Below, in pieces: positions 1 through 32,000 of a DNA stretch of 32,000 nucleotides. The position numbers were made by a program, and so were the translations under genes. The stretch is from Staphylothermus marinus F1 (lineage in GTDB: Archaea > Thermoproteota > Thermoprotei_A > Sulfolobales > Desulfurococcaceae). Numbering within the stretch: position 1 is the stretch's first letter; the number at the start of each line of letters is the position of its first letter. The notes below the pieces were generated by a model that saw nothing but the letters and a program-made list of their open reading frames with translations, had not been told where the DNA came from and did no database searches. Location of the stretch: assembly GCF_000015945.1 (NCBI RefSeq), contig NC_009033.1:990001-1022000 (forward strand). Direction: 5' to 3'.

Positions 1-2
1 GA

Positions 3-1904
3 TACTCGTTTATTAATGGTTCAATATACTTTACAGACATAAATAACTATGATTATATAATCGAGCTTCTAGCACAAAATAAAACATATAGAGTTTTAAG
101 GCTTGACAGGATCAATAATTCGCTCTATGGACCACTAGTAATACCATCTAATTACACCTACATAGCTCTAATAGGAGTAAACAATGGTGTGACTAGGTTA
201 TTGGATGTTCTTTTCAAGGCTAAACCTGTTAAAGAATTAAACTTTAGTGTAGAAAAAATTATGCCTCCAACAATTACTATATCGCCCAATGGATCAGTCA
301 GCTACATAGAAGCTATGAAGGGGCCTTACACATATTATGAATTAGAACCAATTATATTAAAGAGAACAATAACAATGTTGAAGGGGAAGACATATAATAT
401 AACATATGATTACATCATGGTAAATAATAATGTTTCAGATTCAATTGTTATGGATAGTAGATTTGTCGATCCTGATCTATTAGATCAAGTTTTAAATAAT
501 GCTATAAATACTTATGGAAACATTACACAAGATAGATATTATACTCTAAGAATATACCTTAACAAATACTATGTTTATTCTTCTCTTAATAATTGGATTT
601 TCGATTATTCTTATCAGCCTGAAATAGTAATTAATAAACAAGATAAAATAGCAGATATATCTATAGATGAACCCTATAGCTTAGTTAATGTTTCTCTTAA
701 TCACGTAATTAAATATATACAAATAAATGATTTAGCCGGTAACCGATATAATGGAAAACTCACTGTAGACTATTATATTGTATTCAGTAATTCTACTTGG
801 CAAGAAAAATATTTTATTAAGAGATATTCGGGCTATACTACTGTGCAGAATCAACAAATTAGCTTAAATCATAAAGTATATTTAAATTATACAGGAACTT
901 ATTCTATATACATATTAGTAAAATATACTATAAGGCTATCTTCCGTATTTACCTACCCGGTTTATGTAACAATATCTTATTCACTAGAGGGTAACCATGG
1001 GAATAATATAGCTATAATTACTTATCTGGTAGACAAATTATTTATTAAAACAGATAATCGTAGATACTTAATTCTCCCATTTGATAATAATACAATGACA
1101 AGATTAAGCATTAATACATGGTTGGGTTCAGACTATTATAAATTATCTATAAACGGATCAGCATCGATGAATACACATATATTGAACATATCGTACTTGT
1201 CGCGTTTCACCACTTATGTATTAACAATAATAAGAGCACATCCTTCCATCATGATAGATAGTTTACCAGGTATAATTGTTTCTCCAATGGAAAGCACAAT
1301 CTATTATACAATAAATAACACAAAAACTAATACAATAACTGGAATATATACTAATAAATCATCGATCAAAGTTCAAGCCATATATTTACCAGTCATCAAG
1401 ATAGGAGATACTTTATTATCAAATATAACAAGTGTTGTCTACGTATACTTGAATAGTACTAATACAGTTATATACGCTAATAATACAATAATAGAATTGA
1501 ACTCGACTAGTGACTACTTCTTTTATGGTTTTATCGTAGTAGATAAGATATCTTATGAAAAACCATTGATTCTCATAGATTTTAGACAATTAAATTCTTT
1601 GTTAAAAACAATATTAGTAAATATATCGTTCATAGATAATACAACTGTACAGTTCAATACAAGTGATCCATATGATGCATTCATAATTAGTAATAAACCG
1701 TTAAAACAAATTACTGTATATATGTTCTTCTACAACAAAAATATTACAGCTATTTATTCTGTTGTAAAACATGGTTTCATAGGATTAATTGATGAAAACA
1801 ATATTGTCCATAAAGTATTATATGCTAGCAGATTACATCTCGTCAATAATCATTATTTCCTCGTAAAAGCTGAGAATTATGGAGTTGTTGTAGAATATAA
1901 ATAA
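3..1904 (+). CDS. C-terminal part of a large secreted Asn/Tyr/Ile-rich, probably heavily N-glycosylated protein (5' end lies left of the window)
   Basis: The reading frame starting at nt 3 is open from the window edge with no stop. The GTG at 189 used by the ORF track is therefore not the true start. Upstream residues (..YSFINGSIYFTDINNYDY..) have the same composition. I count 21 N-X-S/T sequons in the 571 listed residues. There is no TM segment and no catalytic motif. Double stop TAATAA at 1902-1907. Confidence 0.6.
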   Translation, partial: YSFINGSIYFTDINNYDYIIELLAQNKTYRVLRLDRINNSLYGPLVIPSNYTYIALIGVNNGVTRLLDVLFKAKPVKELNFSVEKIMPPTITISPNGSVSYIEAMKGPYTYYELEPIILKRTITMLKGKTYNITYDYIMVNNNVSDSIVMDSRFVDPDLLDQVLNNAINTYGNITQDRYYTLRIYLNKYYVYSSLNNWIFDYSYQPEIVINKQDKIADISIDEPYSLVNVSLNHVIKYIQINDLAGNRYNGKLTVDYYIVFSNSTWQEKYFIKRYSGYTTVQNQQISLNHKVYLNYTGTYSIYILVKYTIRLSSVFTYPVYVTISYSLEGNHGNNIAIITYLVDKLFIKTDNRRYLILPFDNNTMTRLSINTWLGSDYYKLSINGSASMNTHILNISYLSRFTTYVLTIIRAHPSIMIDSLPGIIVSPMESTIYYTINNTKTNTITGIYTNKSSIKVQAIYLPVIKIGDTLLSNITSVVYVYLNSTNTVIYANNTIIELNSTSDYFFYGFIVVDKISYEKPLILIDFRQLNSLLKTILVNISFIDNTTVQFNTSDPYDAFIISNKPLKQITVYMFFYNKNITAIYSVVKHGFIGLIDENNIVHKVLYASRLHLVNNHYFLVKAENYGVVVEYK

Positions 1905-1908
1905 TAAA

Positions 1909-1936
1909 CAATACTTTCACAATACTCACCAATACT
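1909..1936. repeat. Three direct CAATACT repeats phased at 11 and 10 bp
   Basis: CAATACT occurs at 1909-1915, 1920-1926 and 1930-1936. These lie between the stop of the glycoprotein gene and the RBS of the next gene. Confidence 0.7.
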
Positions 1937-1950
1937 TAAACGGGTTCTTC

Positions 1951-1961
1951 ACATTAAAGGG
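1951..1961 (+). promoter_or_regulatory. Translation-initiation context ACATTAAAGGG (copy 1), containing the SD-like GGGTGA
   Basis: Exact 11-mer lying 20 nt upstream of the TTG start at 1971. The same 11-mer recurs at 2261-2271. Confidence 0.5.
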
Positions 1962-1970
1962 TGAAGTATT

Positions 1971-2237
1971 TTGACAGACATTATAGGATTTATCCAAGAC
2001 ATAATAGTGAACATAACTATTGTTGCTTGGATAGTTTTCTTCCTAACATGGGTTATAGGTTGGGCTATAAAAGGAGCCCCCATCCCATTTATGAGGGTTA
2101 AGAAGACAGGGGAGAGACTAATAGAGGACGCAGTATGGGCAGCTTTCTGGCTGGCTATGGGAACAACGGTATTTGCATTAATAGCCTATATTGCGAATAC
2201 ATTTTATCAACCCTTACCAGAGCCGCCGACTATTTAG
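1971..2237 (+). CDS. Small two-TM helical-hairpin membrane protein, VirB2/CedA1-like pilin candidate
   Basis: 88 aa with a TTG start preceded by GGGTGA. Two long hydrophobic helices (IVNITIVAWIVFFLTWVIGWAI and AVWAAFWLAMGTTVFALIAYIA) are joined by a basic loop (RVKKTGER). It is first in the order small-TM / polytopic / small-TM / VirB4-like ATPase. Confidence 0.5.
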   Translation: MTDIIGFIQDIIVNITIVAWIVFFLTWVIGWAIKGAPIPFMRVKKTGERLIEDAVWAAFWLAMGTTVFALIAYIANTFYQPLPEPPTI

Positions 2238-2260
2238 CTAAATAGAGAACTTAATGTAGA

Positions 2261-2271
2261 ACATTAAAGGG
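2261..2271 (+). promoter_or_regulatory. Translation-initiation context ACATTAAAGGG (copy 2)
   Basis: Exact repeat of 1951-1961, lying 19 nt upstream of the ATG at 2280. Confidence 0.5.
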
Positions 2272-2279
2272 GTTATTTC

Positions 2280-3656
2280 ATGGAACTACTAGTGATAGCG
2301 TTTTACTTATCTGTCCTATCCTATTACATAGGAGTTCTCATATACATGTTACCTCTACCATTTTATGGCTTAAAGAAATGGGCTCCGCAACTAATGGTTG
2401 ATGGTGTATTCTCAGCTATTCTAGTATTCTCATATACTTTCATTTTATGGCTAATAGATTACCTTGGAGAAGCTCTGGGGTCGGATTGGAACAGCTATTA
2501 TTCATGGTTTATAAACGAGATAAACATTATAGCTACAACTATTCTCATGCTGAAACTTATAGGTATCGGGCTATCCAGTATTGGTTTAGGATTTATTGCT
2601 AACTCTATGATTTCACCTCTTGTCTCAAGTTTAACTTATCTATTAATGTTTCTAGTTACGACATCAATACTAATAACCGCACTAGTAACATTAGCTCCAA
2701 CAATATTATCCCTAGGAATACTATTACATTCAGTTCCTTTTAGAATAACTAGGAGCAGTGGAGCTATGCTTATCTCGTTAGTAATAGTATTCAGTATAGG
2801 AACACCGTTAATGCCTAACTTTATAGATACAATTTCTCCACCAACTATTCTAGGAGTTAGTAGTGAAGGATTTGTTTTTGCAGAAATACATGTTTATGGA
2901 CACAACAATGTTGGTGTTTCTTATTGTTTATATGAAATATATAGTTTAGACGATAAGCTCCTAGCTAGGTATAGATCTGATCCTGACGGATTAATTAATG
3001 CATCAACTGTTGAAACAGGCATACCATATAGTGTGCAGAAAATTAAAATAGATGTTGCAGGTTATCATTATGAAACCATAATTGATCCTAGAGAATATTC
3101 TTCAAGAGGGGGAATAGTCAATATCACGATTACAATTAATAATCTATTAGTAATTAAACCTCTGAGATACATAGTATTAATGAATTATAATAACTTCAGC
3201 CTCCTCTACATAGATGATTCACTAACAATTCTCAATATTAATGCTACAGAAAATACATCGATAATAATTATTGGTTTAGGAAGTGACAGCTTCTCTGTAT
3301 CAGTAGATAATGTTCAAATAGAGCCTATCACTACATATTCTTATGAATGGGGCGGAATAGAGTTTCAAGCTGAAAAATATAGTTTATCCAGCGGAAACCA
3401 CTCAGTAGTGATTACATACACTTTATCCGGAACAGGTGAACCATTATTCGATGAAATATATTATGGAAGAAATACTTTAGGTATAGGAATGAACGATCTA
3501 ACTAACCTGGTTTACCCAATAACGATATTAATCTATAAACTATTCTTGGGACCAGTAATTTATTTATCAATTCTATTTTCAGCATCCCTAGCACTAGCTA
3601 AACTATTAGGTGGCTCATCTTCACGAATAGCCCGTATCGTGGTGACCGGGTTATGA
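2280..3656 (+). CDS. Polytopic membrane protein with a large beta-rich extracytoplasmic insert, VirB6/CedA-like candidate
   Basis: 458 aa. About 6 hydrophobic helices fall in residues 1-185 and one or two more at the C-terminus (PITILIYKLFLGPVIYLSILFSASLALA). Residues ~190-400 are non-hydrophobic, N/I/Y/S-rich and carry sequons (NAS, NIT, NFS, NAT, NTS, NHS). Its stop overlaps the next start (ATGA at 3653-3656). Confidence 0.5.
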   Translation: MELLVIAFYLSVLSYYIGVLIYMLPLPFYGLKKWAPQLMVDGVFSAILVFSYTFILWLIDYLGEALGSDWNSYYSWFINEINIIATTILMLKLIGIGLSSIGLGFIANSMISPLVSSLTYLLMFLVTTSILITALVTLAPTILSLGILLHSVPFRITRSSGAMLISLVIVFSIGTPLMPNFIDTISPPTILGVSSEGFVFAEIHVYGHNNVGVSYCLYEIYSLDDKLLARYRSDPDGLINASTVETGIPYSVQKIKIDVAGYHYETIIDPREYSSRGGIVNITITINNLLVIKPLRYIVLMNYNNFSLLYIDDSLTILNINATENTSIIIIGLGSDSFSVSVDNVQIEPITTYSYEWGGIEFQAEKYSLSSGNHSVVITYTLSGTGEPLFDEIYYGRNTLGIGMNDLTNLVYPITILIYKLFLGPVIYLSILFSASLALAKLLGGSSSRIARIVVTGL

Positions 3657-3823
3657 GTATAGCAGAGAAAATAATTTGGATAATGATAGTTTTATTCCCA
3701 ATACTTATTGTAATGTTGCTTGGTTCCCGCATTATAGGTGTTATATTATTATTGACTGTACCAATAATCGTTCTAAGAACTATTCTATGGTGGTATAATG
3801 AAAAAAATAGCAAAAATATTTGA
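3653..3823 (+). CDS. Unlisted 56-aa two-TM membrane protein (CedA2-like position)
   Basis: Hand translation gives MSIAEKIIWIMIVLFPILIVMLLGSRIIGVILLLTVPIIVLRTILWWYNEKNSKNI*. The ATG overlaps the upstream stop (ATGA). The 3' end overlaps the ATPase start by 26 nt. It is below the ORF-track size cut-off. The 71-aa minus-strand ORF 3598-3813 is its antisense shadow. Confidence 0.55.
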   Translation: MSIAEKIIWIMIVLFPILIVMLLGSRIIGVILLLTVPIIVLRTILWWYNEKNSKNI

Positions 3824-5471
3824 AAAAATAATAGGTGGAAAAGTAGAGTACAAAATAGATCCTCCAGACCTAATAGTATTAATGCGGGGAAGAGTAAATC
3901 TTATTAGATATCTTATAGCCGAAGAAGTTGATTATGGTATTAAAGAATTAAGTCCCGATAAAATGTTAATAATGATAAATATGTTTTCCGAACTATTAGA
4001 TGTATTACCTCCTTATTCAGAAGCTAAGATCATTAAAAGAAGAATGAGTATTGAAAAGCTTCTCAGAAAGATCAGCAATGAAATGATGAACCTACGTGCA
4101 ACATTGGATATAGTAGAAGAACCACATATTAAGAGACGAGCAGAAGTTAAACTGAAAATCTTAGAAGCACTCTACGAAAATATCGTTAGAAGTAAACCGA
4201 TTACTCGTGTTAACTTAGTCATTAAAATACGTGTTACCTCGAATAATATAAGCAATGCTAAACATTTAGCGGATGTTTACTCTAGTAAGACAATAGGAAT
4301 AATGCAAAATTACTTTGGAATTAAGATGAGAATGGTTAATCGAAGAAAGGAATTAATGGATATCCTGAAAAACGAACTAGGATTGTCCATTGAGACCAAT
4401 ATTAAATCAATAATAGTAGATAGCGAAAGATTATCAACAATGATGCCTTTACCCAAAAATAAAAAGCCTACAATGGAGAAAGAGGATGGTTTACCTATAG
4501 GAATAGATATTGAGACTGGATGGCCGGTAATAATACCTTATAAGTCATTTGATAAACACATTCTAATATTAGGCCCAACAGGTCGTGGTAAAACAACTCT
4601 TCTCGCATCAATGATCGAGGGTATAACTAGTTTGTCAAATATTCTAGTTTTCGCTATTGATTTTAAAGGAGACTTAGCAAATATGGTTTATAGTGAAAAC
4701 GTAGTGCATCTAACTCCTGACGATTACCCGATCAATATTCTTGTTATACCAAGCTTTTTCCAAGTTATTGATTGGTATTTAGCTGTTAGTGATGTATTAT
4801 CTAATGTTATAGGCGTTGATAAAGAGAATTTTATTAGAGTAATGAATAAGTTTGCAAACAATCATCAAGCAATAGATGGAAAAGACATATTATTTGATAA
4901 AGATTTATCATTATTATCTCCTTTAATAGAACTTATTACAAGTAAGCCTAAATATGAAGCATTAATGAAACATCTGAATAATCACATAGTTTTCGATCTA
5001 GGAAAATATGGAACAGCTTTCCAAAATGCTTATGGTGGAATTCTTATGTACATATATAAAAAACTAGCCTTCTCAACAAAGATGATCAGTAAACCTAAAC
5101 TTTTAATTGTAGATGAAGCTTGGAGAATAAGTCGTCTAAATGGTCTCGAAGAACTTGTTAAGGAGGGCCGTAGTAAGCATTTAGGAGTCGTTCTAGCAAC
5201 TCAGAATCCTAGAGATATACCAAGAGAAATAATGGAAAATACTCATTTACTCATAATGTTTGGTTCGAGAAACGAGGATTACTTGAGAGATGCAGAGAGA
5301 TTTCTAGGATTGCCTCGAGAAATTGTTAAAAAGCTTGCTTATCTTGGTGTGGGCGAAGCACTTCTTCTAAACGCTCTAGATCCTCATCCGGTTATTCTAC
5401 GTGTTAGAACACCAACATTTATGAGAGAAAAATATAAACATATTATAAGCGATGATGAAAGGCGGGCTTAA
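3798..5471 (+). CDS. VirB4/TrbE/CedB-like (FtsK-HerA superfamily) transport ATPase
   Basis: 557 aa. Walker A is LILGPTGRGKTTLL, Walker B is KLLIVDEAWR, and a downstream VLATQNPRDIP motif is typical of VirB4/HerA-type P-loop NTPases. The ~230-aa N-terminal domain is helical and has no TM segment. Confidence 0.7.
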   Translation: MKKIAKIFEKIIGGKVEYKIDPPDLIVLMRGRVNLIRYLIAEEVDYGIKELSPDKMLIMINMFSELLDVLPPYSEAKIIKRRMSIEKLLRKISNEMMNLRATLDIVEEPHIKRRAEVKLKILEALYENIVRSKPITRVNLVIKIRVTSNNISNAKHLADVYSSKTIGIMQNYFGIKMRMVNRRKELMDILKNELGLSIETNIKSIIVDSERLSTMMPLPKNKKPTMEKEDGLPIGIDIETGWPVIIPYKSFDKHILILGPTGRGKTTLLASMIEGITSLSNILVFAIDFKGDLANMVYSENVVHLTPDDYPINILVIPSFFQVIDWYLAVSDVLSNVIGVDKENFIRVMNKFANNHQAIDGKDILFDKDLSLLSPLIELITSKPKYEALMKHLNNHIVFDLGKYGTAFQNAYGGILMYIYKKLAFSTKMISKPKLLIVDEAWRISRLNGLEELVKEGRSKHLGVVLATQNPRDIPREIMENTHLLIMFGSRNEDYLRDAERFLGLPREIVKKLAYLGVGEALLLNALDPHPVILRVRTPTFMREKYKHIISDDERRA

Positions 5472-5522
5472 TCGATACTGGGATGAGATATGCGGTCGTA
5501 TCTGAGCATGATCAAGCTCTAA

Positions 5523-5531
5523 TTTTAAATA
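5523..5531 (+). promoter_or_regulatory. Candidate archaeal TATA box (TTTTAAATA)
   Basis: Matches the TTTAWATA consensus in the 150-nt gap after the ATPase gene. A second TATA-like CTAATAATA lies at ~5566-5574, closer to the ATG at 5625. Confidence 0.35.
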
Positions 5532-5624
5532 GAAAATACTGGGAACGATTTTATCCCGAAAATCTAATAATACTGGAACAATCCAATACTCTATGAGAAC
5601 TGAATAAGTAGAGAGGTGAGAAAT

Positions 5625-5735
5625 ATGGGTGGAAGACAAAAAACAAGTTTGTTTATGACAAAGGAGAAAGTGACTGAGAGAATGGCTCGGGAAGCTAGGG
5701 AGAAAACAAAAGCTAAAGGTAAGAAGCGTAGATGA
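5625..5735 (+). CDS. Unlisted 36-aa highly basic protein
   Basis: Sequence is MGGRQKTSLFMTKEKVTERMAREAREKTKAKGKKRR*. GAGAGGTGAG lies 5 nt upstream of the ATG. The stop overlaps the next start (ATGA at 5732-5735). Confidence 0.45.
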   Translation: MGGRQKTSLFMTKEKVTERMAREAREKTKAKGKKRR

Positions 5736-6571
5736 AGACTTCTAGGAAAATTCTCGTTGCATTACCAACAAGTATTTTAAGTACCGAATCAAGCCTTCTC
5801 CTTAAAACCATTAAAACATATCAGGTCATCAGGTACTCCTCTATTTTTGGCGTATCAGAAATAGTATTCTTCCGCGACCCCTTCACAGATTTTTCTCAAC
5901 ATAGGAAATATTCTGTCTTAATAGAGAAAATATGGCGATACCTATTAACCCCTCCTTATCTGCGAAGAAAACTTATTCCTAAAGATCCGGACCTAAAATT
6001 TGTAGGATTATTGCCGCCACTGAGACTTAGTACTTTCGATGTGAGCCGTAATGGTCGTGTTGGGGAGAAGAGATTAGGTCTTATCTATAGGGAGAAAAAC
6101 AAGTTGTTGGCTGATATAGGGCTTCCTAGACCTTATAGGATAGAAGCTGGAAATTGTAAGCCAGGCGATATAGGGTATGTTGAAATAGTTGATGTTAATA
6201 CTAGGAGAGCAATATGTTTAGATGTAGAACCATATAGGGGCCCTATTCTTGCGTTTGCGGATAGTTTACAAGAAGTATTAGAAGAATATAGGAAAACGGT
6301 AGATCTCATAATCGCTACTAGCAAGTATGGGAAAATCCCAAGTCATAAAGAATTAGCAGGTGTTAAAGGGAAGACAATAATAATATTATTCGGGGGTCCG
6401 CATAGAGGATTATACGATATAGCTAAGAAGGAAGGGTTTATTCTGGAGAATAAAGTTGATAAAGTATGGAATACCATACCTGAGCAAATGGTTAAAACTA
6501 TAAGGAGCGAGGAAGCATTAATATCTACACTAGCAGTAGTTAACATGTTTATTTATGGAGAGAACTTATAA
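5732..6571 (+). CDS. SPOUT-class (DUF171/COG2106-type) putative RNA methyltransferase
   Basis: N-terminal LVALPTSILSTESSLLLKTIKTYQVIRYSSIFGVSEIVFF and C-terminal NTIPEQMVKTIRSEEALISTLAVVN resemble the DUF171 family. From memory, a member (MTH1) also sits directly upstream of rpl3 in Methanothermobacter. Confidence 0.65.
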   Translation: MKTSRKILVALPTSILSTESSLLLKTIKTYQVIRYSSIFGVSEIVFFRDPFTDFSQHRKYSVLIEKIWRYLLTPPYLRRKLIPKDPDLKFVGLLPPLRLSTFDVSRNGRVGEKRLGLIYREKNKLLADIGLPRPYRIEAGNCKPGDIGYVEIVDVNTRRAICLDVEPYRGPILAFADSLQEVLEEYRKTVDLIIATSKYGKIPSHKELAGVKGKTIIILFGGPHRGLYDIAKKEGFILENKVDKVWNTIPEQMVKTIRSEEALISTLAVVNMFIYGENL

Positions 6572-6615
6572 TACCCTATGTAATGTATGTATGCAGAGAT
6601 TAGCAGGTGAAGATA

Positions 6616-7803
6616 ATGGGGCATAGAAAATATAGTGCGCCACGACATGGCAGTTTAGGAGTTAGACCTAGGAAACGGGCTGCTAAAATAGTGCCTAGAA
6701 TAAGAAGTTGGCCTACACAGTCATGGTTTGATTTATTAGTTGAGAAACTGGGAGATGAAGCAGTAAACAAGGGGATCGCTCCTAAACCAGTACTTCTAGG
6801 ATATGTTGCTTATAAGGCTGGAATGAGTCATGCAATAATAATTGATGATAGACCCCACACATTTACTTCTGGTAAAGAAATAGCCATTCCTGTAACAGTA
6901 CTCGATGCTCCTCCAATACTGATTCTAGGGCTACGAGGATACAAGATTCACCCAATGCATGGTCTTCTATCATTCGGCGAAGTATGGAGAAGCCCTGTGG
7001 AGGCGTTAAAGGAGCTATACGAGAAAATATATAGTGATAACCCGTTCATTAATCTTGGAGCAAAAGATATTGTGAGAAAATACTTGAAAGGATTAAGAAA
7101 GGTTAATCCAGGACTAGTAAAGCCTGAGCCACATAGTGAATATGGATTTAAATTCTTAGAAAATAATTGGAAGGAAAAACTTGAACGATTAAAAGCAGCT
7201 GAACTAGCAGATATTAGAGTAATTGCATCAACAATACCGGTATTATCCGGTATAGGTAAGAAAAAACCCGAGATAATCGAGATAAAAATTGGTGGTGGAA
7301 CACTAAGCGAAAGAATAGATTACGCCGAAAAACTCCTAGGCAACTATGTAACTGTAGATCAAGTATTTAGAGAGGGACAATTCATAGATATAATAGGTGT
7401 TACGAAAGGTAAGGGGTTCCAGGGAGTAATAAAGAGATTTGGAGTCAAAGAGCTTCCACGCTGGCATAAACATAGGAAGGGTAGTAGAAAAATTGGTTCT
7501 AGAAGCCCTGGTTTCGGCACTATGAGCGAGACTCCTCAGCCAGGACAAATGGGCTTCCATAGGAGAACAGAATATAATAAGAGGATCATAAAAATAGGCA
7601 TTAATGGATGGGAAGTAACGCCTAAAGGAGGATTCTTAGGATACGGCATAGTTTATGGACCATACATAATGCTTCATGGAAGTATTATTGGGCCTAGAAA
7701 GAGATTATTAGTATTAAGACATCCTATTAGGCCTCCTTCCTGGTATCCTCTAGAAGCTCCCCAAATAATCTATTATAGTCATGAAAGCAAACAAGGAGTC
7801 TAA
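6616..7803 (+). CDS. rpl3: 50S ribosomal protein L3 (uL3)
   Basis: N-terminus is [22 protein letters not shown]. The [22 protein letters not shown] region fits uL3. The ATG at 6616 is preferred over the track GTG at 6607 because AGGTGA (6605-6610) is the SD. Confidence 0.93.
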
Positions 7804-7818
7804 ACTGGGTGAAGAATA

Positions 7819-8634
7819 ATGCCTTGGACAATACTTATCCCATTTAAGCTTGAGAGACAAGAAACATATGTATTTAGCTCTGACGGTGAAAAAGTAGAAG
7901 AGATTACTTTACCTCCAATATTTAGTTTACCTGTTAGAAAAGACTTGATCCGGAGAGCGTTTCTATCAGCATTTACATCAATGCTTCAACCAAAAGGCAG
8001 GGACCCATTAGCTGGTAAGAGAACAACTGCTAGAAGCTGGGGTGTTGGTAGAGGATTAGCGAGAGTGCCAAGGCTACCCAATAGTAGGGCAGCATTCATA
8101 TCTTTTGCTAGAGGAGGACATGCAGCTTTTCCACCCAGACCAGATGAAAGAATACATGAGAGAATTAATAAACGTGAAAAAGCATATGCAGTAGCATCAG
8201 CAATTGCAGCTACTGCTAAAGTAGACCTTGTTAGGGGTCGTGGACACGTATTCCAACAAGATAAACTACCGGTTGTGCTTCTAGATGATGTTGAGGATAA
8301 GATTAGTAAGGCTAGAGACGCTAAAGAGCTTCTAATAAAGCTTGGCTTATGGAGCGATATTGTTAGGAGTTATGAGAGAATAAGAATTCGTGCAGGCAAA
8401 GGTAAGATGCGTGGTAGAAGATATGTTGAGCCAAGAAGCATATTGTTTGTTGTAACAAGCTATGATAAACCATTCGCTAAAGCTGTTAGAAACTTTCCAG
8501 GAGTAGATGTTGCTACACCTAATAATCTAGGCATACTGCATCTAGCACCAGGAGGTGTACCTGGTAGATTAACGGTCTTTACCCGTTCAGCCATCGAAGA
8601 TATTAGTAGAAAATATGAGGTGCGCACGTTATGA
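7819..8634 (+). CDS. rpl4: 50S ribosomal protein L4 (uL4)
   Basis: Sequence (..[29 protein letters not shown]..) and operon position fit uL4. SD GGGTGA at 7807-7812. Confidence 0.92.
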
Positions 8635-8906
8635 GCATGGATGAAGGAAGACTATATAAAATCATTATCAGACCAGTACACTCTGAGAAAGCATTAAATC
8701 TCATAGATAAAGAAAACACATTAACATTTATTGTTGATAGAAACGCGTCTAAGAAGGACATTAAAGACGCTGTTGAACTAGTATTTGGAGTGAAGGTATT
8801 AAAAGTCAGAACTCTCATAACAAGTAGAGGAGAAAAGAAGGCATATGTAAAGCTAGCTCCAGAACACCGTGCAAGCGAAATAGCTTCACAACTAGGATTA
8901 ATCTAG
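8631..8906 (+). CDS. rpl23: 50S ribosomal protein L23 (uL23)
   Basis: Contains [42 protein letters not shown] overlap with the rpl4 stop. Confidence 0.93.
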
Positions 8907-8934
8907 CATTAACATATAGGAAAGGGTGTAATGT

Positions 8935-9654
8935 ATGGGTAAAAGAATACTTCCACAAAGAATGGGTAGAGGTACACCAACATTTAGAAGCCCTAGTCAT
9001 AGAAGAGTGGGGCCAGCAAAATATCCGCCACTAAAACTAGACAGAACTATAAAGGGAAAAATAATTGATCTATTACATGATCCTGGAAGATGGGTTCCAC
9101 TAGCCAAAATAGTATTAGAGGATGGAACAACATTCCTAACACCGGCTGTTGAGGGAATGTATGTTGGACAAATAATAGAAATAGGACCAGACGCACATAT
9201 ATCCAATGGAAACATTTTACCGATCGGGAAAATACCGGAAGGAACACAAATTGCCAACATTGAGAAAAGACCTGGCGATGGAGGAAAATTCGTTAGATCA
9301 TCTGGTACATACGCATTAATAGTTGGAAGAGCAGGGACAAAGACTCAGGTTCAACTACCTAGTGGTAAAATAATAGAAGTACCAAATAATGCAAGAGCAA
9401 CAATAGGAGTAATTGCTGGAGGCGGTAGAGACGAAAAACCATTATTAAAAGCAGGGAATGCTTATCATAAATGGAAAGTTAAAGCAAAGAAATGGCCTAA
9501 AGTCAGAGGAGTAGCTATGAATGCTGTAAGCCACCCACATGGTGGAGGCAGCCATCAACACGTAGGTAAGCCGTCAACAGTTGCTAGGGAAACACCTCCA
9601 GGTAGAAAAGTCGGGCACATCGCTGCTAGAAGGACTGGTAGACGTAAAGGTTAA
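8935..9654 (+). CDS. rpl2: 50S ribosomal protein L2 (uL2)
   Basis: Contains [22 protein letters not shown] and [14 protein letters not shown]. Confidence 0.95.
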
Positions 9655-10004
9655 TCTTTATAATTTATACATTTCTTCAACAGATCAATTTTGCTTTGTG
9701 GAACATATATTATTTTCTTAAGTGGCTGTATTTCCGAAACAACATATAGGTGATCATTGAATCTTTTTCGACCAATTATTTTAATATATGTTTTTCCGCT
9801 ACTTAATGAAAGGCATTTAATATATTTTTGCCTATGGATAACTATCCTCCTTAAAAATACATCATAGTGTTTACTGATTTTTCTACTCTTAAATATATTC
9901 TCTCTTGAAATAATACATATTTTCACCTTATTATCTTCGCAGACTAGATCAAACCATACTAGATCATTGCCTTCAATGTAGAAGCATCTATATATTACTG
10001 TCAA
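9651..10004 (-). CDS. Hypothetical 117-aa protein, opposite strand, inside the r-protein operon
   Basis: Only a TTG start (10004-10002) is available, with GGTGG 7 nt upstream. Its stop overlaps the rpl2 stop in a shared TTAA. It is Lys/Ile-rich with 5 Cys. I recognise no motif. Confidence 0.4.
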
Positions 10005-10025
10005 TTAACAACCACCGTTAATCAA

Positions 10026-10034
10026 TATTTATAA
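10026..10034. promoter_or_regulatory. Near-palindromic TATA element (TATTTATAA) shared by divergent genes
   Basis: Its centre lies ~26 nt from the TTG of the minus-strand ORF and ~40 nt from the ATG at 10070. Confidence 0.35.
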
Positions 10035-10069
10035 CACTCCTTAACAAATACTATGGCTCTGGGATAGAT

Positions 10070-10987
10070 ATGTCAGAGAAAAATATAGAAGATCCTATTG
10101 TTAAAAAGGTACATGAAATCTATGGTTCGGTAATAAAGAAAAGAACCCCTATTCGAAACCCTGATTTAATGTTGAAGGTACTACGTGAAGAATATAAGCT
10201 AGTTGTTAAACCATACATAGTTTACTTAACTGTTGCAGCATTTATGAATAGTAGACCAGTCTTATATGAGGGCCCGCCTGGAACAGGCAAGACCGAGATA
10301 GGTGAAGCAATCTTAACTTTATGGAGTGGGAAATCAGCATTTATACTTCCATGTAGCGAAAACTATGATGAATATCGGGTTATAGGAGACTTTCACCCAG
10401 CAATGGCTATGGCGAAGGGATTTAACGAAGAAAGCTTTATTCCCCGCCCACTTTTAGCTGCTCTAATACTAGATACAGGAGTTCTTATAGATGAAATTAG
10501 GAGAAGCAATGAAGATTTTCAAAACTTATTACTCGACATAATAGATAAACGAAGAATAATTATTCCAGAACTTAAAAAAGTATATGTTCAAAGAGGCCAT
10601 GGATTCCAAATAATATTCACAAGTAACCCGCTGGACATAGCACAAAGTGATCTTAGCGACGCATTTCTACGAAGAGTTGTTAGAATAGAATTTAAGTATC
10701 CAACTATAGAGGAAGAAATCGAGATTATTAAGCTTAGACTTGGCGATTTAATGAATAAAATAAACGATAACTTAGTAATGAACGCCCTGAAGATCATTAG
10801 GGTTCTCAGAGAAAAAGCGATCTACAAACCGGGCACAGCTGATCTAGTTTCATGGCTAACACTTACTGCTCTCCTAGCAGAATCTAAGAAAAAGAAAAAA
10901 GCATCAATAGAAGACTTAAGAGAAGCTGGATACGCTGTACTATACAAGAACACTGAAGACGAGGAGTTACTAAATGAGGTTCTCTAG
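10070..10987 (+). CDS. MoxR/AAA_5-type AAA+ ATPase
   Basis: Walker A is LYEGPPGTGKTEIG. Walker B is VLIDEIRRSNEDFQNLLLDIID. Sensor-1 is IIFTSNPLD. The arginine region is LSDAFLRRV. Confidence 0.85.
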   Translation: MSEKNIEDPIVKKVHEIYGSVIKKRTPIRNPDLMLKVLREEYKLVVKPYIVYLTVAAFMNSRPVLYEGPPGTGKTEIGEAILTLWSGKSAFILPCSENYDEYRVIGDFHPAMAMAKGFNEESFIPRPLLAALILDTGVLIDEIRRSNEDFQNLLLDIIDKRRIIIPELKKVYVQRGHGFQIIFTSNPLDIAQSDLSDAFLRRVVRIEFKYPTIEEEIEIIKLRLGDLMNKINDNLVMNALKIIRVLREKAIYKPGTADLVSWLTLTALLAESKKKKKASIEDLREAGYAVLYKNTEDEELLNEVL

Positions 10988-12911
10988 CGAAAATAGCATG
11001 GATAATGAGAAAATCATAGAACATATTAAGAATGTTGTTTTAGAAGGTATAGAGAAATATAAAAATGTTGGACAATCTGGATCATTATCTATAGATAGAG
11101 CGGAGTTGTTTATTAAAATCTATATAACATTATCTGAACTTGTAAAAAATAGGCTTGATAAATCAGTTATTTTAGAGGAATTTTATAGATCATTTCTTCC
11201 TGAGAAAAAGTATAGACTTGTAGAAGATGAGACAAAGATATCGTATGATAGTAAAATGAGCATACTAAGAAGGATCCACGGTAAAAACAAGATAACGGTC
11301 TCCGAGATATTTCGGTATAGTGCATCCTCATCAGATATTCTAGACTATATTTGGTTAAGGAAAAACAAACTCCTACTTCGCGGACGAGACGGTAAACTAG
11401 TGATAAACAAAAGGATCTATAGTAAACAATTCGATAATGAGGCTACGAGAAATCTAGAGTTGAAAGACGTATATAAGTACCTAGATGAAATACCAAGCGT
11501 TTTATGGTCTCGCATACTCACCTCTAGTTTTCTCGAAAAAATTAATAATAATGAACTATTAGGTTTTCTATCAAAGTTTTACGGTTACAGTTCCAAGGTT
11601 AACAGGAGATTATTGAGTGAACTGCGTAGAAGACTTGCAAACGGCTGGGATCCCAACTGGTTTGAATGGAAAAAAATAAGTCGAATTATAGAAGATAAAA
11701 GTTTGAAAACAGAAAAATATATGGGACCATATAGTCTTCAATGGAGTACCCCGAAAAATCTAGATGTAAGGAAAATAATTGATGATCTAGAAAACATGCC
11801 TTTAAAAGAGAGATGGAAAATCATTTCTAAAATATATAAGAACAAAAATTTGTTAACTATACTTAAAAAGCTTGATCCCATATCTTTATCCTCAATAGGC
11901 AGTCTGAACAGAGTGCCTGATTTGAAAGACAAAATCCTTCTTGGAAAAAGTTTAGCGAACATTATTACTTACATGATTACAGGGGATGAATCATATTTAA
12001 ACTATTCAATGTATTTTGTTGAAAAAATTAATCCTGACAGCTTAGAACCCAATTTTAGACCAATATATAGATCAATAATTAGTGGTGATAAGAAGAAATT
12101 ATTATATTATCTCGGAGTAATTATGCCAATTAGTTCCGTTGAATTTATTACTGCTAAAATATGGGATATTATGAGTTCTAATACAGGAATAAACAGGGAG
12201 CAATTATTGAGAGCTATAAGGATAGGATATGAAATTTTAAAGTATACCGCATCTCTTTCTGGAACTATGTTAAGTAAACGTAAAAAGATAAGTTTTATTC
12301 GTGGACGTATGGATGTTAGGAAAACAGTTTTCAATTATTCCAGATTTAACTATAACATTGCAAAACGTGATAAGGAGAAAGAATTTAGGGTTAACACTTT
12401 AATTGATATTAGTGGTTCTATGATAAAACACTCATTATGGGCTATATTTTCACTAGCATCAATTATGCCTATCGTGAAAAACATAATCTTATTTTCAGAC
12501 AAAGTATTCATAAATAAGCCCCCGTCTTCTCTAAATCGTGGTTTAATAGTAAATTATCTTGAGAAACTATTTATTGAGGGCTTTAAAGGCTATACAAATA
12601 TTAGTTTAGCTCTTAGAACAGCTGAGAAACTATCTAAAAGTAATGATTACATCTTATTATTTAGCGACTTAGAACAAACAGTTTCAGACACAAAGCCATG
12701 GATTATTGCAGAAAAACTCATCAATAAAAACAAGGTTAATATAGTAATTTTTACACCACCATATCATGATGTCGAAACAGCTAATATGATGGAGAGAATT
12801 GGATGTATTGTTGTTAGAACTAAATCTATAAACGACATTTTTAAATGGTTTAAGAGAGGGCTAAACTTTAAAATACGGAGTAAACTTATCCATGTTAGAG
12901 GGCTGAGGTAA
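10974..12911 (+). CDS. Protein with a C-terminal von Willebrand factor A (VWA) domain and intact MIDAS; N-terminal ~430 aa unassigned
   Basis: MIDAS DxSxS is LIDISGSM, followed by the YTNISLAL threonine and LLFSDLEQT aspartate. The ATG at 10974 (GAGGAG 7 nt upstream) overlaps the ATPase gene by 14 nt. An alternative ATG lies at 10998. Confidence 0.75.
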   Translation: MRFSSENSMDNEKIIEHIKNVVLEGIEKYKNVGQSGSLSIDRAELFIKIYITLSELVKNRLDKSVILEEFYRSFLPEKKYRLVEDETKISYDSKMSILRRIHGKNKITVSEIFRYSASSSDILDYIWLRKNKLLLRGRDGKLVINKRIYSKQFDNEATRNLELKDVYKYLDEIPSVLWSRILTSSFLEKINNNELLGFLSKFYGYSSKVNRRLLSELRRRLANGWDPNWFEWKKISRIIEDKSLKTEKYMGPYSLQWSTPKNLDVRKIIDDLENMPLKERWKIISKIYKNKNLLTILKKLDPISLSSIGSLNRVPDLKDKILLGKSLANIITYMITGDESYLNYSMYFVEKINPDSLEPNFRPIYRSIISGDKKKLLYYLGVIMPISSVEFITAKIWDIMSSNTGINREQLLRAIRIGYEILKYTASLSGTMLSKRKKISFIRGRMDVRKTVFNYSRFNYNIAKRDKEKEFRVNTLIDISGSMIKHSLWAIFSLASIMPIVKNIILFSDKVFINKPPSSLNRGLIVNYLEKLFIEGFKGYTNISLALRTAEKLSKSNDYILLFSDLEQTVSDTKPWIIAEKLINKNKVNIVIFTPPYHDVETANMMERIGCIVVRTKSINDIFKWFKRGLNFKIRSKLIHVRGLR

Positions 12912-12921
12912 TTATATAAAA
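12912..12921 (+). promoter_or_regulatory. Candidate TATA box (TTATATAAAA) restarting the distal r-protein operon
   Basis: Starts directly after the VWA gene stop (12909-12911). It lies ~45 nt upstream of the rps19 start, so the SD GAGGTG would fall in the predicted leader. Confidence 0.45.
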
Positions 12922-12961
12922 TGTTACGGAGCAGTATCTATACTAGCGAGAGGTGCTTAAT

Positions 12962-13393
12962 TTGGCGATAGAAATAGAAATACCGCCTGAATGGAAGAAG
13001 TTTAGATATAGAGGTAAGACTCTAGAAGAATTATTGAATATGCCAATGGATGAGTTCATAGGGTTACTTCCTGCTAGGCAGAGACGTAGCTTAAAACGTG
13101 GATTAACAATGGCGCAGGTGAAGTTGTTAGCTAAGATTAGAAAAGTAAGACAGAAGAAGCTTACAGGTAAAAAAGCAATTATTAAAACACATGTTCGAGA
13201 CATGATTATTCTTCCCGAAATGATTGGTTTAACTATAGCTGTCTATAATGGTAAAGAATTCATACCTGTCAGAATAGTTCCAGAGATGATCGGTCATTAT
13301 CTAGGAGAATTTAGTCCTACAACGAAGAGGGTACAGCATGGAGAACCAGGTCTAAAAGCTACTCGTAGCAGTATGTTTATATCATTAAAGTAA
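12962..13393 (+). CDS. rps19: 30S ribosomal protein S19 (uS19)
   Basis: Contains [37 protein letters not shown]. The TTG at 12962 is preferred because the track GTG at 12953 lies inside the SD AGGTG (12951-12955). Confidence 0.9.
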
Positions 13394-13411
13394 TGATTCA
13401 TGGTGAAAAAC

Positions 13412-13885
13412 ATGCCTACATGGCATTATTCATATAAGCTCAGGGATGAATCAAGAATTGCGAAGGCTGTTCAATTCGATATTCCAGTATCTATAAAGGA
13501 TATGCGCGAAGCCGTAGCTGCTATTAGAGGTAAGAAGGTTAGCGAAGCCAAAAAACTATTAGAAAACGTGATCGCATTAAGAGAGCCTATTCCCTTTAAG
13601 AGGTATAAGGGAAAATTAAGCCATAAGAGAGGATTACCTGCTAAGTGGAAATGGCCTATTGGCAGATACCCTGTAAAAGCTGCTAAGTATTTATTGAGGC
13701 TTCTAGAACATGTTGAGGCAAATGCTGATAATAAGGGTTTAGACAAGGATAAACTAGTAATTGTTCATATAGCTGCACATAAAGGTATGACTCTTAAAAG
13801 ATGGATGCCGAGAGCATTTGGAAGAGCTACGCCTAAGTTTAGAAGAACAAGTCACGTTGAAATAGTTGTGAAAGAGGTTGATTAG
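13412..13885 (+). CDS. rpl22: 50S ribosomal protein L22 (uL22)
   Basis: Sequence and position fit uL22. The ATG at 13412 is preferred because GGTGA (13402-13406) acts as the SD. The track start is 13400. Confidence 0.92.
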   Translation: MPTWHYSYKLRDESRIAKAVQFDIPVSIKDMREAVAAIRGKKVSEAKKLLENVIALREPIPFKRYKGKLSHKRGLPAKWKWPIGRYPVKAAKYLLRLLEHVEANADNKGLDKDKLVIVHIAAHKGMTLKRWMPRAFGRATPKFRRTSHVEIVVKEVD

Positions 13886-13887
13886 AA

Positions 13888-14562
13888 ATGACTAGGCCAC
13901 GTGTTAAATCATATTTTATAGATTATAGTTTGAAGAAAGTAATGCTGGATGAGTTCTTAGCCAATTATTTCAAAGATGCAGGCTATGCGGGTATGGAGTT
14001 ATATAAGACACCTACAGGTTACCGTGTTGTAATATATGCTGAATACCCTGGCAGAATAATTGGTAGAGGAGGAAGTATAATACGAAAACTAATGACAATT
14101 ATGCAGACACATTTTGGACTAGAAAATGTTAATATAACAGTATCTCCTGTCCCAGATCCAGATTTAAATGCTAGAATAGTTGCTTTCAGAATAGTAAGAG
14201 CTCTTGAAAAAGAAATACCATATAGAAGAGTAGCCATGGCTATGCTTAGAAGAGTGATGGAGGCTGGAGCGGTAGGTGCGGAGATCATTATTAGTGGTAA
14301 GCTTAGAAGTGAACGTGCTAGATATGAGAAGCTGAAAGCGGGTAGAATATACAAGGCTGGAGACATGGTTGATTATGTTGTTGACAGAGCTGTTGGTAAA
14401 GCACTGCTTAAACGTGGAGTCTATGGAGTAGAGGTAGTAATTGTCAGACCACATTTGAAGCCTCCCGACTATGTTGAAATAAAATCAGTTAAGCCCGAAG
14501 AGCTAGCTGACCTAATACCTGTTGAGAAAGAGGAAACAAATGAATCAATAAGTCCGCAATAA
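13888..14562 (+). CDS. rps3: 30S ribosomal protein S3 (uS3)
   Basis: KH-domain signature YPGRIIGRGGSIIRKL; operon position. Confidence 0.94.
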   Translation: MTRPRVKSYFIDYSLKKVMLDEFLANYFKDAGYAGMELYKTPTGYRVVIYAEYPGRIIGRGGSIIRKLMTIMQTHFGLENVNITVSPVPDPDLNARIVAFRIVRALEKEIPYRRVAMAMLRRVMEAGAVGAEIIISGKLRSERARYEKLKAGRIYKAGDMVDYVVDRAVGKALLKRGVYGVEVVIVRPHLKPPDYVEIKSVKPEELADLIPVEKEETNESISPQ

Positions 14563-14573
14563 GGTGAGTATAT

Positions 14574-14777
14574 ATGAAGCCAGACGAAATTAGAAAAATG
14601 ACTAAAGAAGAAAGACTTAGACGATTAAATGAGCTGCGTCTGGAACTAATAAAGCTTAGAATGCAGGCAAGAGTAGGAACACTAACCAATACTGCTCGTA
14701 TAAGAAATATTAAGAGAGATATAGCAAGAATACTTACAATAATGCGCGAGGAAGAACTGGGTATTTCCAGAAAGTAA
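14574..14777 (+). CDS. rpl29: 50S ribosomal protein L29 (uL29)
   Basis: 67 aa with MKPDEIRKMTKEERLRRLNELRLELIKLR. SD AAGGTGAG. Confidence 0.93.
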   Translation: MKPDEIRKMTKEERLRRLNELRLELIKLRMQARVGTLTNTARIRNIKRDIARILTIMREEELGISRK

Positions 14778-14807
14778 ATAAGTTCTTTCTCAAGGTATTG
14801 ATCATAA

Positions 14808-15086
14808 TTGCGACATACTCGTAGAAACATATTCTACCACGAATTGATTGGTTTGAGAATAAAAATAATAGAGTATCCTGATAAATCCCTTGTCGGCTTA
14901 ACCGGCTTAGTCATAGATGAGACCCAAAAAACCCTCCTAATAGAAACAAATTCAGGTAGAAGAGTAAGAGTTTTAAAAGCCAATGGAGTATTCCAGTTTA
15001 TGCTTCCAAATAAAGAGAAAGTAATAATTAGGGGAGTTCAGATTTTAGGTAGACCAGAGGATAGATTAAAGAATATTGTGAGGTAG
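14808..15086 (+). CDS. rnp1: RNase P protein component 1 (Rpp29/Pop4)
   Basis: Contains HELIGLRIKIIEYPDKSLVGLTGLVIDETQKTLLIET. It occupies the conserved slot between L29 and S17. TTG start. Confidence 0.85.
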   Translation: MRHTRRNIFYHELIGLRIKIIEYPDKSLVGLTGLVIDETQKTLLIETNSGRRVRVLKANGVFQFMLPNKEKVIIRGVQILGRPEDRLKNIVR

Positions 15087-15096
15087 TGGATGAGGA

Positions 15097-15450
15097 ATGA
15101 GTTTGGCTAAGCCAAGAAACATTGGCATACCGGGAATAGAGCCTCCCAAGGAGAGCTGCAATGATCCCAAATGTCCATGGCATGGACATGTAAAAGTTCG
15201 TGGACAAATTCTTAGAGGAGTAGTTGTTAAAGCAAAAATGCATAGAACAGTAGTTGTCAGGCATGATTACTATTACTATGTGAGGAAATATAGGAGATAT
15301 GAGAAAAGACATACACATATACATGCACATAATCCACCATGTATCAATGCTAAAGAAGGAGATGAAGTATTAATTGGTGAAACAAGGCCTTTATCAAAGA
15401 CTGTTCATTTCGTTGTTTTAGGAATAATTAAGAGAGCTGGTGAGAAGTAA
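15097..15450 (+). CDS. rps17: 30S ribosomal protein S17 (uS17)
   Basis: Contains [53 protein letters not shown]. Confidence 0.93.
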
Positions 15451-15872
15451 TGCCTAAGAAGGGAAAAGGTAAACCGGCTTTCTCTAGGAGAAGAATAGCC
15501 ACAGGCTTACAGGTAGGCTCATATGTTAGAGTTGCCGACAATAGTGGGGCAAAACTGGTTAAAATAATTGGTGTCCCCGGATACAAAGGGAGACTTAGAA
15601 GAATACCTCCAGCAGGCATAGGCGACCTAGTAGTTGTCACTGTTAAGAAGGGAACACCTGAAATGAGGAAACAAGTTGTTAAAGCCGTTATTGTGAGGCA
15701 GAAGAGACCATTTAGGAGACCAGATGGTACATGGGTTGCTTTCGAAGACAACGCAGTCGCAATAGTTACTCCTGAAGGAACACCTAAGGGTAGTGAAATA
15801 CGTGGACCAATAGCTAAAGAAGTAGCTGAGAGATGGCCCCAACTAGCAAATATTGCAACAATAGTTGTTTAA
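15450..15872 (+). CDS. rpl14: 50S ribosomal protein L14 (uL14)
   Basis: Contains [28 protein letters not shown] overlap with rps17. Confidence 0.94.
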
Positions 15873-15883
15873 GGTGAAAATAT

Positions 15884-16342
15884 ATGGCGATAACATATTC
15901 GTCAAAACCATCTAAACAGAGGAAAGCATTATTCAACATGCCGCTCCACCTAAGACATAAACTATTCAATGCACCACTAAGCAAAGAGCTACGAGAGAAA
16001 TATGGTGTTAAAAAACTACCCGTCCGTAAAGGCGATGTAGTAAGAATTATGCGTGGAGACTGGAAAGGACATGAAGGAAAAGTTGTCAGGATAGATTTAA
16101 GACGTGTAAGACTATATGTTGAGGGGGTTCAACGTAAAAAGGCTGATCAAACCCCAGTATATTACCCTATACATCCAAGCAAGGTAATGATTATTAAGCT
16201 TGATCTAAGCGATAAATGGCGTAGAAAAATAATTGAGAGAAGAAAGGGTTTAATAGAGAGCGAAGTAGTTGAAGAAAAAGAAACAAGTAAAACTAGTGAA
16301 GGTGGCGGGAAAACAATAGAAGAGACTGAAGGTGAGAAATAA
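15884..16342 (+). CDS. rpl24: 50S ribosomal protein L24 (uL24) with an acidic/Lys-rich C-terminal tail
   Basis: KOW motif is [21 protein letters not shown]. The tail is ..[27 protein letters not shown]. Confidence 0.92.
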
Positions 16343-17100
16343 TGGCTAGAATGGGTGGTAAAAAACATTTAAAAGCACTAGTTGCGCCTAAGTTTTGGCC
16401 TATACTGAGAAAAGAGTATAAATGGGCTGTAAAACCTTCACCAGGTCCACACCCTATTGAACGATGTTTTCCTCTACTTATAATTGTTCGCGATATACTG
16501 GGGTATGCTAAAACAGCTAGAGAAGCTAGGAAACTAATTAGTGAAGGACATTTTAAAGTTGATGGAAGAGTTAGAAAGAACTATAAGTATCCAGTAGGAT
16601 TAATGGATGTAATTGAGATTGTTGATACAGGTGAAACATATAGAGTTATCCCTGTGCCCGTAAAAGTTCTGGGTTTGATCGAGATAGATAAGGAAGAAGC
16701 CAAATATAAGCTTTCAAGAATAGAGAATAAAACAACTGTTAAAGGTGGACATATACAGCTGAACCTTCATGATGGCAGGAACGTGTTGATCAAAGTAAGT
16801 GATCCTAAGAATCCTGTTGAAGACATATATAAGACTCTGGGAACACTACAAATATCAATACCTGAACAACAAATACTAAACTATATACCATTAGATGAAG
16901 GAACGCTTGTAATAATTAGTGGTGGAAGAAATGTTGGTAGAGTTGGAAAAGTAGTATCTATACATAAGGGTATTCGTAGACATAGAAGTATTGTAACAAT
17001 AGAGGATAAGCATGGAAACAAGTTCCAAACAAGTCTTACCTATGTGTTCCCAATAGGTAAAGAAGAACCATTGATAAAGTTGCCAGAGGGTGCTTGGTAA
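16342..17100 (+). CDS. rps4e: 30S ribosomal protein S4e (eS4)
   Basis: Contains [37 protein letters not shown] overlap with rpl24. Confidence 0.94.
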   Translation: MARMGGKKHLKALVAPKFWPILRKEYKWAVKPSPGPHPIERCFPLLIIVRDILGYAKTAREARKLISEGHFKVDGRVRKNYKYPVGLMDVIEIVDTGETYRVIPVPVKVLGLIEIDKEEAKYKLSRIENKTTVKGGHIQLNLHDGRNVLIKVSDPKNPVEDIYKTLGTLQISIPEQQILNYIPLDEGTLVIISGGRNVGRVGKVVSIHKGIRRHRSIVTIEDKHGNKFQTSLTYVFPIGKEEPLIKLPEGAW

Positions 17101-17666
17101 TGTCTACGATTATAGAACATGTACCCGACGCAGATAAAATAATTGAAAAATGGAATTCTAATCCAATGTATAAGCCACGTCTAGCTAAGGTAACAGTAAA
17201 CATATCAGTTGGGGCAGCTACTGAAAGACTGAGCAAGGCTATGCAAGTTTTAGAGGAGCTAACAGGGCAGAAACCCGTTCCTAGAAGAGCTAAACGCACA
17301 ATTAAAGACTTCGGTATTAGAAAAGGAGAAAACATTGCAGCAAAAGTTACTCTACGTAGAGAAAAAGCTGTTGCTTTTCTGAAACGAGTACTTGAAGCAG
17401 TTAATTATAGAATAAAAGCTTCAAGCTTTGATGATAATGGCAATGTTAGTTTTGGTATTAAAGAACACATCATGATACCTGGAGTAAAGTATGATCCTGA
17501 AATAGGAGTGTTTGGCATGGATGTAGCTATTACAATTGAGCGACCAGGGTATAGAGTATTAAGGAGAAAAAGGTGTAGAAAGAAACATATACCTCGCAGA
17601 CACCGTGTTTCCCGAGAAGAAGCAATGCTTTATCTACACAAAGAATTTGGTGTTGAGATTATTTAG
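17100..17666 (+). CDS. rpl5: 50S ribosomal protein L5 (uL5)
   Basis: Contains [34 protein letters not shown]. The ATG at 17100 overlaps the rps4e stop (TAATG). The track TTG at 17094 is less likely. Confidence 0.92.
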
Positions 17667-17689
17667 AAAATAATAGAGGGGATCCATAC

Positions 17690-17854
17690 ATGGGTAAATA
17701 TAGGCCTCCAAAAATCTATAAGTTCGGTAAAGGTTCACGTAAATGTAGGAGATGTGGAACAAGGGATGCAGTGATTCAAGTATATGGTTTATATCTATGT
17801 AGGCAGTGTTTCAGAGAAATAGCTCCATCCCTCGGATTTAAAAAATATAGTTAA
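17690..17854 (+). CDS. rps14: 30S ribosomal protein S14 (uS14, zinc-ribbon type), absent from the ORF track
   Basis: Hand translation gives [54 protein letters not shown]. CxxC...CxxC is present. It occupies the canonical slot between L5 and S8. Confidence 0.92.
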
Positions 17855-17900
17855 GGGGGTTTTTGATAATAGTATTGGTTTTATAATGGGGTGAAAGTAA

Positions 17901-18302
17901 ATGGTAATGCTTGATACATTAGCGAATGCTCTGGCAACAATACAAAATGCTGAAATGAGAGCCAAATCTGAAGCTCTGATTTGGCCAGCTTCAAAACTTA
18001 TAATTAATGTTTTACGCGTGATGCAAAGAGAAGGGTATATTGGAGAATTTGAATACATTGATGATGGTCGCTGGGGAAAAATAAAGGTTCAATTACTGGG
18101 TAGAATCAACAAAACCGGCGTTATTAAGCCGAGATTTCCAGTAAAACTCAGGGATTTGGAGAGAATGCCTCATTGGCTACGCAAGTATCTTCCAGCATAT
18201 AATATTGGAATATTAATATTATCAACGCCGCACGGAGTATTATCTCATAAAGAAGCTATTGCTAAGAAGACTGGAGGAGTACTACTGGCATATGTATACT
18301 AA
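17901..18302 (+). CDS. rps8: 30S ribosomal protein S8 (uS8)
   Basis: Contains [44 protein letters not shown] at 17891-17895. Confidence 0.94.
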
Positions 18303-18321
18303 AACAGGATAGGTGTGGTAA

Positions 18322-18879
18322 ATGGTTAAGCTTCCACATATATATGAAGAAATAGATATACCGGAGAACGTTACTGTAGAAATTAATGGTTTAAAAGTAA
18401 AAGTTAATGGTCCAAAAGGGAGTATTGAGAGAGATTTCTCTCATGTAAGAAATATTATTCTTAGAAAAGAAAATAGTAAAATTATAGTTGAGACATTCTT
18501 CGCTGATAGAAGGAAAAAAGCACTAGTGGGCACTATTGCATCACATATTGAAAATATGATTAAGGGAGTATTAAAAGGATATAGATATAAATTAAAAATA
18601 ATATATTCACACTTTCCAATCACAGTCGAAGTTGATGATAGAAATCGTATTGTTAGAATAAAGAATTTCCTTGGAGAAAAATCTGATAGGATAGCTAAGA
18701 TAATAGGTGAAGACGTCAAAGTAACTGTTAAAGGAGAGGACATTATTGTTGAAGGAATAGATATCGAGCATGTTGGACAAACAGCTGCTAACATTGAGTT
18801 AGCTACAAAAGTTAAAGACAAAGATAGGAGAGTCTTCGCAGACGGCATATATATTTATGATTGGGGTGAAGAAGAATGA
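18322..18879 (+). CDS. rpl6: 50S ribosomal protein L6 (uL6)
   Basis: Contains IPENVTVEINGLKVKVNGPKGSIERDFSH; operon position. Confidence 0.93.
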   Translation: MVKLPHIYEEIDIPENVTVEINGLKVKVNGPKGSIERDFSHVRNIILRKENSKIIVETFFADRRKKALVGTIASHIENMIKGVLKGYRYKLKIIYSHFPITVEVDDRNRIVRIKNFLGEKSDRIAKIIGEDVKVTVKGEDIIVEGIDIEHVGQTAANIELATKVKDKDRRVFADGIYIYDWGEEE

Positions 18880-19286
18880 GTGAAAACAAAGACTTAGAAA
18901 AATTATTAGAGCTTAGAAAAAAGCTTAAATCAAAGAAACCAGAGTTTCTACGCCATCTATGGTGGAAAAAACCAAAGTTTAGAAATGATCCTAAGTGGCG
19001 TAAACCAAAAGGTACTGATAACAAGATGCGGTTGAAAAAGAAAGGGTATCCACCGCTGGTTGAAGTTGGATATAGAGGACCTAAACTAGTACGGGGGCTA
19101 CACCCGTCAGGTTTGAAACCCGTAGTTATACATGATCCCAAAGAACTGGATAGGCTAGATCCAAATATGCACATATTATACATTGGTAGAACTGTTGGAC
19201 TAAGGAAAAGAATAGAAATTATGAGAATAGCGAGTGAGAAGGGATTTAAAGTAGCTAATCAAATAAGTCTTAGTCAAAAACAATAG
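18876..19286 (+). CDS. rpl32e: 50S ribosomal protein L32e (eL32)
   Basis: Contains KPKFRNDPKWRKPKGTDNKMRLKKKGYPPLVEVGYRGPKLVRGLHPSG. ATGA overlap with rpl6. Confidence 0.92.
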   Translation: MSENKDLEKLLELRKKLKSKKPEFLRHLWWKKPKFRNDPKWRKPKGTDNKMRLKKKGYPPLVEVGYRGPKLVRGLHPSGLKPVVIHDPKELDRLDPNMHILYIGRTVGLRKRIEIMRIASEKGFKVANQISLSQKQ

Positions 19287-19306
19287 TGGAGAGAGGTAGT
19301 GTAGTA

Positions 19307-19765
19307 ATGACTGATTTAAGTCTACAAAAGAGATTGGCTGCGGAGATATTAGGTGTAGGCGAGTCGAGGATATGGATAGATCCTGAAAGAATAGATGAAG
19401 TTGCTGACGCGATTACTCGGGAAGAAATTAAAGCGTTAATTAAGGACAGAGTTATACAAGTTAAACCAATACATGGGAACTCTCGTGAGAGATGGAAAAT
19501 AAGACATATGCAGAGGAAGAAGGGGCGTAGAAGAGGATATGGTAAACGTAAGGGTAAGAAGACAGCTAGGAAGGATAGGAAGGAGGAATGGATGAATAGG
19601 ATTAGAAAAATTAGAAGGTTTCTCAGGTATCTACGCGATCATGGCGTAATTACTCGCAAAGATTATAGGAGATTATACATGTTGGCTAAGGGTGGAACAT
19701 TCCATAGTCTAGCATCTTTAAAACACTATATGAAGGAAAAAGGCATAGTTAAAGAGATTAGGTGA
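19307..19765 (+). CDS. rpl19e: 50S ribosomal protein L19e (eL19)
   Basis: Contains [26 protein letters not shown]. The ATG at 19307 is preferred to the track GTG at 19286. Confidence 0.92.
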
Positions 19766-19773
19766 GCAAGGAT

Positions 19774-20382
19774 ATGGCTAGAGGACCAAGATACAAGGTT
19801 CCTAAGCGTAGGAGGAGAGAAGGTAAAACAAACTATTATAAGAGATACAAGATGGTATTATCTGGTCATCCAAGATTTGTAGTTAGAAAAACACTAAAAC
19901 ACATAATTGTTCAAATAGTAACAGCTAAGCCAGAAGGAGATATCACCATAGCAGCAGCTCATTCACGAGAACTCTACAAGAAATATGGTTGGATGGGTGG
20001 ATTAGGAAATACGCCGGCAGCGTACTTGACAGGTCTACTTGCTGCACTTCGCGGATTAAAGGCGGGAATAAAATATGCTGTCCCAGATATAGGCTTACAT
20101 GTTCCAACGCGTGGAGCCAAGGTATTCGCGGCCATAAAGGCGGCTAATGATGTTGGATTAAAGGTTCCGGTAGGTGAAGAAGTTGTGCCTTCGGATGATC
20201 GTATTCGTGGGGAGCACATCGCCTCCTGGGCTAAGATGCTCCAGGAGGCTAGTCCCGAGGCTTATGAGAGATTCTTCTCAAAATATATTAGTCGAGGCTT
20301 TGATCCCACCCAGCTCCCCACGCATTTTGAAGAAGTAAAGAACCGTATCTTAGAGGAATACAAGGATGTGTTGGGTGAGTAA
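19774..20382 (+). CDS. rpl18: 50S ribosomal protein L18 (uL18)
   Basis: Contains [24 protein letters not shown]. The ATG at 19774 is preferred because the track GTG at 19762 lies inside the SD AGGTGA. Confidence 0.92.
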
Positions 20383-20384
20383 AT

Positions 20385-21029
20385 ATGCCTATGAGTGCGA
20401 TTGATAAAGAAGCTCTTGAAACATGGGTTCCAAGAACACGTGTAGGTAAAATGGTTGTTGAAGGAAAGATTACTAGTTTAAAGGAAATATTTGATCGCAA
20501 TCTTCCATTGCTTGAACCAGAAATAGTTGATTATCTACTGCCCGATCTAAAATATGAAAGGCTTGATGTAGGAATAGTTCAGAAAGTAACTGATGCTGGT
20601 CGAAGAAGCAGGTTTAGAGTAGTTGTCGTAGTAGGTAATGAGGATGGTTTTGTAGGAGTAGGATCGGGTAAAGCGAGACAGTACCTAGTTGCTCTACGAA
20701 AAGCTCTGAGAAATGCTAAGCTAAACATTACACCTGTCAGGCGAGGATGTGGAAGCTGGGAGTGCAGATGCGGCGAACCCCATAGTATACCGTTTACTGT
20801 ACAGGGTAAGAGTGGTAGTGTTGTAGTAGTATTGAAACCAGCACCTAAGGGAACAGGATTAGTAGCCGGTGATACAGCTAAGGCTGTGCTTAGAATGGCT
20901 GGTATAAAGGATGTATGGACAGAGACATTCGGGAAAACAAAAACAACACTAAACTTTGCTAAAGCAGTTGTCAACGCATTAAGAAACACATACAAGTTTG
21001 TAGCACCGGTTGATTGGCTAAAAGCTTAG
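20385..21029 (+). CDS. rps5: 30S ribosomal protein S5 (uS5)
   Basis: Contains [51 protein letters not shown]. Confidence 0.94.
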
Positions 21030-21048
21030 AGAAAGGTGAAGTGATAAA

Positions 21049-21537
21049 ATGCCGGATTTATATGCGATCATCAGGATTCGTGGAAGATTAGATGTACCAC
21101 CGGATGTTGACTATACATTAAAACTGTTGAGACTCCATAAAAAATTCCATATGGTAATATACCCGTCAAACCAGCCAGGATTAAAGGGGATGCTACAAAA
21201 GGCAAAAGACTGGATAACCTGGGGAGAAATAAACTATGAAACACTTGTAGAATTATTGAGAAAACGTGGAAGAACACTTGGAAATAAACCATTAACGGAT
21301 GAATTTGTTGATAAATATTTGTCAAAGTATGGAATTTATGGGGGAATACAAGGTTTAGCTAAAGCATTATTAGAAGGTAAAATAAAGCTTCACAAACTCG
21401 AAGTAATTAAGCCGGTGTTTAGGCTTCACCCACCACGTGGAGGCTTTAAGAGAAGTACTAAGAGACCATTCAATGATGGAGGAGAACTAGGATATAGAGG
21501 TAAGTCTATTAATGAATTAATTAAAAGAATGCTTTAA
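21049..21537 (+). CDS. rpl30: 50S ribosomal protein L30 (uL30)
   Basis: Contains [31 protein letters not shown]; operon position. Confidence 0.92.
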
Positions 21538-21560
21538 ATAAATGTTTAAAGGTGAAGATC

Positions 21561-22019
21561 ATGGTTGTCCGTAAAAAGAAGAAAAGCCGAAAACTAAGAG
21601 GAAGAACACGCTCAATGGGTTGGGGACGTATAGGACAACATAGAAAAAGCGGTGCGCGCGGAGGCTTTGGAGCAGTAGGATTCCATAAACACAAGTGGAT
21701 ATGGGTTCTAAAATATGCTCCTAATTGGTATGGAAAACATGGCTTTACAAGACCTCCAGAAACAATATATGGAGTATACAGTATCAATGTCGGAGAATTA
21801 GATGAGTTAGCAAAACATCTTGTTTCAAAGAATCTTGCTTATCGCGAGGAAGGCAAGATAGTTATTGATGTTACAAGCATGGGCTTTAACAAAGTACTTG
21901 GACGGGGCAAGGTCACATTACCATTAAAAATTATAACAAAGAGCATATCTAAGAGAGCACGTGAGAAAATAACAGCTGTTGGCGGAGAAGTAGTTGTTAT
22001 AGGTGAGAAACAACAATAG
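21561..22019 (+). CDS. rpl15: 50S ribosomal protein L15 (uL15)
   Basis: Contains [25 protein letters not shown]. The ATG at 21561 follows the SD AGGTGA. The track GTG at 21552 lies inside the SD. Confidence 0.92.
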
Positions 22020-22144
22020 TTTTCTTCGGAATAGATATATAAATTGATTTTCCAGTTAAATATAAATTCCTAAACCAAAAATACTTATCAATAATTATGT
22101 TTGGGAAAACAATACGGAAACTAAGCTGTGTGATGGTGCTTTAG

Positions 22145-23575
22145 ATGGGTTTAATAGATTTAATGGCTAAGATAGCGGATTATATTCCTACAGTTGAGAA
22201 ACCAAAGGCTAAGCCTGGCTTATATGAGAGATTATTGTGGACAGCTATAGCACTAATAGTCTATGTGATAATGGCTAATACACCATTATATGGAATATCA
22301 GTTACTGGTGGTGGACAACAAATACTTCTCGTACAAATAATTTTTGCATCTAGAAGAGGAACCTTAATGGAGCTAGGCATTGGACCAATAGTTACTGCAG
22401 GCCTCATCATGCAGATTCTTGTAGGAGCTAAAATGATTAATTTAGACATGTCTAATCCAGATGATAGAAGAAGATTTACAGCGGCTCAGAAAACATTTGC
22501 TTTGATACTGGCGGCTTTCGAGGCGGCAATGTATGTTTCAGCGTGTAGATATTGGACACCAACAGGCCCTAATCCATTCTTCCAATGTAGTGCGACAATA
22601 TATCAAAGAATAGGTGTTGGACTCCAACTATTCATTGCCACCTATATAGTTATTCTACTCGACGAAATGATCCAGAAAGGATGGGGTATAGGATCAGGAG
22701 TGTCTTTATTCATTTTAACCGGTGTAGCTCAGAGGATTCTATGGAATCTTATCAGCCCAATAACTATTAGTGGTGAAGCTGTAGGGTTTATTCCATATGC
22801 TATCCAGGTCCTTTCAACTGGGGGGAATATCAATAGTATAATTATTAGAAGTGGTGGAAGAGACCTGGTAGGATTAATTGTTACATTTGTAATAATATTT
22901 CTACTAGTATATCTTGAAGGCATGAAAGTTGAGATCCCGGTCACATCTCCTAGGCTTAGAAGCATAAAGACGAAGGTTCCATTAAAATTTCTATATGTTA
23001 CCAATATTCCTGTGTTATTAGTAGGTATACTTTACTCAGATATTCTAGTATTTGCATCATTAACTAGACTATATTTACAAAACATTGTTCCGGACTGGGT
23101 AGCTAATATGCTTGCAACTTATGATGCAAATGGTAGGTTAACTGGTGGATTGGCATATTATCTATCACCTCCTGGAAGCTTAGCTAGAACATTATATGAT
23201 CCAATGCAAGCAGTAATATATGCTGTAAGCGTATTATTTCTAGCAACACTCTTCGGCATAATGTGGGTGGAGATCTCAGGGCTTAGCGCATCAGCTCAGG
23301 CTGAGGAATTAATTAAGAGCGGCATGGAAATACCTGGTATTAGGAGAAACCCGAAAATACTGGAGAGAATCCTTTCAAGATACATATTTCCACTAACTGT
23401 TCTATCCAGCCTAATAGTAGCATTGATCGCTGTAACAGCCGACTTAATGGGAGCATATGGTACAGGCACCGGAATACTACTAGCGGTCGGTATTGTGCAA
23501 CAATACTATACAATGATAGCTTATGAGAGAACACTAGAAGCATATCCATTGCTTAAGAGATTAGTTGGTGAGTAA
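22145..23575 (+). CDS. secY: Preprotein translocase subunit SecY
   Basis: 476 aa with ~10 TM segments. Contains RGTLMELGIGPIVTAGLIMQIL, and sits in the conserved position after L15. Confidence 0.94.
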   Translation: MGLIDLMAKIADYIPTVEKPKAKPGLYERLLWTAIALIVYVIMANTPLYGISVTGGGQQILLVQIIFASRRGTLMELGIGPIVTAGLIMQILVGAKMINLDMSNPDDRRRFTAAQKTFALILAAFEAAMYVSACRYWTPTGPNPFFQCSATIYQRIGVGLQLFIATYIVILLDEMIQKGWGIGSGVSLFILTGVAQRILWNLISPITISGEAVGFIPYAIQVLSTGGNINSIIIRSGGRDLVGLIVTFVIIFLLVYLEGMKVEIPVTSPRLRSIKTKVPLKFLYVTNIPVLLVGILYSDILVFASLTRLYLQNIVPDWVANMLATYDANGRLTGGLAYYLSPPGSLARTLYDPMQAVIYAVSVLFLATLFGIMWVEISGLSASAQAEELIKSGMEIPGIRRNPKILERILSRYIFPLTVLSSLIVALIAVTADLMGAYGTGTGILLAVGIVQQYYTMIAYERTLEAYPLLKRLVGE

Positions 23576-23580
23576 GACTA

Positions 23581-24027
23581 GTGGTTTATATAACATTATC
23601 TATTCTAACCGGATTATTTTTCTCTCTACTAGGTGCTTTTCTAACATATTTTATTTCTCGTAGACGATTTTTCCAGGAAGCTTTTATTATTGTTGAAAAA
23701 TATAATGTCCCCTCTAGGCCTCGTGATAAAGGCGAGCTTAGAAGATTAAAGAAATTAAAAAGACAAGTATCAATAGCTCGTAAAAGATTAATTCTCTTAT
23801 TCTTTACACATTTAACTGTTTTCATGATAACATATATTTCAACAATAATTACCGTGGCAATTATTGTTCCCAGCGATGAATTAATTGTTTCGATCCCCAT
23901 AGCTATTCCTCTCTTATCCGTTAAAGAAAATGGTTTTTATGCGACAAATATATTGTTTATAGCATTTATAGCATATTTAGCCCCTCTCTACGCCTCTATA
24001 AGAGCAATACGCCCAGTAACTGAGTAA
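23581..24027 (+). CDS. DUF106-type three-TM membrane protein (archaeal Oxa1/YidC/EMC3-like insertase candidate)
   Basis: GTG start 8 nt after GGTGAG. The layout is TM1, then a basic coiled segment (RPRDKGELRRLKKLKRQVSIARKR), then TM2 and TM3. From memory, it sits in the conserved superoperon slot between secY/adk and rpl34e. Confidence 0.55.
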   Translation: MVYITLSILTGLFFSLLGAFLTYFISRRRFFQEAFIIVEKYNVPSRPRDKGELRRLKKLKRQVSIARKRLILLFFTHLTVFMITYISTIITVAIIVPSDELIVSIPIAIPLLSVKENGFYATNILFIAFIAYLAPLYASIRAIRPVTE

Positions 24028-24123
24028 TCCTTTTATGCGTTAGGTTTAAGAATACTTATTATATAATATGTTTTCACTAGGTACCTAGTAAGATGACTAG
24101 ATGAATGGTGAGGTGCGGAATAT

Positions 24124-24402
24124 ATGCCTAGGCCAGGGTTGAAGACTAGGAGCAAGAGAAGAGTATATGTTAGAACACCCGGTGGTAAAGTAGTAATTCA
24201 TTATGAACCTAGAAAACCCGGTCCTGCACGATGCGCAATATGTGGTAAGCCGCTAAACGGTGTTCCAAGACTAATTCCATCAAAACTACGAAAACTAGCG
24301 AAAACAGAGAAAAGACCTGAGAGACCTTATGGTGGATACATCTGTCCTAGGTGTTTATCTAGATTATTGAGAGAAAGTATTAGGGCAAGCATCTCCTCAT
24401 AA
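24124..24402 (+). CDS. rpl34e: 50S ribosomal protein L34e (eL34)
   Basis: Contains [41 protein letters not shown]. Confidence 0.92.
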
Positions 24403-24499
24403 TACCTGGGCTCACAAATTTTCTACGGGAGAAATAAAATTAATGTTTCTTAAGAGTATAGTTATTCTGATACATCGTGTTGGTACGGTGTAGAATTAA

Positions 24500-25033
24500 A
24501 TGGTAGTTATAGTTATTAGCGGGCCTCCTGGAGGAGGTAAAACTACACAGGCTAGGAGAGTAGCAGAATATTTTTCTCTAAGATATTATTCTGCAGGAAT
24601 GATCTTTAGAGAAATTGCAAGGTCTCGTGGTTTATCATTGGAGGAGCTTAGTATTATTGCAGCAAATGATCCATCAATAGATATAGAGATTGATAAAAGA
24701 ACTTATGAGGAAGCATTGAAAGGAAATGTTGTACTGGATGGTCATTTAACGGCATGGATTGTTAGTAATATAGCAGATATAAAAATATATGTTACAGCCC
24801 CTCTACACATAAGGATTAAGAGAATAGCTGAGAGAGACAATATTGATCTCAATAAAGCTATGCATGAGACAATTATTCGTGAATATGTTCAAAAGAAAAG
24901 ATTCATGGAATATTATGGTATAGATATTGATGACTTATCCATTTTCGATCTAGTTATTAACACAGAAAAATTAAGTGTAGAAAAAACCTTCAATATAATC
25001 CGGGAATTTATAGAGAAATTTTTAAAGGAGTAA
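24500..25033 (+). CDS. cmk: Cytidylate kinase, archaeal type
   Basis: P-loop is VISGPPGGGKTTQARRVA. The size (~177 aa) and the conserved position between L34e and L14e fit. Confidence 0.85.
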   Translation: MVVIVISGPPGGGKTTQARRVAEYFSLRYYSAGMIFREIARSRGLSLEELSIIAANDPSIDIEIDKRTYEEALKGNVVLDGHLTAWIVSNIADIKIYVTAPLHIRIKRIAERDNIDLNKAMHETIIREYVQKKRFMEYYGIDIDDLSIFDLVINTEKLSVEKTFNIIREFIEKFLKE

Positions 25034-25090
25034 TTTCCTTATCATGTGTCTAGCTAGGAAATATCGTTTTGTGAGGGAGGCGTAGCTAAT

Positions 25091-25381
25091 ATGCCGGCAA
25101 TAGAAATAGGTAGAATATGTGTAAAAGTAGCTGGAAGAGAAGCTGGGAGAAAATGTGTTATTGTCGATATAATTGATGAAAACTTTGTATTAATAACTGG
25201 TCCAAAGAGCTTAACTGGTGTTAAAAGAAGAAGAGCTAATGTTAAACATATAGAGCCCTTAGACAAAGTAATCGATATCTCTCGAGGAGCTAGCGACGAA
25301 GAAGTATTGAGAGCAATAGCAAATGCTGGTCTAACAGAGTTTATGAAGGAGATCGTGAAGCCAAAATTAGTACCTGTATAA
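25091..25381 (+). CDS. rpl14e: 50S ribosomal protein L14e (eL14)
   Basis: Contains [38 protein letters not shown] (KOW-like). Confidence 0.9.
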
Positions 25382-25461
25382 TTTTGTATAAGCAAGAATA
25401 GGTAGCAAGGTTATCAAAATAATTTTGTTATAAATCCCGCATAATAAAGGCATAGATACTG

Positions 25462-25485
25462 TTTTATCCAACACTCTTTTATCCA
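25462..25485 (+). repeat. Direct repeat TTTTATCCA x2 (15-bp period) upstream of cbf5; possible TATA-like elements
   Basis: Copies lie at 25462-25470 and 25477-25485. The second is ~40 nt upstream of the GTG at 25523. Confidence 0.35.
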
Positions 25486-25522
25486 CCTCGCTACGTAATT
25501 GGTTTTATGGGGGGATTACTAA

Positions 25523-26596
25523 GTGGGCTTAGTTGAAAAAGGTATTAGATTTATTGAGAAAATAACTAAAAATGCTGGATATGATCAGGAATGGATTATA
25601 TTGAGAGAAGATGATACAAGTCCTGACTATGGCGTATTGCCTTATCAAAGACCAATAAACGAGCATATTAGAAACGGAGTTATTAACTTAGATAAACCAC
25701 CTGGCCCTACTAGTCACGAAGTAGTGGCATGGATTAAAAAGATGTTTGAATTAGAGAGAGCCGGTCACGGGGGGACCCTAGAACCCCTATACCCTCAATT
25801 GGGATAGGGGTGGTTAAACCCCAAAGTGACCGGCGTATTACCTGTTGCATTAGCTAATGCTACAAAGGTTATAGGAAATGTTATTCATACAATTAAAGAG
25901 TACGTGATGGTGATCCAGCTTCATACACCAGTAGATAACGAGAGGCTCCGAGAAGTTTTGAGGTACTTTACAGGCGTAATCTATCAACGGCCACCACTAA
26001 GATCTAGCGTTAAAAGAGTTATTAGAACACGTAGGATACACTATATTGATCTACTGGAGCACAGTGATAGATATGTATTGGTTCGTGTAGGATGTGAAGC
26101 AGGTACTTATATGAGAAAACTAGCGCATGACATAGGATTACTACTTGGTGTAGGAGCACATATGAGAGAACTTAGAAGAACACGTACGGGACCTTATAAA
26201 GAAGACGAAACACTTGTTAGAATGCAAGAAGTCAGCGAAGCCCTCTATCTGTGGAGAAACAAAGGTGATGAAAGATATTTGAGAAAAATAATTTTGCCTG
26301 TTGAAACAGCTATAGCGCATTTACCCAAGATAATAATACGTGACACAGCAGTTGATGCTGTCGCTCATGGAGCTCATTTAGCGGTTCCTGGAATTGTTAG
26401 ATTGACTAAAGATGTAGCACTAAACAAGACCGTTGCAATATTAACTCTTAAAGGCGAACTAGTTGCTCTAGGCACCGCGTTGAAAAGTGCTGTAGAAATT
26501 GCAAATATGAAGAAGGGGATTGTTGTTAGAACTAAGAGAGTATATATGAAACCTGGTATTTATCCAGCTGTTTGGAAGAAGAGGCAAGAACAATAA
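25523..26596 (+). CDS. cbf5: tRNA/rRNA pseudouridine synthase Cbf5 (H/ACA RNP catalytic subunit), interrupted by a 36-nt intron; the mature CDS joins 25523-25782 to 25819-26596
   Basis: ORF 1 ends ..INLDKPPGPTSHEVVAWIKKMFELERAGHGGTL then EPLYPQLG*. ORF 2 continues (PK)VTGVLPVALANATKV. The splice restores AGHGGTLDPKVTGVLPVAL, the TruB motif II with the catalytic Asp. A PUA-type C-terminus is present. The GTG start is uncertain. Confidence 0.88.
25783..25818 (+). other. Archaeal (BHB-type) intron within the cbf5 mRNA
   Basis: 36 nt, in frame, containing TAG at 25805-25807. The boundary is ambiguous by 1 nt (25782-25817 gives the same mRNA). The internal hairpin pairs ACCCCUAU(A)CCC at 25783-25794 with GGGAUAGGGGU at 25801-25811. 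The flanking exon GGGG (25771-25774) can pair with CCCC (25819-25822), and ACC (25775-25777) with GGU (25812-25814). Confidence 0.8.
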
Positions 26597-27177
26597 TGAC
26601 TCATTATTATCGGAAAGGTTATCCTGGAAGGAAAACCCTTATACCACTAACTATTAGAGGTGTAACATTAGAGTTTGTCTCCTATACCTCCTTGTTTTCC
26701 GGGAGAGAAGTTGATAAAGGAACGTATCTTCTTCTAAAATACATTGATGTTCCTGATGAAGGCGAAGTATTGGATGTGGGCTGTGGATATGGAGTTATAG
26801 GATTAACTATAGCAAAACTTAATCCAAGACTTAAGGTTTATATGGTAGATATTAATCCGTTAGCTGTAAAAATAACTAAATATAATGCAAAACTAAACAA
26901 TCTAGAGAAACAAGTCGTCGTTCTTCAAGGAGACGTTTATGAACCAGTTAAAAACCTTAGGTTTAACGCAATATATTCTAACCCGCCCCTCTCTTCAGGT
27001 ATGTACACAGTTGAGAAAATAGTTCTTGAAGCAATAAATTATTTAAAACCAGATGGTTTCGCAGAATTTGTCCTAGCTCGTGGCGGAGAATATTTAGTGG
27101 AAAAAGCTAGAAGAATATATAGGCACGTAGAAAGTATTAGAAAAAAGGGATATATTATACTCAAACTAAAACCATAA
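26596..27177 (+). CDS. Class I SAM-dependent methyltransferase, small-domain (RsmC/RsmD/MJ0882-like) family
   Basis: Motif I is VLDVGCGYGVIGLTIA and motif IV is IYSNPPL. The ATG at 26596 overlaps the cbf5 stop (TAATG). The track TTG at 26572 is less likely. Confidence 0.8.
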   Translation: MTHYYRKGYPGRKTLIPLTIRGVTLEFVSYTSLFSGREVDKGTYLLLKYIDVPDEGEVLDVGCGYGVIGLTIAKLNPRLKVYMVDINPLAVKITKYNAKLNNLEKQVVVLQGDVYEPVKNLRFNAIYSNPPLSSGMYTVEKIVLEAINYLKPDGFAEFVLARGGEYLVEKARRIYRHVESIRKKGYIILKLKP

Positions 27178-27185
27178 ATAGAGGA

Positions 27186-27274
27186 GCCGGGGTGCCCGAG
27201 CGGTCTAAGGGGCTGGCCTTGAGAGCCAGTGGGCCAAGGGGCCCGCGCGGGTTCGAATCCCGCCCCCGGCGCCA
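27186..27274 (+). tRNA. tRNA-Ser (anticodon UGA), long variable arm, CCA encoded
   Basis: The acceptor pairs GCCGGGG with CCCCGGC. The anticodon stem pairs CUGGC with GCCAG around loop CUUGAGA. The T arm is GCGGG-UUCGAAU-CCCGC. The discriminator is G, followed by CCA. Confidence 0.93.
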
Positions 27275-27282
27275 TTATTTTT
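27275..27282 (+). terminator. Oligo-T tract (TTATTTTT) after tRNA-Ser
   Basis: A T-rich run lies immediately 3' of the tRNA. Archaeal termination commonly uses oligo-T. Confidence 0.4.
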
Positions 27283-27318
27283 CGATTATGAACTAATATT
27301 CTGAAAAACTAATACATA

Positions 27319-28224
27319 TTATTGCGTTCTTCCTAGATGTTTGATGATCTCATATGCTATTAGTCTCGACATCAATACTAGTATACTAAATACCGATCCT
27401 GCCATTAAAACCGCAGGGTAAATATTTATGCTTTCCAGAATAAACACAATTACCGATCCGGTGAAAGCTGTAAATAAGCTTATGGCTTTAAACAACCATC
27501 TATCTATATATAGAAACTCATTATTGGTTTTAATGATCAAGAGTCCGGATAGCAGAGCTCCCAGCGATAAACCTGTTAAGAGCGGGGCATCCGTATATTC
27601 TGGCATTTCTATTGATGAGATAATAGAAGCGATAAGAGATGGAATGGTTATAGATACAAGGTATTTCCCTGGATTATTAAAACATATATATAGTATAACC
27701 GATAATAGAGCAACTACTACTCCGAGAATAGCTCCTCCAACTACATCTATTGGATAATGAACATGTAGAACAAGCCTCGAATCACTAACAGCAAATGCGT
27801 GTATAAACAAAGCTAATGCGATCAAAGGATTACGTGTAGCATAGCCTGCTAATAAAGCAAATGAAAAACTCATAGCTGCATGTCCGCTTGGAAAACCTGG
27901 GCCCTCAACTTTTATTAACCATTCGGAAGAAGGGGGTCTCGGCATTTTTAGTATAGTTTTCAACATTACATCAAGCGAGCCTGTTAATCCAAGGCCTCCG
28001 ATAATAAATATACCTTTCTCCCCTGAATATAAGGTATAAACTAAGATAGCGATCAGCATATAAAATGTGCTTTTCCCAAGAATACTGGCAGTCTTCGCTA
28101 GATCAGTATTTTCTAGCAATACTCCTATAAACTCTGTAATCGAAGATAGTAACAGTAGGTAGATAAGTATTTGTCTAATTTTTTCCAATGCCAGTTCACC
28201 GTTTAATAGTATTGCTTTGTTCAA
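27319..28224 (-). CDS. PAP2-family membrane (poly)prenyl-pyrophosphate / lipid phosphatase
   Basis: The three PAP2 motifs are KMPRPP, FPSGHA and SRLVLHVHYPIDV. There are multiple TM helices and a TTG start. Confidence 0.8.
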   Translation of the reverse strand: MNKAILLNGELALEKIRQILIYLLLLSSITEFIGVLLENTDLAKTASILGKSTFYMLIAILVYTLYSGEKGIFIIGGLGLTGSLDVMLKTILKMPRPPSSEWLIKVEGPGFPSGHAAMSFSFALLAGYATRNPLIALALFIHAFAVSDSRLVLHVHYPIDVVGGAILGVVVALLSVILYICFNNPGKYLVSITIPSLIASIISSIEMPEYTDAPLLTGLSLGALLSGLLIIKTNNEFLYIDRWLFKAISLFTAFTGSVIVFILESINIYPAVLMAGSVFSILVLMSRLIAYEIIKHLGRTQ

Positions 28225-28389
28225 TATTTTTGCGGAGAAAAAATAAAATCTTTATTGTAATAGATGCATAATATTTATTGGACACTGCACTGGATGTTTC
28301 TATAATATGTTTACTTATGAAGAAATATTGAGAGGAGCAATGTTTATGAAAATGTAAAAATAGAATTATGTATTAAGCTTGAACAAACT

Positions 28390-29721
28390 CTATATTGGTT
28401 TAGCAAATCCCCATTTTTCAAGTGCCCTTGCTAGTTCTCTATGTGTTTTCGCGTATTCATCTAATGGTATTCCTTTCAATATTGCTTCTAATGATTGTCT
28501 TACTGCCATCGCCCCTGCTCTTGGACCATCTGGGTGTCCTAGTACTCCTCCACCTATTTGTAGTACTAGTTCTGTTCCTAAAGCATCTATTACGCCTGGC
28601 AAGTTGCCTGGGTGTAGGCCTCCTGAGGACACTGGCATCGCTGGTTTTATATGGTACATTTCTTGTTCTATATGGAAAACATCGTCAGGGTCTGGTTTGA
28701 AATGTTTTTCTCTCAGTATTCTTGCGTATCTTATTACATCGATTTTTCCTCCCTCAAGTTTACCTACTCCTGCAGTCCCAATATGTAGCTGGTCTACGCC
28801 AATGATTCTGTAGAGTTTTGCTAATACATACATTGATATACCGTGGTAGGGGTTACGGGTAAAGGCTGCATGCATTGCTCTATGTGCATGAATAGCTAAG
28901 CCATATTCTTCAGCTAGATCCCTGATATATGTTAGCGTAGACCATCCAGTCACTACTACATCAACCATTACATAGGGGTTATCATAGTCTGCTACAAGTT
29001 TTAATCTCTTCTCCATTTCACGTATATCGCTGGTGATGTTTGCGAACCAAACTTTTCTCTCACCGGTTTCTTTTTCTGCTCGATCAATTGCTCTCATTAT
29101 ATGTTTAGCTCTCTCGGAGAATCTGCAAAAACTTGGACTAGTCAGGTTTTCATCGTCTTTAATATAATCCATTCCTCCCACTAGTAGTTCGTAGGCTAGT
29201 TTCTCAACCTCCTCCGGCGAATATCCTACTTTAGGTTTTGGAACAGTGCCCACTATTGGCCGATCAGTCACTCTAAAGATCTTTTTTACGCCTTCAACTC
29301 CCTTACTTGGACCTTTAAAGTATTGTAGAAACTTCTTAGGAAGATAAATATCTTCGAGACGAAGACCCTCAACTCTCTTCATTCCAAAGACGTTTCCAGC
29401 TATTGATGCTAGTAAGCCCGGCATATTTGCTTCCTCAAATAATTCAACTGGATAAGCTATTCTAACAATCCATGAACCATCACCTAGATCTTTGAAATAA
29501 TATGCTTTGCCGGATAATTTACGAACTCTTTCAGTATTATACCATGGATACAGCGTGGTCCATGTACCAGTACTGCTCTCAGCAGCTACTCCACCTGCTG
29601 CATCTTCTATTGTAAATCCTTTGGCTGGTTTAATTCTGAAAACAGCTATAATGTCATTTTCTAAATCTGGAACATAGTTTTTATCTATGTAACTATGATA
29701 AGGCTCGAATTTATGTGGCAA
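28390..29721 (-). CDS. rbcL: Ribulose-1,5-bisphosphate carboxylase/oxygenase large subunit, form III
   Basis: Contains AAGGVAAESSTGTWTTLY, GGMDYIKDDENL (carbamylated Lys region), SSGGLHPG and GGGVLGHPDG. No small-subunit gene is adjacent. Confidence 0.93.
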   Translation of the reverse strand: MPHKFEPYHSYIDKNYVPDLENDIIAVFRIKPAKGFTIEDAAGGVAAESSTGTWTTLYPWYNTERVRKLSGKAYYFKDLGDGSWIVRIAYPVELFEEANMPGLLASIAGNVFGMKRVEGLRLEDIYLPKKFLQYFKGPSKGVEGVKKIFRVTDRPIVGTVPKPKVGYSPEEVEKLAYELLVGGMDYIKDDENLTSPSFCRFSERAKHIMRAIDRAEKETGERKVWFANITSDIREMEKRLKLVADYDNPYVMVDVVVTGWSTLTYIRDLAEEYGLAIHAHRAMHAAFTRNPYHGISMYVLAKLYRIIGVDQLHIGTAGVGKLEGGKIDVIRYARILREKHFKPDPDDVFHIEQEMYHIKPAMPVSSGGLHPGNLPGVIDALGTELVLQIGGGVLGHPDGPRAGAMAVRQSLEAILKGIPLDEYAKTHRELARALEKWGFAKPI

Positions 29722-29771
29722 TATCCATCTTTCCCTCTCAACTTCTTAATAATCTAACTATGATTTATGAT

Positions 29772-29792
29772 TTAAGAATATATTATTCTTAA
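29772..29792. promoter_or_regulatory. Inverted repeat TTAAGAATA-TAT-TATTCTTAA in the divergent rbcL/archease intergenic region
   Basis: The 9-bp arms are perfectly complementary with a 3-nt spacer. The centre is ~61 nt from the rbcL ATG and ~43 nt from the archease ATG. Confidence 0.5.
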
Positions 29793-29824
29793 TGCTATAA
29801 CCATTTAGTGAGGTGATGAAAGAA

Positions 29825-30295
29825 ATGTCTGAGAAAATTGTAGAAAGAGGTTTGCCGGGTAAATTTGATTATTTAGAACACACTGCTGATCTATACATAG
29901 TTGCATATGGTAAAAACATACTTGAACTTTTCGAAAATGCTGGTTTATCAGTTTTCGAATCCATGACTGATACTAGTAGTATCAAGAAGAAACAAGTGAG
30001 AGAAATAGTGAGTGAAGGCTTCGATCTCGAGAACCTATTGTATCGATGGCTTGAAGATTTACTGACACTATATTATAGTGAAAACCTTATTTGTAGCCAA
30101 ATACAAGTACTATCTCTAAACATTATGAAAAGAGAAGATGAAATACAATACGTTATTAAGGGAAAATGCAGTGGAGACTACTTTGACCCAAACAAACATG
30201 TTTCAAAAGTAGAGATAAAAGCTGTAACGTATCACTTAATGAGAATAATTAAAGATGAAGAGAAATGGAAGGCATACTTTGTTCTAGACATTTAG
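29825..30295 (+). CDS. Archease (RtcB ligase cofactor family)
   Basis: Contains FDYLEHTADLYIVAYGKNILELFENAG and C-terminal KAVTYHLMRI. The ATG at 29825 lies 8 nt after AGGTGA. The track GTG at 29813 is within the SD. Confidence 0.85.
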   Translation: MSEKIVERGLPGKFDYLEHTADLYIVAYGKNILELFENAGLSVFESMTDTSSIKKKQVREIVSEGFDLENLLYRWLEDLLTLYYSENLICSQIQVLSLNIMKREDEIQYVIKGKCSGDYFDPNKHVSKVEIKAVTYHLMRIIKDEEKWKAYFVLDI

Positions 30296-30844
30296 TTTTC
30301 TCAAAGTATTAGAGCATGTTTCACAGAAAAACCTAGTCTTGGCATCAACTTCATATACAGAATTACTAAAGCTCATAACACATGTTCTTCTCTTACAATG
30401 GCTTAAACCCAATAAATGTCCTAGTTCATGCACTATTTCCTTAGCTACTCTCTCCAAATAGAGGTTATAATTTGGTTCTTCACCATAAAACCTTGGATCA
30501 AGTCTGCGTGTAAAAACAACTGCTATCCTATTTATAGGAGAAGCCTCCCCGAAGACAAAGTTTAATCCATAATCATATCCATCAATATAACCAATACCAA
30601 CAATAAAATACTCGTTTAAGTAATCATAAAACATATTTCCCATATTCTCAATAATACATGGAGCAAGATACTGTTTTCGAGCCCAGTTAAAACATTTCAT
30701 AGAAGGCTTAATAGTAGAGGGCCAAATCAGTATTTCAGAACTCAATCCGGCTCTGCTTAGTGAGTCTGCAACTATATTTTTCCAGTCATCAATATAGTCG
30801 AAAACATAGTTTCGATTCAACGGGACAAACAAAACTTTCAACAT
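30284..30844 (-). CDS. amzA: Archaemetzincin (peptidase M54)
   Basis: HELGHLLGLSHCKRRTCVMSFS...FFCETC matches the HExxHxxGxxHCxxxxCxM...CxxC signature. Its 3' end overlaps archease convergently by 12 nt. Confidence 0.88.
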   Translation of the reverse strand: MLKVLFVPLNRNYVFDYIDDWKNIVADSLSRAGLSSEILIWPSTIKPSMKCFNWARKQYLAPCIIENMGNMFYDYLNEYFIVGIGYIDGYDYGLNFVFGEASPINRIAVVFTRRLDPRFYGEEPNYNLYLERVAKEIVHELGHLLGLSHCKRRTCVMSFSNSVYEVDAKTRFFCETCSNTLRKLNV

Positions 30845-30946
30845 ATATATTTCACCAAGAAATACGTAGTTAGAAGTAAAATATTAGTTTTAGGTAGTAA
30901 AGAATAATAATGTATTCTAGGCTCCCAGCTACTGTTTTAAATGAAG

Positions 30947-30951
30947 AAAAA
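30947..30951 (-). terminator. T5 tract 2 nt downstream of tRNA-Phe
   Basis: The minus strand reads ..A-TC-TTTTT-CTTC after the discriminator base. Confidence 0.4.
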
Positions 30952-30953
30952 GA

Positions 30954-31027
30954 TGCCGCCGCGGGGATTTGAACCCCGGACAACCCGGTCTTCAGCCGGG
31001 CGCTCTCCCAGGCTGAGCTACGGCGGC
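30954..31027 (-). tRNA. tRNA-Phe (anticodon GAA), CCA not encoded
   Basis: The reverse complement is GCCGCCGUAGCUCAGCCUGGGAGAGCGCCCGGCUGAAGACCGGGUUGUCCGGGGUUCAAAUCCCCGCGGCGGCA. It folds as a cloverleaf with anticodon loop CUGAAGA. Confidence 0.94.
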
Positions 31028-31131
31028 GTTTTCAATATATATCGTTTAGCATTTGGGTTTATTAGTTTTATTAGAAATTTAAATATATCTAGAAATATTC
31101 AGCATCAGGTGTTCTAGGAGGCGAAAAAGAT

Positions 31132-31833
31132 ATGATGGCTGTAATTCTTGCAGGAGGTTTCGGTAAGAGATTACGTCCATATACAGAGGAAATACCTAAG
31201 CCCCTAGTTAGCGTTGCTGAAAAACCAATTCTTGAATGGCAAATTGAATGGTTGAAACAGTATGGTTTCAATGAGTTCGTATTACTTGTAGGATATAGGA
31301 AAGAGAAAATAATAGAACATATTGGGAGTGGTGGAAAACTGGGTGTTAAAGTAACATATGTTGTTGAAGACGAACCATTAGGAACAGGTGGCGCAATCAA
31401 GAACGCTGAACATATTCTTTCTAAAGAGGAGAAATTCTTAGTATTAAACGGAGATATATTAACAAATCTTAATCCAATGAAACTATTCGAAAAACTAGAT
31501 GAGCACCCAGAATTCGTAGCTGTAATAGCTAGTATACCATTACCTAGCCCTTACGGTGTACTGGAGATAAAGGATTCCAAAGTAACAGGTTTCGTTGAAA
31601 AACCAAAACTACAAGATTACTGGATAAACGCCGGCATATATGCAATGAAGCCTTCGGCTCTAAAATACTTCCCAGAGAGAGGGGATCTGGAGAGAACAGC
31701 GTTTCCGGCAATGGCTAAAGATGGAGTTCTAGGAGCCGTTAAGTATACAGGTGTATTCTGGAAATCTGTAGATACATATAAGGATCTAGAAGAAGCAACT
31801 AAAGCAATAATAAAGCTTGGAGGCAAATTATAA
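31132..31833 (+). CDS. Sugar-1-phosphate nucleotidylyltransferase (GT-A NTP-transferase family)
   Basis: N-terminal AVILAGGFGKRLRPYTEEIPKPLV signature, plus EPLGTGGAI. The SD is TAGGAGG. Sugar specificity cannot be told from sequence alone. Confidence 0.85.
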   Translation: MMAVILAGGFGKRLRPYTEEIPKPLVSVAEKPILEWQIEWLKQYGFNEFVLLVGYRKEKIIEHIGSGGKLGVKVTYVVEDEPLGTGGAIKNAEHILSKEEKFLVLNGDILTNLNPMKLFEKLDEHPEFVAVIASIPLPSPYGVLEIKDSKVTGFVEKPKLQDYWINAGIYAMKPSALKYFPERGDLERTAFPAMAKDGVLGAVKYTGVFWKSVDTYKDLEEATKAIIKLGGKL

Positions 31834-31896
31834 TCAGATTTTCCGGCTCTCATCACAGCCTTTTTCATAGGGCTCATGAGACCCTCTTATCATCAC
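31834..31896 (-). ncRNA. C/D box sRNA candidate (2'-O-methylation guide)
   Basis: The minus strand reads GUGAUGA(C)-UAAGAGGGUCUC-AUGA(D')-GCCCUAUGAAAAAGGCU-GUGAUGA(C')-GAGCCGGAAAAU-CUGA(D). Both guide spacers are exactly 12 nt. A short terminal stem is possible (UAA/UUA). A TATA-like CATATACTTA lies ~27 nt upstream. Confidence 0.65.
31861..31865 (+). terminator. T5 tract after a short GGCT/AGCC hairpin, downstream of the nucleotidyltransferase gene
   Basis: GGCTCTCATCACAGCC is followed by TTTTT. This overlaps the antisense sRNA candidate, so the assignment is tentative. Confidence 0.3.
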
Positions 31897-32000
31897 TTAA
31901 CCACAATAATAACAATAAGTATATGGGGCTAATAATAGTTAAATAAAATTTAGTTAGTTCAAAAATATTTATTTTTACCCATAAATCCTCTAGGCTAGTA

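Follow-up and report, generated by a model that had tools for sequence, protein, structure and literature searches.

A probable Ced DNA-exchange cluster beside the ribosomal-protein genes of Staphylothermus marinus F1

Positions 1971-5471 of a 32,000-nt stretch of the Staphylothermus marinus F1 genome (NC_009033.1, positions 990,001 to 1,022,000; hereafter the window) very probably hold the chromosomal Ced (crenarchaeal exchange of DNA) cluster of this archaeon, composed of cedA1, cedA, a cedA2-like gene and cedB. Sequence and synteny assign the genes to the Ced families and establish orthology to the Aeropyrum cluster, for which a CedA1 pilus structure is available. DNA import by the S. marinus machinery would follow by analogy with Sulfolobales, the only group in which Ced import has been shown genetically (PMC11868833, PMC11823120). 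The cluster is of a kind already known and is partly named in RefSeq. The initial annotation had proposed a Ced system; the proposal holds overall, and direct tests back three of its four assignments (CedA1, CedA, and CedB).

Layout of the cluster

The ORF listing gives four plus-strand genes in this interval, encoding proteins of 88, 458, 56, and 557 aa. The features, in window coordinates, are:

1905..1970, + strand: intergenic leader 5' of cedA1, presumed promoter region, read from sequence
1971..2237, + strand: cedA1 (Smar_1011, WP_011839300), 88 aa, TTG start, pilin of the Ced pilus
2280..3656, + strand: cedA (Smar_1012), 458-aa polytopic membrane protein, presumed channel or assembly platform
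2280..2470, + strand: N-terminal hairpin of CedA (~residues 1-63), a homologue of the pilin CedA1
2838..3479, + strand: ectodomain of CedA (~residues 187-400), a pair of beta-sandwich subdomains containing six N-X-S/T sequons
3653..3823, + strand: cedA2-like gene (WP_169696941), 56-aa two-TM hairpin protein, overlapping the end of cedA and the beginning of cedB
3798..5471, + strand: cedB (Smar_1013), 557 aa, FtsK/HerA/VirB4-superfamily ATPase whose N-terminal domain is of the CedB type

The genes are separated, in order, by a 42-nt gap, a 4-nt overlap, and a 26-nt overlap, in accordance with the tight coupling first described. A ribosome-binding-type motif (GGTGA) can be read 8 nt 5' of the cedA1 TTG start, and the string acattaaaggg of the cedA1 leader is repeated ahead of cedA (2262-2272). 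The promoter in 1905..1970 is presumed; a bacterial-type promoter scan is uninformative for archaea. All four proteins match public S. marinus F1 sequences exactly. Orthologues are kept in 56 genomes, indicating that the genes are real rather than chance ORFs.

The pilin and the membrane proteins

The 88-aa protein passes the NCBIfam equivalog NF041797 Ced_CedA1 (122.4 bits; cutoff, 100). It also matches, over residues 2-77, the Aeropyrum pernix pilin determined by cryo-EM (PDB 8DFU; Beltran et al. 2023, PMC9905601; phmmer E 1.6e-24, ~50% identity). RefSeq labels it 'DNA import protein CedA1', and PF27251 'CedA1' is among its precomputed Pfam matches. Hydropathy places hydrophobic segments at ~3-36 and 54-75, on either side of a basic loop; like 8DFU, the protein has no signal peptide and starts at the mature N-terminus. 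The CedA1 assignment is borne out by these matches, as is the VirB2/pilin-like hairpin proposed for this protein, since its solved homologue belongs to a family that is structurally VirB2-like (PMC9905601). As deduced from A. pernix and Sulfolobales, CedA1 subunits would be drawn out of the membrane and assemble, together with lipids, into a hollow polymer, a pilus of VirB2-like form.

Among NCBIfam families, the 458-aa protein scores best against Ced_CedA (E 3.1e-41, 141.7 bits), in agreement with its proposed identity. Residues 2-186 align to model positions 6-192 and the C-terminal helix to positions 216-254, and the paralogue family CedE falls behind (E 1.6e-28). CedA is the best family for all 27 orthologues tested, and cedA adjoins cedA1 in every locus with both genes. 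The protein had been described as polytopic and VirB6-like. Its ~seven hydrophobic segments agree with the first part of that description; neither Foldseek nor a PDB profile search returns a VirB6 match, and the VirB6 likeness comes from the literature (PMC9905601).

The N-terminus of CedA resembles the pilin. The CedA1 model matches CedA residues 2-63 (E 2e-4), the CedA family profile matches the 8DFU pilin (E 1.5e-9, columns 5-69), and PF27251 is recorded on the cedA gene as well; a pilin-like CedA N-terminus has likewise been published (PMC9905601). The AF2 model of CedA (pLDDT 86.6) places the strands of the ectodomain at residues 198-381 (pLDDT >90). The ectodomain is an insertion relative to the 259-position Sulfolobales CedA model and is found in 27 of 27 aligned orthologues. 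It has no matching family in NCBIfam or Pfam, its Foldseek matches are weak (Ig-like, CnaB, and transthyretin-like), and its sequence resembles the thread subunit of S. acidocaldarius only marginally (E 2e-3). Judged from these sequences, CedA outside Sulfolobales has a ~200-aa beta-sandwich ectodomain, a minor addition to what is known of the family. In the proposed machine, CedA would form a membrane platform or channel, with the pilin-like hairpin, ~six further helices, and the ectodomain, which would be glycosylated.

The 56-aa protein has an unbroken hydrophobic stretch (residues 1-49) that splits into two segments in orthologues. At the same position, 19 of the 43 loci with both cedA and the ATPase gene carry an ORF of 49-68 aa with two hydrophobic segments. 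These 19 loci are all Desulfurococcaceae- or Pyrodictiaceae-type, the small ORFs are of very low identity, and the gene is missing where cedA abuts cedB. CedA2 has been published as unconserved between species (PMC9905601). Of the claim that this protein is CedA2, position and two-TM architecture stand; hhalign detects no homology to CedA1 (probability, 0.6%). We call the gene cedA2-like, a name given by position and architecture only, and regard it as lineage-restricted. In bacterial type IV secretion systems (T4SS), virB3 likewise directly precedes virB4, but no VirB3 similarity is detected in the 56-aa protein. It may serve as an accessory membrane subunit.

The ATPase

CedB is the top NCBIfam family for the 557-aa protein (E 3.2e-32, 111.9 bits), aligned nearly full length (residues 33-537 on model positions 72-587 of 590), and the best family for 38 of 38 orthologues. 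The GPTGRGKTT, IVDEAW, and ATQNP motifs noted initially are present in the translation, and the motif columns (G259 to T266, D439, W442, Q469, and P471) are invariant or near-invariant over the 38 orthologues, Walker A and B being invariant. In hhalign, bona fide Sulfolobales CedB proteins (references that pass the NCBI CedB cutoff: P0213, 890 bits; P0223, 764 bits) align over 484 columns from column 42, N-terminal domain included (E 2.8e-48), whereas CedD-like proteins align over 308 columns from column 229, the ATPase core only. The other models, namely CedD (45 bits), VirB4 (30), TrbE (29), and HerA (25-29), also cover the core alone. These results support the assignment to CedB. CedD-like proteins (P0254, P0267) exist in related lineages.

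The gene could instead encode a HerA-type DNA-repair or defence helicase that lies beside unrelated membrane proteins. Pfam HerA_C and DUF87 pass their thresholds, RefSeq labels the protein 'helicase HerA-like domain-containing protein', and a Foldseek search with the AF2 model of CedB (pLDDT 82.9) returns S. solfataricus HerA (4D2I) and R388 TrwK/VirB4 as joint top matches (E ~1e-16; TrwK/VirB4, ~5e-16). However, HerA_Thermprot scores 25 bits and the HerA equivalogs 25-29 bits against cutoffs of 800, and the N-terminal domain aligns to that of CedB, not to HerA or CedD. In addition, no NurA, Mre11, Rad50, Sir2, or other HerA partner is found nearby, and the ATPase gene overlaps its upstream neighbour and is always syntenic with the pilin gene and cedA. 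We consider a HerA helicase very improbable. A neighbour-joining tree of the ATPases (507 columns) is saturated, with its clades unresolved and the bacterial outgroup nested in the ingroup; by model score, the protein goes with CedB (112 bits) rather than with HerA (25) or TrbE (29).

The CedB score is below the equivalog cutoff of 700, as are those of all 38 orthologues, and CedA likewise falls far short of its cutoff of 330. No non-Sulfolobales orthologue of CedA or CedB tested, Aeropyrum included, reaches the equivalog cutoffs; even at the best E-values, 6e-52 and 5e-49, the scores are only roughly 165-177 bits. The cutoffs therefore reflect models trained on Sulfolobales, and for this reason RefSeq calls CedA 'hypothetical' and CedB 'HerA-like'. 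An equivalog bit cutoff serves annotation and does not define Ced.

Genomic setting and function

A genome scan anchored on CedA1 gives 56 loci, 48 of which extend to the ATPase gene. The order cedA1-cedA-ATPase, with a cedA of ~450-490 aa, is kept in all 48, indicating that synteny with the membrane genes is universal in the related genomes. The syntenic loci belong to Desulfurococcaceae, Pyrodictiaceae, Acidilobaceae, Aeropyrum (a MAG), and Caldisphaera. Ribosomal-protein genes lie on the same strand within <5 kb in 45 of the 48 loci; among the 44 with >800 nt of downstream sequence, 41 show the linkage. In 23 loci the cedB stop and the rpl2 start are no more than ~120 nt apart, in either direction. 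The linkage of Ced to the ribosomal-protein superoperon spans orders, which is a minor addition.

The Aeropyrum MAG has the same order of cedA1, cedA (455 aa, with the ectodomain), and cedB, and its Ced is likewise chromosomal and adjoins ribosomal-protein genes. Aeropyrum and Acidilobaceae lack a small two-TM gene between cedA and cedB, and their cedB is followed directly by rpl2, whereas S. marinus cedB is followed by genes for a SPOUT methyltransferase and L3. The S. marinus and Aeropyrum ATPases are ~23% identical. Sulfolobales Ced (S. acidocaldarius Saci_0567 to Saci_0569 and Saci_0748; Sa. islandicus) has the CedA1, CedA, and CedB families in common with S. marinus, and there, too, small two-TM genes flank cedA. 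In contrast, the Sulfolobales CedA model lacks the ectodomain, the bona fide Sulfolobales cedB is solitary and apart from cedA, and the system works with Ups pili and UV induction. The Ted system of Thermoproteales (TedC/TedA/TedB) is likewise built from three parts, a pilin, a polytopic membrane protein, and a VirB4-like ATPase, but no sequence similarity to Ced can be recognised in its components, and TedC bears a Sec signal peptide that is cleaved off (PMC9905601). Identity with Ted was rejected, as the S. marinus proteins directly match both the Ced models and the structure of CedA1.

Compared with bacterial conjugative T4SS, Ced is chromosomal rather than carried on a mobile element, and its presumed direction of transfer is opposite. 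The cluster might nevertheless be what is left of a conjugative plasmid or ICE that had integrated, that is, a minimal VirB2/VirB6/VirB4 apparatus exporting a mobile element. The ATPase fold fits R388 TrwK/VirB4 and HerA equally well, the TrbE, TraC, and TraD models match weakly, and in archaeal conjugative plasmids, too, no relaxase can be recognised (PMC9905601). Several observations argue strongly against this origin. The cluster occupies the same chromosomal site, by the ribosomal-protein superoperon, in genomes of several orders. Within ~10 kb on either side there is no integrase, relaxase, VirD4 coupling protein, or flanking tRNA gene, as had been observed in part before, and no VirB7 to VirB10 core or VirB11. 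The TrbE/VirB4 models reach ~30 bits against 112 for CedB. No close plasmid homologue is found by tblastn; the best plasmid matches have <=27% identity over <=55-56% of the protein, with higher identity only in short stretches. We regard a conjugative remnant as highly unlikely. As regards a second ATPase, the window contains just one other, an unrelated MoxR-type AAA_5 protein at 10070-10987.

A Ced cluster is thus the preferred identity, and the pilus structure and T4SS homology (PMC9905601), together with the import genetics (PMC11868833, PMC11823120), suggest how it could work. Hexameric CedB, on the cytoplasmic face, would drive assembly and/or DNA translocation. Chromosomal DNA would pass between cells and be imported into the Ced-bearing cell for recombinational repair. 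Ced is probably a domesticated, vertically inherited T4SS derivative rather than a mobile element. S. marinus is an anaerobe of marine vents, so UV induction is an unlikely trigger in this organism.

In Staphylothermus, a true Ced-type pilus machine could instead have another role, either as a constitutive adhesion or cell-contact pilus or in DNA transfer that is bidirectional or of the export type. Only in Sulfolobales have UV induction and the direction of transfer been established, A. pernix CedA1 pili were made without described UV treatment (PMC9905601), and CedA1 and CedE affect export too in Sa. islandicus (PMC11868833). The large ectodomain missing from the Sulfolobales CedA model, and the position beside ribosomal-protein genes (in many genomes immediately 5' of them), suggestive of expression linked to growth, point the same way. 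However, genetics in Sulfolobales shows that import requires the orthologues of all the core components, and nothing found in this analysis points to a different function; a different role is possible but doubtful, and import for repair remains the role we favour. In a speculative and rather unlikely extension, Ced outside Sulfolobales would be expressed constitutively and coupled to growth instead of being induced by damage, its genes being retained on the same strand beside the ribosomal-protein superoperon. The ectodomain gained by CedA would take over from Ups pili the role of surface recognition or of spanning the S-layer, and the lineage-restricted 56-aa protein, encoded just ahead of the ATPase gene, would be a VirB3-like adaptor.

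In archaea, Ced is the counterpart of the bacterial conjugation machinery, domesticated on the chromosome, and it may allow hyperthermophiles to mend their genomes with DNA from neighbours. Its confirmation in S. marinus mainly improves annotation, as RefSeq names the pilin only, and the finding is largely ordinary, its three comparative by-products being modest refinements of a known system. These by-products, namely the ectodomain of CedA, the pattern of occurrence of the small two-TM gene, and the conserved ribosomal linkage, could guide Ced experiments in species without Ups pili.

Family assignment of the four genes

The ced cluster is composed of four + strand genes, whose ORFs lie at exactly the coordinates of the initial annotation. 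The genes, as in the ORF listing, and two further features of the locus are:

1971-2237, + strand: cedA1, 88 aa, TTG start (Smar_1011)
2280-3656, + strand: cedA, 458 aa (Smar_1012)
2838-3479, + strand: CedA ectodomain, CedA residues 187-400
3653-3823, + strand: cedA2-like gene, 56 aa (WP_169696941)
3798-5471, + strand: cedB, ATPase, 557 aa (Smar_1013)
5472-9654: ribosomal-protein linkage region, found also in loci L027-L051 (e.g. L038 13050-13769; loci are ced-bearing genome regions)

In gene order, the first junction is a gap of 42 nt, and the next two are overlaps of 4 and 26 nt. A simple hydropathy scan gives a basic loop between two hydrophobic segments in the 88-aa protein, ~7 hydrophobic segments in the 458-aa protein, and hydrophobic residues 1-49 in the 56-aa protein. 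The motifs GPTGRGKTT, IVDEAW, and ATQNP, previously read from the ATPase gene, are all present in the 557-aa translation. The exact sequences of all four proteins are public under Staphylothermus marinus F1; RefSeq names Smar_1011 "DNA import protein CedA1", Smar_1012 "hypothetical protein", and Smar_1013 "helicase HerA-like domain-containing protein". The papers and supplements searched make no mention of Staphylothermus or Smar_ loci.

The 88-aa protein passes the NCBIfam equivalog cutoff for CedA1 (122.4 bits versus 100). Among PDB sequences it matches the cryo-EM structure of the Aeropyrum pernix CedA1 pilin (8DFU; E 1.6e-24, residues 2-77, ~50% identity), which argues for the VirB2-like hairpin predicted for this protein. 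Since homology of the 8DFU structure to conjugative pili has been demonstrated (PMC9905601), the match is stronger evidence for such a hairpin than any model.

Among NCBIfam families the ATPase scores highest with CedB (E 3.2e-32; its residues 33-537 align to positions 72-587 of the 590 in the model), with CedD (45 bits), VirB4 (30), TrbE (29), and HerA (25-29) far behind. The 458-aa protein scores highest with CedA (E 3.1e-41; residues 2-186 align to positions 6-192 of the model), followed by the paralogue CedE (E 1.6e-28). The equivalog cutoffs (330 bits for the 458-aa protein, 700 bits for the ATPase) are missed by a wide margin. CedA is matched by 27/27 CedA homologues (best E 5e-49), CedB is the best or most widely shared family in all 38 ATPases tested (best E 6e-52), and no tested homologue of either protein reaches the cutoffs, indicating that the shortfall is due to the Sulfolobales-trained models and not to the S. 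marinus genome.

An exhaustive HMM search found proteins that pass the CedB cutoff (P0213, 890 bits; P0223, 764 bits), as well as the CedD-like proteins P0254 and P0267; a word-indexed search with a profile did not reach named Sulfolobales CedB. In profile-profile comparison, the ATPase family aligns with bona fide CedB over 484 columns from column 42 (E 2.8e-48), indicating that the two have the N-terminal domain in common. With the CedD-like proteins it aligns over the ATPase core only (308 columns from column 229). The N-terminal domain is precisely what sets CedB apart from CedD (PMC11868833). A neighbour-joining tree (n=63; CedB, CedB-like, CedD-like, and bacterial DUF87 proteins) was left unused because it was saturated and the bacterial outgroup fell inside the ingroup. 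In Foldseek, the AF2 model of the ATPase (pLDDT 82.9) finds S. solfataricus HerA and R388 TrwK/VirB4 with similar strength (E ~1e-16), and this confirms just the superfamily. Among 72,556 plasmids, tblastn gave nothing above 27% identity over ~55% of the protein. Bona fide Sulfolobales cedB genes stand solitary in their own genomes; cedB linked to cedA1-cedA is the non-Sulfolobales form.

The CedA ectodomain and the small gene

In the AF2 model of CedA (pLDDT 86.6), residues 1-185 form a helical membrane region, residues 198-381 two beta-sandwich subdomains, and residues 408-442 a long C-terminal helix. This helix corresponds to positions 216-254 of the 259-position Sulfolobales CedA model, and therefore ~200 residues are inserted relative to that model. 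This insertion has six N-X-S/T sequons and is kept in all aligned orthologues. Its fold matches in Foldseek are weak only (Ig-like, CnaB, and transthyretin-like), and the first beta-sandwich has a marginal sequence match (E 2e-3, ~65 residues) to the S. acidocaldarius thread subunit Saci_0406 (7PNB, 8RZL). Further weak Foldseek matches are to Gram-positive pilin domains and SlaB.

The CedA profile also matches the 8DFU pilin (E 1.5e-9), and the CedA1 model matches CedA residues 2-63. Judged from these profiles, CedA has at its N-terminus a hairpin homologous to the CedA1 pilin, as noted earlier (PMC9905601). Neither Foldseek nor a PDB profile search gave a VirB6 match for CedA, and the description "VirB6-like" therefore goes back to published HHpred results for TedA (PMC9905601).

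In 19 of the 43 loci that hold both cedA and the ATPase gene, there is between the two an ORF of 49-68 aa that has two hydrophobic segments and runs into the ATPase start. These loci are all Desulfurococcaceae- or Pyrodictiaceae-type; the ORF is absent where cedA and cedB abut, in Acidilobaceae, Aeropyrum, Thermodiscus, and Caldisphaera. Its recurrence in one set of lineages indicates that the 56-aa ORF is a genuine gene confined to certain lineages, which agrees with CedA2 having been described as not conserved (PMC9905601). No homology turned up for its family, either with the CedA1 family (hhalign probability 0.6%) or with any Pfam family, VirB3 included, at E up to 10. For the proposal that it encodes CedA2, position and architecture are the only grounds on which we call the gene cedA2-like. 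Speculatively, its place just before a VirB4-like gene recalls virB3.

Chromosomal neighbourhood of the cluster

A synteny scan with the CedA1 alignment, one genome per species, gave 56 loci from Staphylothermus, Thermogladius, other Desulfurococcaceae, Pyrodictiaceae, Hyperthermus, Thermodiscus, Acidilobaceae, Caldisphaera, and Aeropyrum. The expected synteny with the membrane genes is found throughout: cedA1 is followed by cedA (450-490 aa) and a homologous ATPase gene in 48/48 loci reaching the latter.

In S. marinus, a - strand PAPS reductase gene and the tetrabrachion gene come first, followed by genes of 109 and 685 aa and then the ced quartet; beyond it, a SPOUT RNA methyltransferase gene leads to L3-L4-L23-L2, a MoxR-VWA pair, and the genes from S19 on. 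Within ~10 kb either side, neither an integrase nor a relaxase nor a coupling protein is on record, as the initial annotation had it for the window, and the context of the cluster is chromosomal and non-mobile.

Downstream, the methyltransferase and L3 genes follow cedB by 190-524 nt in 16 loci, as in the window (~200-250 nt in all but one); they are 1-1.7 kb away in six loci and 4.7-4.8 kb downstream in two more. The order in the Staphylothermus and Thermogladius group is cedB, methyltransferase, L3, L4, L23, L2. In another 23 loci, from Aeropyrum, Acidilobaceae, Thermodiscus, Caldisphaera, Hyperthermus, and Pyrodictiaceae, the cedB stop lies within -122 to +63 nt of the rpl2 start. The SPOUT methyltransferase and/or L3 gene is upstream of the cluster in 13 of these 23, with L3, where seen, on the opposite strand. 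The arrangement suggests that the cluster's place, at a point where the ribosomal-protein operon is broken, is ancient. That it is conserved speaks for ced being an old, vertically inherited chromosomal system. Perhaps the ced and ribosomal-protein genes are co-expressed.

Between L2 (8935-9654) and S19 (12953-13393), at 10070-12911, sit genes encoding a 305-aa MoxR-type AAA_5 ATPase and a 645-aa VWA-domain protein. At least the AAA_5 gene directly follows L2 in loci L004, L006, L009, L013, L015, L017, L019, and L024; S19 does so in L011, L016, and L027. Genes with no relation to ced close the window: tRNA-Ser(TGA) (27186-27274, + strand), tRNA-Phe(GAA) (30954-31027, - strand), and a form III RuBisCO large-subunit gene (28390-29721, - strand).

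Upstream, the ORF listed as 189-1904 is open from position 3 and makes up the 3' portion of that 685-aa gene, whose product is Asn-rich (25 N-X-S/T sequons among the 634 residues that 3-1904 encodes); the protein has no Pfam or PDB match. By eye, its N-terminus, M(F)KGL[ST]xYPVFLL..., resembles a class III (prepilin-type) signal sequence. Further upstream lie the 109-aa gene and the gene for the S-layer protein tetrabrachion (1524 aa, PF11401); the block is at 969-8107 of L062, the S. marinus locus on record. Upstream of cedA1, this trio is confined to S. marinus and three relatives: it is complete in S. marinus, L003, and L009, and L011 has matches to tetrabrachion and the 685-aa gene and, at the 109-aa position, a 106-aa ORF. 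Given this distribution, the block belongs with the S-layer gene, and we ruled out the 685-aa gene as a member of the ced module. The link of ced to ribosomal-protein genes is much broader and spans orders.

In other Desulfurococcaceae, a PAPS reductase gene is directly upstream of cedA1. A gene for an Lhr-type DNA helicase lies near the cluster (loci L001-L024 and L027, ~2 kb upstream of cedA1); the two checked, in L004 (4810-7626) and L027 (6116-8899), encode DEAD, DEAD_assoc, and WH_Lhr domains. Most Desulfurococcaceae loci have at this position ORFs of 612-1037 aa, some of them truncated at contig ends, separated from cedA1 by the opposite-strand PAPS-reductase gene; in Hyperthermus (L027) the Lhr-type gene is directly upstream, 86 nt away. 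This proximity may reflect a connection with DNA repair, or nothing beyond synteny.

The hexanucleotide A(N)TTTC of Sulfolobus UV promoters occurs around 1911 as ACTTTC. We dismissed it as evidence, since the motif is missing from the Sulfolobus ced promoters themselves (PMC5817253) and a 6-mer with a degenerate position should turn up by chance. A scan for bacterial-type promoters and terminators did no better than on shuffled sequence.

Implications for the Ced system

Sequence comparison establishes family membership for three proteins, CedA1, CedA, and CedB, and the genes are orthologous to the Aeropyrum ced cluster; both the initial observation and its Ced interpretation are borne out. 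By analogy, CedA1 would assemble with lipids into a pilus (PMC9905601), CedA would be the channel and CedB the motor, as inferred from the literature, and DNA would be imported for recombinational repair (PMC11868833, PMC11823120). The system is of a known kind: van Wolferen 2016 (as cited in PMC11823120) reported ced genes from Desulfurococcales and Acidilobales, and RefSeq already gives the pilin its name. Modest additions to this are the ectodomain of CedA, the pattern of loci with and without the small gene, and the linkage to the ribosomal operon.

Follow-up and report, generated by a model that had tools for sequence, protein, structure and literature searches.

A MoxR-type ATPase and vWA gene pair between L2 and S19 of Staphylothermus marinus is an ancient, vertically inherited candidate helper of protein synthesis

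The ribosomal protein genes L2 and S19 of Staphylothermus marinus F1 are held apart by an ancient, vertically inherited gene pair that encodes a MoxR-type AAA+ ATPase and a vWA protein, and the pair is a candidate helper of the protein synthesis machinery. What we observed directly is the gene pair with its motifs, its conservation and vertical descent, and its lasting linkage to S19. With confidence a little short of even, we favor the explanation that the pair is an old housekeeping component of Desulfurococcales-type archaea and acts as a dedicated MoxR/vWA remodeling chaperone, whose client would most likely belong to the translation apparatus and preferably be S19 or a small-subunit intermediate.

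Results

Gene order between L2 and S19

The window that we analyzed is a stretch of 32,000 nucleotides in which L2, closing the L3-L4-L23-L2 string, has its stop at position 9654 and S19 starts at 12962, leaving 3307 nt (9655-12961) between them (Table 1). Three genes occupy this interval: a minus-strand ORF of 117 aa, an AAA_5/MoxR ATPase of 305 aa, and a vWA protein of 645 aa, Smar_1022, the last two of which (10070-10987 and 10974-12911) overlap by 14 nt. S19 begins with TTG at 12962, and an in-frame GTG is present at 12953. The coordinates and motifs that the original prediction gave for this interval were all found, and its domain calls, MoxR/AAA_5 for the ATPase and a C-terminal vWA carrying a full MIDAS for the partner, were right.

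Table 1. Features of the S. marinus locus from L2 to S19 (positions within the window)
Feature	Position	Strand	Evidence
L2 (uL2), upstream flank	8935..9654	+	Pfam Ribosomal_L2_C E=2.7e-46
Small conserved gene, 117 aa, TTG start, divergent from ATPase gene	9651..10004	-	Conserved in relatives
Divergent intergenic region, 65 nt, A/T-rich TATA-like box	10005..10069	.	Sequence inspection
MoxR-type AAA+ ATPase (AAA_5), 305 aa	10070..10987	+	Pfam AAA_5 E=5e-18
VWA protein Smar_1022, N-terminal 432 aa	10974..12269	+	AF2 models, alignment
VWA protein, C-terminal vWA domain, residues ~440-630	12291..12863	+	VWA_CoxE, MIDAS
Spacer from VWA stop to S19 start, 50 nt	12912..12961	.	Sequence inspection
S19 (uS19), downstream flank	12962..13393	+	Pfam Ribosomal_S19 1.3e-35

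In 37 other archaeal loci (Nitrososphaeria, Thermoplasmata, Methanomassiliicoccales, ANME-1, and others) that have L2 and S19 detected on one strand, the gap between the two measured 29-153 nt, and against these loci a separation of 3307 nt is unusual. The split that had been predicted is real and unusual here, but the junction, which had been taken as universally conserved, does not hold throughout this branch of the archaeal tree. Some Sulfolobales-labelled MAGs (L035-L037) break it as well, with no pair nearby, and in Pyrodictiaceae L2 and S19 have moved together to another place.

The minus-strand gene had been labelled an orphan, a label that does not survive comparison, since it has relatives that are 32-79% identical and always divergent from the ATPase gene. 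The 117-aa gene is kept at this level of identity in the Staphylothermus-near subclade, and a second subclade carries ORFs of 122-143 aa at the same position and strand that align with it. Its profile similarity to the divergent gene of Pyrodictiaceae-type loci (141-156 aa) is weak (hhalign E=5e-4, probability 32%). The Pyrodictiaceae-type gene is clearly homologous to a gene in locus L103 (probability 96.8%), and one copy of it matches DUF5673. The small divergent gene is missing at the Thermogladius, D. mucosus, L002/L003, and L033 loci. We regard it as an accessory third component rather than an orphan.

The ATPase and its VWA partner

The ATPase is a single AAA+ module of the MoxR class, with Walker A and B, sensor 1, arginines, a helix-2-insert-like segment, an AAA_5 match above cutoff, and an adjoining gene for a vWA cofactor. 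The motifs GPPGTGKT, VLIDEIRR, FTSNP, and AFLRR all occur, with core residues that do not change across 21 orthologues. Walker A (GPPGTGKT, G68-T75, nt 10271-10294), the Walker B residues D141-E142 (nt 10490-10495) within VLIDEIRR, sensor-1 N186, and the R201/R202 that come after it are invariant or nearly so. About 100 ATPase positions are invariant in these orthologues, which span four arrangement types (A-D); a helix-2-insert-like segment, LPCSENYDEYRVIGDFHP, is invariant, and the segment CSENYDEYRVIGDFHP between Walker A and B is conserved. The VWA gene directly follows the ATPase gene in every locus whose contig reaches past the ATPase, in all six arrangement types, and the two genes overlap or abut in other lineages too.

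The N-domain of Smar_1022 is modeled by AF2 (pLDDT 81 for the full-length protein and 83.7 for the N-domain alone) as helices at residues 11-74, a winged-helix-like alpha/beta segment at ~88-162, and alpha-helical repeats at 163-428. A near-invariant motif, DILDYIWLRKxGYL, lies in the winged-helix-like segment, and the invariant N-domain residues are D121, D124, Y125, I126, W127, L128, and R129. The N-terminal region, which is presumed to be the client-specificity domain, had no match in Pfam, and Foldseek of its model against the PDB gave nothing significant (best E=0.068); neither search detected an RNA- or ribosome-binding homologue.

At the C terminus, Smar_1022 matches VWA_CoxE over residues 429-569 (E=8e-6) with a score of 25.9 bits, just under the cutoff of 26.4, and 73 of the 75 family members match this model. 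The alpha/beta fold predicted by AF2 matches solved vWA domains, Foldseek matches including Ro60, TRAP, BatB, and ANTXR, and a comparison with YehP gave E=9e-10 (hhalign). The DxSxS...T...D pattern of the MIDAS is formed by D478-I-S480-G-S482 (nt 12405-12419), T541 (12594-12596), and D565 (12666-12668), and D478, S480, S482, T541, and D565 are unchanged in 75/75 family representatives. A conserved basic segment, RGRxDVRKTxYN (~443-455), precedes the vWA domain and is, by analogy with NorD, a possible pore "finger" (PMC13036017, PMC9976466).

Distribution, gene neighbors, and inheritance

The family is narrow, with 132 relatives among 1.84 billion representatives, and is confined to one crenarchaeal clade; no Asgard-labelled members were seen. 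Its loci fall into six arrangement types. Type A is represented by ~30 loci of the heat-loving Desulfurococcaceae that read L2-[+/- small gene]-ATPase-VWA-S19, an order that holds even where VWA identity is 28-33%; Staphylothermus, Thermogladius, and Desulfurococcus are among them, as is a contig with a Thermosphaera-named ATPase. In type B (Pyrodictiaceae), L2 and S19 have been moved as a unit and the pair is convergent, on the opposite strand 0.6-1.7 kb from S19. Type C has the pair flanked by IleRS and ArgRS, without S19; type D has an isolated S19 3.8 kb downstream of the pair; type E reads ATPase-VWA-S19-EamA-L22-S3, with no L2 within 8 kb upstream; and type F reads ATPase-VWA-(SpoIIM-like)-S19. 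In five of the six types, all but C, S19 lies 0.1-3.9 kb from the pair. L2 is not retained beside the pair across the reshuffled arrangements, and in Acidilobales-type loci no r-protein gene comes within 8 kb of it. Across ~50 loci and all six types, the recurring neighbors are S19, L2, IleRS, ArgRS, PP-loop/TtuA-like, and RNA-methyltransferase genes. Scattering of orthologous pairs over unrelated loci had been named in advance as an outcome that would speak against a ribosomal role; instead, ~30 Desulfurococcaceae pairs sit between L2 and S19, those of four other types lie within the distances just given from S19, and those of the sixth lie between IleRS and ArgRS.

Pairwise divergence of the ATPase tracks that of L2 (r=0.82, slope 1.25; the slope for L22 is 1.21), while the VWA partner evolves 2.8x faster than L2. 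Outside the orthologous group, ATPase identity falls sharply from 54% to 29%. We conclude that the pair is an ancient resident because ~30 loci have this gene order in common, the ATPase diverges at the rate of an r-protein, and no viral or defense-system matches were found. A recent landing at the L2-S19 junction is contradicted by that shared arrangement and by divergence in step with L2.

The same data bear on a proposed anti-virus role, in which a vWA-MoxR NTP-dependent conflict system would have come to rest in the r-protein operon; we consider this extremely improbable. Although vWA-MoxR pairs are the core of several conflict systems (PMC7159879), and both the fast VWA partner and the variable small gene that travels with the pair would suit such a role, PADLOC gave weak, sub-threshold matches to AAA modules, left both the VWA protein and the small gene without a match, and produced no meaningful match overall. 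Conflict systems of this kind carry further components, effector or regulatory, and are mobile and patchily distributed (Kaur et al. 2020). Here, no effector, protease, STAND, or beta-propeller component is present and no relatives were found on viral contigs. The pair instead holds a fixed position with one copy seen per locus, an invariant MIDAS, and an ATPase about as conserved as L22, a distribution opposite to the pattern typical of defense islands.

Promoter-like signals

A TATA-like box, atatttataac (~10026-10036), was read from the sequence ~35-45 nt ahead of the ATPase ATG and may act as a promoter. In locus L032, an IS-type TnpB gene occupies the equivalent L2-ATPase spacer, making it probable that the ATPase gene is driven from a promoter of its own. 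The VWA-S19 spacer contains a second TATA-like box, ttatataaaa (12912-12921), an SD-like GAGGTG (12947-12952), and TGCTTA (12954-12959). Because this box comes after the VWA stop, S19 may likewise have its own promoter. In most type-A loci the spacer is 41-60 nt long and GGTG-like motifs precede S19; of 25 distinct spacers, 14 have TGCTTA in the 60 nt ahead of S19. Since the pair is on the strand opposite S19 in Pyrodictiaceae and other genes intervene in types D and F, cotranscription is not general.

Discussion

In the characterized MoxR/vWA pairs NorQ/NorD and CbbQ/CbbO, the likely mechanism is one adaptor per hexamer, with the MIDAS binding an acidic residue of the client (PMC9976466, PMC13036017). 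By analogy with these pairs, the 305-aa ATPase would form a hexameric ring on which one 645-aa partner would dock via its vWA domain. The invariant MIDAS would grip an acidic residue of the client protein, the novel N-terminal helical and winged-helix-like domain would supply specificity, and ATP hydrolysis would pull or twist the client into or out of a complex. Gene context and synteny suggest a client in the translation apparatus, and the preferred candidate would be S19 or an S19-containing small-subunit assembly or repair intermediate. In a bolder version, which we consider unlikely, the pair would be the first dedicated AAA+ remodeler acting on the archaeal ribosome and, in function, a two-gene counterpart of Rea1/midasin: during assembly or the repair of heat damage, the MoxR ring would use the MIDAS adaptor and its novel N-domain to load, release, or proofread S19 or the head of the small subunit. 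Such a role, if true, would account for why the pair has remained near S19 while the operon was rearranged independently several times.

Several points count against a link with S19. An insertion in the ribosomal superoperon automatically gains translation genes as neighbors, and shared descent can account for lasting proximity to S19 without a functional link. In the Sulfolobales-labelled MAGs, where the pair is not nearby, S19 is likewise detached from L2. The vWA domain resembles CoxE; among its characterized relatives, CoxD/CoxE mature a metalloenzyme (PMC3893208). The Acidilobales-type loci with their lack of r-protein neighbors, the TATA-like box ahead of S19, the absence of general cotranscription, and the N-domain searches that detected no RNA- or ribosome-binding homologue weigh on the same side.

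An alternative is quite possible, if short of likely: the machine would be the same, its client would be nonribosomal (e.g., a metalloenzyme, as for CoxD/CoxE, NorQ/NorD, and CbbQ/CbbO), and the location between L2 and S19 would be an accident frozen in an ancestor and kept, also as proximity to S19 after later rearrangements, only by inheritance and by a new transcription-unit boundary that the insertion created before S19. The CoxE-type vWA domain is in keeping with this alternative, as are NorQ and CbbQ being the closest solved single-module ATPases and the enzyme activation carried out by characterized members of these MoxR subfamilies (PMC3893208, PMC9976466). So are the TATA-like boxes ahead of both the ATPase gene and S19, the tolerance of the L2-ATPase spacer for IS and other genes, the opposite strand of the pair in Pyrodictiaceae, and the displacement of S19 without the pair in the MAGs. 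However, a gene for a candidate client enzyme adjoins the pair in none of ~50 loci of six arrangement types, and conservation of the ATPase at the level of r-proteins is unusual for activases of accessory enzymes. Linkage to S19 also lasts through five arrangement types, four of which are reshuffled relative to the S. marinus order. The remodeling chaperone with a client in the translation apparatus remains the reading that we prefer.

Comparison with known systems

The single-module AAA_5 ATPases of NorQ/NorD and CbbQ/CbbO (CGN subfamily) resemble that of the pair in size (~270-310 aa) and are followed by a partner of ~650 aa (~70 kDa) in which, as in Smar_1022, a linker connects a variable N-domain to a C-terminal vWA domain carrying DxSxS-T-D. 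NorQ and CbbQ are the nearest solved single-module ATPases (2e-7 and 5e-7 against the PDB), yet identity is low. Membership in either family, which the original prediction had offered as an alternative, is excluded because Rubisco and NOR genes are absent nearby and the N-domain is unrelated: no annotated neighborhood has cbbLS or norCB next to the pair, and CbbO and NorD are missing from the Foldseek matches listed. Unlike these systems, the pair has S19, L2, and aminoacyl-tRNA synthetases as its conserved neighbors.

CoxD/CoxE (APE2220 subfamily) and E. coli YehL/YehP (YehL subfamily) share the VWA_CoxE match and the hhalign similarity of the VWA protein to YehP and of the ATPase to YehL (E=1.7e-12). 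Unlike CoxD/CoxE, the pair has no CO-dehydrogenase genes nearby, and unlike YehP, its vWA domain is fused to a 430-aa N-domain. We rejected a YehLMPQ system. YehM was confirmed as DUF5682; the family profile does not match YehM (probability 0.2%), DUF5682 gave weak matches in only 2 of 75 members, and no SWIM (YehQ) gene occurs in any neighborhood of the pair. The closest curated ATPase model is NCBIfam NF047784, "MadB family AAA-type ATPase," which scores 92-103 bits in three family lineages (92 bits for the S. marinus ATPase, against 48 bits for GvpN), far under its equivalog cutoff of 475 bits; a role for MadB was not found in the searchable literature.

Ro60/Rsr (TROVE ring, RNA quality control) resembles Smar_1022 in having helical repeats followed by a vWA domain with a MIDAS, and it was the best full-length Foldseek match (E=1.5e-6) and the best PDB sequence-profile match (E=0.002). 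TM-scores were ~0.2, Pfam TROVE matched none of 75 family members, and Ro60 was not among the 50 matches listed for the N-domain modeled alone, none of which was significant. We therefore set aside a Ro60/TROVE identity, as the TROVE helical ring was not found and the likeness is confined to the vWA domain. Ro60 is not known to pair with a MoxR ATPase.

Midasin (Rea1/Mdn1) had been invoked for its domain logic, and that part of the analogy stands: both belong to the AAA_5, helix-2-insert clade and combine an AAA ring with a MIDAS domain (PMC7159879). Specific kinship does not. Midasin topped the solved structures by total score (E ~5e-20 with a single sequence, 9e-22 with a profile) because the scores of several AAA modules add up, whereas the best single yeast midasin module reached 17.6 bits, compared with 33.8 for NorQ and 32.7 for CbbQ. 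A single polypeptide of ~4900 aa holds the six tandem AAA modules of midasin together with its MIDAS, while the pair has one module and its MIDAS on a separate protein, with a vWA domain that is CoxE/YehP-like and for which Mdn1 ranks only 42nd in Foldseek. Together with the restriction of the family to one crenarchaeal clade, these differences make it very improbable that the pair is a split archaeal midasin, specifically related to the eukaryotic protein by descent and its precursor. The likeness concerns a possible way of working and not family membership: midasin remodels pre-60S particles, and the gene context of the pair suggests a ribosome-related client.

The L2-S19 junction in Desulfurococcaceae

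The original prediction placed an AAA+ ATPase gene and a VWA protein gene between L2 and S19, and this interruption was borne out by ORF listing and Pfam searches of the window, in which every motif quoted with the prediction was also found. By protein comparison, the 645-aa VWA protein is identical to Smar_1022 of Staphylothermus marinus F1.

Features of the Staphylothermus marinus locus (window positions) and of related loci (positions preceded by a locus handle)
Feature	Position	Strand	Length	Basis or remark
ORF	2280-3656		458 aa	No Pfam match
HerA/FtsK-like ATPase	3798-5471			Pfam HerA_C/DUF87; upstream of ribosomal string
SPOUT RNA methyltransferase	5732-6571			ORF listing and Pfam
L3, L4, L23	6607-8906			ORF listing and Pfam; L3 at 6607-7803
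L2	8935-9654			ORF listing and Pfam
Small ORF	9651-10004	minus	117 aa	ORF listing
AAA_5 ATPase	10070-10987		305 aa	Pfam AAA_5, E=5e-18
VWA_CoxE-domain protein	10974-12911		645 aa	ORF listing and Pfam; 14-nt overlap with ATPase gene
TGCTTA in VWA-S19 spacer	12954-12959			Also in L002, L011-L013, L025, L027-L029, L032, L033, L087, L109, L112
S19	12962-13393			Followed by L22, S3, L29, Rpp29, S17, L14 and so on
PP-loop ATPase (ATP_bind_3; TtuA/Ncs6-like)	L086:9913-10839, L092:10933-11883, L093:11007-11828			Directly after VWA gene
TtuA-like	L090:888-1886			With a radical-SAM gene, upstream of IleRS in Caldisphaeraceae-type loci
Cren7-like ORF	L022:5965-6120, L026:5040-5216, L030:7973-8134	plus	51-58 aa	L2-ATPase spacer, one subclade
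TnpB/Cas12f-like (IS200/IS605-type)	L032:7736-8953	minus	405 aa	Between L2 and ATPase genes, Desulfurococcus sp. MAG
Broken operon	L036:570-7735			Sulfolobales-labelled MAG
L2-L3-L4 order	L053:6986-9660			Freyarchaeota chromosome

The proteins of the window were mapped onto 80 genomic loci retrieved around homologues of L2. L2 and S19 lie 29-153 nt apart in the 37 archaeal loci outside the Desulfurococcaceae in which both genes were detected on the same strand, whereas every Desulfurococcaceae locus with an L2 identity of at least 72% and enough contig carries the ATPase and VWA genes between them, across a gap of 2.8-4.4 kb. Independent look-ups of homologous proteins confirmed this placement in S. 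hellenicus, D. mucosus, several MAGs and metagenome contigs, bringing the total to about 30 loci (25 distinct), among which VWA identity falls as low as 28-33%. One Desulfurococcaceae-labelled MAG locus, L034, has L2 adjoining S19 and lacks the pair.

Other changes to the ribosomal string were also seen. The Sulfolobales-labelled MAGs L035-L037 lack the pair and have an operon broken at L2|S19, in the order L22 (minus), RtcB and a 134-aa ORF (plus), S19 and a SPOUT methyltransferase (minus), then L3-L4-L23-L2 (plus). L2 is flanked by neither L23 nor S19 in six Asgard (Freya/Jord) loci (L041, L043, L046, L048, L049, L053); in L053, where a large opposite-strand gene lies upstream, the order L2-L3-L4 shows this string rearranged in another way. 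L3 is 395-398 aa long in type A Desulfurococcaceae loci (L001-L005, L087) and 346-347 aa in the Pyrodictiaceae-type loci L086, L088, L092 and L093, a lineage-specific expansion of about 50 aa. In related loci (L089, L086, L088, L093), the counterparts of the genes at window positions 2280-5471 match CedA1 and a HerA-like (CedB-type) ATPase. This CedA1/CedB-type pair precedes MT3-L3 in Desulfurococcaceae versus the relocated L2-S19 in Pyrodictiaceae, and its position marks the operon cut site. Locus L089 (GCA_038897695.1), binned as a DPANN Nanopusillaceae MAG, carries a CedA-CedB-MT3-L3-L4-L23-L2-ATPase-VWA string typical of Desulfurococcaceae; because an ATPase named Thermosphaera sp. has the same sequence as that of L089, the contig is probably mis-binned host DNA.

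Inheritance and limits of the family

Across the 25 distinct loci, pairwise divergence of the ATPase follows that of L2 (r=0.82), with slopes relative to L2 of 1.25 for the ATPase, 1.21 for L22, 0.84 for S19 and 2.83 for the VWA protein. The ATPase slope is indistinguishable from that of L22, and the ATPase is thus conserved to the degree of a ribosomal protein. Identity to a divergent ATPase query drops from 54% to 29% with nothing between, and the matches at 25-29% are ordinary bacterial MoxR-proper/DUF58 operons; the archaeal ATPases are thus set apart as an orthologous group of their own. An exhaustive HMMER search with the VWA-protein profile recovered only 132 relatives among 1.84 billion representatives, 78 of them full-length (mostly ~610-710 aa) and the rest shorter fragments or weaker vWA matches. 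Those with names belong to Desulfurococcales, Pyrodictium, Caldisphaeraceae or 'Thermoprotei', and a profile search of a word-indexed protein database added no new VWA relatives.

It had also been proposed that the pair might be a conflict system that landed here. Viral contigs carried no relatives, and in PADLOC neither the VWA protein nor the small gene gave a match, while the ATPase matched AAA modules only weakly. GC content is 0.29-0.32 in the VWA gene, 0.36-0.42 in the ribosomal protein genes and 0.27-0.33 in the other non-ribosomal genes of the window, so that the low value of the VWA gene, considered as a mark of foreign origin, gives no sign of recent transfer. Taken together with the narrow family and the divergence that tracks L2, these results argue against a recent landing or a mobile defence island, and a defence role is highly unlikely. 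The pair is instead a sharply bounded, vertically inherited MoxR/vWA pair of hyperthermophilic Desulfurococcales.

Rearranged loci and linkage to S19

Relatives of the pair occur in six gene arrangements, which share descent and are not independent trials. Their comparison gave the most telling result of the analysis. S19 is the one recurrent neighbor of the pair, in five of the six types, and L2 is not; in the sixth, type C, the pair is flanked by two aminoacyl-tRNA synthetases. Closeness to one specific gene has outlasted at least four different rearrangements. The PP-loop and TtuA-like genes found in some loci are further tRNA- or translation-related neighbors.

Gene arrangements around the ATPase-VWA pair
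Type	Taxa or loci	Arrangement
A	Desulfurococcaceae	L3-L4-L23-L2-(small gene)-ATPase-VWA-S19-L22...
B	Pyrodictiaceae including Pyrolobus fumarii (L086, L088, L092, L093)	Main string L3-L4-L23-L22-S3 (complete in L088); L2-S19 relocated together behind CedA/CedB; pair between both strings, after IleRS, convergent with S19 at 0.6-1.7 kb; PP-loop ATPase gene after pair in three of four loci
C	Caldisphaeraceae-like (L090, L105, L110)	TtuA-like, radical SAM, IleRS, Cas4-like, ATPase, VWA, ArgRS; no r-protein genes within 8 kb
D	L091, L095, L097, L114	ATPase-VWA, ~3.8 kb of unrelated genes, isolated S19, same strand
E	L099	PCNA ... ATPase-VWA-S19 (108 nt past VWA)-EamA-L22-S3-L29...; L2 not found within 8 kb upstream
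F	L103	Small divergent gene-ATPase-VWA-(SpoIIM-like, opposite strand)-S19-TatD

The small divergent gene and transcription signals

The minus-strand gene between L2 and the ATPase gene had been called an orphan, a label that does not hold since the gene is kept in two Desulfurococcaceae subclades at the same site and orientation, divergent from the ATPase gene with 46-155 nt between starts. A divergent gene of 141-156 aa occupies the equivalent site in Pyrodictiaceae-type loci and in L103; the homology of the L103 copy to those of the Pyrodictiaceae is clear (hhalign probability 96.8%), and one of these genes matches DUF5673 (E=9e-6). Similarity between the Staphylothermus and Pyrodictiaceae types is weak (E=5e-4, probability 32%, 102 columns). 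Because the small gene is absent from Thermogladius, D. mucosus and others, it is accessory. When empty, the L2-ATPase spacer measures 86-160 nt; otherwise it holds the divergent small gene, sometimes with a mini-gene resembling Cren7. The L032 spacer contains an IS-type TnpB gene instead, which shows that insertions are tolerated there. The mini-gene product (MPKCPKCGAEV...KCPNGHYFRAKAE) gives a Pfam match to chromatin protein Cren7 (E=4.7e-14), and its N terminus carries a zinc-ribbon-like CPxC pair.

Transcription signals were read off the sequence. With such genes lodged in the spacer, the ATPase gene very probably has a promoter of its own, and a TATA-like box lies 35-45 nt upstream of it in the window. 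Most loci have a VWA-S19 spacer of 41-60 nt, versus 0-28 nt between neighboring ribosomal protein genes, and an A/T-rich box usually lies in it just past the VWA stop, with a Shine-Dalgarno of GGTG type ahead of S19; S19 could be expressed by read-through from the pair or from a specific promoter. In 14 of 25 distinct spacers, TGCTTA lies 8-36 nt ahead of the S19 start, where about 0.01 per spacer is expected by chance; in 6 of 25 it is found in the 120 nt preceding the ATPase start. Across the window it is not enriched (18 matches versus 25.9 expected), so a role as a general promoter or initiator motif was rejected; the hexamer may instead belong to the 5'-UTR or lie close to the promoter as a shared element.

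Architecture of the VWA protein and the ATPase

The MIDAS residues (D478, S480, S482, T541, D565) do not vary among 75 representatives of the wider VWA family. In AF2 models, with a pLDDT of 81 for the whole protein and 83.7 for its first 432 aa, N-terminal helices are followed by an alpha/beta unit at ~88-162 and by helical repeats to ~428; next come a basic segment (RGRxDVRKTxYN) that is conserved but poorly ordered, and a canonical, CoxE/YehP-like vWA domain. The ~88-162 unit contains DILDYIWLRKxGYL, the most conserved N-terminal motif of the family, and appears winged-helix-like from predicted secondary structure, with zero Pfam matches at E<=10. A Foldseek search with the full-length model placed Ro60 first (E=1.5e-6, TM about 0.2), then many isolated vWA domains, and together with a weak profile match this suggested a Ro60/TROVE-like architecture. 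The N-terminal 432 aa alone gave nothing significant, only generic solenoids at E=0.07 or worse, with Ro60 absent among the 50 matches listed; the resemblance therefore sits in the vWA domain. Likewise, a DUF5682/YehM link suggested by one Pyrodictiaceae member is not a family feature, as only 2 of 75 members match and the family profile gave a probability of 0.2% against E. coli YehM. By the tools used here, the 430-aa N-domain is new.

The ATPase is a single-module AAA_5 protein; among 21 orthologues, its Walker A, Walker B and sensor-1 residues and its arginines show little or no variation. Its closest curated model is the NCBIfam 'MadB family' (92-103 bits against a cutoff of 475), for which the searchable literature offered nothing relevant on the meaning of the name; the GvpN model scored 48-60 bits. 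Between Walker A and B, the segment LPCSENYDEYRVIGDFHP...FIPRPLLAA is almost invariant and by its position may form the helix-2 insert and pore region, the part that contacts the vWA 'finger' in NorQ/NorD (PMC13036017). Midasin ranks first among solved structures (E about 5e-20), solely through summation over its modules; taken singly, the best yeast midasin module scores 17.6 bits, below NorQ (33.8) and CbbQ (32.7). Midasin-specific homology was rejected on these grounds, and true midasin ancestry of the pair is very improbable.

A candidate remodeling machine and its client

In characterized pairs, one vWA partner binds the MoxR hexamer via a pore finger, its MIDAS binds an acidic client residue and the N-domain sets specificity; the client is remodeled as the adaptor is twisted or stretched on ATP hydrolysis (PMC9976466, PMC13036017). 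By analogy, the 305-aa ATPase would form a MoxR hexamer with a single VWA partner docked by a finger in its pore, the MIDAS would grip an acidic client residue selected by the N-domain, and hydrolysis would twist or stretch the VWA adaptor, remodeling the client. All the sequence features that this mechanism requires are present and under strong purifying selection, and the pair is in all probability a remodeling machine of the characterized type.

What it remodels is a more tentative matter. The persistent linkage to S19, the translation-related neighbors (L2, IleRS, ArgRS, PP-loop/TtuA-like and RNA-methyltransferase genes) and the ribosomal-protein-like conservation of the ATPase suggest that the client may well be a universal, highly conserved part of the translation apparatus, the most specific candidate being S19 or the small subunit. 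The same linkage could be a frozen accident, in which an ancestral insertion made a transcription-unit boundary before S19 and later rearrangements cut there; this is the main rival reading and only somewhat less likely, consistent with the Pyrodictiaceae pair lying on the strand opposite S19, the TATA-like box that precedes S19 and the displacement of S19 without the pair in L035-L037. The split midasin-like ribosome remodeler originally proposed is thus partly supported: comparative genomics has strengthened its link to translation, and its link to midasin is reduced to analogy.

Archaeal ribosome assembly factors are poorly known, and we know of no archaeal energy-consuming ribosome remodeler equivalent to the eukaryotic AAA+ proteins Rea1, Rix7 and Drg1. 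If the client is ribosomal, 'AAA_5 ring plus MIDAS' would have been recruited for ribosome biogenesis or repair outside eukaryotes; if it is unrelated, the locus is still a clean case of an ancient insertion that made a lasting breakpoint, in a gene string that is among the most conserved known. The idea of S19 as client is concrete and cheaply testable. The searchable literature held no report of the gene pair, its position in the ribosomal operon or its association with S19. MoxR/vWA pairs are already known as a system, and the pair described here is a distinct, narrowly distributed variant marked by a new adaptor domain, the accessory small gene and the genomic association with S19 inside the ribosomal superoperon.
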